Positions 1-64,000 of a stretch of 64,000 nt of DNA are shown here, in pieces (the first letter of the stretch is position 1; every line of letters begins with the position of its first letter). Location of the stretch: the NCBI GenBank assembly GCA_963720755.1, contig CAVRGP010000002.1:64001-128000 (forward strand). The letters run 5' to 3'. This DNA is from an uncultured Chloroflexia bacterium (lineage in GTDB: Bacteria; Chloroflexota; Limnocylindria; Limnocylindrales; CSP1-4). A program made the position numbers and the translations under genes. The notes beneath the pieces were generated by a model that was not told the origin of the DNA, searched no databases, and worked only from the letters and a program-made list of their open reading frames with translations.

Positions 1-247
1 TGACGCCCGTGGCGTTGCCGAGGATGACGGCTCCGACCGTCTCCTCCTCGAGGTTGAGAGCCATGCCCATCAACCCGCCCGGGAACTCGAGCAGCTCGGA
101 CGCGAGCGCGCCGGACAACCCGTAGATCTGGGCGATCCCGTCGCCGACTTCGACGACGGTCCCGACGCTGCGGGTCTCCACGCCGGAGTCGAACGAATCG
201 ATCGCCGACTTGATGATGCTGGTGATCTCGTCAGAACGAATGGCCAT
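1..247 (-). CDS. atpA: F1 ATP synthase subunit alpha (5' part, runs off window)
   Basis: Manual translation from ATG 247: [13 protein letters not shown]...[16 protein letters not shown]...[16 protein letters not shown]; follows atpH. Confidence 0.97.
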
Positions 248-261
248 CGGTATCAGATCTC

Positions 262-807
262 CTAGAGGGCGCCCGAAACGAGCTGGTTCCGCAGTCGCTC
301 GAGGCGGCCTCGGACGCTACCGTCGATCATGCGGTCGCCGACTCGAACGACCAGGCCACCCAGCAGGCTGGGATCGACCTGAACGTCAAGTTCGACGCGA
401 CCGCCGGTGAGTTGCTCCATCCGCCCGGTGAGGGCCTGGACTTCATCCTGGGTCAGCGGGGCGGCGCTGGTGGCGGTTGCGAGGGTGATGCCCTGACGGG
501 CGTTGTCGAGACGACGGAATTCCGCCGCCACGCGCGGAAGTTGATCGATCCGGCCGCGCCGCAGCATCAACCCGATCAGGTTGAGCGCGGGCCGGCCCAC
601 GACCTTGCCGAACGTGGCGTCGGCCATCGCCGTTCGCGTCTCGAGCGGGATCGCAGGATTACCGAGCATCCGTCCGAGGCGCTCGTCCGAGGCGATCTCC
701 CCGGCCGCATCGAGCTCGGCTCTCCACGTCACGACCGTGTCGTCACGCAAGGCGACCTCGAAGGCAGCCTCGGCGTACCGGCGGGCGGCGGTGTCGCGGG
801 CAGCCAT
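262..807 (-). CDS. atpH: ATP synthase subunit delta
   Basis: ARRYAEA N-terminus, [23 protein letters not shown]-terminus; operon position. Confidence 0.97.
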
Positions 808-820
808 CAGTCGATCACCA

Positions 821-1387
821 TCAGTTGTCGGCTCGACCCACGCCGGAGGTGGTCAGGAACTCCTCCACGATCCGGCGCTGTCGATCGTCCGACATCGTCT
901 CGCCGACGACCTTGCCGGCCGCGAGCAGGGCGAGGTCGGCGACCTCGGCTCGGACCTCGGCCAGTGCCCGGACCTTCTCTGCCTCGATCTCCGAGGCAGC
1001 TCGGACGCGCAGGCGCTCGAGCTCTTCCCGGGTCGCCGCGATATCGGCGTCACGCGTCTCCTGGGCCACCTTCTGGGCGCGGCTCAGGATCTCATTCGCT
1101 TCTCGCCGTGCCTCGGCCAGCGTCGCCACGCGCTCGGACTCACCACTCTCGCGATCGCGCCGGGCCTGCTCCGCATCCTTCAGACCCTGCTCGATCCGCG
1201 AGCTTCGGTCGGACAGCATCGTCGAAACGGGCTTGAACGCGAATCTCCAGATGATCGCGAAGAAGAGGATGAAGTTGAGCGCGCTGACGATCACCCAGAA
1301 CAGGTTGATCTGGAACAGCGCCTCGCCTTCAGCGGCGAGCTGTGCGGCTTGGCGGCCCGTCGCTGCGGCGACGGCCAGGATGTCCAC
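821..1387 (-). CDS. atpF: ATP synthase Fo subunit b
   Basis: Single N-terminal TM (NFILFFAIIWRFAFKP) then charged coiled coil. Confidence 0.95.
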   Translation of the reverse strand: MDILAVAAATGRQAAQLAAEGEALFQINLFWVIVSALNFILFFAIIWRFAFKPVSTMLSDRSSRIEQGLKDAEQARRDRESGESERVATLAEARREANEILSRAQKVAQETRDADIAATREELERLRVRAASEIEAEKVRALAEVRAEVADLALLAAGKVVGETMSDDRQRRIVEEFLTTSGVGRADN

Positions 1388-1393
1388 CGTCGG

Positions 1394-1606
1394 CTACTTG
1401 ATGAAGATGGCGAGCAGTCCGACGACGATCGCCAGAACGCCGAGGCCTTCTGCGAACGCGGCGAGGATGATCGCGATGCCGCGGATCTGGGCCGCCGCGT
1501 CAGGATTGCGGCCGATCGCCGCGGCCGACATGCCGCCGAGGATGCCGATGCCGATGCCGGGGCCGAAGACCCCGAGTGCGGCGATTCCGGCGCCGATGTG
1601 CTCCAT
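1394..1606 (-). CDS. atpE: ATP synthase Fo subunit c
   Basis: ATG 1606 with SD GGAGG; GxGxG motif, GRNP loop, ion-binding Glu in AFAEGLG. Confidence 0.96.
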   Translation of the reverse strand: MEHIGAGIAALGVFGPGIGIGILGGMSAAAIGRNPDAAAQIRGIAIILAAFAEGLGVLAIVVGLLAIFIK

Positions 1607-1683
1607 ATCGTCGTTTCCTCCTATGTCCGGGGCGACTCGCCCCGGATCTGTTTGGACCTTGCCTACCTGCGCGTTCGCGCGGA

Positions 1684-2724
1684 TCAGTTGGCGGGCTGGA
1701 GTCCGGATGACTCCGACCCGTGGGGATGACCGAGAGCTTCCTCCGCGAGGTCGCCCTCCTCGTGTCCATGGCTCTCGATCGCCAGGACGATGAACATGAG
1801 TGTCAGGATGCTGAAGATGAGCGCCTGGATCGCGTTGAGCATGAGCTCCAGGCCGAGCAGGCCGACCGGGATGAACGCGATCGTGAGGGCGGTGATGACG
1901 CCGAGCGCGACCTCGCCGCCGTAGATGTTGCCGAAGAGTCGCATCGACAGCGTGACCGGCTTGACGAATTCGAGCATGAGTTCCACCAGGCCGACGAACA
2001 GCGCGAGCCCGCCGGCGATGATCCCGTTTCGGAACTCGTAGAGCGGGAAGAACTTGCCGGCGTAGCCGCGAACCCCGAGCCGTCGGAAGCCCTCGAACTC
2101 GAAGTACGCGAAGCTCACCAGGGCGAGACCGATCGTGATGTTGACGTCGCTGGTCGGCGCGCGCAGCTCCTCGATCTTGCCGACCGGCGGGATGAGCCCG
2201 CTCCAGTTGCAGAACAGGATGAGGATGAAGAAGCCGATGAACAGCGGGACGTACGGCCGCCCGGCGGGGCCGGTGATCCCGATCCCGAAGTCGCTCATGA
2301 ATTCGTAGAACCACTCGAACACGTTCTGGGCGCGACCGGGGATCAACCTGGACCCACGGACCATCAGGATCGCTCCGATCAGGACGACGGCCATGACGAT
2401 CCACATGGTCAGGATCGTCGAGCTGATGCTCGGGTAGAAGACGATCAGCTCGCTCGCGGGCGGCGGTGTGGACCCGTCCGGTGCCCACACGACGTGGGGG
2501 GCGGGAAACTCCAGCGTCCCGTTGATGTAACAGACCGGGAAGTCACACGCATCGCCGGGCTGGCCGCCCTTGGGGAACGGCGGGACCAGGATGAACGCGA
2601 CGAGGTTGAAGACGATGATCCCGCCGATGAGCAGGAACCAGCGCGAGGACAGACCGCGACCCGACGCGGATCGCGGGGCTGGGGCCTCGGTGGTGTCCGG
2701 GGTCTCGACCTGCTCGCTCGACAC
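1684..2724 (-). CDS. atpB: ATP synthase Fo subunit a
   Basis: PT(S)DVN, KPVTLSMRLFGNIYGGE, IQALIF motifs; start uncertain (2724-2739). Confidence 0.96.
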   Translation of the reverse strand: MSSEQVETPDTTEAPAPRSASGRGLSSRWFLLIGGIIVFNLVAFILVPPFPKGGQPGDACDFPVCYINGTLEFPAPHVVWAPDGSTPPPASELIVFYPSISSTILTMWIVMAVVLIGAILMVRGSRLIPGRAQNVFEWFYEFMSDFGIGITGPAGRPYVPLFIGFFILILFCNWSGLIPPVGKIEELRAPTSDVNITIGLALVSFAYFEFEGFRRLGVRGYAGKFFPLYEFRNGIIAGGLALFVGLVELMLEFVKPVTLSMRLFGNIYGGEVALGVITALTIAFIPVGLLGLELMLNAIQALIFSILTLMFIVLAIESHGHEEGDLAEEALGHPHGSESSGLQPAN

Positions 2725-2784
2725 TATCGCTCCACACACAGGAGCGCGGCTTCGTGCCGCGCTCGGATCCTCCCTCGCCGGTCC

Positions 2785-3018
2785 TCACCCGCCCGGCTGA
2801 TCGAACGTCTTCAGGAACCGGCTGATCAACCTGGCGATCATCAGGGTCCCGGCCCCTGCGCCAGCCAGAAAGCCGACGATCAGAAAGATGGGAAGGGTGC
2901 CAAGTTGCTTGTCCACCCAGTACCCGACGAACACGCCGATCAGTGTCGTGACCAGGAGTGAGACGCCGATCTCCGAGAAGAGGACGATGTATCCCCAGCC
3001 TCGGCCGGGCTCGATCAT
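2785..3018 (-). CDS. AtpZ/AtpI-family membrane protein
   Basis: Two TMs with GYWVDKQLGTLP motif; first gene of atp operon. Confidence 0.88.
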   Translation of the reverse strand: MIEPGRGWGYIVLFSEIGVSLLVTTLIGVFVGYWVDKQLGTLPIFLIVGFLAGAGAGTLMIARLISRFLKTFDQPGG

Positions 3019-3041
3019 GGGCAACCTGACACGGCCGCGGC

Positions 3042-3050
3042 AGTATAGCA
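3042..3050 (-). promoter_or_regulatory. Extended -10 promoter of atp operon (TGnTATACT)
   Basis: TGCTATACT on minus strand just upstream of atpZ/I. Confidence 0.6.
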
Positions 3051-3093
3051 GCTGCCACTGCCGCGGCAGGTCCGTCGAGGCAGGATCCCGACC

Positions 3094-4689
3094 TCAGCGA
3101 AGCACGAGGAAGGCGTCGAGGTCGATACGACCGCCGCCGATCGGACGGAGTTCGATCGTATGGGTCGCGAGCGACGCGAAGTGGTGCCTGAAGACGACCT
3201 TCCGGAAGTGGCTGGAGGCGGCGTGAAGGTCGATCGTGCCGGCAAGCGTCCCGTCGATCCAGACCTGCGCCCGGCCGCTGTGGGCCGTCTTCGTGGCCAC
3301 CCAGGCGACCTCACGCATCGACGCTGTCAGGGCGACCCGGGCGCTGGTCGATGCGCTATAGGCGTGGGTGCCCAGCGCACGGGCATCCTTCTTCGTCGTC
3401 CACGATCCGGAACGATGGACAGCGGCAGACGAGTCCTGGTATCTGGTCACCTTGAATGTCGGCCCGTACGTATAGGTACTCACGTTCCCTTCCCGGTCCG
3501 TGGAGCGCACCCGGAATCGGTACGTCCGGCCGTTGCGCAGCGTCTGATCGATCGACGTCGACGTCGCCCGCGCCAGATGGATCGTGGACCACGCTCCGCC
3601 CGCCGCCTGGACCTGGACCTTGTAGCCGGTGATGCCGGTGCCACCCGGGTCGGTCGCGGACCAGGAGAGATGGACCTTGGTGGTACTGGACCCTTCGGTC
3701 TGGCCCGGGATCGTCGCGACCGGGGCAACGACGATCGGCGCGACGACATCCTTCTGGACCGTGACGAGGACCGTCGCGGTATCCGTGCCGCCGTGTCCAT
3801 CGCTGATCGTGTACGTGAAGGCGTCCGTCCCGTGGAACAACTGGACCGGGTCATAGGTCAGGCCCGTGCCACCGCCGGTGATCGCCACCGTGCCATGGGC
3901 GCCGCTGGTCTTGCCCGTGATCGTCAGCGTATCGCCGTCTGCATCGGTGTCGTTGGCAAGGACATCGAGGCCCGTCGGTCCCGCGCTCTCGGGCACGGTC
4001 AGTCCGGCATCGTTGGCGGCGTTCGGGGCAACGTTCGGCACGATCGTGACCGTGACGGTGCCCGTCGCCGACCCGCCGTTCCCGTCCGAGATCGTGTAGG
4101 TGAAGCTGTCGTCGACAGACACGCCGGGGTCGGGCTGGTAGGTCAGGCCGGTCCCGCCGCCGGTGATGACGACCGTTCCGGTGGCGCCATCGGTCGCGTC
4201 GGTGATCGTGAGGCTGTCGCCATCGACATCGGTGTCGTTGGCCAGCACGTCGACAGCGGTCGGCGGAGCATCCTGGCTCGTCTCGAGATGATCGTCGGCG
4301 GCGACCGGCGGGCTGTTCACGATCACCGTCACCGTCGCGGTCGAGCTGCCCGCCGTGCTGTCCTCGATGGTGTAGTCGAAGGTATCGATCCCGTGGAAGG
4401 CGGCGTCCGGCTGGTAGTCGATCGCGTCGCCGTTGACCGTCGCCGTGCCGTTGGCCGGAACGGTCACATCGGTGATGGTCAGGGTGTCACCGACATCGGG
4501 GTCGCTGTCGTTGGCGAGCACGTCGAGGCTCGTCGTCGATGCATCGACGGGCACGGTGAAGCTGTCGTCAACGGCGATCGGATCGGAGGCGAGGGCGACC
4601 GCGGGGGCGAGGCTCGCGAGCATCGCCCCGACGATGAATGCAGCGACCAGCGGTCGGATGGGTCGGATCGGACGCCTAGCACGGGACAT
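3094..4689 (-). CDS. Secreted protein with three Ig-like (tandem-95/cadherin-like) repeats, FnIII-like domain and basic C-terminal beta domain
   Basis: Signal peptide (…PAVALA); three ~95-aa repeats sharing DVLANDxDxDGDxLTIT and FxYTIxD; TYRFRVR FnIII-like strand. Confidence 0.85.
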   Translation of the reverse strand: MSRARRPIRPIRPLVAAFIVGAMLASLAPAVALASDPIAVDDSFTVPVDASTTSLDVLANDSDPDVGDTLTITDVTVPANGTATVNGDAIDYQPDAAFHGIDTFDYTIEDSTAGSSTATVTVIVNSPPVAADDHLETSQDAPPTAVDVLANDTDVDGDSLTITDATDGATGTVVITGGGTGLTYQPDPGVSVDDSFTYTISDGNGGSATGTVTVTIVPNVAPNAANDAGLTVPESAGPTGLDVLANDTDADGDTLTITGKTSGAHGTVAITGGGTGLTYDPVQLFHGTDAFTYTISDGHGGTDTATVLVTVQKDVVAPIVVAPVATIPGQTEGSSTTKVHLSWSATDPGGTGITGYKVQVQAAGGAWSTIHLARATSTSIDQTLRNGRTYRFRVRSTDREGNVSTYTYGPTFKVTRYQDSSAAVHRSGSWTTKKDARALGTHAYSASTSARVALTASMREVAWVATKTAHSGRAQVWIDGTLAGTIDLHAASSHFRKVVFRHHFASLATHTIELRPIGGGRIDLDAFLVLR

Positions 4690-5584
4690 TGATCACCTTC
4701 GATGCGAAGTCGGTTCCGCCTGGGCCGGTGACCGTCAGGATCACCGTGTAGGTGCCGTCAGCGGCATAGGAATGGTTGGCGACCTTGGTGTCAGCGGAGC
4801 CGCCGTCGAAGTCCCAGTGCCACGCGGTCGCGTGGCTCGAGGCTGAAGCGTCGAACGTGATCGCCACATCTGGATCCGCACACGAGGCAGACACGTCGAT
4901 GACGGCGGTCGGCGCCGGAGCCGCCGTCGGTTTGGGGGTCGGCCGTCGGGTCGGCTTCGGTGTGGGGCGTGGCGTCGGTGGCCGGGTGGCGGCCGTGATC
5001 TTCACGGACGTCCTGTGGGTCGGCTTCGGCTTCGGCTTGGCGGTGGCTTTCGGCGTCGGAACCGGAGTCGGGCTCGCGGTGGCCTGGGCCGCCAGCGCGA
5101 TCGGGCTCGCCGTCGAGGACACGGCGACTGCTGCTGCCCTCGTCTCGTCGGGCCGTCCGTTCGACCACAGCGCGAGCGAGACCAGCCCGACGACGGCGAT
5201 GGCGATGAGAACGAAACCCGTGTCACGGATCATCCGACGGCGACGCTCGGGGGCCAGGCCCGTCGGTGGTGTCCGCGCCGGGGAATCAGGGGACCGCGCC
5301 CGCTGGTTCGGCGCCGGTGCGGTCGGTGGCGCTGGTGCGTCGACGGGTCGGGATACGGGCGGCAGAGGCGGGAAACCTGCGATCGCGATCGCAGGTTCGT
5401 CGGGTGCCTCGGGGGCCACCAGCGCCCACGGCGTGGCCTCGGGGGCAGGCACGTTGGGCGCGCCGATGCGCTGCGCGATCGTGTCCGGACCGAGCGCCGG
5501 CACATCCGTCGGAGGCACCACGAGCTGCGCTGGTCGGCGGCGCAACCGGTGGACGATGTCTGGAAGGTTCGTTCCCTGGTTCAT
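4676..5584 (-). CDS. Bitopic membrane protein with Pro/Thr/Lys-rich linker and C-terminal PKD domain
   Basis: One TM; C-terminal ITFDASAS...WHWDFDGG...HSYAADGTYTVILTVTGPGG PKD signature. Confidence 0.85.
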   Translation of the reverse strand: MNQGTNLPDIVHRLRRRPAQLVVPPTDVPALGPDTIAQRIGAPNVPAPEATPWALVAPEAPDEPAIAIAGFPPLPPVSRPVDAPAPPTAPAPNQRARSPDSPARTPPTGLAPERRRRMIRDTGFVLIAIAVVGLVSLALWSNGRPDETRAAAVAVSSTASPIALAAQATASPTPVPTPKATAKPKPKPTHRTSVKITAATRPPTPRPTPKPTRRPTPKPTAAPAPTAVIDVSASCADPDVAITFDASASSHATAWHWDFDGGSADTKVANHSYAADGTYTVILTVTGPGGTDFASKVINVPC

Positions 5585-5714
5585 CGGGTCCCTGGAGGTT
5601 CGCCGCTGACGCCGCGGCCGGCCGCGATGCTACCACCGGGCGAACGGATCCCATATCAGGCGAACGTCCTACCGGACCTATCCCTTCCGCCGCTGGACGC
5701 GATCACTCCGTTGG

Positions 5715-6707
5715 TCACGGAGCCGTGGATGGGACGGCGATCGATGGCAGCTCGAGACCGGCACTGGCTGCCAGCGCCCGGGAGGCGGCGTCGATCGTGC
5801 CAAGACCGGCCACCGCCTTGAGCATCGCCTTGGCGGTCGAACGATATGCAGCCAGGTCGGACAACGGAGCATGCAGCCCGTCGCGAGCGGTCGATGCGAT
5901 CGTCGAATAGAAGTTGGCAAGCCCGGTCTGAACCGTGGACGCCGCCGTCCACGGCGCCATCCTGCTGGTCAGGTCGATCCCGGCCGCGGCATCGGCGGCC
6001 AAGACGCGCAGTGCCTTGGCCAGATCGGAAGCACTGAGCCCCTTCCTGGCCAGCGTCGTCCGCAGGTTCGTACCGTCGGCCGCGATCCGGCCGTTGATCA
6101 CGGCCGTTCCGCGCAGCGCGGCCACGGCCGACGCTGGCGGCACCGGCACCACGATGGTCTCGGAGGGGGTCGCCGACGCGTCGGGCGTGCCTGACCCCAG
6201 CGACGAACTGGGGGTGCTCGCCGCGAGCACATCGCCGGACTGCTGGCCCGAGGAGATGCTCGACCAGACGACGAGAGCAATGACCCCGATGGCGGCGACG
6301 CCGACGATCGCGAACCCGCTCGCGCGCCCGAGCTGCCGCCTGGATCGCGATCGGTACGCGGTGGTGGGCGGCCGTTCGTCGCTGGGCCGGACCGGCATTG
6401 CGACAACAGGTGGGGTAGTCGCATCGGCATGGGCATGCCCGCTCCACGCGATCGGCTGGCCACCGATGATGACGATGCCTGGCTCCCCGTCGGTGTCCGG
6501 GACCGGCCCATCCGCCGCTGGCGATTCAGGGGTCGCCGCTTCTTCGACGACCCGATCGGGCGACCTCCGGATGCGGCCTCGGAGTGGGGCCATCGACGGA
6601 GCCCGAACCCCTAGTGTTCGGAGGGCCTTGGCGAATCCGACGACCATCAAGCCGATCAGGAGCACGGCGATGATGGCGACGATCGCGACGATCAATTCCT
6701 GAGACAC
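5715..6707 (-). CDS. Hypothetical membrane protein (two TMs, helical C-terminal domain)
   Basis: GTG 6707 precedes hydrophobic N-terminus; second TM mid-protein; GC-rich codon pattern. Confidence 0.65.
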   Translation of the reverse strand: MSQELIVAIVAIIAVLLIGLMVVGFAKALRTLGVRAPSMAPLRGRIRRSPDRVVEEAATPESPAADGPVPDTDGEPGIVIIGGQPIAWSGHAHADATTPPVVAMPVRPSDERPPTTAYRSRSRRQLGRASGFAIVGVAAIGVIALVVWSSISSGQQSGDVLAASTPSSSLGSGTPDASATPSETIVVPVPPASAVAALRGTAVINGRIAADGTNLRTTLARKGLSASDLAKALRVLAADAAAGIDLTSRMAPWTAASTVQTGLANFYSTIASTARDGLHAPLSDLAAYRSTAKAMLKAVAGLGTIDAASRALAASAGLELPSIAVPSTAP

Positions 6708-6811
6708 GGCTACCCTGCCTGCCTGTTCCGCCGATGGTCGGTATCCACCCTGGAGATCGCCACGCCTCGATGCTAGCATCACCCGGTGGGCCGACCAACG
6801 AGGGCGATGCC

Positions 6812-7933
6812 CTATCCGGCTTGGTCGGTGTCCGGTTCGTAGGCTTCGGCTTCGAGCTCGTCGGGCCGGCTGAACGTGCCTCGGGTCGGCAGGAACAGCA
6901 CGAGCCCGGATGCGACGAAGATCCCCAGGAATGCATACAGCTGGGTCACGCCCGACAGGAGCAGGGAGAGCAGCGCCAGTCCGAGGCAGATCCCGTAGAT
7001 CACCAGGACCGTCTGGCGATGCGACAGACCAAGGTCCAGCAGGCGGTGGTGGATGTGGGACCGGTCCGGGGTGAACGGCGATCGACCCTGCGACACCCGC
7101 CGGACGATGATCCAGAACGTATCGATGATCGGCACCCCAAGGACGAGCAGGGCGACTGCGACCTTGGCCGTCCCGAGGATGGCCAGGACGGCAAGCGTGA
7201 AGCCGACGAACTGGACCCCGCTCGTCCCGGTGAAGATCGAGGCCGGATTGAAGTTCCAGCGGAGGAACCCGAGCAGCGACCCGGCCAGGACGAAGCACAG
7301 GATCGCGATGAGCGGCTGCGCGACCTGGGTGGTCAGACTGATCATCCCGAGGGTGACCGCCGCGATGAGGGCGATCCCGGTCGACAGCCCATCAAGTCCA
7401 TCGATCCAGTTGATGCTGTTGATCATCCCGACGATCCAGAAGACCGTCAGACCGGCGGCGAACACGCCATCGAACCGGATCGTGCCGGGCCCGATCGGGT
7501 TGGCCACGAAGTCGATGGATATCCCCAGGAAGACGGCACCGACAGCCAGGATGACCTGACCGATCAGCTGCGCTCGGGCTCGCAGATCGAGCAGGTCGTC
7601 GATGGCGCCAAGACCGGCGGCGACGGCACCGCCCAACAGGAGCGCGATGACCTCGGACGCACCGAGCGAGAACGGGATCGCGACGACGCCGCGCGATCGT
7701 TCGACGAACAGGAAGGCACTGGCCACGACCAGGAACGCGGCGCAGACGGCCAGCCCGCCACCACGCGGGACCGGGATGGTATTGACGCGGCGAGCTTCGG
7801 GACGATCGAGGACCTCGTAGCGGAGCATGATCCGGCGGACCACCGGTGTGAGGACGAGCGCCAGCAGCGCGGCAGCCGCGAACAGGACGACGATCGGCCC
7901 CAGGACGGCGTCGAGCCGCGAGACGAAGTTCAT
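6812..7933 (-). CDS. MraY/WecA/TagO-family polyprenyl-phosphate HexNAc-1-phosphate transferase
   Basis: PRGGGLA, GAIDD, NSINWIDGLDGL, NFNPASIF, DRSHIHHRL motifs. Confidence 0.93.
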   Translation of the reverse strand: MNFVSRLDAVLGPIVVLFAAAALLALVLTPVVRRIMLRYEVLDRPEARRVNTIPVPRGGGLAVCAAFLVVASAFLFVERSRGVVAIPFSLGASEVIALLLGGAVAAGLGAIDDLLDLRARAQLIGQVILAVGAVFLGISIDFVANPIGPGTIRFDGVFAAGLTVFWIVGMINSINWIDGLDGLSTGIALIAAVTLGMISLTTQVAQPLIAILCFVLAGSLLGFLRWNFNPASIFTGTSGVQFVGFTLAVLAILGTAKVAVALLVLGVPIIDTFWIIVRRVSQGRSPFTPDRSHIHHRLLDLGLSHRQTVLVIYGICLGLALLSLLLSGVTQLYAFLGIFVASGLVLFLPTRGTFSRPDELEAEAYEPDTDQAG

Positions 7934-8006
7934 CGGACCCAGAGCCGACACGGTCTGACCGACGTCACCGGATGAGGTCGCGCTGACGGGCGTCCGTGGA
8001 CCAGGA

Positions 8007-9350
8007 TCACGCCGGCGGCAGGCCCGGGACCGGGAACCGGCTCACGATCTCGCGAACCTCGGCAGCCAGGCTGGCGTGGCTGGCCGAGTCATCGCGGGTC
8101 CGGATGGCATCGACGATGATCCGTCCGACCGTCCGCATCTCCTCGGGCCCGAAACCGCGGGAGGTCGTGGCCGGCGTGCCGATCCGGACCCCCGATGCGG
8201 TGTTGGGGGGCAGCGTGTCGAATGGGATCGCGTTCTTGTTGACGGTGATGCCGATCTCATCGAGGAGGTGCTCGGCCTCCTTGCCGGTGACGCCGAGCGG
8301 CGTGACGTCGACCAGCAACAGATGGTTGTCGGTCCCGCCCGACACGACCCGGGCCCCGAGTCCCGACAGCGTCTCGGCCATGACGGTGGCGTTCGCGATC
8401 GTTCGCTGCTGGTCGATCCGGAAGGCCTCACCGGCAGCCAGCTTGAAGGCGACCGCCTTGCCGGCGATGACGTGCATGAGCGGCCCACCCTGGATGCCCG
8501 GGAACACCGTCCGGTCCACAGAGGCCGCGAGGGCCCCGTCGGCGGCGCCGTTCTTGATCGCAGGGAACGCAGCCGGGTCCAGCCCGTCGCGCAGGGTCCG
8601 GCGCGTGAACACCATCCCGCCTCGCGGGCCTCGGAGGGTCTTGTGCGTGGTCGTGGTCACCAGGTCCGCGATCGGGAATGGGCTGGGGTGGACACCGGCC
8701 GCGACCAGGCCCGCGATGTGGGCCATGTCGATGAACAGGAATGCCCCGACATCCGCCGCGATCTCAGCCATCCGCTCGAAGTCCCACAGGCGGGGATAGG
8801 CCGACGCCCCGCCGACGATGAGCTTCGGGCGAACCTCGCGGGCCTGGGCCGCCATCGCGTCGTAGTCGATCTGCTCCGTGTCGCGCCGAACGCCGTAGGC
8901 GTGGACCTCGTACAGGCGACCGCTGAAGTTGAGGGCCATCCCGTGGGTCAGATGGCCGCCGTGGGCGAGGTTCATGCCCATGATCCGGTCGCCGGGCTGC
9001 AGCACGCTGAAGTAAGCCGCCATGTTGGCCTGGGCGCCGGAGTGCGGTTGCACATTGACATGCTCGGACCCGGGATAGAGCGCCAGGGCGCGTTCCTGGG
9101 CGAGGCGCTCGGCGACGTCCACGTACTCGCAGCCGCCGTAGTAGCGCTTGCCCGGCAGGCCCTCGGCGTACTTGTTGGTCAGCCAGGATCCCTGCGCCTC
9201 CATCACCGCCGCCGACACGTAGTTCTCGCTGGCGATCAACTCGATCTTGTCGTGCTGGCGACGGCGCTCGGCGAGCATCGCCTCCCAGAGGACCGGGTCG
9301 ACCTCCGAGATCGGTTCGAGCGCCAGGCCCGATGGTGGCGAGATGGTCAT
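8007..9350 (-). CDS. glyA: Serine hydroxymethyltransferase
   Basis: [34 protein letters not shown] (PLP Lys), FPGIQGGP. Confidence 0.98.
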
Positions 9351-9472
9351 CCTGTCGCCGCTCCTCCCAAGCCTGCGCGCCCGCCGGCCATGACCGGGAC
9401 GGCGCGTCCGCACCGGTGCCGTTTGCGCGTCGGGCTATCTTCCCACGAACCGGGTGGCCGACACGTCGCCGA

Positions 9473-10117
9473 TCAGAGATCGTGATCCACGCCGGCCCGC
9501 TCCAGGACGTCGACGATCGTCGCCAGCGCGACGGCCCCGGGACGAAGGATCCTGGGCCGCTCGCCCGTGCAATCGATGACCGTGGATGCCGGACCGCCAT
9601 GGGCCATCCCGCCATCGAGGACGAGATCGACGGCGGCGCCGAGCTGGTCGACGATCGACGCCGCATCCGGTGCTTCGGGGAACCCGGACCGGTTTGCCGA
9701 GGTCGTCGGCAGCGGTCCGATCCCAAGAGCGAGCGCCACCGGGGCAGGATGATCGGGCAGGCGCAGGCCAACTGTCGCGGCGCCCCCGGTCAGGGCAGCC
9801 GGGAGGTCGATCCCGGCCCGCTGCGGCACGACGAGGGTCAGCCCGCCAGGCCAGCAGGCGGCCGCGAGCGCTGCGGCCGCCGGTCCCATCTCCCCGATGG
9901 AGGCCGCCTGCGCCGCCGACGCCACGAGCAAGGTGATGCCGCGATCGGGTGGCCGATCCTTGGCCCGGAACAGACGCTCGATGCCGTTCGGGGTGTCCAG
10001 GGCGACCGCGATCCCGTAGACGGTGTCGGTCGGGAGCGCCACGAGTCCGCCGGCGCGCAAGGTCGTGACGGCCTCTCCACGGCCGGCTTCGTCATCGGCG
10101 ATGACCCGGATCGTCAC
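9473..10117 (-). CDS. tsaC: L-threonylcarbamoyladenylate synthase (YrdC/Sua5)
   Basis: LPTDTVYG, AKDRP, WPGGLT, TTSANRSG, PASTVID. Confidence 0.93.
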   Translation of the reverse strand: MTIRVIADDEAGRGEAVTTLRAGGLVALPTDTVYGIAVALDTPNGIERLFRAKDRPPDRGITLLVASAAQAASIGEMGPAAAALAAACWPGGLTLVVPQRAGIDLPAALTGGAATVGLRLPDHPAPVALALGIGPLPTTSANRSGFPEAPDAASIVDQLGAAVDLVLDGGMAHGGPASTVIDCTGERPRILRPGAVALATIVDVLERAGVDHDL

Positions 10118-11040
10118 GATCGGGCGACCGCATCCGGACGAGCGTCCCGGGCCGCCGCGGCGAGCCGCCGGGAGGTCCGCAACGCGACAGCCGGTCTGAC
10201 CAGGACGAGCGCCCGGATCATCTGGGCGACGCCTTCCTCGGTGAGGGGCGGCGCGACGTAGCGGGCGACAGCCTGGACCCCCGTTGGAGCGGTCGGCATC
10301 GCGGCGCCATGGCCGACCTCGGCGAGCATCTCGAAGTCGTTCCACTGGTCGCCGATCGCCATCACCGCGCCGAGTGGGATGCCGAGCCGACGAGCGAGCC
10401 AGCGGACGGCGCGCCCCTTCGAGACGCCGGGGGCGACGAATTCGATGAAGTGGGAGTGACTGACCGTCACGTCCGCCAGGCCGGCGAACCTGGCCCGCGC
10501 GCGCGGGGCGACCTCGGTGGGCAATGGCGGTTCCCCGGCACACATGACCTTGGTCACCGGATGACGGATCGAGTCGATCAGGTCGTCGGCCAGATGGGGC
10601 TTGGCGCCCATGAATGTCGCGTACTCGTCGGCTCGGGGATCGTCGGTGCGAACGATGAAGCGCTCGAGATGGTTGACGTGCGGGTCGAGACCCTGGGCCC
10701 GCGTCCAGACCACGACATCCCGGGCGATCTCTGCGCGCAGCGGTGTATGGACGAGCAGCCGGCCAGGCCGATCGGAGCCGGGAGCCGGCATCTCGCGGAT
10801 CAGGGCGCCCTGGTAGCCGACGACCGGGGCCGTGAGTTCCAGTTGCCGAGCGAACCGAACCGCACTGGAGACCATCCGTCCGGTGATCAGGCTGACGATG
10901 ACACCACGATCGCGGGCTGCCCGGATCGCTTGCCGGGTGTCCGGGCCGATGATCATGTCGTCCCCGATGAGCGTGCCGTCGATGTCGAGGGCGACCAGCT
11001 CGATGGGCAGGATGGGGTCGGGTGTCTTGATCGCGGGCAC
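10114..11040 (-). CDS. Cof-type HAD-IIB hydrolase
   Basis: DIDGTL, ITGR, GVSKG, GDQWNDFEML motifs. Confidence 0.92.
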   Translation of the reverse strand: MPAIKTPDPILPIELVALDIDGTLIGDDMIIGPDTRQAIRAARDRGVIVSLITGRMVSSAVRFARQLELTAPVVGYQGALIREMPAPGSDRPGRLLVHTPLRAEIARDVVVWTRAQGLDPHVNHLERFIVRTDDPRADEYATFMGAKPHLADDLIDSIRHPVTKVMCAGEPPLPTEVAPRARARFAGLADVTVSHSHFIEFVAPGVSKGRAVRWLARRLGIPLGAVMAIGDQWNDFEMLAEVGHGAAMPTAPTGVQAVARYVAPPLTEEGVAQMIRALVLVRPAVALRTSRRLAAAARDARPDAVARS

Positions 11041-11099
11041 ACCGTGATGATGCCCGACGATGGCGTCGGACGCTGGCAGCGTCCCGGGGATCGGGAGCC

Positions 11100-12062
11100 C
11101 TAGCCGGTCGCTCGGTCGCGCCCTGGTCGATCGACCCTGGCGACACGCGGCAGGCCGCCGAGGTCCCGCTCGACGACGCAGGCCCAGCCAGGCAGCCGCC
11201 CGGCCGTCAGCGCCACGATCGATTCGCCCTGGTCGGCGCCGATCTCGAGGAGCGTCAGGCCGCCGGCGACCAGGACGGTCGGCAGACGGTCGAGCAACCG
11301 GCCGATGACCTCGAGCCCGTCGGGTCCGCCGTCGAGCGCCAGGGCAGGCTCGAACGTGGTGGCCACCGGCAGCTCCGTCATCGCGTCCCGGCGAACGTAC
11401 GGGAGGTTGGCAAGGACGAGATCGTACCCATCGCGTGCGTCACCGGATGGCAGGAGGTCCGCCTCCACGAAATTGATCCGATCGGCGACCCCGTGCCCGA
11501 CCGCATTCTCGCGAGCCAGCGCGAGGGCGTCGGGCGAGATGTCGACGGCCGTGATGTCCACGTCACCGGAGGCGCCGAACCGCCGCATCGCTACCGCGAG
11601 GGCGATGGCGATCGCGCCGCTGCCGGTGCCGACATCCACGATCCGGAGCGGCGGCGCCCCGGGTTCACGCACCGCGGAGGTAAGTCGCCGAACCGACTCC
11701 GCTTCCGCGAGATCCACGATCTGCTCCGTCTCCGGGCGTGGGATCAGTGCCCGACGATCGACCTGGAAGGCGAGGCCGTGGAACTCCTTGAAGCCGCGCA
11801 GGTAGGCGACCGGCTCGCCCGCCGCCCGCCGTTCGAGGTCGGCCCGGTAGCGGCGCGCGGCATCGGGCCCGACCGGCGCTTCCGAATGGGCGAGCACCGC
11901 CGTCCGACCGACCCCGATCGCGTGCCCGAGCAGCAGCTCCGCGTCGAGCCTCGGGGTCTCCGAACCGGCTGCGGCCAGGAATGCCGCCCCGTCCCGCAAC
12001 AGGACCCCGGTGATCTCGGTCGCGCCCCCGCCGGGCCGCTCAGGCGACGCCGTCACCGTCAC
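11100..12062 (-). CDS. prmC: Release factor glutamine methyltransferase
   Basis: LIPRPETE, DVGTGSGAI, ANLPY, ALDGGPDG; downstream of prfA. Confidence 0.95.
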   Translation of the reverse strand: MTVTASPERPGGGATEITGVLLRDGAAFLAAAGSETPRLDAELLLGHAIGVGRTAVLAHSEAPVGPDAARRYRADLERRAAGEPVAYLRGFKEFHGLAFQVDRRALIPRPETEQIVDLAEAESVRRLTSAVREPGAPPLRIVDVGTGSGAIAIALAVAMRRFGASGDVDITAVDISPDALALARENAVGHGVADRINFVEADLLPSGDARDGYDLVLANLPYVRRDAMTELPVATTFEPALALDGGPDGLEVIGRLLDRLPTVLVAGGLTLLEIGADQGESIVALTAGRLPGWACVVERDLGGLPRVARVDRPGRDRATG

Positions 12063-13131
12063 CGAGCCGGTCGGCCTGGTCGGCCATCACGAGCGCGTCG
12101 ATCAGATCGTCGAGCACGCCGTCCATGATCGCCGGCAGGTTGTGGACGGTCTTGCCGATGCGGTGATCCGTGACCCGGTCCTGCGGGAAGTTGTAGGTAC
12201 GGATCTTGTCCGACCGGTCACCCGACCCGACCATCGAGCGGCGGGCCGCCGAATCCGCCTCGCGCTGCTTCTGCTGCTGAAGGTCGTACAGGCGCGAGCG
12301 CAGCACGGAGATGGCCTTGGCCTTGTTCTTGTGCTGGCTCTTCTCGTCCTGGATCTCGACGACGAGACCGGTCGGCAGGTGGGTCACCCGGACGGCCGAG
12401 TCGGTCGTGTTCACGGACTGCCCGCCAGGCCCGGACGCGCGCTTGACGTCGATCCGCAGATCGCGCTCCTCGTCGATCTCGATCTCGACCTCGTCCACCT
12501 CGGGCAGGACGATCACGGTCACGGTCGACGTGTGGATCCGCCCGGACGACTCGGTCGCCGGGATCCGTTGGACCCGGTGGACACCACCCTCGAACTTGAG
12601 CCGGCTGTAGGCGCCATCACCGTGGATCTGGACGATCGCCTCCTTGATCCCGCCGATCCCGGTCTCATTGAGGCTGAGCAGTTCGGGCGTGAATCGATGC
12701 CGTTCCGCATAGCGGACATACATCCGATAGAGCTCCGCCGCGAACAGGGCCGCCTCGTCGCCGCCGGCACCGCCCCTGATCTCCATGATCACGTCGCGGC
12801 CGTCATTCGGGTCGCGCGGCAGGAGCAGGACCTTGAGCTCCTCGAGCAACCTCGACTCATCGGCTTCGAGCCGGACGATCTCCTCGCGCGCCATCCCCTT
12901 CAGTTCATCGTCCGCGTCGGGGCCATCGCGGAGCTCGCGAGCCCCAGCCAGCTCCATCCGGGTGGCCTCCAACCGGCGGTAGGCGCCGACGACCGGTTCC
13001 AGCCGGGCCATCTCCTGGCCGATCCGGCGGATCGTGGGGGGATCGGCCGACGTCTCCGGTCGGGCCATCTCCGCTTGCAGGTCGTCGTACTGCCGGGCGA
13101 TGTCGGCCAGTTTGTCGTCGAGATCGCTCAT
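12040..13131 (-). CDS. prfA: Peptide chain release factor 1
   Basis: PAT anticodon-mimic (QRIPATES), GPGGQSVN, KIRTYNFPQ. Confidence 0.98.
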   Translation of the reverse strand: MSDLDDKLADIARQYDDLQAEMARPETSADPPTIRRIGQEMARLEPVVGAYRRLEATRMELAGARELRDGPDADDELKGMAREEIVRLEADESRLLEELKVLLLPRDPNDGRDVIMEIRGGAGGDEAALFAAELYRMYVRYAERHRFTPELLSLNETGIGGIKEAIVQIHGDGAYSRLKFEGGVHRVQRIPATESSGRIHTSTVTVIVLPEVDEVEIEIDEERDLRIDVKRASGPGGQSVNTTDSAVRVTHLPTGLVVEIQDEKSQHKNKAKAISVLRSRLYDLQQQKQREADSAARRSMVGSGDRSDKIRTYNFPQDRVTDHRIGKTVHNLPAIMDGVLDDLIDALVMADQADRLGDGDGVA

Positions 13132-14096
13132 GACCCGGGTGGCGTGTCACCCGGCGCGGCGGCGACGTCCTCTTCCGGCCCCAGACGCATGGGCCGCTGG
13201 GCGAACGCGCCCGAGCCGGTCGGGATCGCCTCACCGTCAGCTTCGAGCGCCTGCTCCATCGACACGATCGCGACTTCGATCATGTCGTCGCTCGGGCGCT
13301 TGGTGGTGATCATCTGGACGAGCAGGCCGGGGTAGAGCAGGACCTTGACCAGCGGGTTGGAGCGATGGCGCGCCCCGAACTTGAGGATCTCGTAGCCGAC
13401 CGCGGCGATCACCGGGATCAGCAGGATCCGACTGGCGATCATGATCAGCGGCGTCTGCCGACCCACGAGCGAGAACGCGATGATCGACAGCAGGATGACG
13501 ATGACCAGGAATTCGGTGCCGCAGCGCTGGTGGGCGGTCGGGTACTTCCGAACCTCGTCCACGGTCAGCGGGTCGCCGGCTTCGAGGGCGTGGATGGTCA
13601 TGTGCTCGGCACCGTGGTACTGGAAGACCCGGGCGATGTCGGGCGAACGCCCGATGACGATGAGATAGCCGAGGAAGATCGCCACCCGGACCAGGCCCTC
13701 GACCAGGTGCTGGACCAGGCCGTTGTCGATGTTCGAGGTCGTCACCGAGGCGATGAACAGCGGTAACAGGAAGAAGACGCCGATCCCGGCCGCGAGGGTC
13801 AGGGTGAGCATGAGGATGACCGAGCCCTTGCCCAGCTCGACACCCGCCTCCTCGGCCTGGACGTTCGCGCTCCGGACGAGCCAGCGGGTCCCCACGACCA
13901 GCGTCTCGTAGAGCACGACCAGCCCGCGGATCAGCGGCCATTTCGACCAACGGGTGCCATGGAACCCCGAGTCGAGCCGCTCGGTCGCGAACACGATCTC
14001 GCCGTCCGGATGGCGCAGGGCCACGGCGATCGCATCGCGACCGCGCATCAGGACGCCTTCGATCAGGGCCTGGCCGCCGTAGGTGTAATTGGGCAT
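13128..14096 (-). CDS. DUF1385 family membrane protein
   Basis: YGGQALIEGVLMRG, YHGAEH, HQRCGT motifs; conserved rpmE-DUF1385-prfA context. Confidence 0.93.
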   Translation of the reverse strand: MPNYTYGGQALIEGVLMRGRDAIAVALRHPDGEIVFATERLDSGFHGTRWSKWPLIRGLVVLYETLVVGTRWLVRSANVQAEEAGVELGKGSVILMLTLTLAAGIGVFFLLPLFIASVTTSNIDNGLVQHLVEGLVRVAIFLGYLIVIGRSPDIARVFQYHGAEHMTIHALEAGDPLTVDEVRKYPTAHQRCGTEFLVIVILLSIIAFSLVGRQTPLIMIASRILLIPVIAAVGYEILKFGARHRSNPLVKVLLYPGLLVQMITTKRPSDDMIEVAIVSMEQALEADGEAIPTGSGAFAQRPMRLGPEEDVAAAPGDTPPGS

Positions 14097-14175
14097 GCGG
14101 GCAAGTCTACCGGGTGCGGGGTATGGCTCCGTCGAGGTCAGGCCACTCGCAGCGGCCGGTGGCCGTGGTCAGACG

Positions 14176-14388
14176 CTAGCTGCGGACCTGGCGCTCGAGG
14201 CGCTTCTGGAAACGCTCGACCTGGCCCGCTGTGTCGATGATGTTCTGCTTGCCGGTGAAGAACGGGTGGCAGTTGCCGCACACGTCGACGCGCAGTTCGG
14301 GCCGGGTCGAACCGACGGTCCATTCGGTCCCGCACGATCCGCAGTGGACCTTGGCCTGGAAGTATTTGGGGTGGATATCGGACTTCAC
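14176..14388 (-). CDS. rpmE: 50S ribosomal protein L31 (Zn-binding type)
   Basis: [13 protein letters not shown]...[12 protein letters not shown]. Confidence 0.97.
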
Positions 14389-14461
14389 GAGAGGTTCTCC
14401 TCCGACGCCGTCCGTGCCGGGTGATGACCCAGCCGGTGGTCGCCGGTACGTTCCGGGGTGG

Positions 14462-14737
14462 CTAGGCGCTCGCTGCGGTCGCTTCGACCGCCTCGACCCG
14501 GATGCGCTTCTTGGTCTTGGTGGCGTGTTCGAACCGGACCTTGCCGGTGATCGTCGCGAACACGGTGTAATCGTGACCCAGGCCGGTCCCGGGACCGGAC
14601 AGGAACGTCATCCCGCGCTGACGGACGATGATCGACCCGGCAGGCACGAGCTGGCCGTCGCCGGCCTTGACGCCGAGGCGCTGGCCGACGCTGTCGCGGC
14701 CGTTCTTGACGCTGCCGCCCGCTTTCTTATGTGCCAT
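14462..14737 (-). CDS. rpmA: 50S ribosomal protein L27
   Basis: [16 protein letters not shown]...RLGVK...IIVRQRG. Confidence 0.98.
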
Positions 14738-14742
14738 CTCGT

Positions 14743-15462
14743 CTACTCGTCCTTCTTGGTGCTTCGGGTGCGCTTCGGGGCCGTTGTCTTCTTGGTGGTC
14801 TCCGGGGTCGCGTCCGAGTCCGCGGCGTCTGCGGTCGATGCCGTGGACCTGCTCGACGGCGTGGTCTTGCCCGCCGTCGATGACTTGGCCGTGGCGGTCG
14901 ATGCCTTCGGCGCGGCCTTGGCGGCGGGCTCGGCCTTGGTCTTCGCCGGGGCCGCCTTCTTGGCCGCAGTCGCCTTGGGCGCTGCCTTCGCCGGCTTCTT
15001 GACGTCGGCCTCAGCCTCGGCACCGAGCGCGAGCTTCGCGGCAAGCTCGGCATCCTTGGCAGCCTGCGCGGTGGCGGCCTCCTCGATGCGCTGCCGTTCG
15101 GTCTTCGCGTCGTCCTTCGCCTTGCTGGCGATCTTGGCCGCACTCTTGCCGGCCAGCGTGATGTCGGCGATGCGCAGGACGGTGAGTTCCTGGCGATGCC
15201 CCTTCTTCACGCGACTACGGGCCTTGGGTCGGTATTTGAAGGAGATCAGCTTCGGGCCACGGGTCTGGGAGACGACCTCGGCGCTCACCGACGCGTCCAC
15301 CACGACTGGCTGACCGATGGACGACTGATCGCCGTCGGCCACGAGCAGCACGCGGTCGAACGTGATCGTCTTGCCGGGTTCGACGTCGAGCAACTCGACT
15401 TCGAGTTCTGTTCCGACCTCGACGCGGTATTGCTTTCCGCCGGTCTCGATGACTGCGTACAT
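14743..15462 (-). CDS. rplU: 50S ribosomal protein L21 with long Ala/Lys-rich C-terminal extension
   Basis: [14 protein letters not shown]...GHRQELT core then ~135 extra residues. Confidence 0.96.
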
Positions 15463-15566
15463 GGATCCTCAGGGCTCGTGTCTTGTCGTGTCTTCGCGAC
15501 CGCGCGCGGCCACCGCTGACATCGGACGTGAAAAGGCGCGCGGCGACGCCGACGCGCAGACGAGAG

Positions 15567-15596
15567 ATTGTACGTCTCCGCCGGCCGAACGGTCAA
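15567..15596 (-). promoter_or_regulatory. Sigma70-type promoter for rplU-rpmA
   Basis: TTGACC-N18-TACAAT on minus strand. Confidence 0.75.
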
Positions 15597-15805
15597 TCGT
15601 ATGTACTCGTTCGGTACGTCCGTTACCCATCGATGCCGACGGAGGCCAGGAACTCGGCCTCTGGCCCCTTCACGCAGCCCCAGCAGCTCGGAGACCCGGG
15701 ACACTGGCGCGCCCGGAGGGCTACGGACGCGCAACGCCCCCTGGTTCCAGCAAGGGATGCCACGCGCCCATCGCCCACTCTAGCCGAACAGCCCGGGACG
15801 TCGCC

Positions 15806-16534
15806 TCAGCGCAGTCGGCCGGCCACCGGGTCATCTGCCAGGATCAGTCGTTCCCGAACGATCGCGTCGGACCCCAGGTCGATCCCGCTCGCGTCTGCAA
15901 GGGCTGCCACCACCTCGTCCGGCCGGCCGGTGCCCAGCTCGGGGTGCATCAGGGTCGTGAATCGGACCGACAACGGGGGCCCTGCGTCCACGACCTGGAC
16001 GTCGGCCAGAAGGGGCCGCAGATCGTAGGTCACGATCCTGTTGCCCTTGGCGCGCTCGCGGGGCAGCGACTCGGCCGCGAGCAGCGATGCGGCGGCGGCA
16101 CGGACCCTCGCGGGATCGACATCACCCAGCTCGACCCGGTAGACGGCGCCGACGACCTGGCCGGCGAGCGCCGGGCTGCCCAGCCAGACGTCGTAGAGGT
16201 CGATCAGGCGCCAACCGGGCGGCAACCGATCGACCAGGGCCGCGCGCACACGCCAGGACGGCTCCCGCCGCGTGAGCACGATGTCGGCGAGGTCGCGCTC
16301 CGCGGCCATCCGATCGGGGAGGGGCGCACCGAAGGCGACCCGTGGACGCAACCGGCCCGGGGGGCAGAAGACGGGTAGCCCTGAGGTCTCGAGCATCGCC
16401 TCCCAGGCGTCCGGCCGATCACGACCGTGCCCGCCTGCCGTACCGTCCCCGGCTCCGACCGCCGCTTCGGGACTTCGAGCCAGGGCGAGACGCCAACGCT
16501 GGCGCGGGACGGCGGGTGCTGTTCCATCGGCCAC
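15806..16534 (-). CDS. DUF2344 / radical-SAM-linked protein family (TIGR03936-like)
   Basis: GLPV...PRVAFGAPLP, LPPG, YDLRPL, GTGRPDEV motifs; sits upstream of rplU; start uncertain. Confidence 0.8.
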   Translation of the reverse strand: MADGTAPAVPRQRWRLALARSPEAAVGAGDGTAGGHGRDRPDAWEAMLETSGLPVFCPPGRLRPRVAFGAPLPDRMAAERDLADIVLTRREPSWRVRAALVDRLPPGWRLIDLYDVWLGSPALAGQVVGAVYRVELGDVDPARVRAAAASLLAAESLPRERAKGNRIVTYDLRPLLADVQVVDAGPPLSVRFTTLMHPELGTGRPDEVVAALADASGIDLGSDAIVRERLILADDPVAGRLR

Positions 16535-16554
16535 GTCTGGTAGTGTGCGGCCTG

Positions 16555-17808
16555 ATGGACGAGCCCGCGCCACCGACCGTCGACGGTCCCGCGAACCCGC
16601 TGGCGCCGTGGGCTGCGTCCCTGCCCCCGCCGCCCTTCGTGACGGAAGCCGAAGCGCCAGGGTCGTACCGCATGGCCCCGTTGTCGCCGCGGGTGTTCAT
16701 CCTGATCGCAGCCGGTCTGATCGCGGGGCTCGTCCTGTGGATGGCTCGTGACAGCATCCGACCGTTCATCCTCGGGCTTCTGTTCGTCTACCTGCTCGAT
16801 CCACCCGTCCGCTGGCTCGCCCGACGGGGTGTTCGCCGGACACTGGCGATCCTGATCGTGTACGTCCTCGGGATCGCCGCGTTCGTCGGGTTCCTGGCGG
16901 TGACCCTGACCCCCCTGGTCAACCAGTTCATCCGGTTCGTCGAGGATTTCCCGAAACTGGCCAACGACCTCAACGGCCAGCTCCAGCACCTGAGTGACAT
17001 CTACCGCAACCTGGACATCCCGCCCGCGCTCCGGGACTGGATCGACAACCTGATCGCCGGGATCGGGAGCGGTAGCTCAGGCGGGAGCACGATCGACATC
17101 AAGACGATCCTGCCGCTCCTCACCGGAGCCAGCAGCCTGCTCGGCGCGCTGTTCGCCTACTTCATCCTGCCGGTCTGGGTGGCCTACATCCTCAAGGACA
17201 AGACCGACCTGGTCGCAACCTTCGATCGGTCGCTGCCGAGTTCGTGGCGGTTCGACGTCTGGGCCGTCATCAAGACCGTCGAACGTGACTTCGGACAATG
17301 GGTTCGAGGCCAGCTCTTCCTGGGACTCGTGGTCGGGGTCGCCACGTTCATCGGCCTGCTCGTCCTGGCCGAGTTCGTCGATCCGATCTTCGGCCAGTAC
17401 GCCGTCCTCCTCGCGGTCATCGCCGGATTGCTCGAACTCGTTCCGATCATCGGACCGATCATCTCGGCGGTGCCCGCCGTGCTCCTCGCCGCCACGGTCG
17501 GGGCGGCGGCGGTGGTGGCGGCCCTGCTGCTGTACTTCCTCGTCCAGCAGGTCGAGAACAACTTCCTCGTGCCCAAGATCCAGGGCAACGCGGTCCAGCT
17601 GCATCCGGCCGCGGTGGTATTCGCGATCATCGTCGGCGGTTCGCTGGCCGGATTGCTGGGCGCGATCCTGGCGCTGCCGGTGACGGCGGCGTTCCGCGAC
17701 GTGACCCGCTACCTGTTCCGCCGACTGAGCCCGGATGAGCCCGCCGCACTGGCACTCTCGCTCAGCGCCATCGGGCTCGGCCCGGATGCTGCCTCGACCG
17801 ATGGCTGA
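16555..17808 (+). CDS. AI-2E family transporter
   Basis: YLLDPPV, LELVPIIGP, QQVENNFLVPKIQG, LHP, GAILALP. Confidence 0.93.
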   Translation: MDEPAPPTVDGPANPLAPWAASLPPPPFVTEAEAPGSYRMAPLSPRVFILIAAGLIAGLVLWMARDSIRPFILGLLFVYLLDPPVRWLARRGVRRTLAILIVYVLGIAAFVGFLAVTLTPLVNQFIRFVEDFPKLANDLNGQLQHLSDIYRNLDIPPALRDWIDNLIAGIGSGSSGGSTIDIKTILPLLTGASSLLGALFAYFILPVWVAYILKDKTDLVATFDRSLPSSWRFDVWAVIKTVERDFGQWVRGQLFLGLVVGVATFIGLLVLAEFVDPIFGQYAVLLAVIAGLLELVPIIGPIISAVPAVLLAATVGAAAVVAALLLYFLVQQVENNFLVPKIQGNAVQLHPAAVVFAIIVGGSLAGLLGAILALPVTAAFRDVTRYLFRRLSPDEPAALALSLSAIGLGPDAASTDG

Positions 17809-18421
17809 CCGGATCGACCCCTACAAGACGCTGCAGGTCGACTCGGAGGCGGAACATGAGGTCATCCAGGCGGCCTATCGACGGCTGGCTCGCAAATACC
17901 ACCCGGATCTGGCCGAATCGCCCGAGGCGGCGGACAGGATGTCGGCGATCAACGCAGCCTGGGAGATGATCGGCGATCCAGCGGCTCGGCGGGCCTTCGA
18001 TCTCGGACGGGCGGGATCCGGAGGTGGTCCGGCCGGTCCATCGGCAACGTCGCCGACCAGGGCCGACCCGGGACGGGCAGCGCCGACCCCGCCCCCCGAT
18101 GTCGTCTCCCGGGACTGGACAAGCGGGCGATCGACCCAGGGTGGCGGGTTCGACGAATCGATGCGCACCGCCCAGGGGTTCGGTGCCGCAGGTCCTCCGC
18201 CCGGCCGACCGTCGGGGACCGTGCTCAACTTCGGTCGCTACGCCGGCTGGTCGTTGGGCGAGGTCGCGCGCCACGACCTGGAGTACATCGAGTGGCTGGA
18301 CCGGGCACCGATCGGGCGGAACTATCGACCTGAAGTCGATGCCATCCTTCGGTCGGCCGGTCGCCGCCGCTCGGCCGACGGCGACGCTGAAGAACGGCGC
18401 GGCCTCTACCGTCGGCGCTAG
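17801..18421 (+). CDS. DnaJ-domain protein with C-terminal FGxY-G...YxxWL domain
   Basis: DPYKTL...AYRRLARKYHPD J domain; C-terminal LNFGRYAGWSLGEV...YIEWL. Confidence 0.88.
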   Translation: MADRIDPYKTLQVDSEAEHEVIQAAYRRLARKYHPDLAESPEAADRMSAINAAWEMIGDPAARRAFDLGRAGSGGGPAGPSATSPTRADPGRAAPTPPPDVVSRDWTSGRSTQGGGFDESMRTAQGFGAAGPPPGRPSGTVLNFGRYAGWSLGEVARHDLEYIEWLDRAPIGRNYRPEVDAILRSAGRRRSADGDAEERRGLYRRR

Positions 18422-19662
18422 GCCGCCCGGCCCGGCGCCGGACCTTCTCCGGCGATCGCCCGTGGGACGCTGACCGCCAGCAGGTACGGCGCGACGACGG
18501 TCGTCGCGATGACCGCCACGAGGATCGCGCTGAACAGGTCCGATGTCAGCAGGCCGGTCGTGAGACCCAGCGTTGCGACCACGACGCCGACCTCACCGCG
18601 CGGGACCATCCCGCTGCCGACGGCGATCGACGGCCATCGTCCCAGCGACCGGGCGCCGAGCACCCCGCCGATCCCCTTGGTGACGACGCCGGCGACCGCC
18701 AGGACGAGGGCGAGGATCGCGATGCTGGGGTCGAGCAAGGCGCCGAGGTCGAGCTGGGCACCGGTCACAGCGAAGAAGAACGGGATGAAGATGAGTCCGA
18801 GCGGACGCATCTCATGTTCCAGCTCCTCCCGGGCTTCGGTCTCGGCCACGATGAGTCCGGCCACGAACGCGCCGATGATGCCGGCCAGGCCGATCCAGGT
18901 GGCGACGAGCGCCAGCGCGAACATCATGATGAACGCCGGAACGAGCGGCGAATCGGCGAACAGCGGCCAGGTGAACACCTCTCGTGGAAGGCCCCGTGCC
19001 CGTCGCGCGGCGACGAACCCGAGCAGGACGAGCCCGACGGCGGCAAGGGCAACGAACAGCGTCGAGGCCGACAGATCGCCCTCTGCGGCACCGGACACCA
19101 GGCCGATCAGGATGAGGGCGAGGACGTCATCGATCACGGCGGCGCCGAGCACGACCCGGGCGAACGGCCGCCCGAGCACCTTCATCTCGGCCAGGACCCG
19201 GCTGGTGATCCCGATGCTCGTGGCCGCGAGGGCGAGCCCGACGAACGCCGCGGTTGCCAGCTCCTCACCGGCGACGAGACCGATGCCGATCCCGATGACC
19301 AGCGGCAGGATCATCCCGATCAGGGCGGTCAGGATGGCGGGCCGTCCGACCGCCAGCAGGTCATCCATCCGGACTTCCAGACCGACCGTGAACAGGAGGA
19401 TCACGATCCCGATCTCGGCCAGGACGTTCGCGGTCTCGGCGGGGGCCACGAGACCCAGGGCATAGGGACCGACGACGAACCCGCCGAGCAGTTCGCCGAC
19501 GACGGCCGGCTGCCGCAACCGGCGGGCGACCTCCTCGCCGAGCTTTGCCCCCACGAACAGGATGAACACACCGAGGAGGACGTCGAACGACGCGGCCCCG
19601 GAAGCCTGCAGGAGCGGTGCGGTCCCGACATGAGGCGCGAGACTCGCGATGAGCGGCGACAT
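18418..19662 (-). CDS. Cation:proton antiporter (CPA2/Kef/NapA-like)
   Basis: PAVVGELLGG, LLFTVGLE, ATSIGIT, AAVIDD, GMVPRGEV. Confidence 0.92.
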   Translation of the reverse strand: MSPLIASLAPHVGTAPLLQASGAASFDVLLGVFILFVGAKLGEEVARRLRQPAVVGELLGGFVVGPYALGLVAPAETANVLAEIGIVILLFTVGLEVRMDDLLAVGRPAILTALIGMILPLVIGIGIGLVAGEELATAAFVGLALAATSIGITSRVLAEMKVLGRPFARVVLGAAVIDDVLALILIGLVSGAAEGDLSASTLFVALAAVGLVLLGFVAARRARGLPREVFTWPLFADSPLVPAFIMMFALALVATWIGLAGIIGAFVAGLIVAETEAREELEHEMRPLGLIFIPFFFAVTGAQLDLGALLDPSIAILALVLAVAGVVTKGIGGVLGARSLGRWPSIAVGSGMVPRGEVGVVVATLGLTTGLLTSDLFSAILVAVIATTVVAPYLLAVSVPRAIAGEGPAPGRAA

Positions 19663-20939
19663 CAGACGAGGTACCGCCCGTACAGGTAGATCGACGACAT
19701 GACGAGCGAGACGGCAGCGACCAGCAGTCCGTAGCGCAGGAAGTGGAAGAAGCTGATGCCATGGCCGGCCCTGCCGGCCATGTTCGCGACGACGACGTTG
19801 GCGGAGGCACCGACGATCGTGGCGTTGCCACCGAGGCAGGCGCCCAGGGCCAGCGACCACCACAGCGGTTCGAGCGGAAGCCCGGCCACGCCCATCTGCT
19901 GCACGACCGGGATCATGGTGGCGGTGTACGGGATGTTGTCGATGATCGCCGAGGCGATCCCGGACAGCCACAGCAGCCCGATCGTGGTCACGGTCGCGTC
20001 GCCGCCGGTGAGGTCCAACAGGGCGGTCGCGATCGAATCGATGATCCCGACGCGAACGACTGCCTCGACGAGCATGAACAGGCCGACGAAGAAGAACAGG
20101 GTCGGCCACTCCACCTCGCGCAGGATCGGTTCGACCTCGAGCCGCGACAGGAGAAGCAGCACCGCGGCACCGAGCAGCGCGATCGTGCCGGCCTCGAGGC
20201 CGAGCGGCGTGGCCAGGAGGAATCCGACGATCGTCCCCCCGATGACGGCCAGGCTCAGGCGGAGCAGTGGCGTATCGGTGAGGACCTCTCGCTCGTCGAG
20301 GGCGAGCACGGCATCGCGGACGTCAGCGTGGACCTCAAGGTCGCGCCCGAACAGGAACCGGGTCATGAGCAGGAAGACGACCAGGATCACCAGCACGATC
20401 GGTGCCATGTTGGCCAGGAAGTCGAGGAACCCGAGTTCGGCCGCCGATCCGATGAGGATGTTCGGCGGGTCGCCGATGAGCGTTGCTGCCCCGCCGATGT
20501 TGGAGGCGAGGATCTCGCTGATCAGGAATGGCACGGGTGACACGCGAAGGACCGTCGCGATGTAGAGCGTCACCGGAGCGATGAGCACGACCGTGGTGAC
20601 GTTGTCCAGGAACGCGGACAACCCGGCACAGACGACGCTCAGGACGATCAGCAGGCGGAACGGCTCGCCCCCGGCGATCTTCACCGAGCGGATGGCGAGC
20701 CACTGGAAGAACCCTGTCCGGCGAAGGATCGAGGCCATCACCATCATCCCCGCCAGCAGGAAGATCACGTTGAGGTCGATCGCCCCGAACGCTTCCTGTT
20801 GATCGATGATCCCGACGACCACGACCGCGGTCCCGCCGAGCAAGGCGGCGACGGTCTTGTCGATCCGTTCGGTCGCGATCAGCGCGTAGGTCGCGACGAA
20901 GATCAAGGCGGTCAGCGCGACGGCCGGATCCATCGTCAC
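19662..20939 (-). CDS. ArsB/NhaD (IT superfamily) transporter
   Basis: SAFLDNVTT, SNIGGAATLIGDPPN, IDNIPY, GGNATIVGASAN. Confidence 0.93.
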   Translation of the reverse strand: MTMDPAVALTALIFVATYALIATERIDKTVAALLGGTAVVVVGIIDQQEAFGAIDLNVIFLLAGMMVMASILRRTGFFQWLAIRSVKIAGGEPFRLLIVLSVVCAGLSAFLDNVTTVVLIAPVTLYIATVLRVSPVPFLISEILASNIGGAATLIGDPPNILIGSAAELGFLDFLANMAPIVLVILVVFLLMTRFLFGRDLEVHADVRDAVLALDEREVLTDTPLLRLSLAVIGGTIVGFLLATPLGLEAGTIALLGAAVLLLLSRLEVEPILREVEWPTLFFFVGLFMLVEAVVRVGIIDSIATALLDLTGGDATVTTIGLLWLSGIASAIIDNIPYTATMIPVVQQMGVAGLPLEPLWWSLALGACLGGNATIVGASANVVVANMAGRAGHGISFFHFLRYGLLVAAVSLVMSSIYLYGRYLV

Positions 20940-21415
20940 CTGTCGATCGGCGAGGATCCGGCCTCGAGGACGTCGACGTAGTGGATGGCCAGCTCGAGCA
21001 TGTCGAGATATCCGGTCGGGCGACCGTCGTCGTCGATGACGTACAGGCCGGACAGGTGGAGGTGATGCATGCGCTGGAAGGCCTCGGCGATCGTCGAATG
21101 GGGTCGGATCGTGGCCGGCTTCAGCATCGCCTCGCCAGCCGTCCGGGCGTCGAGGAAATGGCCGAACCTGGCGACGTCGGCGATGTCATTGATGTCGCCG
21201 AGGAGCGATTCGGGAACGACCCGGGCGATGACCGATTCGACGACACGGAGCGCCGGCAGGACGCCGACCAGGACGCCGGACTCGTCTACGACCCCGATGA
21301 CGCGCGTTTCGGGCCGGGCCGCCGACCGGCGCATGACCACGAGGAGATCGTCGTCCCGGGCTGCCAGGACGGGTCCGATCTCGAGCAGATCCTGGCAATC
21401 GGAGACCGGGGTCAA
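20936..21415 (-). CDS. CBS-domain protein
   Basis: Tandem CBS-like VVDESGVLVG and VIDDDGRPTGYL; overlaps NhaD start; start uncertain. Confidence 0.8.
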   Translation of the reverse strand: MTPVSDCQDLLEIGPVLAARDDDLLVVMRRSAARPETRVIGVVDESGVLVGVLPALRVVESVIARVVPESLLGDINDIADVARFGHFLDARTAGEAMLKPATIRPHSTIAEAFQRMHHLHLSGLYVIDDDGRPTGYLDMLELAIHYVDVLEAGSSPIDR

Positions 21416-21452
21416 CCGGGCCTGATCGGCCGGACCGGTCTCCCGGCCCCGG

Positions 21453-22614
21453 TCACCAGGCGGCACGGGTCTGTCGGATGTTGATGCTCTGGAGGATGCC
21501 GAGACCTGCGGCGATGCTGACGAGCGACGCACCGCCGTGGGTCACGAAGGGAAGCGGGATCCCCGTGATCGGCATGACCCCGAGGACCATCCCCACGTTG
21601 ACGACGAGCTGGAACATGATCATCGAGGCGACACCGGCCGCGAACAGGGTCCCGAACGCATCGCGGGACCGCCAGCCGGTGACCAGGACCCGCCAGACCA
21701 GCAGGACGAACAGGATGAACAGGACCACACCCCCGATGAATCCGAGCTCCTCGGCCAGCGTGGCGAAGACCATGTCGGTGGCCTGGACCGGCAGGAACGC
21801 TCCCTGCGTCTGCGTCCCGTTCGTCAGACCCTTGCCGATGAGGCCGCCCGAGCCCGACCGCGATCTGGGCCTGGTGGAGCTGGTATCCGGCCCCCTGGAT
21901 GTCGGGGTTGGCGTCGAGGAATTGGGTCAGGCGCTCCTTCTGATAGTCGCGCAGGACGTAGTTCCACACGATCGGGACCATCGCCAGGACACCGGCTGCC
22001 AGGAGCACCAGCCAGCGCAGGCTCGCGCCCGACATCCAGAGCATCCCGGCGAGGATGGCACCGAAGACCAGGGACGTGCCCAGATCCGGTTGGAGCAGGA
22101 CCAGGATCAACGGCGGCCCGACCAGGAAGCATGCGCCGATGATCGCGACGAGCGAATCGAGCTTGCCCTCGCGCGACGCCAGGTAGGCGGCCAGGACGAT
22201 GATCATCAGGATCTTGGCCAGCTCGCTGAACTGGAAGGTGAGCGGACCGATGGTGATCCAGCGAGCGGAACCGCCGACCCCCGAACCGATGCCCAGGGTC
22301 ACGATCAGCAGGCCGAGCTGCAGCGCGTAGATGGGCCAGGCGAGCGTCTTGAGCCAGTGGTAGTCGAAGATCGTGGTCACCACGAAGACGACGACGGCGA
22401 TCCCGGCCCACATCAGGCCGCGGCTGAACGTCGTGCCCGCGGCCAGCGGGACCGAGCCGTCACCCACGCTGTTGGTGTAGGCCATGACCAGGCCGACCGC
22501 CACGAGCAGGGCGGCGTACGTCGTCAGCTGCAGGTCGTAGGCGCGCCACGCCGCCCCGACCGACTTGGCGGCCCAGTCGCTGACGCGTGCGGGTTCGGCT
22601 CGGATGACGCCCAT
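21453..22614 (-). CDS. rodA: Rod-shape SEDS protein RodA, split by a 1-nt insertion near 21854
   Basis: QFSELAK, QPDLGT, YQKERL in upstream frame; EELGF, GVMPITGIPLPF in downstream frame; removing one base restores IAVGSGGLIGKG. Confidence 0.93.
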
Positions 22615-24512
22615 CAGTTGCTCTGGTAGAAGTTGCCGCGCTTGAGAAGGTCCGGCAAGCGGTAGTCCTTCTTGATCCCGTAGTGGAGCTGAAGGAAGTA
22701 CTTGACGATCTCGGTCCCGACGTTCCCGGTCGTTCGTGAGTCGTACGCGAATGCCAGGACCACAAGGTCCGAACTCGTCGCATTGAACGACCCGTGCTTC
22801 GCATCCTTCGGCACGAACCCGACGAACCACGAGCTGTATGGCAACCGGCCCTTGCTGTCCCGGATCCCGAATTCGGCGGTCCCGGACTTGCCGGCGACCC
22901 TGATCGGCAGGTCGACGAGGTTGTACGTGTGACGGAGCGTGACCACGGACCTGGCGGCATTGCGCATCACCTTGAGCACGCTGCCCGGCACCTTCATCTT
23001 GTGGAGGACCTTCGGCTGGAACGGTCGGACGACCGTCCCGTCCGGCCCCACGATGTCGTGGACGATCTGCGGCTGGTACAGCGTCCCTCCGTTGGCCAGC
23101 GCCGCGTAGGCATTGATCAATTGGATCGGGGTCACGACGTCATACCCCTGGCCGATCCCGGCCTGATAGGTCTCGCCCGGAAAGATCGGAGCGCCGAGGA
23201 CATCCTGCTTCCATGTGTTGGTCGGGACGATCCCGGAAACCTCACCGGGAAGGTCGATCCCGGTCGGCGAACCGAACCCGTATTGCCTCGCCCAGTAGCC
23301 GAGCCGGTCGATGCCCAGCTTGCCGGCCATCTGGAAGAAGAACGTGTCGCTCGAGTGGCCGAAACCGCAATAGATGTCGCAGGCGCCGAAACCCGTGTGG
23401 TTCCAGTCATAGAACTTGGTCGAGCCCAGGGTCAGGTATCCCCGTGTCTGGACCTTGGTGGTCGAGGTGATCTTCTTGTCCGCGAGCGCGCCGGTCCCGG
23501 CGACGAGCTTGTACGTCGATCCGGGAGGATAGTGCGCCTGGACGGCGTGGTTCAGGAGCGGCTTGTTCGGATTGCGCAGGAGCTTCTGGAACTCGACGTT
23601 GCTGATCCCGCGGGCGAACTGGTTGTTGTCGTAGGTCGGCAGGCTGACGAGGGCCAGGATCTCGCCGGTCTGCGGGTTCATCGCGATGACGACCCCACGT
23701 TTGATCCCGACCTTGTTCATCGCCCACACCAGCGCCTTTTGGGCGTACTGCTGTTCCTTCGTGTCGATCGTGAGGGTGAGTGAATCGCCCGGCTGCGGTT
23801 CGGCGATCGTCTGGAGGACCTGCGTCTTCCGGCCAGTGGCGTCTCGCTCGACGTTCTCGCTGCCGTAGACCCCGCGCAACTGGGTCTCATATTCCGACTC
23901 GAGCCCGGCCTTGCCGATCAGGTCGTCCGGCAGGTAGCCCTCGTCCTTGAGGACCTTGAGCTGGTCGCCGTTGACCGGACCCGTATATCCGAGGATCTGC
24001 GACAGCAACGGCCCATCCGTGTACTGCCGACGCGCCTCGACCGAGACGACCACCCCCGGCAGATCGGTGCCGGCCTCCGAGATGAGCCGGGCCGTTGCTT
24101 CGTCGACATCGGCCGCGATACGGACCAGGTCGAAAGTCGATCCCGGATTGCCGTCGATCGTGGCGTTGATGTCCGCGGGGTCCTTGCCCAGCAGCGCCGC
24201 CAGGCGCGCGACGACCGTGGGCCGTTGGTCCAGCGGAAGGTCAGCGGGACGAAGCTTGACCACGAACGTGGCCACGTTCGTGACCAGGACGCGGCCGGTC
24301 CGATCGTAGATGAGGCCGCGGGGTGCCGGGATCGCCTCCAGGACCGTCCGATTCTGGACCGACAACGTGGCCAGTCGGGTGCCGTCCACGATCTGCAGGT
24401 AGAACAACCGTCCGATGAGGCCGGTCACGGCCAGGATGACGACCAGGCCGAACGTCGCGAATCGCGAGATCGAGCGGATCGGCCGGGGCCGTTCGCTGGG
24501 GAACGCGCTCAC
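22614..24512 (-). CDS. mrdA: Penicillin-binding protein 2 (class B)
   Basis: APRGLIYDR, PGSTYK (SxxK), SSD, KSGTA motifs. Confidence 0.96.
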   Translation of the reverse strand: MSAFPSERPRPIRSISRFATFGLVVILAVTGLIGRLFYLQIVDGTRLATLSVQNRTVLEAIPAPRGLIYDRTGRVLVTNVATFVVKLRPADLPLDQRPTVVARLAALLGKDPADINATIDGNPGSTFDLVRIAADVDEATARLISEAGTDLPGVVVSVEARRQYTDGPLLSQILGYTGPVNGDQLKVLKDEGYLPDDLIGKAGLESEYETQLRGVYGSENVERDATGRKTQVLQTIAEPQPGDSLTLTIDTKEQQYAQKALVWAMNKVGIKRGVVIAMNPQTGEILALVSLPTYDNNQFARGISNVEFQKLLRNPNKPLLNHAVQAHYPPGSTYKLVAGTGALADKKITSTTKVQTRGYLTLGSTKFYDWNHTGFGACDIYCGFGHSSDTFFFQMAGKLGIDRLGYWARQYGFGSPTGIDLPGEVSGIVPTNTWKQDVLGAPIFPGETYQAGIGQGYDVVTPIQLINAYAALANGGTLYQPQIVHDIVGPDGTVVRPFQPKVLHKMKVPGSVLKVMRNAARSVVTLRHTYNLVDLPIRVAGKSGTAEFGIRDSKGRLPYSSWFVGFVPKDAKHGSFNATSSDLVVLAFAYDSRTTGNVGTEIVKYFLQLHYGIKKDYRLPDLLKRGNFYQSN

Positions 24513-25009
24513 CAGTCCACCCGGTCCGACTCGACACGACGATCATGGATCGAGATGATCAGGGGCCCGAACAGAGCTGCGAGGACGACGTCATACACCG
24601 CGCCCGGCAGGAGCAGGGCGATCGGATCGGCCACCGGGATCGGCGTTCGGAGCGCGTTGAAGGCGATGAACAGGATCATGGAGTAGGCAAGGCTCACAAG
24701 GGCGGTGGCGAGGATCGGGACGATCGGGCGGAGACGCGAGAGCAGATGTCCGAGAGCTGCCGTGGCGCCGACACACAGCAGGAGCGCGAAGGCGGTCGAA
24801 CCGAGCGGCCGTTGGACGAGAACATCAAGGACGAGGCCCCCCACGAAGGCCCAGACGAGCCCGGCTTCCAGACCGATCGCCACCGTTACGATGATCCCGA
24901 ACACGAGCACGAGGTGTGGTTCGCCGGTGCCGACGCGCAGATACTGGCCCACGGTCAGTTCCAGCAAGGCCGTAACCGTCGCACCGACCGCGGCGAGCAG
25001 CAGGGTCAT
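24509..25009 (-). CDS. mreD: Rod shape-determining protein MreD
   Basis: Polytopic; AFVGGLVLD...PLG motif; overlaps mrdA start. Confidence 0.88.
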   Translation of the reverse strand: MTLLLAAVGATVTALLELTVGQYLRVGTGEPHLVLVFGIIVTVAIGLEAGLVWAFVGGLVLDVLVQRPLGSTAFALLLCVGATAALGHLLSRLRPIVPILATALVSLAYSMILFIAFNALRTPIPVADPIALLLPGAVYDVVLAALFGPLIISIHDRRVESDRVDW

Positions 25010-25179
25010 CGGGCGAATCGATCCTCGGCGGTTTGGCCGAAGGTCGCACCCGCCCGCACGGTCCCTCGAGTGACGGTCGAACGGCGGCGACCTCCGGCCC
25101 AGTATCCCACGGACCCGCGATCCGGGCAACGGAGGCCCGTGGAACCCGGTGGCCCTGGAACGCCGACCTCGATCGCCAC

Positions 25180-25195
25180 CGTTTCACGTGAAACG
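25180..25195. promoter_or_regulatory. parS site 1
   Basis: Perfect palindrome CGTTTCACGTGAAACG vs consensus TGTTTCACGTGAAACA, upstream of parA. Confidence 0.92.
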
Positions 25196-25214
25196 GTTCC
25201 CCAACGATCGCGGA

Positions 25215-25230
25215 TGTTGCACGTGAAACA
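25215..25230. promoter_or_regulatory. parS site 2
   Basis: TGTTGCACGTGAAACA, one mismatch to consensus. Confidence 0.88.
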
Positions 25231-25422
25231 TCGGCGACGCCACGTGCTGGGCCGCCCATAGCTACGGCCGGGTCGACTCGTGGATGACCCTCGATCGATC
25301 GGTCGATATGCGCCAGCCAAGGTCGAGCCGCCACCATCGGCGGCAGGGCGCGTGGGATGGGGGTCAACCGGTCAGCGATGGTAGAATCCAGCATCGTGAG
25401 AACGATCCGAGCAGGACACTGA

Positions 25423-29066
<3,644 letters not shown>

Positions 29067-29097
29067 GCCGAGGCGGGCGGCGGTCGCGTCCCGTCCT

Positions 29098-29601
29098 GTG
29101 ATCGAGACGCCCTCGGGGCGGTTCGAATTCGCCGCGCATAACTGCTTCGCCTGCGGGACGCTGAACGCCGGGGGTCTCGGGCTCGACCTCCACGTCGAGC
29201 CCGGGCGTTCCTGGGTGGCCCTGGCCCTGGACTCGCGGTTCGAAGGCTGGGAAGGGGTCGTCCACGGCGGGATCATCTGCACGATCCTCGACGAGGTCAT
29301 GGCCTGGGCGCTCGTCGGCGAAGACAACTGGGGCGTGACGGCGCGGATGGCCGTCGACTTCCGGCGGCCCGCGCCGGTCGGGACCCAGATCCGGGCGGAG
29401 GGCTGGGTCACCCGATCGCGGCGCAGGGTGGTCGATACGGCGGCACATATCGTCGACGCGGGCACCGGCACCGAATTGGCCACCGCGACGGGCACCTACG
29501 TGGCGGCGAGCGCGGCGCGCAAGCGTGACCTGCAGGCCAGGTATGCCTATCGACTTCCCGGCGGCCCCGTGGGGTCCGGCGAAGACCAGGACGCCCCGTG
29601 A
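29098..29601 (+). CDS. PaaI-family hotdog thioesterase
   Basis: CFACGxxNxxGL, EGWEGVVHGGIICTILDE; start uncertain (29056/29098). Confidence 0.88.
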   Translation: MIETPSGRFEFAAHNCFACGTLNAGGLGLDLHVEPGRSWVALALDSRFEGWEGVVHGGIICTILDEVMAWALVGEDNWGVTARMAVDFRRPAPVGTQIRAEGWVTRSRRRVVDTAAHIVDAGTGTELATATGTYVAASAARKRDLQARYAYRLPGGPVGSGEDQDAP

Positions 29602-30569
29602 TGGCGATGTCGGCGAAGGAGGACGTCACGACCGACGCCGTCGCATTCGTCGCCGCCCGGCGTGCCCCGGCCGAGGCGCTGGGCCGATCCCTCGGGGAGC
29701 TCGTCAACGACCCGGAGGCGTTCGCCCGCACGTTCACCAGCGGCCTGTCGACGCTCGCCGACCCGGGCTACCTCGCCGGCCAACGACGGGTCGCTCCCGG
29801 GATCGGACCCATCCACGGTGTCCGCCAGCCGATCCTGGCCACCGTTGCGCGAGCCTTCCGGAGCGCGACTCGAGACCAGCACGCGACGTCGCTCCTGTTC
29901 ATCGCCGACCGCCTGTTCAAGGAGGTCGAGCTCGAGGCACGCTGGTTCGCGTTCGGCCTGCTCGACCGGACGCTCGCGAGCGAGACGGAGCGAACCTGGC
30001 AGTTGCTGCGCCGCGCCGCCCGGGAGACCAGGGACTGGATCACCGTCGATTCGCTGGCCCATCCCTACGGTCGGGGGATCCTCGCCGAGCCGTATCGCTG
30101 GGCCGAGCTCGAACTGCTCGTCTACAGCCCGTCGCGATGGGAGCGCCGCCTGGTCGGATCGAGCATCGCCACGATGTCCCATCCCAGTGGGCGACCGGAC
30201 CGCGATCCGGTCGTCGCTCAGCACGGTCTGCCGCTCCTCGCGAACCTGATGGGTGACGCCGAACCGGATGTCCAGAAGGCCATCTCGTGGGCGTATCGCT
30301 CGCTGATCCCGGTCGACCGGGCGATGACGGAGGCAGCTCTGCTCGAGCAAACGGACCTCGCCGCCCGGACGGACGACGGTCATCGGGCCTGGGTCGTCCG
30401 AGACACCCTGACGAAACTCGACCCGGCACTGGCCGACCGGATCCGGGCGACCCTGGCCGGTGTCCGGAAGCGCCCCGGCGCGCCTGCCACATCGGATGCC
30501 GCGGCGATCACGGCGCGGTTCGGGACCCTGCCGGATCCCACCACCCACCCGGAGCCCCCGCTCACATGA
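29598..30569 (+). CDS. DNA alkylation repair (AlkD-like HEAT-repeat) protein
   Basis: HGVRQP, DWITVDSLA, WERR, DVQKAISWAYR resemble AlkD family motifs. Confidence 0.75.
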   Translation: MMAMSAKEDVTTDAVAFVAARRAPAEALGRSLGELVNDPEAFARTFTSGLSTLADPGYLAGQRRVAPGIGPIHGVRQPILATVARAFRSATRDQHATSLLFIADRLFKEVELEARWFAFGLLDRTLASETERTWQLLRRAARETRDWITVDSLAHPYGRGILAEPYRWAELELLVYSPSRWERRLVGSSIATMSHPSGRPDRDPVVAQHGLPLLANLMGDAEPDVQKAISWAYRSLIPVDRAMTEAALLEQTDLAARTDDGHRAWVVRDTLTKLDPALADRIRATLAGVRKRPGAPATSDAAAITARFGTLPDPTTHPEPPLT

Positions 30570-30615
30570 CCGACGACCGACTCGACCCCGCTGAACGGAC
30601 AGGAGCGACTCGAAC

Positions 30616-33180
30616 GTGACCGACGACCTGGGCCAATTCCGATCGATCCGCATCGAGGACGAGATGCGGGTCAGCTACCTCGATTACGCGATGAGCGTGA
30701 TCGTGTCGCGAGCCCTGCCCGATGTCCGCGACGGCTTCAAGCCGGTCCACCGCCGGATCCTCTACGCGATGGGCGAGATGGGCCTGTCCTCGACAAGCTC
30801 GTACCGGAAGTGCGCGGCCATCGTCGGCGAGGTGATGGGCAAGTACCACCCCCACGGCGACAGCGCGCTGTACGACGCGCTCGTGCGGCTGGCGCAGGAC
30901 TTCTCGATGCGCTACCCGCTCGTCGACGGGCAGGGCAACTTCGGGTCGGTCGACGGCGACACGGCGGCCGCCATGCGCTACACCGAGGCGCGGTTGACGG
31001 CCATCGCCGGCGAGATGCTGGCCGATATCGACAAGGACACGGTCGACTTCGTCGACAACTACGACGGCACCCAGAAGCAGCCGTCGGTGCTCCCGGCCCG
31101 GCTCCCGAACCTGCTCGTCAACGGCAGTTCCGGGATCGCCGTCGGGATGGCCACCAACATCCCGCCCCACCATCTGGGCGAGATCGTCGACGCCACCATC
31201 GCCATGATCGACGACCCCGATCTGACCTCCGACGATCTGTGCAAGTTCGTGCTCGGCCCGGACTTCCCGACCGGGGGGACGATCTATCGCTATGAACGCC
31301 AGCGCAATCTGCTGACGGGTGAATGGGAGGTCGTCGACGCGATCCGCCAGATGTACGCGCACGGCCGGGGCCGCGTCGTCATGCGCGCGCAGGTGGCGTT
31401 CGAGGAGGTCCGGGGCGACCGGACCGCGATCGTCGTCACGGAATTGCCGTATCAGGTGAACAAGGCCAGTCTGCTCGAGAAGATCGCCGATCTGGTCAAG
31501 GACAAGCGGATCGAGGGGATCGGCGACCTGCGCGACGAGTCCGATCGGGACGGGATGCGCATCTACATCGAGCTCAAACGAGATGCCAATCCGCACAAGG
31601 TCCTCAACAATCTGTTCAAGCACACCCCACTGCAACTCGCGTTCAACATGAACATGCTCGCCCTGGTCGATGGGCAACCGCAGACGCTCCCGCTTCGAAG
31701 CGTCCTGACCCACTATCTCGAGCATCGACGCGAGATCATCCGGCGCCGGACCGAGTTCGACCTCGGCAAGGCGCGCGCGAGGGCCCATATCCTCGAAGGG
31801 CTCAAAGTCGCGCTGGACAACCTCGACGCGGTGATCAAGACCATCCGCGAATTGGCCGAGGTGGACGACGCCCGATCCAACCTGATGAGCCGGTTCGATC
31901 TATCCGAGCTCCAGGCACAGGCCATCCTCGACATGCGCCTCGCCCGTCTGGCCGCGCTCGAGCGCAAGAAGATCGAGGACGAGTACCTGGCCATCATCCA
32001 GCTGATCGCCGAGCTCGAGGACATCCTCGCCAACCCGGCCCGGGTCAGCCAGATCATCAAGGATGAGCTCGCCGAGCTGAAGAAGAAGTACGCCGGCGAA
32101 CGACGGACCCGCGTCGCCGACGATGCCAGCCGCGAGATGACCGACGAGGACCTCATCGCCGACGAGGACGTCGTGGTGACGATCTCGGGGCGCGGCTACA
32201 TCAAGCGCCAGCCGGTTGCCACCTATCGGCGCCAGCACCGCGGCGGCAAGGGGATCATCGGCCACGTGACTCGCGAAGAGGATGCCGTCGAGCATCTCCT
32301 CGTTGCGAACACCCATCACTGGGCGTTGTTCTTCACCAATCGGGGCCGCGTCTTCTCGGCCAAGGTCCACGCGATCCCCGATGCCAGCCGGCAGGCCAAG
32401 GGCATCCCGATCATCAATCTGCCCGGCGTCCAGGTCGAATTGGGCGAGGTCCCGATGGCGACGATCATGCTCCCCGATTTCACCGCCGGGTCCTACCTCG
32501 TGCTCGCGACCCGGCGAGGCATGATCAAGAAGACACCGCTCGAGCAGTTCGAGCGGGTCAGGTCGTCCGGGATCCGGGCGATCACGCTGCGTGACGAGGA
32601 CGAGTTGGCCTGGGTGGATGTCTCCACCGGCGACGACGACGTCATCATCGCCACGGCGCAGGGCAAGCTGGCCCGCTTCTCGGAGGACGAGGTCCGGGCC
32701 ATGGGTCGTGACGCTGCCGGTGTCATCGGGATCAGACTGGCCCGCAAGGGCGACTCGGTCATCGGGATGAGCGTCGTCCAGCCCGACAGCGACCTGCTCG
32801 TCCTGAGCGAGACGGGCTACGGCAAGCGCGTGCCGCTGACCGACTTCCGCCGGAAGCATCGCGGTGGTCAGGGTGTCGGACTGATCAGCCTCGAAGGTCG
32901 CAAGACCGGCGATGTCGCCGCTGTCCAGCAGGTCACCGAGGAGGATGAGGAGCTCCTGCTCATCAGTGCCGGCGGCCAGGTCATCCGGACCGAAACGAAC
33001 ACCATCAATCGCTACTCGCCGCACGCTCGGGGCGTGATCGTCATGCGCCTGGCCGAGGGCGATCGGGTCGTGGCCATCGCGGCGTTCCGGGCGGGACTTG
33101 CGGACCAGGACGTCATGGGCGACGATGGCGTCCCGGGAACCGACGGCACGAGCCCCGCGGGTCCGGGAACCGGCGGATGA
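30616..33180 (+). CDS. gyrA: DNA gyrase subunit A
   Basis: [26 protein letters not shown], GyrA-box QHRGGKG. Confidence 0.98.
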
Positions 33181-33187
33181 GCCCGAC

Positions 33188-34300
33188 GTGACGGGTTCGG
33201 CCTTCGGCGGACGGGAGGCGGCGCGCTTGTACGCGGACCAGTTCGAGATCTACCACGGCAATTCGAACCCGGACCTTGCCCGCAAGATCTGCCGCTATCT
33301 CGGCACCGAACCGGGCAAGGTCGAGGTCTTCCAGTTCGCGAACGAGAACATCTTCGTCAAGATCCTCGAGAACGTCCGTGAAAAGGACGTCTTCCTGGTC
33401 CAGCCGACGAGTCACCCGGTCAACCAGTCGATCATGGAACTGCTGATCATGATCGACGCCTTCAAGCGTGCCAGCGCCGGTCGGATCACCGCGGTCATCC
33501 CCTTCTACGCCTACGGCCGCTCCGACAAGAAGGACCAGCCGCGCGTCCCGATCACGGCCCGCCTCATCGCCGACATGGTCTCCGTGGCCGGAGCCGATCG
33601 GGTCCTGACGATGGACCTCCACCAGGGTCAGATCCAGGGGTTCTTCAACATCCCGGTCGATGAACTGACCGCGGTCCACATGCTCTCGAACTACTACCGC
33701 CACAAGCACATCGAGGATCCGGTCGTGGTCACCGACCTCGGCTTCGCCAAGCGGGCGCGTGCGTTCGCCGAGCTCCTCGACGCCCCGCTGGCCATCATCG
33801 AGAAACGCCGCGTCGGCAACCTGGACCGAGCCGAACTCATGAACGTCATCGGCGAGGTCAAGGGCAAACGGGCGATCATCGTCGACGACGAGATCGACAC
33901 CGGCGGCACCCTGGTCGAGATCACTCGAGCCCTCGAACGGGAGGGCGTGACCGAGATCTATGCCTGCGCGACCCATGGAGTCCTGAGCGACCCGGCGATC
34001 GACCGGATCGCGGCCTCGAGCGTGCGCGAAGTCGTCCTGACCGACTCCGTCCCACTGCCCGAACGCAAGCGCCTGGCCAAGATCACGACCCTGTCGGTCG
34101 CACCGCTGATCGGGGAGGCCATCAAGCGGATCCATCGCGGTGAGTCGGTCGGGGCCTTGTTCTCCAGCGAGGTGTCGCTCACGCAGGAGATGCTGTTGTG
34201 GGAGGATGGTTCGGAGGCGCTGCTCGACACGCGCCCTGACGATGGCGACGACCCGGCGTCCGATGCCGTGGCGGCGTCGGCACAGGCGGGAGACCGATGA
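33188..34300 (+). CDS. prs: Ribose-phosphate pyrophosphokinase
   Basis: YAYGRSDKK, DLHQGQIQGFF, VDDEIDTGGT, ATHGV. Confidence 0.95.
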   Translation: MTGSAFGGREAARLYADQFEIYHGNSNPDLARKICRYLGTEPGKVEVFQFANENIFVKILENVREKDVFLVQPTSHPVNQSIMELLIMIDAFKRASAGRITAVIPFYAYGRSDKKDQPRVPITARLIADMVSVAGADRVLTMDLHQGQIQGFFNIPVDELTAVHMLSNYYRHKHIEDPVVVTDLGFAKRARAFAELLDAPLAIIEKRRVGNLDRAELMNVIGEVKGKRAIIVDDEIDTGGTLVEITRALEREGVTEIYACATHGVLSDPAIDRIAASSVREVVLTDSVPLPERKRLAKITTLSVAPLIGEAIKRIHRGESVGALFSSEVSLTQEMLLWEDGSEALLDTRPDDGDDPASDAVAASAQAGDR

Positions 34301-34560
34301 CCCTCCAGCTCCACAAGCCAGACGATCACGGGGGCCTCGAGCCGCTGCCGCCCGGTCAGCCCGATTGGCGCAGCCAGCTCCGTTCGCCACGCTGGGGATC
34401 GGGCCGGGCGCACGACCGGATGCCCGCGCTCGCGAACCCGGAGATGAACCCGACGTCCCGGTTCCGTTCGGTCCTGTTCTGGCTCGGCCTGGCGACCGTG
34501 ACGTTCGTGCTGCTGGTCATCGGCTATGGCAGTGGGTTCTGGAGCATCGCCGGGTCCTGA
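34297..34560 (+). CDS. Small hypothetical protein with C-terminal TM
   Basis: ATGA overlap with prs stop, SD GGAG, hydrophobic C-terminus. Confidence 0.65.
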   Translation: MTLQLHKPDDHGGLEPLPPGQPDWRSQLRSPRWGSGRAHDRMPALANPEMNPTSRFRSVLFWLGLATVTFVLLVIGYGSGFWSIAGS

Positions 34561-34588
34561 GCTCGACCTCACCTATACTGCACCGGCC

Positions 34589-37500
34589 ATGCGCTTACTG
34601 AACCAATTCGTCGACTCCAACGACCGGGAGATCCGACGCCTCCAACCCCTGGTCGATGAGACGAACGCCCTCGAGGCGGAAGTCCAGGCCCTCTCGGACG
34701 ACGAGATCCGCGCCCGATTCGCCGAGTTGCGGGCCGAGGTCCTCGAGGCGGCAGTGCCCGACGAGCCGTCCGACGACGAGCTCGGCCACCCGGACCTCGA
34801 GCGACGTCGTGAGCTGAAGGCCGACCGCCGGAAGCGCGAGAACGAGCGTCTCCAGCGCGCTCTCGACGACGTCCTCCCCGAATCGTTTGCGATGACTCGC
34901 GAGGCGATGCAGCGAACGCTCGGCATGCGCCACTTCGATGTCCAGTTGATGGGTGCCGCCGTCCTCCACCAGGGCAAGATCGCCGAGATGCGGACGGGCG
35001 AGGGCAAGACCCTCGTCGCGCCGATGGCCGCCATCCTCAATGCGATGTCCGGCCGAGGCGTCCACGTCGTCACGGTCAACGACTATCTCGCCCGCCGCGA
35101 CCCGCAGTGGATGGGCCCGGTCTTCCATTTCCTCGGCGTCAGCGTCGGGATGATCACCCACGACGCCTCGTTCGTCTTCGAGCCTGGGTATCCGACCAAC
35201 GACGAACGCTTCCTCAATCTTCGCCCCGTGACGAGGACCGAGGCGTATGCGGCCGACATCACCTACGGCACGAACAACGAGTTCGGGTTCGACTACCTGC
35301 GTGACAACATGGTCCTCGAGCTCGACCAGCGAGTCCAGCGAGAGCGCAGCTTCGCGATCGTCGACGAGGTCGATAACATCCTCATCGACGAGGCCCGGAC
35401 CCCGTTGATCATCAGTGGGCAGGCGGAGGAATCGGCCGACCTGTACTTCACCTTCGCCCGCCTGGTGCCGCGGCTGAAGGGGCGACCGGAAGGCGATGAA
35501 GAGGGCGGCGACTACTTCATCGACCTCAAGGACAAGGCCGTTTCCTCCACCGAGGAGGGGATCGGCAAGATGGAGGGCTGGCTCGGCGTCGAGAACCTGT
35601 ACGACGCGGACCCGCGACTGGCCCGCCACTTCGAGCAGGCGCTGCGGGCCCACGCCCTGTTCAAGCGCGATCGCGACTACATCGTCAAGGATGGTGAGAT
35701 CGTCATCGTCGACGAGTTCACCGGGCGCCAGATGCCGGGCCGCCGCTGGAGCGAGGGCCTGCACCAGGCGATCGAGGCGAAGGAGGGCCTGCGGGTCCAG
35801 CGCGAGAGCGTGACCCTGGCGACGATCACCTTCCAGAACTACTTCCGGTTGTACGACAAGCTGTCGGGGATGACCGGCACGGCGATGACCGAGGCCGAGG
35901 AGCTCCACAAGATCTACAAGCTCGAGGTCGTCGCGATCCCGACCCACCGCGAGATGGTCCGCGAGGATTTCGCGGACCTCGTCTACCGCGACGAACCGGC
36001 CAAGTTCAATGCCCTGATCGATGAGATCGTCGAGATGCAGGAGGAGGGCAGACCGGTCCTCGTCGGCACTGTCACGGTCGAGAAGTCGGAGCTTCTGGGG
36101 ACGATGCTCAAGCGTCGGGGCATCAAGCACGAAGTCCTGAACGCCAAGTTCCACGAGCAGGAATTGGGGATCGTCGCCCAGGCGGGCCGGTCCGGCTCGG
36201 TGACCATCGCCACCAACATGGCCGGTCGTGGGACGGACATCCTGCTCGGCGGCAACCCCGCCGGCCTCGCGTCGGAGGCACTCCACAAGCGCGGTCTCAA
36301 CCCCGCCGAGGTCGAACCGGAGGTCTACGAGACAGCCCTCGCTGAGGCGAAGGCCATCACCGGGGAAGACCACGACCGAGTCGTCGCCGCCGGCGGCCTG
36401 CACATCATCGGCACCGAGCGACACGACTCGCGCCGGATCGACAACCAGCTGCGCGGTCGTGCCGGGCGCCAGGGCGACCCGGGCTCGTCGCGCTTCTACC
36501 TGTCGCTCGACGACGACCTGATGAAGCGGTTCGCCAGCGAGCGGGTCACCGGGCTCATGGAGCGGCTCGGGCTCGACGACGACGTCGCCATCGAATCGCG
36601 GATGGTGTCGAAGACCATCGAATTGGCGCAGAGCCGCGTCGAGGGCTTCAACTTCGACATCCGCAAGCGCGTCGTCGAGTACGACGACGTCATCAACAAG
36701 CAGCGCGAGACGATCTACGCCGAGCGCGACAAGGTCCTCCACAACGAGGACCTGGCCGAGACGGTCCAGTCGTTCCTCGATGAGGAGGTCGAATTGCTCG
36801 CCGACAGCCACCTGGTCGGTGACGACCCCGGCGAATGGAACCTCGAAGGGCTCAGTGCCGCGCTCGAGGCGATGGGTCTGTCGGGCGAAGGCACATCGGC
36901 CGACGACCTGTGGGAGTTGCACAGTCGCGAGGCGATCATCACCCATATCCGCGATCTGGCCGATGCCCGGCTCGAAGAGAAGGCCGCCGAGGTCGGTGAA
37001 GCCGACTGGAAGACCGTCGAGCGGCTCGTCCTCATCCGGACGATCGACTCCCTGTGGGTCGAGCACCTCACCGAGCTGGACGACATGCGCCGCGGCATCG
37101 GCCTGCGCGGCTACGCCCAGCAGGATCCGCTCAACGAGTTCAAGCGCGAGGCATTCGAGCTGTACGACGAACTGCGCGGACTCATCCGACATAGCGTGGC
37201 GACGTCCATCTTCCGGGTCACGGTCACTCGCAATCCGGCACCCATAGCGCCGGTGCCGGTCGGCGGCGCGGTCCCGAGTCTCGCGGCGGGTGGCGGGGAT
37301 GTGGCCGCGACGAAGGGCACGACCAGCGACACCGCGACCGGCGTCCCGGCCGGTGTCCCGGTGGTCGCCGCTGCCGCTGGGACGGCCGTCCTGCGTGGCG
37401 GGCCAGGTCCGGCTCCGACCAGCGGGCCGATGCGCGAGTCACTCGGCGACCAGCCGGTCGGTGGTGCGATCGGCGGACCGGCCGGCAGCCCATCCGCCTC

Positions 37501-37603
37501 GGGCCCCAAACCCGGCTATACGCCGAGCGGCGCCAGGATCGGCCGGAACGATCCGTGCTGGTGTGGATCCGGAGCGAAATACAAGAAGTGCCACGGCCGC
37601 TGA
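34589..37603 (+). CDS. secA: Preprotein translocase SecA with C-terminal SEC-C motif
   Basis: MRTGEGKT, DEVDNILIDEARTPL, GRAGRQGDPG, GRNDPCWCGSGAKYKKCH. Confidence 0.98.
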   Translation: MRLLNQFVDSNDREIRRLQPLVDETNALEAEVQALSDDEIRARFAELRAEVLEAAVPDEPSDDELGHPDLERRRELKADRRKRENERLQRALDDVLPESFAMTREAMQRTLGMRHFDVQLMGAAVLHQGKIAEMRTGEGKTLVAPMAAILNAMSGRGVHVVTVNDYLARRDPQWMGPVFHFLGVSVGMITHDASFVFEPGYPTNDERFLNLRPVTRTEAYAADITYGTNNEFGFDYLRDNMVLELDQRVQRERSFAIVDEVDNILIDEARTPLIISGQAEESADLYFTFARLVPRLKGRPEGDEEGGDYFIDLKDKAVSSTEEGIGKMEGWLGVENLYDADPRLARHFEQALRAHALFKRDRDYIVKDGEIVIVDEFTGRQMPGRRWSEGLHQAIEAKEGLRVQRESVTLATITFQNYFRLYDKLSGMTGTAMTEAEELHKIYKLEVVAIPTHREMVREDFADLVYRDEPAKFNALIDEIVEMQEEGRPVLVGTVTVEKSELLGTMLKRRGIKHEVLNAKFHEQELGIVAQAGRSGSVTIATNMAGRGTDILLGGNPAGLASEALHKRGLNPAEVEPEVYETALAEAKAITGEDHDRVVAAGGLHIIGTERHDSRRIDNQLRGRAGRQGDPGSSRFYLSLDDDLMKRFASERVTGLMERLGLDDDVAIESRMVSKTIELAQSRVEGFNFDIRKRVVEYDDVINKQRETIYAERDKVLHNEDLAETVQSFLDEEVELLADSHLVGDDPGEWNLEGLSAALEAMGLSGEGTSADDLWELHSREAIITHIRDLADARLEEKAAEVGEADWKTVERLVLIRTIDSLWVEHLTELDDMRRGIGLRGYAQQDPLNEFKREAFELYDELRGLIRHSVATSIFRVTVTRNPAPIAPVPVGGAVPSLAAGGGDVAATKGTTSDTATGVPAGVPVVAAAAGTAVLRGGPGPAPTSGPMRESLGDQPVGGAIGGPAGSPSASGPKPGYTPSGARIGRNDPCWCGSGAKYKKCHGR

Positions 37604-37667
37604 GGGCGGCCTCGGATCCTCGTCTGGTTCGCCAGGTGGGCCATCCGGCGATCAACGGATTTCCCTC

Positions 37668-37696
37668 TTGGCGACTGCGGTTTGGCCCCGTATACT
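37668..37696 (+). promoter_or_regulatory. Sigma70-type promoter for Cys-rich ORF/prfB
   Basis: TTGGCG-N17-TATACT; 10-bp palindrome CCGATATCGG at 37710-37719 near predicted +1. Confidence 0.7.
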
Positions 37697-37794
37697 GTGC
37701 CAAAACCCGCCGATATCGGACCTCCCCAGGGTCCTCTACTCGAGCCGAATCGTTTCCCCAGTCGCCTTGCCCAGCACACTGAGAGGGAGCCCCA

Positions 37795-38019
37795 TTGAAG
37801 CAGGCCGAGGAAGCATCCTTCGTCGATCTGATCGCCTGCGAGCGGGACTGCCGATCGTGCAGCTATGCCGCGGCGCTGGATTGTGACGGCAACTGCGGCG
37901 TCTGTCCGCACAACGCCTACTGCCCGTGCGTGAACCCCGTCGTCGCCCGGAGCAAGACGGCGCTGCGGCTCATCGAGCTGCGCCCCATCCTGCTCCAGGA
38001 TCTGCAGGGCCGGAACTAG
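37795..38019 (+). CDS. Small Cys-rich protein (two CX3CX2C motifs plus CPC)
   Basis: SD GAGGGAG before TTG; GC3-rich codons; stop abuts prfB start. Confidence 0.75.
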   Translation: MKQAEEASFVDLIACERDCRSCSYAAALDCDGNCGVCPHNAYCPCVNPVVARSKTALRLIELRPILLQDLQGRN

Positions 38020-39127
38020 GTGGAAGCGTCCGCCATCCGCGACCTGGCTGAACGGATCCAGTCGACCTCGGGGCATCTTTGACCTCGAGACCAAGGAAGC
38101 CCGGGTCGCCTCGATCGAGGCGCTGACCCAGGAAGCCGGGTTCTGGGACGACGGCCGGGCCGCCCAGAAGGTCCTTCGCGAAGCGGACGGGCTGCGTTCC
38201 GAGATAGCGACATGGCGCGAGTTGCTCGTCCGTGCCGATGACCTCATCGCGGCGGTCGAACTCCTGTACGAGGGGCCGGACGCCGACCTGGAAGCCGAAC
38301 TCGAACACGACGCGGCGGCCCTCGAGACCGACTTCAAGCGCGAGCGGACCGCTCTGCTCTTCTCCGGCGATTACGACGAACGACCGGCCCTCCTGTCGAT
38401 CAGTGCCGGAGCGGGCGGGACCGAGGCGACGGACTGGACCGAGATGCTCCTCCGGATGTATCTGCGCTGGGCGGAGCGCCACCGGTTCCAGACCGAGATC
38501 CTGGACCAGCAGGAAGGCGAGCAGGCCGGTCTCAAGAGTGTCACCGTGGCCGTGAATGGCCGACGCGCGTACGGCTGGATGCGAGCCGAACGAGGGGTGC
38601 ATCGTCTCGTCCGGATCAGCCCGTTCGACTCGCAGAACCGACGCCAGACGACGTTCGCGCTCGTGGAAGTCCTGCCCGAGGCCGAGGACGATGTCGAGAT
38701 CGAACTCGACTGGGACCAGATCCGGGTCGACACCTATCGCTCCCAGGGGGCCGGGGGTCAGCATGTGAACAAGACCGATTCCGCGGTCAGGCTGACCGAT
38801 CTCAAGACGGGGATCGTCGCCCAGAGCCAGAACGAGCGGAGCCAGACACAGAACAAGGAGATGGCCATCAAGGTCCTCAAGGCGCGGCTCCTCGAGCGCG
38901 CGCTCGAGGAGAAGGAGGAGGCGGTGCGCCAGCTCAAGGGTGAGCACGTCGAGGCCGGCTGGGGCAACCAGATCCGAAGCTACGTCCTCCACCCGTACCA
39001 GATGGTCAAGGACCTGCGGACCGGGTATGAGACCGGCAACACGGGGGCCGTCCTCGACGGCGACCTCGACGCATTCATGCAGGCAGAACTCGAGCGGGTG
39101 ATCGGCGAGGAAGCGGTCGCCACGTGA
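38020..39127 (+). CDS. prfB: Peptide chain release factor 2 with programmed +1 frameshift
   Basis: GTG 38020, CTT TGA C at 38077-38083; +1 frame gives FWDD, SPF, GAGGQHVN, WGNQIRSYV. Confidence 0.97.
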
Positions 39128-40104
39128 CCTCGGCCCGCCGGTCGGAGGGGATCGCCGACCGGCCATCGATCCGACCGGTCACACCGGACGAGTTGACGAT
39201 CTGCGCCGATGTCCTCCGCACGTCGGTGAACGACTACACCGGCCGCCTCGGCCAGCCCGAGATGCCGCCCGACTCGGCTGCGGTGGTCCGCCTGTTCGGA
39301 CACCTCCATTCGACCGATCCGGACCGATTCGTGGTCGCCACCGTTCCCGGGGCTGGGCCCGAGGGCGAGCGGATCGCGGGTTTCGCCTCCGCCTACGTCC
39401 GGGAGGACCTGTGGTACCTGGCTATGCTCTTCGTGCTACCCGGATCCCAGGGTGCCGGGCTGGGACGCCGGCTGTTCGCCCGGGTGGACGCAGTCGATCG
39501 ATCGATGCGTCGCGGCGTGGCCACAGACAGCGCCCAGCCGATCTCGAACGCGATGTACGCCGCCGAGGGCCTTGTCCCGAGGATGCCGCTGTTCAACCTC
39601 TCCGGGTTGCCGCGGCAGGTGGACGCATTTGGGGCGCTGCCGTCCGGGGTCACCCCGCTGGCGTTCGATGAGATCGCCGCGGGCGCGCCCGATGGCCAGG
39701 GTCACCGCATGCTCGTCGACGCGATCGACGGGATCGACCGCGCCTGCCTGGGCGTCGCCCACCCGACCGACCATCGCTTCCTGAGGCTGGAGGACCGGCA
39801 TGGTTGGTTGTATCGGGGCGCGGACGGGACGCCCGTCGGATACGGCTATGCCGGTGAAGCCGGGCGCATCGGGCCGATCGCCGTCGTCGATCCGGCGCTC
39901 GTCGCCCCGGTTATCGGACACCTGATGACGGCCGTCGTTCCGCGTGGAGCGTTCGCCCTCTGGATCGGTGGCGATGCCGACCGAGCCATGACCGCTGCGC
40001 TCCGGGCGGGTCTTCGGACCGATCCGTTCCCGGTCCTGGTGGCGTGGGATCGCCCCTTCGCCGACTTCTCCCGCTATCTGCCGCGGTCGCCCGGGCTGCT
40101 CTGA
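39124..40104 (+). CDS. GNAT-family acetyltransferase (two-domain)
   Basis: LFVLPGSQGAGLGRRL acetyl-CoA motif; GRIGPI second domain. Confidence 0.85.
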   Translation: MTSARRSEGIADRPSIRPVTPDELTICADVLRTSVNDYTGRLGQPEMPPDSAAVVRLFGHLHSTDPDRFVVATVPGAGPEGERIAGFASAYVREDLWYLAMLFVLPGSQGAGLGRRLFARVDAVDRSMRRGVATDSAQPISNAMYAAEGLVPRMPLFNLSGLPRQVDAFGALPSGVTPLAFDEIAAGAPDGQGHRMLVDAIDGIDRACLGVAHPTDHRFLRLEDRHGWLYRGADGTPVGYGYAGEAGRIGPIAVVDPALVAPVIGHLMTAVVPRGAFALWIGGDADRAMTAALRAGLRTDPFPVLVAWDRPFADFSRYLPRSPGLL

Positions 40105-40279
40105 ACCGGGCCCGGCGATGAGCGCCCGGTCCGTTCGGGAGCCCGGCGCCACGTTTGCCGGACCTTCGGGCGGGTGGTAGCCTCGACGCCGATGAGGCTC
40201 CCCTGTCGTGCCTGCGGACGGAGTCGACCGTGACGATGTGCGGCGCCGCCCGCCATCAAGCTTGCCCGCGGAGCCGAAT

Positions 40280-41056
40280 GTGACCGTCGCCCCAGCCCCG
40301 AGCGCCACGCGCTCGATCCGCAGCCGCGTCCTTGGCCGGACCCGAGATCAGGCCAGTCAGGAGCGCGCCGTGCTCGTCATGCACGACGTGACGAAGCAAT
40401 ACCCCAATGGCAAGATCGCGCTGCGCGATGTCGATCTGGTCGTCCCCGAAGGCGCGTTCGTCTTCCTGGTCGGTCCGTCCGGCGCGGGCAAGTCCACCCT
40501 CATCAAGCTGCTCATCCGCGATGAGGTGGCGACCCGCGGGGCCGTCGTCCTCGATGGCCAGGATGTCGCTCGACTCAGCCGCCGTCAGGTTCCGAAGATG
40601 CGGCGCAAGATCGGGATCATCTTCCAGGACTTCAAGCTCCTGCCGTCCAAGACCGTGTTCGAGAACGTCGCCTTCGCCCTCGAGGTGACGGGCACGCCCC
40701 GTCGCAAGGTCCGACCGGCCGTGGAGAGCGTCCTCGCCCTGGTCGGCCTGACCGCCCAGTCCCAACAGAAGCCCTCGCAGTTGTCGGGCGGCGAACAGCA
40801 GCGCACGGCGATCGCCCGGGCCCTGGTCCACGACCCGCGGCTGATCATCGCCGACGAACCCACGGGCAATCTGGATCCGCTCATCAGCTGGGAGATCCTG
40901 CAGCTTCTCCTCCGGATCAATGAACTCGGCGTCACGGTGATGATGGCGACCCACAACGCGGAGGTGGTGACCGCGCTGCGCAAGCGGGTCGTCGCCCTCG
41001 AAGAGGGCCGGATCATCCGCGACGAGGTCGGTGGCGCCTACCATCGCGAAGACTGA
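40280..41056 (+). CDS. ftsE: Cell division ATP-binding protein FtsE
   Basis: GPSGAGKST, IFQDFKLL, LSGGEQQR, ADEPTGNLDP; followed by ftsX; start uncertain. Confidence 0.93.
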   Translation: MTVAPAPSATRSIRSRVLGRTRDQASQERAVLVMHDVTKQYPNGKIALRDVDLVVPEGAFVFLVGPSGAGKSTLIKLLIRDEVATRGAVVLDGQDVARLSRRQVPKMRRKIGIIFQDFKLLPSKTVFENVAFALEVTGTPRRKVRPAVESVLALVGLTAQSQQKPSQLSGGEQQRTAIARALVHDPRLIIADEPTGNLDPLISWEILQLLLRINELGVTVMMATHNAEVVTALRKRVVALEEGRIIRDEVGGAYHRED

Positions 41057-41059
41057 CCG

Positions 41060-41944
41060 GTGATCACCTTCGTCCTGTTCAGCCTCAAGCGCGCCTGGCA
41101 GGGCTTCTGGCGCAATGCCGTCATGAGCCTGGCCGCGACTGCCACGATGGTCCTGATGCTGCTCCTGCTGGCCGGGTTCTGGATCATCCAGACGGGCTTG
41201 CTGGCCGGGCTCCAGTTCACCGAGCAGAAGGTGGAAGTCGTCGCCTACCTCCAGCCGAACGCGACCGATATCCAGGTCGAGACGCTCCAGGCCCAGCTCC
41301 GGACGATGCCCGAGGTGGCCGAGGTCACCTACGTCAGCCGCGACGAAGCCCTCACCCGGTTCCGCGAGTCGATGGCCGCCCAGGGTCGCGAGGATCTCAC
41401 CAGGTACCTCGATTCGAACCCGCTGTACGCCAGTCTCGAGGTCAAGATGGTCGACCCATCACAGATTCGGATCGTTGGCGACGCGTTGCGGGGCGACCCG
41501 AGTGTCCGCAACGTCATCAACATCGAGGATCTCGTCGATCGCGTCCTGACCGTGACCGGCATCCTCCGGACGGCCGGAACGGTCGTCCTGGTGATCGTCG
41601 GTGTCATCGCCCTGTTCATCATCATCAACACGATCCGGCTGGCGGTCCTGGCCCGGGCCGAGGAGATCGAGGTGATGCGCCTGGTCGGTGCGTCCGACGC
41701 ATTCATCCGCTGGCCGTTCGTGTTCGAGGGAGCGCTGGTCGGCCTCCTCGGATCGGTCCTCACGCTCGCCATCCTGGCCGCCGTGGCGGATCCGCTGAGT
41801 GCCTTCATGGCCGATTTCTTCCGGGTCCTGCCGCTCCAGTTCGGTTCGCTGACGCGCGACCTGGTGACGCTCATCATGGGCGCCGGCGTTGGCCTGGGGA
41901 TCCTGGGCTCGTGGCTGTCGGTCCGGACCTACCTCATCCGCTGA
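41060..41944 (+). CDS. ftsX: Cell division permease FtsX
   Basis: INTIRL...EIEVMRLVGASDAFIRWPFVFEG. Confidence 0.95.
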   Translation: MITFVLFSLKRAWQGFWRNAVMSLAATATMVLMLLLLAGFWIIQTGLLAGLQFTEQKVEVVAYLQPNATDIQVETLQAQLRTMPEVAEVTYVSRDEALTRFRESMAAQGREDLTRYLDSNPLYASLEVKMVDPSQIRIVGDALRGDPSVRNVINIEDLVDRVLTVTGILRTAGTVVLVIVGVIALFIIINTIRLAVLARAEEIEVMRLVGASDAFIRWPFVFEGALVGLLGSVLTLAILAAVADPLSAFMADFFRVLPLQFGSLTRDLVTLIMGAGVGLGILGSWLSVRTYLIR

Positions 41945-42057
41945 CGGTCGTCGGCGCCACCGGGATCGTCGGCCCGACCAGCGTCGACCGCCCTCGTTCG
42001 GGACCCGTTGTACCCTAAGCGCCCCTTCCCGTCCCCAGCATGCAGGACCGATCAGCG

Positions 42058-43437
42058 ATGGCTCCCGTCGACCCGACCTCGTCCATCCCTGCCGAGCCGG
42101 TCGTGATCGCCGATCCGGTCGAACCGACCGAACCCGGCCTACCCGACCCGCCCGAGCCGGTTGCGTCAGCCACCGTCCAGCCGCGGCGGATCCCGCTGCT
42201 GGCGATCTCGATCGCCCTGGTCGCGGTCATGGCCGGAGCGTCACTGTTCCTGTCGGGCTACTCGCTCGGGCGGCAGGCCGCGTCCGACCCCGGGACGCCA
42301 GCGGCCGATTCCGAGGCGTTCCAGCCCTTCTGGGACACCTACCACATGATCGCGGACCGGTTCGCCGGCGGTCCGGTCGATCGGGAGCTCCTCATCCAGG
42401 GCGCGATCCGAGGGATGATCGACTCGCTCGGCGACCCATTCTCGGCGTATCTGACCGCGGATGAGTACCGCCAGAGTCTGCAGGGGATCAGCGGCCAGTT
42501 CGAGGGGATCGGCGCCGAGATCGGCACACAGGCCGGTGACGGGACCGCGGGCTGTACACCGCTGGGTCCGTCGTGCCGACTGGTCATCACCCGGCCCATC
42601 CCGGGTTCACCGGCCGAAGCGGCCGGGCTGGCTCCGGACGACATCGTCGTCGAGGTCGATGGGAGGTCGGTCGACGGGCTGACCGTCGACGGGGCCGTCC
42701 AGCTGATCCGGGGGCCGAAGGGTACCGACGTGACCCTGACCATCCAGCGCGGGACGGGCGCGCCGATGGACCTGGCGATCACCCGCGACGTCGTCCAGCA
42801 GCAGGAAGTCGCCAGCAAGGTCCTGGCCGACGGGACCGTCGGCTATGTCAAGGTCGCCGGGTTCTCGGACGCCTCCGCCGACCAATTCGTCGAGGCGCTG
42901 ACAGCTCACCTGGCCGCCGGGCGGACAGACCTCGTCCTCGACCTTCGCGGCAACCCGGGTGGGTACGTCACCGCCGCTCGCAAGATCGCCAGCCAGTTCA
43001 TCGCCTCCGGGCCGGTGTTCTGGGAGCAGGACGCCCAGGGCCGGCAGGTCGCGACGAACGCGCTAGGCGGCGGGATCGCCACCGATCCATCGATCCGTCT
43101 CGTGGTCCTGGTGGACGGCGGGAGCGCATCCGCAAGCGAGATCGTGGCCGGGGCCTTGCAGGACACGGGCCGGGCGACGCTGGTCGGCCGTCAGTCGTAC
43201 GGCAAGGGTACGGTCCAGCAGTGGCAGGAGCTGAGTGGCGAAGGCGGTGCGTTCAAGCTGACGATCGCTCGGTGGCTCACGCCCGACAAGCGCTGGATCA
43301 ATCAGGTCGGCCTGACCCCGGACGTCGTCGTGACGCTCCCCGATCCGGTGCCGGCCGGCTCGGATCCCGACCTGGACAAGGCGATCGAGATCCTCGGCGG
43401 GGCCGCTCAACGGGGTTCCGATCGCCTCGCCGCGTGA
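42058..43437 (+). CDS. S41A carboxyl-terminal processing protease (PDZ)
   Basis: FEGIG, DLRGNPGG, SASASEI, GKGTVQ; N-terminal TM. Confidence 0.94.
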   Translation: MAPVDPTSSIPAEPVVIADPVEPTEPGLPDPPEPVASATVQPRRIPLLAISIALVAVMAGASLFLSGYSLGRQAASDPGTPAADSEAFQPFWDTYHMIADRFAGGPVDRELLIQGAIRGMIDSLGDPFSAYLTADEYRQSLQGISGQFEGIGAEIGTQAGDGTAGCTPLGPSCRLVITRPIPGSPAEAAGLAPDDIVVEVDGRSVDGLTVDGAVQLIRGPKGTDVTLTIQRGTGAPMDLAITRDVVQQQEVASKVLADGTVGYVKVAGFSDASADQFVEALTAHLAAGRTDLVLDLRGNPGGYVTAARKIASQFIASGPVFWEQDAQGRQVATNALGGGIATDPSIRLVVLVDGGSASASEIVAGALQDTGRATLVGRQSYGKGTVQQWQELSGEGGAFKLTIARWLTPDKRWINQVGLTPDVVVTLPDPVPAGSDPDLDKAIEILGGAAQRGSDRLAA

Positions 43438-43446
43438 CGGCCACTC

Positions 43447-43475
43447 TTGCACTCCAGGAAAGCATCGAGTACGGT
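43447..43475 (+). promoter_or_regulatory. Sigma70-type promoter upstream of small ORF and smpB
   Basis: TTGCAC-N17-TACGGT. Confidence 0.65.
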
Positions 43476-43503
43476 TCGCGGGAACGAAAGGAGGTGATGT
43501 GCA

Positions 43504-43554
43504 GTGAGTGACAGTATGCCTAGCTGCACCACCTCGCAGGAGATGGCCGTCTAG
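43504..43554 (+). CDS. Putative 16-aa peptide MSDSMPSCTTSQEMAV
   Basis: 11-nt perfect SD AAGGAGGTGAT at 43488-43498, GTG 5 nt later, TAG 43552-43554. Confidence 0.55.
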   Translation: MSDSMPSCTTSQEMAV

Positions 43555-43583
43555 TCGGACACCCTGTGGGTGGTACGCAACTC

Positions 43584-43613
43584 GGACGCCGGCCCGCACT
43601 CGGGCCGGCGTTC
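43584..43613 (+). terminator. 13-bp GC-rich hairpin (terminator/attenuator-like, weak U tract)
   Basis: GGACGCCGGCCCG-CACT-CGGGCCGGCGTTC. Confidence 0.6.
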
Positions 43614-43642
43614 GTGCGCCCAGCCCGAGAAGGAGCCATCCC

Positions 43643-44110
43643 ATGCGCGACGAACACACCGTCGCCCTCAACCGAAGAGCCCGCCACGACTTCACGATCG
43701 ATGAGACGTTCGAGGCCGGCCTCGTCCTGACCGGGACCGAGATCAAGTCGATCCGGGCCGGGAAGATCACCCTGTCGGACGCGTACGCGCGGGTCGAGCG
43801 AGGCGAGGCCTGGCTGATCGGTGCGCACATCGCGCCCTTCGAGGGCGGCAACCGCTACAACCATGAGCCCAAGCGGACGCGCAAGCTGCTCCTCCATCGC
43901 TCGGAGATCGACGAGCTGCTGGGTCGAGCCAAGGCCAAGGGCCAGACGATCGTGCCGCTCCGGCTGTACATCGACCCGAAGGGTCGAGCCAAGGTGGAAC
44001 TCGGGCTGGCGCGCGGCAAGCAGCTCCACGACCGGCGTCGCGACATCGCCGAACGCGACTCCCGGCGCGATGTCGCGCGCGAACTGGCCGACGCCCAACG
44101 CGGTCGCTGA
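43643..44110 (+). CDS. smpB: SsrA-binding protein
   Basis: NRRARHDF, EAGLVLTGTEIKSIR, RKLLLHR, GKQLHDRR; SD AAGGAG. Confidence 0.97.
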   Translation: MRDEHTVALNRRARHDFTIDETFEAGLVLTGTEIKSIRAGKITLSDAYARVERGEAWLIGAHIAPFEGGNRYNHEPKRTRKLLLHRSEIDELLGRAKAKGQTIVPLRLYIDPKGRAKVELGLARGKQLHDRRRDIAERDSRRDVARELADAQRGR

Positions 44111-44147
44111 CGCGCCACCCCCGAGCGAGAAGTCCTAGTATCGGGTC

Positions 44148-45221
44148 ATGCCCATCCCCGATCGTCTCCGCGTCGGACCCGTCATCGAGGCCGTCGATGC
44201 CCACGCTGCCGGTGAGCCGGGACGGGTGATCGTCGGCGGCGTGGAGGTCGCGCCGGGTTCGACGATGTTCGAGGCGATGACCTGGCTCCAGGCGAACCGG
44301 GACGACATTCGCCTCAGGATGTTGCGTGAGCCACGCGGATACCCCGCCGCGAACTGCAATCTCATCCTTCCCCCGGCCGACCCGACGGCGGACGCCGGCT
44401 ACGTGATCATGGAGCAGGTCGAGTACCCCGGGATGTCCGGCACGAACACGATGTGCGTGGTGACCGTGCTCCTCGAGACCGGGATGGTCCCGATGACGGA
44501 GCCGTTGACCGAGCTCACCCTCGAGGCTCCAGCCGGATTGATCCGCGTCCGGGCCGATTGCCGCGACGGCAAGGTCGAGTCGGTCACGTTCCGGAACGTG
44601 CCGGCCTTCGCGACGCACCTGGACCGCCCGATCGAGGTACCGCACCTCGGGACGGTGACGGTCGACGTGGCCTATGGAGGGATGTTCTACGTCATCGCCG
44701 ACGCCGAGCCGTTCGGCCTCCGGCTGACGCCGGACGAGGGCGCCGACATCGTGCGGATCACCGAGATGATCAAGGCCGCAGCCAGCGAGCAGCTCCCTGT
44801 CGTCCACCCGGACCAGCCTGGTTTCAGTGGCATCACCATCGGCCAGCTTTCCGGGCCTGCTCACGATCCGGCCAATAGCCGACGCAACGTGGTGACCGTC
44901 TCGACCGGGACGCTCGACTGGCAACGGCCGGCGACCTGGACGGGGGCGATCGACCGCTCGCCGTGCGGCACGGGGACGTCGGCCAGGATGGCTGTGCTCC
45001 ATGCGAAGGGCGAGCTGAAGGTCGGTGACACATTCCGCCACGAAGGCGTCCTCGGGACGGTCTTCACGGGTCGCGTCGAGTCGGAGACCACGGTCGGGCC
45101 GTACCGGGCGATCATCCCGAGCATCAGTGGGCAGGCCTGGATCACCGGCTTCGCGACATACGTCATCGACCCGACCGACCCGTTCCCGGAGGGCTACACG
45201 GTCGGCGACATCTGGGGCTAG
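44148..45221 (+). CDS. Proline racemase superfamily protein (Ser/Cys active-site pair)
   Basis: DAHAAGEPGR, EPRG, MSGTN, DVAYGG, DRSPCGTGTSA. Confidence 0.92.
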   Translation: MPIPDRLRVGPVIEAVDAHAAGEPGRVIVGGVEVAPGSTMFEAMTWLQANRDDIRLRMLREPRGYPAANCNLILPPADPTADAGYVIMEQVEYPGMSGTNTMCVVTVLLETGMVPMTEPLTELTLEAPAGLIRVRADCRDGKVESVTFRNVPAFATHLDRPIEVPHLGTVTVDVAYGGMFYVIADAEPFGLRLTPDEGADIVRITEMIKAAASEQLPVVHPDQPGFSGITIGQLSGPAHDPANSRRNVVTVSTGTLDWQRPATWTGAIDRSPCGTGTSARMAVLHAKGELKVGDTFRHEGVLGTVFTGRVESETTVGPYRAIIPSISGQAWITGFATYVIDPTDPFPEGYTVGDIWG

Positions 45222-45240
45222 GATCGAGCGGCGCGCGGTT

Positions 45241-46533
45241 TCAGCGGAGGGTGCCGACCGCCCGGACGCTTCGGAAGGCGCGACTCACGCGCGATGGTCG
45301 GACGCTCACGCCGGCGCTGCCGACCCCTTCGGCGGTCTCGGTCGCTTCGGCGGATCCGGCCACGCTGGCCTGTGCATACAGCACCACGCCGATCGCCGAG
45401 GTCGCCGCGCACAGGAGCAAGCCAGTCGTCACGTCGACGATCCCGAGTTGAAGCAACGCGCTCATGGCGAAGGCGGCGATGATCCCACGGGCACCGGTCA
45501 CGGCATTCCAGCCGGCCATCGCGGCCGCCCTCGAATCGATCGTCGTGTGGTCGCTGACCGCCGCGGCGATACCGACATCGATCGAGGCACTCCCGGCGCC
45601 GGCGCCGACGGCCGCGATCCACAGGACCCGGACATCGGGCGCCAGGGCGTAGGCGACGAGCGCGACCAGCCCGAGCATGCTCCCGTACCGCATCGCGACG
45701 AGCGGTCCATGGCGGTCCGCCACGGCACCCCACAGGAGGAAGAAGAGGGTGGTCGCGCCGGCCGTCATGATCCCGATGATCCCGACATCGGACAGCGACA
45801 GGTCGAGTCGATCCACGTTGACGATGGCGTAGAGCGGCACGGCCGCGATCAGGCCGCCACCGTAGAACCCCTGGGCCACCGCGATCCTGGCCAGGATCGG
45901 TCGCTCGCGAAGCTCCCGGACCGAATCGCGGGCGGAGAACGCCCTGGGGCGGGGCGCCGTCGGGGCCCGAAGACCGACATAGGCGGACGCACACACCAAT
46001 CCGAACAGGCCGGCCAGGGCCACCGCCGTCAGGCCGCCGAACTGGTCCGCGATCAGGCCGCCGAGCAACGCCGCGAGCGCCGCGGCAGCAGCCTTCGCCG
46101 AACCGGTCACCCCGACCAGTCGCCCCCGGATCCGGGCCGGGTACATCGACCCCCACAGGCCCAGGTAGAACGGGCTCGACAGCGACAGGCTGAGCCAGAA
46201 CACGACCGTGACCGCGATCAGGATGGGTGCGGCCGCCGACATGACCAGGAGCAGAAGCGACGCGGCTCCGACGCCGCGGATGAGACTCAGTTGACCCGGC
46301 GAACGGGGGCCGACCCGACCCGCGAACGCGCCGAGCAGGTTGGCCACGAACGGCGCGGCCGCGAGCGCGGCGAGGCCGATCGGTTCGAGACCCGCTCGCC
46401 GGGCGATCGTCGGCAGGAGCGTGGTGATCAGCGCGACCGTCACGCCGACGCCGACGGCGGCCACGAGGTCGAGGGCGAGGTTGCGCCCGACCGAGCGCTG
46501 TTGCACGGACGGATGGAAATGCGGCCGGATCAC
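45241..46533 (-). CDS. MFS transporter
   Basis: ~12 TMs; YPARIRGR, GAVADRHG motifs; GTG with SD GAGGT. Confidence 0.88.
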   Translation of the reverse strand: MIRPHFHPSVQQRSVGRNLALDLVAAVGVGVTVALITTLLPTIARRAGLEPIGLAALAAAPFVANLLGAFAGRVGPRSPGQLSLIRGVGAASLLLLVMSAAAPILIAVTVVFWLSLSLSSPFYLGLWGSMYPARIRGRLVGVTGSAKAAAAALAALLGGLIADQFGGLTAVALAGLFGLVCASAYVGLRAPTAPRPRAFSARDSVRELRERPILARIAVAQGFYGGGLIAAVPLYAIVNVDRLDLSLSDVGIIGIMTAGATTLFFLLWGAVADRHGPLVAMRYGSMLGLVALVAYALAPDVRVLWIAAVGAGAGSASIDVGIAAAVSDHTTIDSRAAAMAGWNAVTGARGIIAAFAMSALLQLGIVDVTTGLLLCAATSAIGVVLYAQASVAGSAEATETAEGVGSAGVSVRPSRVSRAFRSVRAVGTLR

Positions 46534-46556
46534 GACGTACCTCGAAGCAGCCCGTC

Positions 46557-46665
46557 CGGCCTGCGAGGTGAGCTGTCGGGCTCGGCGATGGGTCCGCCGT
46601 CGCGTCTGTCGCGATTTGCCCCGAGGATCTGGGTCCCCCGTCCTCCACGAGGAGGTTCGGCCATC
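46557..46665 (-). ncRNA. c-di-AMP (ydaO/yuaA) riboswitch
   Basis: Minus strand GCCGAACC-hairpin-CGGGGGACCCA...GGGGCAAATC...CCGAGCCCGACAGCTCACCTCGCAGGC matches ydaO consensus blocks; extended -10 TGnTACTGT at 46670-46678. Confidence 0.85.
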
Positions 46666-46725
46666 GCAAACAGTAGCAGCATGCTGCCAGGTCGTCGCGC
46701 CATCCATTGGTCAGGGGCGCGACTC

Positions 46726-46819
46726 CCGGTCGTCCGGTCGTCCGGTCGCCGGTCGCCGGCGGTCGTCGGCGGTCGTCGGCGGTCGGTCGCCGGCGGTCGT
46801 CGGCGGTCGGCGGCGGTCC
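46726..46819. repeat. Low-complexity GGTCG/GGCGGTCGTC microsatellite-like tract
   Basis: ~95 nt with no A, built from repeated GGTCG units. Confidence 0.8.
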
Positions 46820-46970
46820 TTGCCGGACACGACCGTGGTTCGTGCAATGCGACACCGACGCCGGCCGCAACGGGTTCGGGACCACATTCCGTGCACGAAG
46901 GCTCAGCTTCCCCGCGCCCCGCTTGCCCAAATCCCGCACAAGACGATCCTGGTTCGTATCTGGCATAGAC

Positions 46971-47167
46971 GCGTCGGGCAGGCCGCGGATCGGGCGTCGG
47001 GCAGGGCCGCGGATCGGTCGCCGGTCGCGGCCGCGGATCGGGCGTCGGCAGGCCGCGGATCGGGCCTCGGCCGGCCGCGGATCGGGCGTCGGGCAGGCCG
47101 CGGATCGGGCGTCGGCCGCAGAACGCGTCGGCCGCGGCCGGCCGCGGAACGCGTCGGTCGCGAACGC
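46971..47167. repeat. Tandem 22-24 nt repeat array (core GGCCGCGGATCGG x6) plus degenerate GAACGC units
   Basis: Core copies start at 46981, 47005, 47029, 47051, 47073, 47096. Confidence 0.88.
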
Positions 47168-47251
47168 TTGGGCCCCCAAGCCCGACATCCTCCTGTTCGG
47201 TCGCGACCATCGGTGGTAGCATCCCGGGTCCGAGCCGGTTCTCGGACCTGT

Positions 47252-47626
47252 GGGGATGTGTGGTTTCGACAGGGCCTGGCTACCGGAGAACGCGAGCCGA
47301 GGACGCCACTGGGCCTCGTAAATCACGTGGCAAAAAGAAGTACCTGGCAACCGCCAGTCGACTCTCGCCCTCGCTGCTTAGGCAGTAAGGTGAGCGTGGA
47401 AGCTGCCTCCGCCTCGCGGGTAGTGGAAGCGTCATGCAGCGAGGCTGCGATCCGGACAAGCGTCACGTAGTCCGGAGTCAAGCCCGATCTAGGGGCACGT
47501 GACTGGACCGCCCGGCAGGGTGCCGATGCTCGTTCGGGCGGTCGACGACAAACCATCGGACACGCTCGTAGTGGTTTCCGGCGAAGGGTTCTGGACGGGG
47601 AGTTCGACTCTCCCCCATCTCCACCA
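47252..47626 (+). ncRNA. ssrA: tmRNA (one-piece), tag (A)GNRQSTLALAA
   Basis: GGGGATG/CATCTCC-ACCA acceptor with G3.U; T-arm GGGAG-TTCGACT-CTCCC; tag ORF 47346-47381; -10 TAGCAT 47217-47222. Confidence 0.96.
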
Positions 47627-47709
47627 ATCGCCTCGGTGGCCTCCCAGGGGTCCTGATAATGGGTCATCTGGCCCTGTCCGGGCTGGGACGAGCCGTCCAT
47701 GATCGGCCC

Positions 47710-50082
47710 ATGCCCACGACGACTTGGCGCGCCCGCCTCACCGATGGGGCCGGGTCAGCGCTGCTCCCGTTCACGCTGCTCTGTCTGACGCTGGGGATCG
47801 TCGCCGAGCTCAGTGGCAACTCCACCGCCGCCTCGTGGTCGTGGATCCTCGCCGCTGCGGTCTCGTCGATCCGCCTGGCCGTCGGGATCGTGAACTCGCT
47901 GCGGGCCGGTGCGACCGGTGTCGACATCATCGCGTTGCTGGCGATGGGCGGGTCGATCGCGCTGGGCGAGTACTTCACCGGTGCTGTGATCGCGGTGATG
48001 TATGCCACCGGCCAGGCGCTGGAGCGGTACGCGCAGGGTCGCGCCGAGCGCGATCTGCATGCCCTGCTGGAGCGAGCCCCGAGCATCGCCCACCGCTACG
48101 AGGATGGCGACCTCGTGGATCGTGCCGCCGAAACGATCGTTGCGGGCGACCGCCTCTTGATCAAGCCGGGCGAACTCGTGCCGGTGGACGGGATCGTCGT
48201 CGCCGGTCCGGCCGCGCTGGACGAATCCGCCCTCACCGGCGAATCCCGCGTCGTCATCCGCGACCTCGACGAACCCGTGGCGAGCGGCGTCGTCAACGCC
48301 GGTTCGACCTTCGACCTGCGTGCCTCGGCGACCGCCGAGGCGAGCACCTATGCCGGCATCGTCCGTCTCGTCCGGTACGCCCAGACCCAGAAGTCCCCGT
48401 TCGTTCGGGTCGCGGACCGCTACGCCGGGATCTTCGTCGTGGTGAGTCTTGGCCTGGCCGGCGTCGCCTGGCTGGTCTCCGGGGATCCGGTCCGGGCGCT
48501 GGCGGTCCTCGTCGTGGCGACCCCGTGTCCGATGTTGCTGGCCGCGCCGATCGCGATCGTGGCCGGTGTCTCGAGGGCAGCCCGCCGGGGCGTCATCGTC
48601 AAAGGAGGCGGCGCCCTCGAGGCACTCGGTCAGGCCAGGGTCCTGCTGATGGACAAGACCGGCACGCTCACGACCGGCCGCCCACGCCTCGAACGCGTCT
48701 CGGTCGGTCCGGACGGCGACCCGGATGTCGTCCTTGGCCTGGCTGCATCGCTCGATCGCTCGTCAGCGCACGTCCTCGCCACGGCCATCGTCCATGCCGC
48801 TCGCGAGCGCTCGATCGAGCTATCGCTCGCAAGCGACGTCGTCGAGGAAGCCGGGCTCGGCGTCAGCGGGAAGGTCGGGGAGGCGACCGTGTCGATCGGC
48901 AGCCGCGACTGGATCGGGCGCATGGATGCCCTGCCGGCCTGGGCACAGACGACGATCGACGGCGTCGAGATCGACGGGTCGATGGCGATCCTCGTGGCGG
49001 TGGACGGGCGGCTCGTCGGGGTCCTGGTCATGACCGATCCCATCCGGCCCGAGACACCGCGGGCCCTGCGACTCCTCCGGCAGGCGGGGATCGCACGGAT
49101 CGTCATGGTGACCGGCGACCACCCATCCGTCGCCGAGTCGATCGGAGCGGCCATCGGCGTCGACAGTGTGCTTGCCGAGCGAACCCCGACCGAGAAGGTC
49201 GAGGCCGTGAAAGCCGAGCGGATCGACACGCCCGGCGGCACGGTGATGGTCGGCGACGGGATCAACGACGCTCCAGCCCTCGCTGCGGCCGACGTCGGTG
49301 TCGCGATGGGTGCCCGCGGGGCGACGGCGTCGTCCGAGGCCGCCGACGTCGTGATCACCGTCGACCGGCTCGACCGGCTCGCCGAGGCCATCTCGATCGC
49401 ACGACGGTCGCGCCGCATCGCGGTCATGAGCGTTCTCGTCGGCATCGCCCTGTCAAGCATCGCGATGGTCGTCGCCGCCTTCGGCTATCTCGCTCCAGTG
49501 CAGGGTGCGGTCCTCCAGGAAGGCATCGACGTGCTCGTCATCCTCATGGCCCTGACCGCACTGACCGGTGGTGGCCCACGAGTCGTCCGACTCGAAGGCT
49601 GGGACGAACTGCGAGCCGGCCTCGAGGAGGATCACCTGGCGCTCGCACCACTCATCGCCGACGTCGGCAGGATGGCCGACACGTGTGACGACCTTGCGCC
49701 GGCCGAGGCCACGGTGGCGCTCAGGTCGCTCGTCGACGACCTCGAAACACGGCTGCTGCGCCACGAGTGGCATGAGGAGTCGACGGTCTACCCGGCCCTG
49801 GCGGCCGCGATCGGCGGGCAGGATCCGCTCGCGGTCATGAGCAGCAGTCACCGCGAGATCTTCCACCTGATGCGACTCCTCCGGCGGAACGTCGACCGTC
49901 TCGAGACCCGCGTGGATGCGGCGGCACTTCTCGATATCCGCCGGAACCTCTATGGCCTGCACGCCATCCTCGGATTGCATTTTGCGCAGGAGGCCGAGTT
50001 GTACGAGGGGGTCGTGGACGCGCCCGCCAGAGGACGGTCCCGAGCGGCCCGGATCGCTCGGAGAGATCAGGGACAGGCCTGA
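47710..50082 (+). CDS. P1B-5-type heavy-metal P-type ATPase with C-terminal hemerythrin domain
   Basis: TGES, ATPCP, DKTGT, GDGINDAP, QEGID; C-terminal HEWHEE, H-REI, LHFAQE His/Glu motifs. Confidence 0.9.
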   Translation: MPTTTWRARLTDGAGSALLPFTLLCLTLGIVAELSGNSTAASWSWILAAAVSSIRLAVGIVNSLRAGATGVDIIALLAMGGSIALGEYFTGAVIAVMYATGQALERYAQGRAERDLHALLERAPSIAHRYEDGDLVDRAAETIVAGDRLLIKPGELVPVDGIVVAGPAALDESALTGESRVVIRDLDEPVASGVVNAGSTFDLRASATAEASTYAGIVRLVRYAQTQKSPFVRVADRYAGIFVVVSLGLAGVAWLVSGDPVRALAVLVVATPCPMLLAAPIAIVAGVSRAARRGVIVKGGGALEALGQARVLLMDKTGTLTTGRPRLERVSVGPDGDPDVVLGLAASLDRSSAHVLATAIVHAARERSIELSLASDVVEEAGLGVSGKVGEATVSIGSRDWIGRMDALPAWAQTTIDGVEIDGSMAILVAVDGRLVGVLVMTDPIRPETPRALRLLRQAGIARIVMVTGDHPSVAESIGAAIGVDSVLAERTPTEKVEAVKAERIDTPGGTVMVGDGINDAPALAAADVGVAMGARGATASSEAADVVITVDRLDRLAEAISIARRSRRIAVMSVLVGIALSSIAMVVAAFGYLAPVQGAVLQEGIDVLVILMALTALTGGGPRVVRLEGWDELRAGLEEDHLALAPLIADVGRMADTCDDLAPAEATVALRSLVDDLETRLLRHEWHEESTVYPALAAAIGGQDPLAVMSSSHREIFHLMRLLRRNVDRLETRVDAAALLDIRRNLYGLHAILGLHFAQEAELYEGVVDAPARGRSRAARIARRDQGQA

Positions 50083-50094
50083 GCCGATCCGCGT

Positions 50095-50556
50095 CTAGTC
50101 TTGCGCGGACTCGGACATCACGGCGAATCCGCCGGCGATCAAGAGCCCCTCGATCGTGAGGGTCGGGGCATCGGCGGCGATATCGATCCCATCGCGAACA
50201 TCCTGGATGCCACCCAGTCCGCGCGCGTCGACGACGACCCGCCAGCTGGACGGGACCAGGATCTGGCCGCCACCGAAGATGGCGCGCACGCTGAGAGTGG
50301 CACCGGCGGGATCGAGCGTCGCATCACGAAGGTCGAGCTCGCCGCCGCCGTACCAGCACTCCAGAGTCCCGATTCGGAGCTGCGCCGCCGTGCTGCGGTA
50401 GGCGAGCGGTCCGAAGATCGCGGTCGCGACGATCTCGTCGGCCGACTCGTCGGAGTCGCGCCCCGCACCCATCTTCACCCGCAGGGCGGCCACGGCACCG
50501 ACCACCACACCGACGATCCAGCCGACCACGATGAGCCGGATGATCCGCTTGATCAC
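50095..50556 (-). CDS. LiaF/DUF2154-like membrane-anchored protein
   Basis: N-terminal TM; GGGELDLRDA, AIFGGGQILVP motifs. Confidence 0.7.
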   Translation of the reverse strand: MIKRIIRLIVVGWIVGVVVGAVAALRVKMGAGRDSDESADEIVATAIFGPLAYRSTAAQLRIGTLECWYGGGELDLRDATLDPAGATLSVRAIFGGGQILVPSSWRVVVDARGLGGIQDVRDGIDIAADAPTLTIEGLLIAGGFAVMSESAQD

Positions 50557-50575
50557 TGACGTCCTCCTCTCGTAC

Positions 50576-51445
50576 CTACCCGGTCGCGTTGGCTGGATCG
50601 GGCAGGAGGTGCCTGGCGCCGAACCCTAGCAGGTCCCGCGAGCGGGTGAGGTCGAATGGGACCTCGCGGCCCCGGATCGGCCGGGTCAGGATCGTCGTCG
50701 GGTGGAACCGGCGCAGCAGGTCGGCGGTCGGCTCGGGGGAGAGCGTGTCCGGCGCCATGACGTTGATCACGTGACAGCCGGGCAGGTCGCGCTCGATCGC
50801 GAGTGCGAACGCCTCGGCACCGTCTCGGATGTCCAGGTATGCCCACAGCTCCTCGGCCAGGAATGACGGGTCGTCGCGAACCGCCTCGGCACGCTGGACC
50901 TGGGTCGCCATCGGTGACATGTTCGGGATCCGGAGGGCGACGACCTGATAGCCATGTCGCCGGTGCATCGTCGCTGCGGTGGCCTCATCGACCTGTTTGG
51001 AGAGGGCGTACGGATCCACCCCGATGAACGGATGCGCCTCGTCGATCGGCACGTACCGGGGCGAGATCGGGGTCGAGGCGAAGACGGTCCCGAGCGCAGA
51101 CGTGCTCGACGCGATGACCACTCGGCGGACGCTCCGGGCGCCCGCGGTCTCGAGGGCGACGAAGGTCGCACGGGTATTGGTGGCGAAGACCTCGAACGGT
51201 GTGCCCAGTGACGGACGCGGGATCGCGGCAAGGTGGACCACCGCCTCGGGTCGGGCGTCCCGTATGACCGACGCCATCACCACAGGATCGGTCACGTCAC
51301 CGATCGTCCATCCCACGGTCTCCAGTGTGGCGCCCCCGTCCGACTCGACTCGATCGACGGCGTGGACCAGGTGACCCCTGGCGACGAGCTCGGTGACGAC
51401 CTGCCGACCGACGTGTCCGCTGGCCCCTGTGACCACGACCCGCAT
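50576..51445 (-). CDS. NAD-dependent epimerase/dehydratase
   Basis: VTGASGHVG, VHLAA, ASS, YALSK. Confidence 0.9.
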   Translation of the reverse strand: MRVVVTGASGHVGRQVVTELVARGHLVHAVDRVESDGGATLETVGWTIGDVTDPVVMASVIRDARPEAVVHLAAIPRPSLGTPFEVFATNTRATFVALETAGARSVRRVVIASSTSALGTVFASTPISPRYVPIDEAHPFIGVDPYALSKQVDEATAATMHRRHGYQVVALRIPNMSPMATQVQRAEAVRDDPSFLAEELWAYLDIRDGAEAFALAIERDLPGCHVINVMAPDTLSPEPTADLLRRFHPTTILTRPIRGREVPFDLTRSRDLLGFGARHLLPDPANATG

Positions 51446-52626
51446 CAGGGTTCGACCGGATCGGCTCCGAGCCGAGCACCGTCGCGAAGTTGCCAGCCCG
51501 GCTCGAACAGTCGCAGGCGGGCGCCTGTCCGCGGGTGCCGAGCGCAGGCGTCGTGGTCGAGCCGCAGACCGAGTCCCGGCCGCTCCGGGACGGGGAAGCA
51601 GCCATCGACCGGATCGACCGTTGGGGCGAGGTCGACGAGCTCGTGGACCCATGGGTCGGCGAAGTCATTGAAATGCTCGACGATGTCGACATTGCGGGTG
51701 GCCACGGCGAGATGGATGTTGGCAGCCGTGGCGACCGGGCCTCCGACGTTGTGCGGCGCCAGCGTGAGGTAATGCGCCTCGGTCCAGCCGGCCAGCCGGC
51801 GCATCCCGGTGAACCCACCGAAGTGGGTCAGATCGGCCTGGATGATGTCGACATCGCCTCCCTCGATGAACCCGCTGGCATCCCAGATCGAATGGATGCG
51901 CTCACCGGTCGCGATGGACAGGTTGGTGGCCGCCCGAACGCGGCGCAGCGCCGCCGCATCCTCGGGCGGGACCGGTTCCTCGATCCATCGGGGTGCGGCC
52001 GGTCCGAGGATCTCGGCGACCTGGGCGGCCGTATCGGGCGAGAACCGTCCGTGCATCTCGATCATCAGGTCGATGTCGGGCCCGACGGCATCGCGGACCG
52101 CCATCACGAGCGCGATCGCCCGTCGCCGATCCGCCGCCGAGAGCCGGACGCTGGCCGCGCCGAACGGGTCGAGCTTCATCGCCCGGTACCCCCGAGCCAC
52201 GACGCCACGGGCCAGATCCGCGATCCGGCTCGGATCCAGCTCAGCCTGATACCAGCCGTTGGCATAAGCCGGGACCCGGTCCCGGAAGCGGCCGCCGAGC
52301 AGCTTCCAGACCGGCACACCCAGGGTCTGGCCGATGAGGTCCCAGGATGCGATGTCGAAGGCCGCCAGGGCTGATTGACTGTGCTCCCCGGGCCGGCCGT
52401 ACTCGAGCCGTTCGATCGACCATGCGAGCCGCTCGGTGTCGAACGGATCCGCCCCGACGACGTACCGCGAAGCCAGCTCGTCGACGACGGCGACGAACGA
52501 ATCGGTCTTGTTGACCGGCCTGACTTCGCCCACGCCCACCAGTCCGGTGTCCGTCGCAAGCTCGACGAAGACGAGATCGCGCCACGGCGTCCCCACGACG
52601 GTGGTGCGGACATCGGTGACCTGCAC
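51445..52626 (-). CDS. Mandelate racemase/enolase-superfamily enzyme (acid-sugar dehydratase-like)
   Basis: WDLIGQ, YANGW, KLDPFG, EMHGR, IEEP, TGER, APHN, PGLG. Confidence 0.9.
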   Translation of the reverse strand: MQVTDVRTTVVGTPWRDLVFVELATDTGLVGVGEVRPVNKTDSFVAVVDELASRYVVGADPFDTERLAWSIERLEYGRPGEHSQSALAAFDIASWDLIGQTLGVPVWKLLGGRFRDRVPAYANGWYQAELDPSRIADLARGVVARGYRAMKLDPFGAASVRLSAADRRRAIALVMAVRDAVGPDIDLMIEMHGRFSPDTAAQVAEILGPAAPRWIEEPVPPEDAAALRRVRAATNLSIATGERIHSIWDASGFIEGGDVDIIQADLTHFGGFTGMRRLAGWTEAHYLTLAPHNVGGPVATAANIHLAVATRNVDIVEHFNDFADPWVHELVDLAPTVDPVDGCFPVPERPGLGLRLDHDACARHPRTGARLRLFEPGWQLRDGARLGADPVEP

Positions 52627-52744
52627 GTCCCCTCCTGCCACGGGACCGGCCACCCGGAGTGGCCCGGCTCGGAGCCGTCAGGATAGCGAGTCCGCCACCT
52701 AGAATGGACCCGATGCTTCCACAGCGACCAGACAGGGCGGCCCG

Positions 52745-55042
52745 GTGACCGTGCCCGGCCCGATCGGCCGTTCCATCCCGCGGATCGACAGCGGCCCCAA
52801 AGTCACGGGCCAGGCGCGTTTCGCGGCCGACATCGATATCCGCGGGCTGTTACACGGGCGCCCGGTCCTGGCCCTGCCGGCACATGCCCGGATCGAGCGG
52901 ATCGAGACCGAGGCGGCCATGTCCACCCCGGGCGTGGTGGCCGTCCTGACCGCCGCCGACCTCCCCATCGTCACGAGCGGGACGGACCGACTGCACGAGC
53001 CGCTCGCCCGCCACGAGATCGTCTGGGCCGGCCAACCGGTCGCACTCGTGGTCGCCGAGACGCCAGAGGCCGCGGCCGATGGGGCCGCCCGGGTCGTCGT
53101 CCGGACAACGCCACTCGAACCGGTCCTCGATCTCGACGCCGCCCTGATCCCGGGTGCGCCGCGAGCCCGGATCGACCAGGAAGTCGTCGCGGCTGAGGCC
53201 TCGACCGGATCCCAGCATGCGGCCGTCGGCGGTGGAGCCGAGGAGTTCACCCCGGCCGAGGCCGTTTCGGACAACGCCCCAAAGCGCAGCGGCTACCGGC
53301 GCGGCGACGTGACCGCGGTCCTGGCCGAAAGTGACGTGATCATCGAGCGGTCGTTCTCCACCAGCTGGATCCACCAGGGATACATCGAGCCACAGGTCGC
53401 GATGGCCGAACTCGATCGCGACGGGGTCCTGCATGTCACGAGCGCGACCCAGGGCACGTTCTACACGCGATCGGAGCTGGCTCGCCTGTACGGACTCCCG
53501 ATCGCCAGGGTCCGGGTGACCGGTGCAACGATCGGCGGCGGGTTCGGCGGCAAGAATCTCGTCCTGGAGCCGCTCGTCGCGGGTGCCGTGCTCGCCCTTC
53601 GCCGGCCCGTCCGGGTCGAACTGACCCGCCTCGAGGATTTCAGGATGACCAACCCCGCGCCGTCGGTGCGGCTGGACGTCGGTATCGGCGCCATGCGCGA
53701 TGGTCGCCTGCGCGGGCTCAGGGCCCGGATCGTGACCGACACGGGGGCGTACGCGGACAACAGCATCGAGGGCATCGTCGCGATCCTGACGCTCGGCCCG
53801 TATCGATGGGACGCGCATGAGGTGGTCGCCTTCGGGGTCGAGACCAACCGGGTCGCGACCGGGGCCTACCGGGCGCCCGGCGCGCAACAGGCCTCGTTCG
53901 CGCTCGAACAGCTGCTCGACGAACTGGCCGCTGTTCTCGAGATCGACCCGATCGAACTTCGCCGCCGCAACCTCGTCGGACCCGATGACGAGATGGGCGA
54001 CGGGACGCCGTGGGGCGTGATCGGGCTCGATGCCTGCCTCGCTCGGCTCGCCGACCATCCCCTCTACCGCGATCGAGCCAGCCTTCCGGCCCACGAAGGC
54101 GTCGGACTCGCCGCAGGAGCGTGGCCGGGCAGCCGTCAACCCGCGTCGGCGATCTGCCGCCTTGAGGCCGACGGTCGGGTCACGGTCGTGACCGGGGTGG
54201 TCGACATCTCCGGGACGATGACCGGGTTCGCGACGATCGCCGCAGCGGGCCTGGGGCTCACGGCGGATGCGGTTTCCGTCGTCGCCGTCGACACCGCGTC
54301 GGCACCTCGGTCGCCGGTCAGCGGCGGAAGCGTCATCACCTATTCGGCCGGACGGGCCGTCCAGGTGGCCACCGCGGCCCTCCGCGACAAGATCCTGGCG
54401 TATGCCTCTCAGGTGCTCGAGATCGACGTCGGGGACCTCGACCTCAGCGACGGTGCCGTGCGGCCGCGAGGCAGCCCGGACCGCGGGCTCACCTTTGCCG
54501 AGATCGGCGAGCGGCTGGATGGCTGGAGTGCGGAATTCGAACCCCTCGAGGGGCACGGTGGCACCGTGCCGCCGGGCCTCGCCCCCCTCACGGCGGCCCA
54601 CCTCGTCCATCTCCGGGTCGATCCGGAGACAGGCGTCGTGAAGGTGCTGCGGTATGTCCTGGCCCAGGATGTCGGTCGGGCACTCAATCCTGCGATCATC
54701 GAGGGCCAGCTCCAGGGCGGCGCGACCCAGGGCCTGGGTTGGGCCCTGTCCGAGGCCCTGGTCCACGACGATACCGGCCAGCTGCTGACCGGCACGTTCC
54801 TCGACTACCCGCTCCGGACCGCGGCCGATATGCCCTACTTCGAGACGATCATCGTGGAAGTGCCCTCGACCGACGGCCCGTACGGGGCTCGCGGGCTCGG
54901 CGAGGGTCCGCTCTGCGGTGGCGCGGCCGCCGTGGCGAATGCGATCGCCCAAGCGATGGGCGTCCGATTCCGCTCACTCCCGATCACCGCGCCGACGATC
55001 TGGCGCGGGCTCCATGACGGCGGCGTCGCGCGGGCTGGGTGA
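52745..55042 (+). CDS. Xanthine dehydrogenase family molybdopterin-binding subunit
   Basis: KVTGQARF, GGGFGGK, AYRAPG, DVGRALNP, EGQLQGG, GARGLGE. Confidence 0.92.
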   Translation: MTVPGPIGRSIPRIDSGPKVTGQARFAADIDIRGLLHGRPVLALPAHARIERIETEAAMSTPGVVAVLTAADLPIVTSGTDRLHEPLARHEIVWAGQPVALVVAETPEAAADGAARVVVRTTPLEPVLDLDAALIPGAPRARIDQEVVAAEASTGSQHAAVGGGAEEFTPAEAVSDNAPKRSGYRRGDVTAVLAESDVIIERSFSTSWIHQGYIEPQVAMAELDRDGVLHVTSATQGTFYTRSELARLYGLPIARVRVTGATIGGGFGGKNLVLEPLVAGAVLALRRPVRVELTRLEDFRMTNPAPSVRLDVGIGAMRDGRLRGLRARIVTDTGAYADNSIEGIVAILTLGPYRWDAHEVVAFGVETNRVATGAYRAPGAQQASFALEQLLDELAAVLEIDPIELRRRNLVGPDDEMGDGTPWGVIGLDACLARLADHPLYRDRASLPAHEGVGLAAGAWPGSRQPASAICRLEADGRVTVVTGVVDISGTMTGFATIAAAGLGLTADAVSVVAVDTASAPRSPVSGGSVITYSAGRAVQVATAALRDKILAYASQVLEIDVGDLDLSDGAVRPRGSPDRGLTFAEIGERLDGWSAEFEPLEGHGGTVPPGLAPLTAAHLVHLRVDPETGVVKVLRYVLAQDVGRALNPAIIEGQLQGGATQGLGWALSEALVHDDTGQLLTGTFLDYPLRTAADMPYFETIIVEVPSTDGPYGARGLGEGPLCGGAAAVANAIAQAMGVRFRSLPITAPTIWRGLHDGGVARAG

Positions 55043-55051
55043 TCGCCCGCG

Positions 55052-56062
55052 TCAAGCCGGGTTGCGAGGCACCAGCACGACGCGCCGGTTCGGCTCCTCG
55101 CCGATCGACTGCGTCGCGACGCCCGGATGGTCGCGCAGGGACAGGTGGATCCAGCGGCGTTCGAGGGCGGACATCGGTTCAAGCTGAAGCATCTTGCCCG
55201 TCTCGACGACCCGGGCGGCCGCGCGGTCGGCGAGTTCGCGAAGCTGGCGCTCCCGCCGGCCCCGGTAATCCTCGACGTCGACGAGGACGCGGGTCCACGC
55301 TCCCATCTCCTTGGACAGCATGAGATTGACCAGGTGCTGGAGCGCCGAAAGGCGTTCCCCTTTGCGCCCGATGAGGGCGCCGAGCGCCTCCTTCTCGTCG
55401 CCGTCGGCCACGACGTTGAGACGGCTCGTCTCGCCCGTCTCGACCTCGACCCGGACGTCGAACCCGAGATGTTCCATGAGGTGCTCCAGGATCGCCTTCC
55501 CGGCGGCGAGCGCCTCGGGCGATGCTTCGGCGGCCTCCAGGTCCGCTCGTTCGGCGGCCAGTGATCCCCGGGCGGCGGCGACCTCGGCGGCTTCCGAGGC
55601 CGACAGGCCACCTTGATCGTTGGGGGCGGGTGTTCGCTCGCGGTCGTCGCGGCGGGGCGGTCGAGCGTCGCGGCGGGGCGGTCGATCCCCACGGGGCCGG
55701 TCGTCTCGGGGCCGGTCGTCACGGCGCGGCGGTCGGTCGCCTCGAGGCCGGTCGTCCCGGCGCGGCGGTCGGTCCTCGGCTGGGCGGTCGTCCGGCACAG
55801 CGTCAGGCGCGGCTGCCGGAGTCGGCGCCGACGGAGTCGCGGCCGACGAAACCGCGGCCGCGCGCCGCGGCGTGGAACCGCCGAGGGCGGAACGCGGGGC
55901 CGCCACGATGCGGGCCGATTCGGCGCCCATGCCGAGGACGCCGCGGCTACCCGGCGTGAGGATCTCGAAGTCGATGTCGTTGAGTTCTGCCCCGAACGCC
56001 TCACAGGCGAGCTTCAAGGCCTCCTCGACGGACTTGCCGGTGAACTCCTGGTATTCGCTCAT
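55052..56062 (-). CDS. jag: RNA-binding protein Jag/EloR (Jag_N-KH-R3H)
   Basis: GKSVEEA, LIGRKGERLSALQ, DVEDYR, ERRWIH, SIGEEPNR. Confidence 0.95.
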   Translation of the reverse strand: MSEYQEFTGKSVEEALKLACEAFGAELNDIDFEILTPGSRGVLGMGAESARIVAAPRSALGGSTPRRAAAVSSAATPSAPTPAAAPDAVPDDRPAEDRPPRRDDRPRGDRPPRRDDRPRDDRPRGDRPPRRDARPPRRDDRERTPAPNDQGGLSASEAAEVAAARGSLAAERADLEAAEASPEALAAGKAILEHLMEHLGFDVRVEVETGETSRLNVVADGDEKEALGALIGRKGERLSALQHLVNLMLSKEMGAWTRVLVDVEDYRGRRERQLRELADRAAARVVETGKMLQLEPMSALERRWIHLSLRDHPGVATQSIGEEPNRRVVLVPRNPA

Positions 56063-56063
56063 A

Positions 56064-57257
56064 TCAGCGTCGTCTCCCTCGTCGGCCCTGACGGCCCCGT
56101 TCACGGGGGCGGATCGTCGAAGCGGCCGTGGTCTTCTTGTCGGCGTCGGTCAGGATGGCCGCACGCTTTCCTGGCTCTGGTGGTGGAGGCATGGTCACAG
56201 GGAATCTGGGGGTGTGGTCCTGCGCGAAGGCTGGCGTTCGCCCGAAGAGCGGGAACATCCCGCCCCAGCCGACGATCAGGTATTGCTGGGCGATCGAGAA
56301 GATCGTCGCCGTGATCCAGTAGATGAACAACCCGGCCGGCAGGAACCCGCCATAGAAGATCGAGATGAGCGGGAGGAACAACATCGTCTGGCGCTGGATC
56401 TTGGTGTTCGGGTCGTCGTCCTCGGGTCGGGTCTTGGGCAACATCATCCTCGACTGGACGAGTTGCAGGCCGGCCGAGGCGATCGCCAGGACGCTGATCC
56501 CGAGGACGAAGCCGCCGATGGGGATGTCGAAGATCGTCGACGGCTTGCCGACGTTGATCGTGAAGTTGCCGATCGAGATGACCGTGTCGATGCACGGGCC
56601 CAGCGCCGCATCGGGCATGCCGGTCGCGGGGTTGATGTTGTTGCATGTCAGGGGAACGACCTGGTGACCGAAGAACTGGAGCATCGCCGATGGGTCGACG
56701 TTGGTCAGTCCGTTCTGGATGACCGAATACATGATGAACAGCAGGGGCATCTGGAGCAGGAGCGGCAGGCAGCCCGCCAATGGGCTGATCCCGCGTTCCT
56801 TGAACAGTTCCTGCTGGGCCGCCCTGGCCTTCATCGCGTCGCCCTTGTAGCGGCGCTGGATCTCCTTCACCTCCGGCTGGAGCATCTGGGTCCGGCGTTG
56901 CGACACGAGCTGGCGTCGGTACAGCGGGATCACCGCCGACCGGACCACGAGCGTCAGCACGACGATCGCCCAGCCGATCGCCGCGGGGAACCCGATCGCG
57001 CTCAGGATGTCGTAGACCCCGACCAGGATGATCAGCATGACCTGGAAGATCGGGCTGAAGATCCAGGCCAGGAAGCTGATCGGATCGGCGCCGGGCTGTG
57101 CCGGAGTCAGGGGCGGGTGGGGCGTCGGCGACGGCGCCGGCGAGCCGGATGCGCCAGGGACGGTCCCCGGAGCGGCGCAGGCTGCGACGACCAGGACGAT
57201 GAGGACGAGCAGCGCGATGAGGCCGATCCGGTCCCAGCGAAGCCGAGGGAATGTCAC
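56064..57257 (-). CDS. yidC: Membrane protein insertase YidC (lipoprotein-type)
   Basis: Lipobox VVAA-C, LQPEVKEIQ, GCLPLLLQMP, GLFIYW, QQY. Confidence 0.96.
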   Translation of the reverse strand: MTFPRLRWDRIGLIALLVLIVLVVAACAAPGTVPGASGSPAPSPTPHPPLTPAQPGADPISFLAWIFSPIFQVMLIILVGVYDILSAIGFPAAIGWAIVVLTLVVRSAVIPLYRRQLVSQRRTQMLQPEVKEIQRRYKGDAMKARAAQQELFKERGISPLAGCLPLLLQMPLLFIMYSVIQNGLTNVDPSAMLQFFGHQVVPLTCNNINPATGMPDAALGPCIDTVISIGNFTINVGKPSTIFDIPIGGFVLGISVLAIASAGLQLVQSRMMLPKTRPEDDDPNTKIQRQTMLFLPLISIFYGGFLPAGLFIYWITATIFSIAQQYLIVGWGGMFPLFGRTPAFAQDHTPRFPVTMPPPPEPGKRAAILTDADKKTTAASTIRPRERGRQGRRGRRR

Positions 57258-57272
57258 AGGCCTGGCGCCTCG

Positions 57273-57479
57273 CTAGCGGACCGGGTCATAGCCGCTCCCG
57301 CCCCACGGGTGACATCGAGCGATCCTTCGGGCACCCATCCAGCTCCCCTTCAGGAGACCGTACTTGTCGATCGCCTGCTCCGTGTAATGCGAGCAGGTCG
57401 GTTCATATCGACAACTGGATGGCATCCAGGCGAAGACGATGCGGTAGAGCTTGATCGCCCCGATCCCGATGCGCTTCAC
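57273..57479 (-). CDS. yidD: Membrane protein insertion efficiency factor
   Basis: CRYEPTCSHY, RIARCHPW, GYDPV. Confidence 0.95.
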   Translation of the reverse strand: MKRIGIGAIKLYRIVFAWMPSSCRYEPTCSHYTEQAIDKYGLLKGSWMGARRIARCHPWGGSGYDPVR

Positions 57480-57808
57480 CGCGTGGGCCCTCCGAGTGCG
57501 CCGCCCTTCGCGAGGGTCCGACGCAGAACTCCGATGAGTGTGTCCAGGTCGGCTTCGACGATCGCCGGCCGAGCGATGATGAGGACGTCCCAGCCCGGCT
57601 GGAACGAGGGCGCCATCACCCTGAGTGCCTCGCGGAGCCGGCGACGGACACGATTGCGAACCACCGCCCCGCCGAGCGCTCGGCCGGTCGACAGCCCGAA
57701 TCGGGTCGTCTCGAGATCGGTCCGCCGGAACCGGGCGGTGAGGAGAGGATGGGACCTGGAGGTCCCGCCCGCCGTGAACGCCGCGAAATCCTGCGGTCGG
57801 GAGAGCAT
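57476..57808 (-). CDS. rnpA: Ribonuclease P protein component
   Basis: RFGLS, GAVVRNRVRRRLRE; start uncertain. Confidence 0.93.
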   Translation of the reverse strand: MLSRPQDFAAFTAGGTSRSHPLLTARFRRTDLETTRFGLSTGRALGGAVVRNRVRRRLREALRVMAPSFQPGWDVLIIARPAIVEADLDTLIGVLRRTLAKGGALGGPTR

Positions 57809-57843
57809 CACGAGCCGCGGCGTGTTCGTGCCGCGTCCGACGG

Positions 57844-57978
57844 TCAGGCTGTCAGCCGCTTCCGACCACGAGCGCGGCGGGTCGCCAGGATGCGCCGGCC
57901 GCCGGCCGTCCTCATCCGGGCTCGGAAGCCGTGCTCTTTGGCGCGGTGTCGCTTCTTTGGCTGATAGGTCTGCTTCAT
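57844..57978 (-). CDS. rpmH: 50S ribosomal protein L34 (below ORF-track cutoff)
   Basis: [44 protein letters not shown]. Confidence 0.97.
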
Positions 57979-58092
57979 CGGGGCTGTCCGGGATCCTCTC
58001 CATCCGGCCTCGGGGACGGTCTGTCACTACCCCCTGAAGGCACACGAACGCGCCTGGCACTCGAAAGCGCACGGCGCGTCGTCGTCGGGCGG

Positions 58093-58122
58093 ATGATAGG
58101 CCGCCGCCGAGAGGAGTGTCAA
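58093..58122 (-). promoter_or_regulatory. rpmH operon promoter
   Basis: TTGACA-N18-TATCAT on minus strand. Confidence 0.78.
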
Positions 58123-58210
58123 ACGAGCCGACCGGATCGGCCCGTTCGTCGACGACCGCCGCGCCGTCGGTCCGTGGCTGGATACTCCCCCAGAGTATCA
58201 CCGGATCGCC

Positions 58211-58240
58211 TTGCAGCGGCCCTCCGCCCGGTGCTATCCT
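58211..58240 (+). promoter_or_regulatory. dnaA promoter candidate
   Basis: TTGCAG-N18-TATCCT with extended TG. Confidence 0.6.
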
Positions 58241-58431
58241 CTCCGAGCCCCCGGCGCCGGAGACGTACGCGGGAGTCCCGTGAAAGCCCGTGGACGGCTC
58301 GATCGGGTCCATATCGACCGGTGCCACGACGACACGTTTCTGCTGATGCGCGCGACCCTTGGCCTCGATCCCAGTCCTTGGCCGACGCTACCCATCTACC
58401 GACGAAACCATACGTAGGATCCCATCGACGA

Positions 58432-59841
58432 ATGGACGCAAAGCAAGTCTGGCGAGCCGCCCTCGGAGAACTCCAGGTGTCGCTCTCTCCGGCCAATTTC
58501 GAGACCTGGTTGCGCGACACGCAGCTGGTGGACGTCGATGACCAACGTTTCCGGATCTCGGTCCCGAATGGCTTCGCCAAGGACTGGCTCGAGTCCCGAT
58601 ATCGGTCGCTGATCAGCCAGACCCTGGCCCGGATCGTCGGGTACAGCGTCCAGGTGGAGTTCGTCGTCGGACCCGGGACCGCTGACTCGGACGAAGCGCC
58701 AGGGGACGCCGGGGCGATCGGTCCCGAGGTCGGCAGCGACGCACGGAGCGCGACCGCCCGGGAGGAGCGCCGGCACGTTCGGGTGGAGCCCGGTCGGGTC
58801 GGCGGAGAAGGCGGGGCGACCTTCATCAATCCTCGATACACGTTCGCCAACTTCATCGTGGGGTCGGCCAACCGACTCGCCCATGCGGCCAGCCTGTCGG
58901 TCGCGGAGCGGCCCGGCCACGCCTATAACCCGCTGTTCCTGTACGGCGGGGTCGGACTCGGCAAGACGCACCTGATGCATGCGATCGGGAACCAGGTGAT
59001 CGCCAAGTTCCCCCGCAAGCGTGTGGTCTACGCGACGAGCGAGAAGTTCACGAACGAGTTCATCGCTTCGATCCAGCAGGGCAAGATCGATGAATTCCGG
59101 GCCCGCTACCGGCGGATCGACCTGCTCCTCATCGACGACATCCAGTTCATCGCCGACAAGGAGCGGACCCAGGAGGAGTTCTTTCACACGTTCAACGCGA
59201 TCCACGAGGACGGCAAGCAGATCGTCCTGTCGTCGGATCGGCCACCGAAGGCGATCCTGACCCTTGAAGAGCGCCTGCGCAGCCGGTTCGAGTGGGGCCT
59301 CATCGCGGACCTGACCGCGCCGGACCTCGAGACCCGCATCGCCATCCTGCGGGCCAAGGCGGAAGAGGGCGCGGTCCCGATCACCTCGGATGTGATCGAG
59401 TTCATCGCTCGCAAGGTCGTCAGCAACATCCGGGAGCTCGAGGGCGCACTCAACCGGATCGTCGCCTACGCGAGCATGGGCGCGATGCCGATCAGCATCG
59501 AACTCGCCCAGGCCGTCCTCTCGAACGTCCTGTACAACCCGAAGAAGCGCCAGGTGACGCCGGAGCGGATCGCCCGGGTCGTGTCGGATTACTACTCCGT
59601 CCCGATGGACGTCCTGCAGGGCCAGAAGCGCGACAAGGCCATCGTCGTGCCGCGCCAGATCGCGATGTTCCTGATGCGCGAGGAGACAGACGTCTCACTG
59701 CTCCGGATCGGCGCCGAATTGGGCGGCCGCGATCACTCGACGGTCCTCCATGCGTGCGACAAGATCAACCGCGAAGTCGCCGTCAACGACGAGTTGCGGC
59801 GGGAGATCGCCGCCGTCCGTGAGTTGATCTACGCCGACTGA
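58432..59841 (+). CDS. dnaA: Chromosomal replication initiator DnaA
   Basis: YNPLFLYGGVGLGKTHL, LLIDDIQF, RLRSRF, NIRELEGAL, GGRDHSTV. Confidence 0.98.
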   Translation: MDAKQVWRAALGELQVSLSPANFETWLRDTQLVDVDDQRFRISVPNGFAKDWLESRYRSLISQTLARIVGYSVQVEFVVGPGTADSDEAPGDAGAIGPEVGSDARSATAREERRHVRVEPGRVGGEGGATFINPRYTFANFIVGSANRLAHAASLSVAERPGHAYNPLFLYGGVGLGKTHLMHAIGNQVIAKFPRKRVVYATSEKFTNEFIASIQQGKIDEFRARYRRIDLLLIDDIQFIADKERTQEEFFHTFNAIHEDGKQIVLSSDRPPKAILTLEERLRSRFEWGLIADLTAPDLETRIAILRAKAEEGAVPITSDVIEFIARKVVSNIRELEGALNRIVAYASMGAMPISIELAQAVLSNVLYNPKKRQVTPERIARVVSDYYSVPMDVLQGQKRDKAIVVPRQIAMFLMREETDVSLLRIGAELGGRDHSTVLHACDKINREVAVNDELRREIAAVRELIYAD

Positions 59842-60200
59842 CCTTCTCCATCGGGATCGCCGGCCGAGCGCGGCCGTGGATCACAGCCCGAGTGCGGTGG
59901 ACAACCCCCTCGATCCGTGGACATCTCGGGCCATCGTCGTCGATGACCGCCGTCCCGGGTGTGGACCCGCGCCGCAAGTCCGGGGTCGCGTGTGGGTCAG
60001 GCCCGCAGTCATCCACCGTGACCACACCGACCGTCCGCATGACGGGCGGCTGCCATCCACCGATCCGGCCCGGTCATCCACCTCGTCGCTGAACGGGGTC
60101 GAGCACGACCATCCACATCGCCAACACCATTACTACGATGACGACGGGATGAGATGATAGGGAGAAGATACCCACCTACCAGCGGATCGCGACCCCGCGA
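59842..60200. other. Putative oriC (DnaA-box cluster plus DnaA-trios)
   Basis: Nine degenerate CCAC-core boxes 59875-60117, then NAN x8 tract 60122-60145, between dnaA and dnaN. Confidence 0.8.
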
Positions 60201-60221
60201 ACGATGTGGAGTGAGCCCAAC

Positions 60222-61340
60222 GTGAAACTATCGGTCATGCAAGAGAACCTGGCGCGCGGCCTGTCGGTCGTGAGTCGCGCCGTTTCGAATCGGAGCACCC
60301 TGCCCGTCCTGGCAAACGTCCTTCTGAAGACGGAGGACGCAGGCCTCAAACTGACGGCGACGAACCTCGAGATCGGCCTCACCTACTGGGTCCCGGGCAA
60401 GATCGAGACGGACGGAGCAACGACGGTGCCGGCCAAGCTGCTGACCGACCTGGTCAACTCATTGCCTGCCGGCGACCGGGTCGACCTTGAGCTCCAGGCC
60501 AACGACACCCTGCATCTCCGCTGCGGACGCTTCGAAACCAACGTCAAGGGCATCGATGCCGACGAATTCCCGGCCATCGGCGCCGCTGGTGAGCGTCCAA
60601 CGACCCGGATCGCCCAGAACGTCCTGCGCAGGGCGCTGACCGAGACCGCGTTCGCCGCGGCCAGCGACGAGGCGCGGCCCATCCTGACCGGCGTGCTCGC
60701 ACGGTTCGAGGGCGATCGACTCACCCTCGCCGCAGCCGACAACTACCGGATCGCGGTCAAGACCATCCCGGTCCTCGATGCGGTCCCCGAGACCAGCGTC
60801 GTCATCCCTGCACGTGCTCTCAATGAGTTGATCCGGATCCTGTCGGATGTCGAGGACCCGGTCGACGTCGTGCTGACCGGGGGCCGGAATCAGATCGTCT
60901 TCCATCTCGACGGGATCGACCTGGTCAGCCGGCTCATCGACGGTCAGTTCCCGAACTACCAACAGGTCGTCCCCCAGAACCACACGACCCGGGCCGTGCT
61001 CGACCGCGAGGAGCTGCTTCGGGCTGTCCGGCCGGCGGCGCTGATCGCCCATGAGTCGGCGAACATCGTCAAGCTCCAGGTCAGTGCCGACGGAGAACCC
61101 GGTATCACCGTGAGCGCCAACGCGGAGGTCGGTGACCTCGTCGGCCAGGTCGAGGCAGCCGTCGAGGGGGACGGAACGACCATCGCCTTCAACGCCCGCT
61201 ACCTTGCCGACGTCCTGACGAACGTCACCGCCGAAAGCTTTGCCCTCGAACTCAACGGTCCGCTGTCGCCTGGTGTGTTCAAGCCTCTCGGCGACGACCA
61301 GTACATCCACGTGGTCATGCCCGTCCGGACCACGTCCTAG
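60222..61340 (+). CDS. dnaN: DNA polymerase III beta clamp
   Basis: LPVLANVLL, ATNLEIG, RPILTG, SRLIDGQFPNY, VVMPVR. Confidence 0.97.
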   Translation: MKLSVMQENLARGLSVVSRAVSNRSTLPVLANVLLKTEDAGLKLTATNLEIGLTYWVPGKIETDGATTVPAKLLTDLVNSLPAGDRVDLELQANDTLHLRCGRFETNVKGIDADEFPAIGAAGERPTTRIAQNVLRRALTETAFAAASDEARPILTGVLARFEGDRLTLAAADNYRIAVKTIPVLDAVPETSVVIPARALNELIRILSDVEDPVDVVLTGGRNQIVFHLDGIDLVSRLIDGQFPNYQQVVPQNHTTRAVLDREELLRAVRPAALIAHESANIVKLQVSADGEPGITVSANAEVGDLVGQVEAAVEGDGTTIAFNARYLADVLTNVTAESFALELNGPLSPGVFKPLGDDQYIHVVMPVRTTS

Positions 61341-61378
61341 CCCGCCTATCCGGAGGCCCGCCCCGGGTCCGCCCGTGG

Positions 61379-62530
61379 ATGGGAGTGACCCTGCTCGAGA
61401 CGATCAGCCTGCTCGATGTCCGGGGCTACGCGTCACTCGACGCGACGTTCAGGGCTGGACCGCACCTCATCTGGGGCCCGAATGCCGCCGGCAAGACGAG
61501 CCTCCTTGAGGCGATGGTCATGCTCGCCTGGGGACGGTCGCACCGGACGAGCTCGGATGGCGAAGTGATCCGGTGGGGCACGGACCTCGCCAGGATCGAG
61601 GGGGTCACCGGTCGGGACACCATCGAGTTGGCCGTGGTGCGCGCCGGTGCCGGCGGCTCGGCCGGCCGCAAACGGATCAGGGTCAACGGGCTCGGGCGGC
61701 GGACGACCGGGCTCGCGGGGCTGCTCCGGGTCGTGATCTTCGCACCGGAAGAGATGCTCCTCATCGTCGGCTCGCCGTCGTTGCGGCGGGCCGTCATCGA
61801 CCGGATCGCATCGGCCGGATCACCTGCGTACGTTGACGCGCTCGCGACCTATGGCCGGACGCTCCAGCAGCGCAACAGCCTGCTTCGCGCCATCCGTGAG
61901 GAGGGGGCGTCGCGCTCGGAACTGCGGTTCTGGGACAGCGCCCTCCTGGACTCGGGCGGGTCGATCGTCGCCGAACGCCTCCGGATCCTCGAGCTGATGG
62001 CCGGGCCCCTGGCAGCGGCGCACGCGGAGATCGCGCCGGACGAGGCCGCAACCGCTGCGCTGACCCTTCGCTATGAGACGAATGCACCCGCGATGCCGGG
62101 AGAATCCTCGCGCGACGCCCTGGCTCGACGGTTGGCCGACACTGCCGACAAGGAGATCTGGAACGGGTCCACCCTCGTCGGACCGCACCGGGACGACCTC
62201 GTCTTCGAGCTGGCCGGCCGGGACCTGAGCACCTTCGCATCACGGGGGCAGCAACGGACGGCCATCCTGGCCCTGAAGCTGGCCGAACTCGATGTCGTCA
62301 CCGCGCTCGATGGGCGGCCGCCGTTGCTCCTGCTCGACGACGTCTTCTCGGAACTTGACCCGGAGCGACGGGCCCACCTCGTCCGACGGATCGCCGCCCT
62401 GCCCCAGTCGTTCGTCACGACGACGACGCTCGACGATCTCGACCCGACGCTGCGGGCGATCGCGACCAGCTGGGAGGTCCGGGTCGGCTCCGCCGGGGCC
62501 GAGCTCGTCGGCGGCGGGACACCGGGCTGA
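61379..62530 (+). CDS. recF: DNA replication/repair protein RecF
   Basis: GPNAAGKTSLLEA, GPHRDDL, SRGQQR, LLLLDDVFSELD. Confidence 0.96.
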   Translation: MGVTLLETISLLDVRGYASLDATFRAGPHLIWGPNAAGKTSLLEAMVMLAWGRSHRTSSDGEVIRWGTDLARIEGVTGRDTIELAVVRAGAGGSAGRKRIRVNGLGRRTTGLAGLLRVVIFAPEEMLLIVGSPSLRRAVIDRIASAGSPAYVDALATYGRTLQQRNSLLRAIREEGASRSELRFWDSALLDSGGSIVAERLRILELMAGPLAAAHAEIAPDEAATAALTLRYETNAPAMPGESSRDALARRLADTADKEIWNGSTLVGPHRDDLVFELAGRDLSTFASRGQQRTAILALKLAELDVVTALDGRPPLLLLDDVFSELDPERRAHLVRRIAALPQSFVTTTTLDDLDPTLRAIATSWEVRVGSAGAELVGGGTPG

Positions 62531-62862
62531 TGAGCCCGCAGCGTCGTCGTCCGATGGTCAGGATCGGCGATCTGATCCCGGACGCGGCCCGAGCCCTGGG
62601 CCTGGAAGAAGAGCTGCGCCTGTCCAGGGCGATCGCGACGTTCGAAGCCCTCGTTGCGGAACGGGTCCCGGCGGCGACCGGTGCGTGCCGGGTCGTCAGC
62701 CTCAAGGGATTCACCCTCGATGTCGAGGCCGACCAGCCGATCGTCGCCCAGGAACTTCGCCTGCGGTCGACCGAGTTGCTGGCCGCCTTCGCCGCCGCCC
62801 CGGGCGGCGTCGGCGCACGCGAACTGCGCGTACACGTGCGGCGCGGGGGTCCCCGCGTATAA
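62530..62862 (+). CDS. DciA/DUF721-family protein
   Basis: Position after recF; LDVEADQPIVAQELRL resembles DUF721 motif. Confidence 0.75.
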   Translation: MSPQRRRPMVRIGDLIPDAARALGLEEELRLSRAIATFEALVAERVPAATGACRVVSLKGFTLDVEADQPIVAQELRLRSTELLAAFAAAPGGVGARELRVHVRRGGPRV

Positions 62863-63002
62863 TCCCCGTCACCTGCCAGCCAACCCGAGGCGACCGAACC
62901 GGACGAGCCGCACTGACAGCCCAGGGCGACGCTCGGAATGGACCTTACCGCCCGCCCCCGCAGCCCCTCCACGGTGGGGCCGCCTGATCACGAGAGGCCC
63001 GG

Positions 63003-64000
63003 ATGGCCGTACGGCTCCACATGACGCTCGGCATCGTTGCCGAACATGACCGACTCGCCGACTCCCCGGATACGCTCATCGTCGTCGAACCGAGCGTCGG
63101 CTCCGTCGCGCGCTCGAAGGGCTACCTGTACCTGCTCGTGACATCGCGGATCTCCTCGCGTCACGCCCTGGAAGCGACCCGCCTGGCCGCCGAGACGATC
63201 CGAAACGAGTATTACTACGACGAGTCAGCCGGGATCCGGGTCTGTCTCCAGAAGGCGATCGGGACGGCAAACAAACGGTTGGCTCACCAGGCGGATCGCC
63301 TCGGACTCAAATCCCCGGATGGCAACGGCCCGATCGGCATCGGCGTCGCCGTCGTCCGCGGCAGCGAGATGTACGTCGCGACGGTCGGGCCGGCCGAGGC
63401 GTACCTGATCCGCCAGGCTCGGCTGTCCACCCTGCCCGACCCGAACCGGGCGAGCGGCCTTCCGTCCGACGCGCTTGAACCCGATGTCTGGCGCGGCGAG
63501 GTGTCGGTCGGCGATTCGCTGGTCTTGATCTCGCCCAACGTCATCGCCAAGCTCGGCGCCGATGAGTTGAAGGACGCGATGCTGACGCTCCACCCGCAGT
63601 CGGCGATGGAGCACCTGCATCAGCGCTTCGTGGCGGCCGACGGGTCCGGCAGTGACGGCGCGATCTCCTTCGAGGCGACCGAGCTGTCGTCGACCAGCCG
63701 GGCGCGGACGCTGGTCCCGGTGCGACCCGCAGAGCCGCTGGCGGGTGCCCCGGACCGGTCACCCATCCCGTTGGCCGACAACGTCCAGGCGGCCGGAATC
63801 GCGGTCACGGCCGCTGCCGGCAATGCGCGAACGGCCGCCGGTGGGGCGGTCGGGCGGATCGTCACCCGCCTCCAGGACCTCATGCCCCAGCGGAAGCAGG
63901 CCTATCGACGCGTCACCCCGTTGACGTCGCGGCGGGAGACCCAACGACGGGCCGCCCTGGCTCTCCTGGCCCTGGTGATCGTCGTGGGTGGCCTGGGCCT
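63003..64000 (+). CDS. Membrane protein with degenerate PP2C-like N-terminal domain (3' truncated by window)
   Basis: Open frame from ATG 63003 (SD GAGAGG): KGYLYLLV, ANKRL, YVATVGPAEAYLIR, GDSLVLISPN; TM begins at window end; TATAAT at 62858-62863. Confidence 0.75.
   Translation, partial: MAVRLHMTLGIVAEHDRLADSPDTLIVVEPSVGSVARSKGYLYLLVTSRISSRHALEATRLAAETIRNEYYYDESAGIRVCLQKAIGTANKRLAHQADRLGLKSPDGNGPIGIGVAVVRGSEMYVATVGPAEAYLIRQARLSTLPDPNRASGLPSDALEPDVWRGEVSVGDSLVLISPNVIAKLGADELKDAMLTLHPQSAMEHLHQRFVAADGSGSDGAISFEATELSSTSRARTLVPVRPAEPLAGAPDRSPIPLADNVQAAGIAVTAAAGNARTAAGGAVGRIVTRLQDLMPQRKQAYRRVTPLTSRRETQRRAALALLALVIVVGGLG

Follow-up and report, generated by a model that had tools for sequence, protein, structure and literature searches.

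A conserved candidate mini-gene directly upstream of smpB in Chloroflexota, with look-alikes in other phyla

Anatomy of the region upstream of smpB

The window analysed here is a 64,000-nucleotide stretch of DNA from an uncultured Chloroflexota bacterium, in which smpB (43630–44110; Pfam SmpB, E = 3.7e-58) begins with its own Shine-Dalgarno (SD) sequence, AAGGAG, at 43630–43635 and has its ATG at 43643. All features described below lie upstream of this ATG on the same, plus strand. The region opens with a promoter at 43447–43475 (−35 box TTGCAC at 43447–43452, −10 box TACGGT at 43470–43475), and direct reading found both boxes and the 17-nt spacer where an earlier note on this DNA had placed them. 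A consensus promoter scan of the window did not call this candidate, because TACGGT fits the consensus at three of six positions only. In 60 sequences of the window's own family (f1), TTGC of the −35 box and TAnnnT of the −10 box are at least 80% conserved and lie at a constant distance from the SD, and other families carry TTGACA-N17-TAnnAT in the equivalent position. From this arrangement we infer a transcript start at about 43481–43485, some 5 nt 5′ of the SD of the unit.

That SD, GAAAGGAGGTGAT at 43486–43498, is a 13-nt complement of the 3′ end of 16S rRNA, and its partner is found in the genome's own 16S sequence (…GGATCACCTCCTTTCT). The 11-nt match recognised earlier, AAGGAGGTGAT, is present at 43488–43498, the actual match to the 16S tail being longer. 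The further claim that this is the strongest SD in the window is supported by the rarity of both sequences: the 11-mer is single-copy in the window and has four copies in the 3.0-Mb genome, and the 13-mer has three, one here, one within the 16S gene and one at a further gene start, on contig C15. Immediately downstream lies an invariant GTG, followed here by CAG TGA (43499–43507; Met-Gln-stop). The TGA shares bases with the GTG at which the main mini-ORF starts, and the first GTG (43499), a putative start, stands just 4 nt past GGAGG. GTG CAG TGA is the form found in f1 and f4; many f6, f25 and f29 loci have GTG TAA or GTG TAG. The main mini-ORF (43504–43554) has a GTG start, 16 codons and a TAG stop and encodes MSDSMPSCTTSQEMAV; the ORF had been proposed before, and its translation reads (M)SDSMPSCTTSQEMAV*. 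Within it, an SD-like GGAG (43539–43542) begins 13 nt 5′ of the stop codon.

Several helices are predicted for the transcript. In the minimum-free-energy fold, the SD and start region (43491–43505) pairs with a CACCACCTC-containing segment inside the ORF (43523–43535) to give helix P1. Local folds of 28 diverse sequences give a stop-codon hairpin (43536–43567), with an outer stem of GCAGG (43536–43540) and CCTGT (43563–43567) and the TAG (43552–43554) in its loop. The 3′ strand of this hairpin is overlapped by a small alternative one (43560–43573), CACCC-TGT-GGGTG at 43560–43572, and the unit ends in a 3′ hairpin (43576–43621) with a 14-bp stem (43583–43596 with 43601–43614), an extension of CGCA (43576–43579) with TGCG (43615–43618) and the tail GTGCGCCC. 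The last two were among the earlier observations, the larger having been given as a 13-bp stem. The smpB ATG lies 28 nt past the 3′ hairpin in the window.

Conservation, reading frame and covariation

Upstream of smpB, the SD, the ORF and the unit as a whole are kept throughout the class, in keeping with the functional element that the earlier note had proposed. Conservation is far higher in the unit than in its flanks, and 23/23 regions from the same genus and 6/6 from the sister family carry it; smpB follows on the same strand in 10/10 and 20/20 further loci, and in all 59 class loci that we read the unit precedes it. A 19-mer core, within which the SD falls, is exact and single-copy in 186/201 genomes of the order (reversed control 0) and is found with up to two mismatches in 133/151 genomes of the class. 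Beyond the class, the 16-mer GAAAGGAGGTGRTGTG occurs in 79/301 genomes of the phylum. Twenty-nine phylum loci were read, five of which were not counted: L090–L093, which have the 16-mer in a different downstream layout, and L094, which is cut by the locus end; L128, inside a coding region, was likewise not counted as a member. In other classes of the phylum the unit heads birA, in most cases, or greA-lysS. The distance from the terminator is 12–40 nt to birA in f6, f12 and f63 and 25–35 nt to greA in f17, which does not amount to promoter spacing. Since the unit stands before birA, or beside unrelated genes elsewhere, a role tied to smpB is not general. As a separate observation, few non-coding stretches of these genomes are as well conserved as the unit.

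Selection acts on the reading frame in f1. Across 60 unique f1 sequences the mini-ORF measures 14–17 codons; the distance from start to anchor is 17, 20, 23 or 26 nt only, steps that are all multiples of 3, and every loop indel in the family is likewise a multiple of 3. From the anchor to the stop the distance is 25 nt in 60/60, the stop codon being TAG in 49, TAA in 8 and TGA in 3. The start codon alternates between GTG and ATG from copy to copy, always at a spacing appropriate to the SD in the loci read, and in f4 the ORF stays open through 1-nt changes in the spacer. Synonymous changes are seen inside the genus (ATC/ATA, GAC/GAT, ACG/ACC/ACA, GTC/GTT). GGAG or GAGG begins 9–18 nt before the stop in 44/46 unique f1 ORFs and in 86/97 unique ORFs of the phylum.

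The peptide varies. Its sequence differs between families of the phylum (13 residues ending …ATTEAVR in f4, 24 with …HTFQLRG… in f25 and 23 ending …GSNGVTAV in f6), and within f1 the last 4–5 residues vary freely (QEMAV in the window; QELRA, PEAVA, AEVGL, SGADT and others elsewhere). In 3/10 f3 loci and 2/3 f17 loci the beginning and the end of the peptide lie in different frames, and the residues that are conserved overlap RNA motifs, namely the anti-SD-like segment CACCACC and GAGGUG. No run of regulatory codons or of a repeated residue occurs in MSDSMPSCTTSQEMAV, in addition to the variation of the peptides between families. Given this divergence of the peptide from family to family, it is probably the act of translating the mini-ORF, rather than its product, that matters. 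The earlier suggestion of an unannotated ORF therefore holds for the reading frame, with its indels in multiples of 3 and constant stop position, but a peptide gene is unlikely, the peptide not being kept between families and the frames being broken in f3 and f17. The supposed likeness of -MAV to a degradation tag has to be given up, as the C-terminus is variable and unlike the genome's own tmRNA tag, which ends …LALAA. We also rejected a mimic of that tag (tag frame GNRQSTLALAA*, in the frame that we chose, against an ORF end of …QEMAV, variable in f1) and a type I toxin or other hydrophobic, membrane-active small protein, since the window peptide is polar. ARAGORN called no tmRNA; Rfam did find one.

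Covariation is found in two of the hairpins. In the stop-codon hairpin, five of the six outer pairs show compensatory changes (for example GCAGG/CCUGY, GUCGG/CCGAC, GCGGG/CCCGC and GAAGG/CCUUC), and in f1 the stop codon is always within its loop. In the 3′ hairpin compensatory changes occur at 5/13 pairs, with 99.7% of cells paired. The structure score was matched by 0/500 shuffles, and pairing was 96.9% compared with 35–46% in slid controls. The stop-codon hairpin and the CACCC/GGGTG hairpin are mutually exclusive, and the covariation sits on the larger of the two. Within GGGTGG (43568–43573) the two 3′ Gs are invariant in f1 and the remaining four positions at least 90% conserved; its pairing partner changes between genera, so no single structure can be counted for it.

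The folding of the coding sequence back over its own SD, as proposed earlier, survives as a stem and not as a selected feature. The minimum-free-energy fold of the unit (z = −4.3; 0/200 shuffles fold as well) includes P1. Over 49 f1 sequences the 13 pairs of this helix are formed in 99.5% of cases; nine are invariant, and compensatory changes occur at none of the 13. For the SD, the predicted pairing probability averages 0.72 in f1 compared with 0.71 when the downstream sequence is dinucleotide-shuffled (584/1200 shuffles reach 0.72), and in f3, f25, f29, f6 and f63 the predicted pairing is weaker than in the shuffles; the exceptions are f2, where 2/100 shuffles reach it, and f4, with 48/200. 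Sequestration of the SD was rejected as a selected feature on these grounds, and the P1 stem, as far as the predictions go, is real but no more than would be expected by chance for a GC-rich RNA. Pairing of the end of the mini-ORF with the smpB start region, which appears in the window's minimum-free-energy fold, was rejected as well (cognate −16.8 and non-cognate −15.2 kcal/mol, SD 3.4).

The 3′ hairpin is predicted to terminate or pause transcription. The window and most f1 copies have no T tract after it (the window tail reads TGCGCCC), f2, f3, f4 and other classes have one, and a terminator scan of the window called none. Without a T tract the window hairpin may not terminate, and the unit would then be a structured 5′ UTR. 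The gap from the hairpin to smpB is 40 nt or less in 16/87 class loci (7/10 in f4), and in these transcription into smpB must therefore pass through the unit. Both there and in the window there is no space for a second promoter serving smpB alone, and the unit, to judge by the spacing, acts at least as a leader. Expression data come only from contigs assigned to relatives, or from other phyla. Two metatranscriptome contigs of relatives span the unit and smpB (X1 record 3 and X2 record 8); three RNA contigs of relatives, from three studies, end at 43617–43620, at the hairpin, which is a weak hint of an end there. In 24 sequencing runs only small shares were seen, 0.04–0.06. In the 3/3 f2 and f4 loci checked, ssrA lies 3′ of smpB.

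Look-alikes in other phyla

Units that resemble this one are catalogued in Rfam as CC2171 (RF01867) in Alphaproteobacteria and as Ms_IGR-5 (RF02471) in Actinomycetes. The locus itself belongs to no Rfam family at curated thresholds, as had been supposed: neither in the window nor at 18 related loci did any family reach its gathering score, and there is a weak likeness to RF01867 only. RF01867 is the sole family that touches the locus, and the locus is its best match genome-wide, at 16.0 bits (E = 0.23 over 321 nt, E = 0.51 genome-wide), far below the 75-bit gathering cut-off and the 91 and 88 bits of the true members L171 and L152. CC2171 and the window have in common CGAAAGGAGGUGAU, a GUG start, a short ORF (14–27 codons) and a 3′ GC terminator, and the architecture with an extended 5′ SD is present in both. 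They differ in that complementarity to 16S rRNA extends up to 17 nt in CC2171, compared with 13 nt in the window, and in that the CC2171 peptides (MSHCHQ…, MSRVILE…, MSxxKRCHLAGIAR) are unrelated to that of the window. The SD-like motif before the stop (GGAG or GAGG at 9–18 nt) is found in just 31/75 CC2171-type ORFs, those of the 19-mer loci, compared with 16/16 actinomycete ORFs.

Some CC2171 members precede arfB or RNase R. An ArfB-like gene with an RF-1 domain lies downstream in 11/14 loci with an MSRVxLE-type peptide, mostly Rhodobacterales by their record titles; RNase R lies downstream of the look-alike in 2/2 Bosea loci, and a gene with an Smr domain in one Methylomirabilis MAG. Streptomyces and most Alphaproteobacteria copies have unrelated neighbour genes, and the Streptomyces unit stands alone.

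For RF02471 (gathering cut-off 45 bits) there was no match at the locus at E values up to 10; its best match in the genome (20.1 bits, C15:62839–62972) lies inside a coding region and was judged spurious. In its own class the family is single-copy and above the cut-off in 107/151 genomes. Ms_IGR-5 shares with the window a promoter-proximal extended SD (GGAAGGAGGTGGTCC or GAAGGGAGGTGGTCC). Its start codon lies 10–12 nt past the SD core, and it has a very short ORF of fixed length and a long 3′ GC hairpin. An SD-like GAGGTG precedes the stop, mostly TAG, by 9 nt, and by eye, uncounted, the stop sits in a small hairpin. The actinomycete ORF is 12 codons long in 29/30 loci and, in our own description of these, ends in …[TR][RC]EV[AT][AV]x, its stop preceded at 9 nt by GAGGTG. 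The Streptomyces copy and the window also share (A/G)TGAGTGAC at the start of the ORF and ACGCA…TGCGTCC around the 3′ hairpin, and the peptide ends are partly alike across phyla (MSD…EMAV in the window, MSDTRAREVAAG in Streptomyces, …TREVAAx in the actinomycete consensus). Unlike Ms_IGR-5, the window ORF has 16 codons rather than 12, ends in SQEMAV without REVAA, has its GGAG 13 nt before the stop and contains an anti-SD-like segment; smpB comes immediately after the window unit, while the Streptomyces copy is flanked by unrelated genes. Homology and convergence could each account for the likeness.

RNA-seq has validated RF02471 in S. lividans (PMC8079986), and in S. avermitilis it is described as a transcription unit of the sRNA type (PMC8780764); ribosome footprints on Ms_IGR-5 are reported for both M. 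abscessus and M. smegmatis (PMC4974804). A preprint reports detection of RF01867 on Northern blots in Methylorubrum (bioRxiv 10.1101/2022.01.24.477521). A literature search, limited to text outside supplements and outside the papers that first described these RNAs in Caulobacter and M. smegmatis, turned up neither a function nor an ORF description for CC2171 or Ms_IGR-5, and nothing that ties either to rescue genes.

A leader that may sense ribosomes

The region is best explained as a mini-gene that is conserved, has a promoter of its own and supplies the smpB mRNA with its 5′ leader. As to its working, we tentatively favour, at a little short of an even chance, a leader with a translated mini-ORF and a hairpin that is read through into smpB, which together sense ribosome occupancy. 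Transcription would begin about 5 nt before the 13-nt SD, which would load ribosomes onto the 16-codon frame, and it would be the translating and not the peptide that counts. The frame would end at the TAG in the loop of the covarying hairpin, with the SD-like GGAG ahead of the stop, and RNA polymerase would have to cross the long GC hairpin before smpB, 28 nt on. Occupancy by ribosomes that are initiating, pausing at the stop or queuing would then select among P1, the stop-codon hairpin and the GGGTGG hairpin; the choice of helix would set whether the transcript, or its translation, continues into smpB, and the supply of SmpB would follow the state of the ribosome pool. Translation of the mini-ORF in the window organism is presumed, as is a read-through that is regulated rather than constitutive. 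The SmpB leader or attenuator proposed in the earlier note is upheld to the extent that a self-contained, conserved unit with a selected frame lies before smpB; the unit is not specific to smpB, and the sequestration of its SD is at chance level.

It is possible, if on the unlikely side, that the unit is instead a stand-alone small RNA gene that acts in trans, or binds ribosomes through its 5′ end and the 16S 3′ tail, with leaky read-through supplying smpB and an ORF that is incidental or stabilising. The unit's own promoter, the T-tract terminator in most families, the cataloguing of both look-alike families as sRNAs, the neighbour genes that vary between lineages, the three RNA contigs that end at the hairpin and the split peptide frames of f3 and f17 are all consistent with such a gene. 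It would, however, leave the frame-preserving indels and constant stop position of f1, the 12-codon length of 29/30 actinomycete loci and the constant SD-appropriate placing of the start codon to be explained, together with the ribosome footprints reported on Ms_IGR-5 (PMC4974804); it has no known target-pairing region, and the 16/87 class loci without space for an smpB promoter make the unit at least a leader of that gene. A reading in which nothing is sensed, with a constitutive promoter, a structured 5′ UTR that stabilises the smpB mRNA and a merely tolerated upstream ORF, seems unlikely to us: the window hairpin without a T tract, the 28 nt to smpB and the two RNA contigs that span both fit it, but not the retention of the 13-nt SD and frame, the T-tract terminators of f2, f3 and f4, or the fact that in other lineages the same unit heads birA or greA or stands by itself. 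Slightly more improbable again is a gene whose product is a functional micropeptide of 16 residues. The strong SD, the open ORF, the in-frame indels, the synonymous changes within the genus and the partial likeness of peptide ends across phyla would all be expected of one, but the sequence is not kept between families, the 4–5 C-terminal residues are free in f1, the conserved residues coincide with RNA motifs and the frames are broken in f3 and f17.

Extending the leader reading beyond the phylum is more speculative. Similar units stand before rescue genes in distant bacteria, so the unit may help cells to sense ribosome trouble. It is conceivable, although we consider it doubtful, that it belongs to a cross-phylum class of mini-ORF RNAs that sense ribosome traffic, reporting pausing or queuing at termination and setting the expression of rescue and quality-control factors. 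Such a sensor would combine a maximal SD with an ORF whose length is fixed within a lineage, at about one to two ribosome footprints, and would close with a terminator; an SD-like motif would stand roughly 9–13 nt ahead of the stop, which is mostly UAG and enclosed in a hairpin loop. The factors set in this way would be SmpB-tmRNA in the window organism, ArfB in loci of the Rhodobacterales type, an Smr nuclease in Methylomirabilis and RNase R in Bosea. CC2171 and Ms_IGR-5 would then be members of the class whose function was overlooked owing to their classification as non-coding RNAs. To our knowledge, the control of SmpB-tmRNA and back-up rescue factor levels is largely unknown outside E. coli arfA, and here a deeply conserved, unannotated element lies directly before smpB (before smpB-ssrA in sister families), with an architecture that recurs before arfB, RNase R and an Smr gene. 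If the link to rescue is true, it offers a ribosome-rescue feedback that can be tested in culturable relatives (arfB of Rhodobacterales, Ms_IGR-5 of Streptomyces or M. smegmatis, CC2171 of Caulobacter or Methylorubrum) and a function for these two orphan Rfam families. Even without regulation, a family of RNAs or mini-genes that spans the phylum and has no Rfam entry merits annotation.

Leader-peptide attenuators, such as trpL and the antibiotic-sensing upstream ORFs of the ermK, vmlR and whiB7 types, consist of a promoter, an SD, a short ORF, alternative hairpins, a GC hairpin, followed in some cases by a T tract, and a promoterless gene. The window unit has its parts in the same order, translation of its ORF being predicted, and smpB in the window likewise is without a promoter of its own. 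It differs from them in having no run of regulatory codons and no antiterminator that competes with the terminator, in an SD far stronger than is typical and in that leaders of its type serve unrelated genes (smpB, birA, greA). A classical terminator/antiterminator switch is not demonstrated, because a search for a helix competing with the 14–18-bp 3′ hairpin found none. The feedback idea, in which expression of a rescue factor is set by the experience of ribosomes on a special short message, is shared with arfA of E. coli, and brfA of B. subtilis is an arfA-like case. Trans-translation is reported to control arfA through a non-stop mRNA in which a hairpin inside the ORF removes the stop (PMC10107115). 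Unlike in arfA and brfA, the stop in units of the window type is kept, at a constant distance in 60/60 f1 sequences, and the hairpin lies at least 28 nt downstream of it; unlike in arfA, the mini-ORF that would be sensed is separate from the rescue gene, smpB.

The unit upstream of smpB and its conservation

Between the gene for an S41/PDZ peptidase (42040–43437; Pfam Peptidase_S41, E = 1e-46) and smpB (ATG at 43643 to 44110; Pfam SmpB, E = 4e-58) lies a real unit on the plus strand (43447–43621), which is made up of a promoter, an extended Shine-Dalgarno (SD) sequence, a mini-ORF and hairpins. The promoter has a −35 element TTGCAC (43447–43452), a 17-nt spacer and a −10 element TACGGT (43470–43475), and was missed by a simple consensus promoter scan. 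The SD core AAGGAGGTGAT (43488–43498) had been described in the earlier note as an 11-nt match to 16S rRNA; the match is genuine and in fact extends over 13 nt, GAAAGGAGGTGAT (43486–43498), complementary to the organism's own 16S 3′ end, ...GGATCACCTCCTTTCT. The mini-ORF (43504–43554) starts with GTG and translates as (M)SDSMPSCTTSQEMAV*, and its interior (43523–43535) pairs with the SD/start region (43491–43505) to form a stem, P1. Behind it stand a small hairpin, CACCC-TGT-GGGTG (43560–43572), and a 14-bp GC stem (43583–43596 with 43601–43614). On direct reading, all the elements listed in the earlier note proved to be present, with exact coordinates. The smpB frame is open for a further 45 codons upstream, across the unit (43508–43642, plus strand); we rejected this as a real N-terminal extension because the length of the open frame varies in relatives (151–215 aa).

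Conservation in relatives, which the earlier note had named as a check, was evident in DNA taken from upstream of smpB. The unit is nearly unchanged in each of the 23 loci from the same genus whose upstream sequence was long enough, where neither the flanks nor the spacer between unit and smpB can be aligned, and the sister family (genomes of about 1.1 Mb) carries a diverged unit with the order of parts kept and a T-tract terminator in 6/6 loci, one further locus being too short. A 19-mer from the unit, AAGGAGGTGRTGTGCAGTG, has a single exact copy in 186 of the 201 genomes of the order (31/32 genera; reversed-pattern control, 0), and occurs with up to two mismatches in 133/151 genomes of the class, a tally which, like those of 79/301 and 107/151 below, includes some genomes flagged as unpublished, none of whose sequences were used. 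Promoter conservation in the window's family (f1; 60 sequences) reaches at least 80% for TTGC of the −35 element and for T, A and the final T of the −10 element, at a fixed distance from the SD. Counterparts occupy equivalent places in families f4 (TGCTAGCAT) and f5 (TTGACG) of the class, and other classes of the phylum have TTGACA-N17-TACAAT. The predicted 5′ end of the RNA would lie about 5 nt upstream of the SD.

The gene downstream on the same strand is smpB in 10/10 further f1 loci and in 20/20 loci of three other families of the class, with ssrA after smpB in the three f2 and f4 loci checked. In the window, 28 nt lie between the end of the 3′ hairpin and the ATG of smpB, and this gap is at most 40 nt in 16/87 loci of the class, including 7/10 in f4, where a T tract stands behind the hairpin. 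A promoter and SD cannot fit into such a gap, so that in those genomes transcription of smpB must pass through the unit. Metatranscriptome contigs covering relatives of the unit came from four runs in four studies; three of them (three studies) stop at 43617–43620 and two cross into smpB with a spacer of another length, which we take only as hints, since they derive from relatives and DNA may be present in the RNA libraries. A test for specific pairing of the mini-ORF's end with the start region of smpB gave it no support.

The tmRNA gene lies 3.1 kb downstream (47252–47626, plus strand; Rfam, 120 bits, full length; missed by ARAGORN), with the presumed tag frame GNRQSTLALAA*. Two genes separate it from smpB in the window's family, and in f2 and f4 it follows smpB directly. 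A c-di-AMP riboswitch (RF00379, 70.4 bits; 46543–46672, minus strand) also lies between the two, preceding a long minus-strand ORF (45241–46707).

Occurrence outside the class and in other phyla

A 16-mer, GAAAGGAGGTGRTGTG, is single-copy in 79/301 genomes sampled over the phylum. None of 29 loci with this 16-mer outside the class has smpB within 1.5 kb, yet 24 of them (one truncated by its locus end) share a layout of strong promoter, SD, ORF of 23–31 codons, hairpins and T-tract terminator. Downstream comes birA (Pfam BPL_LplA_LipB in 8/8 tested), or else greA with a lysS-like frame behind it (GreA domains in 2/2), and in four families (f6, f12, f17, f63) this next gene often starts merely 12–40 nt behind the terminator. 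The unit is thus older and wider than its linkage to smpB. Genome G524 (f25) has two copies, one before a birA-like frame (L129) and one with the nearest frame behind it on the opposite strand (L118). In loci L090–L093 (f11, f35) the 16-mer begins another short ORF (in L090 some 30 codons long) with no obvious terminator; the gene downstream encodes a protein whose N-terminus resembles that of a lipoprotein. The likeness of these loci to the unit may be fortuitous, or they may form a further branch of the family.

RF01867 (CC2171) is the only Rfam family touching the locus, which scores 16 bits where the cut-off is 75, and the locus is its top match in the whole genome. The window copy falls below the curated cut-offs of both RF01867 and RF02471 (Ms_IGR-5), in keeping with the earlier note, which knew of no matching Rfam family. 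The consensus 19-mer of RF01867 occurs in at least 119 stretches of a species collection, mostly Alphaproteobacteria, in loci with the same layout as the unit and ORFs of 12–27 codons; one, in a Methylomirabilis MAG, passes the RF02471 cut-off (67.7 bits). RF02471 itself exceeds its cut-off in 107/151 genomes of the class to which a Streptomyces genome belongs. Of 30 RF02471 loci read, 29 have a 12-codon ORF ending ...T[RC]EV[AT][AV]x, whose stop, mostly TAG, has GAGGTG 9 nt upstream; the remaining locus could not be placed. Family f3 of the window's class has equal geometry and the peptide end TEVIAx, and both (A/G)TGAGTGAC and the flanks ACGCA...TGCGTCC are common to the Streptomyces copy and the window. 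Both families are called sRNAs of unknown function, RF01867 in a preprint (bioRxiv 10.1101/2022.01.24.477521) and RF02471 in two papers (PMC8079986, PMC8780764); a further paper reports ribosome footprints on Ms_IGR-5 (PMC4974804). A translated mini-ORF in these orphan families is apparently undescribed in the searchable literature. The unit is either a new family absent from Rfam or a far branch of these two, and the three may be homologous or convergent.

Frame, helices and candidate roles

Each of 200 shuffles folds less stably than 43478–43650 (z = −4.3); stable folding is likewise predicted for the opposite strand (z = −3.3), as hairpins would give. Pairs were counted in an alignment of 49 f1 sequences. 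P1 is 99.5% paired, but of its 13 pairs 9 are invariant and compensatory changes are absent from all; such changes occur in 5/6 outer pairs of a hairpin with the stop codon in its loop (43536–43567) and in 5/13 pairs of the 3′ hairpin. Paired cells amount to 96.9%, against 35–46% in slid controls, and the covariation score is matched by 0/500 shuffles. The stop-codon hairpin overlaps the small hairpin through its 3′ strand, giving two mutually exclusive helices right behind the ORF. The GGGTGG positions of the small hairpin are invariant or at least 90% conserved in f1, and another genus has the same logic as GUCGG...CCGAC...GUCGG. No structure competing with the 3′ hairpin was found, and that hairpin has no T tract in the window.

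The controls speak against the central idea of the earlier note, that the ORF folds back over its SD: predicted SD pairing in f1 is 0.72 against 0.71 with shuffled downstream sequence, falls below shuffles in several families and exceeds them only in f2 and f4. The 13-mer GAAAGGAGGTGAT has three copies in the 3.0-Mb genome: the unit, the 16S gene and a site on contig C15 (near 274953, minus strand) that lies 5 nt upstream of a 63-codon ORF with an ATG start, itself immediately behind another coding region. An invariant GTG directly after the SD forms GTG CAG TGA in the window (43499–43507, plus strand, overlapping the main start) and is followed at once by TAA or TAG in many f6, f25 and f29 loci (L103–L124), making a ‘start-stop’ or two-codon minigene.

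Among 60 unique f1 sequences the ORF has 14, 15, 16 or 17 codons, its start stands exclusively 17, 20, 23 or 26 nt from a CACCACC anchor, and the stop (TAG 49, TAA 8, TGA 3) follows the anchor at 25 nt in 60/60. Each length class recurs in different genera, which implies several independent indels, all frame-preserving. In f4 the ORF has 13 codons in 10/10, whether it begins with GTG or with ATG and despite 1-nt changes upstream of its start. An SD-like GGAG/GAGG starts 9–18 nt 5′ of the stop in 44/46 unique f1 ORFs, and in 86/97 across the phylum. That such a frame belongs to a functional micropeptide gene is quite improbable, as the product differs wholly between families (M.D....CTTS.E... 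in f1, MSIDSCTTASREVGE in f2, MSSSCHATTEAVR in f4, and 23–28 aa ending TEVIAx in f3), its last residues vary freely inside f1, and its two halves lie in separate frames in 3/10 f3 and 2/3 f17 loci. We conclude that selection acts on a short frame with a defined end point, not on the peptide.

Our tentative reading is that ribosomes on the mini-ORF choose between helices and so set expression through the 3′ hairpin into smpB. The maximal SD would load ribosomes, so that the mini-ORF is translated; they would dwell at the stop in the hairpin loop, behind the SD-like motif; their presence would determine which of the mutually exclusive helices forms, and this choice the amount of expression passing the 3′ hairpin. 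The earlier note had proposed, among other readings, a leader or sensor for SmpB, and this is partly supported: the unit leads smpB, its anatomy is conserved and its frame maintained, two hairpins covary, and there is no space for another smpB promoter. The weak points are that the 3′ hairpin has neither a competitor nor, in the window, a T tract, that masking of the SD is at chance, and that in other lineages birA is served by this unit. Among the alternatives, an sRNA that stands alone or binds ribosomes is doubtful, and a constitutive structured leader is unlikely.

Genes behind the look-alikes

A possible cross-phylum link between the unit and ribosome-rescue genes is the most interesting lead. 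In 73 loci with the RF01867 19-mer we took the first ORF of at least 90 codons behind the unit; this calls genes crudely, and many of the ORFs matched no Pfam family. In 8 loci the unit is followed by a protein of 137–149 aa with an RF-1 domain, which its size and domain mark as ArfB-like, and by tblastn an ArfB-like gene lies downstream on the same strand in 11/14 loci with an MSRVxLE-type peptide, plus one short contig. Behind the unit stands a gene for RNase R, with RNB and CSD2 domains, in 2/2 Bosea loci and one for a Smr-domain protein in the Methylomirabilis MAG; the remaining genes are assorted. Counting the smpB(-ssrA) class, at least four separate lineages thus have rescue or RNA-quality genes in this position, a count in which related genomes are non-independent and the categories were picked post hoc. 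The birA, greA and unrelated genes behind the unit in other lineages argue against a simple rescue-gene rule. A DUF188 (YaiI/YqxD) gene follows a CC2171-like unit on the same strand in four loci from Xanthobacteraceae and Ancylobacter (L148, L161, L162, L172), and in a fifth (L160) it lies on the opposite strand.
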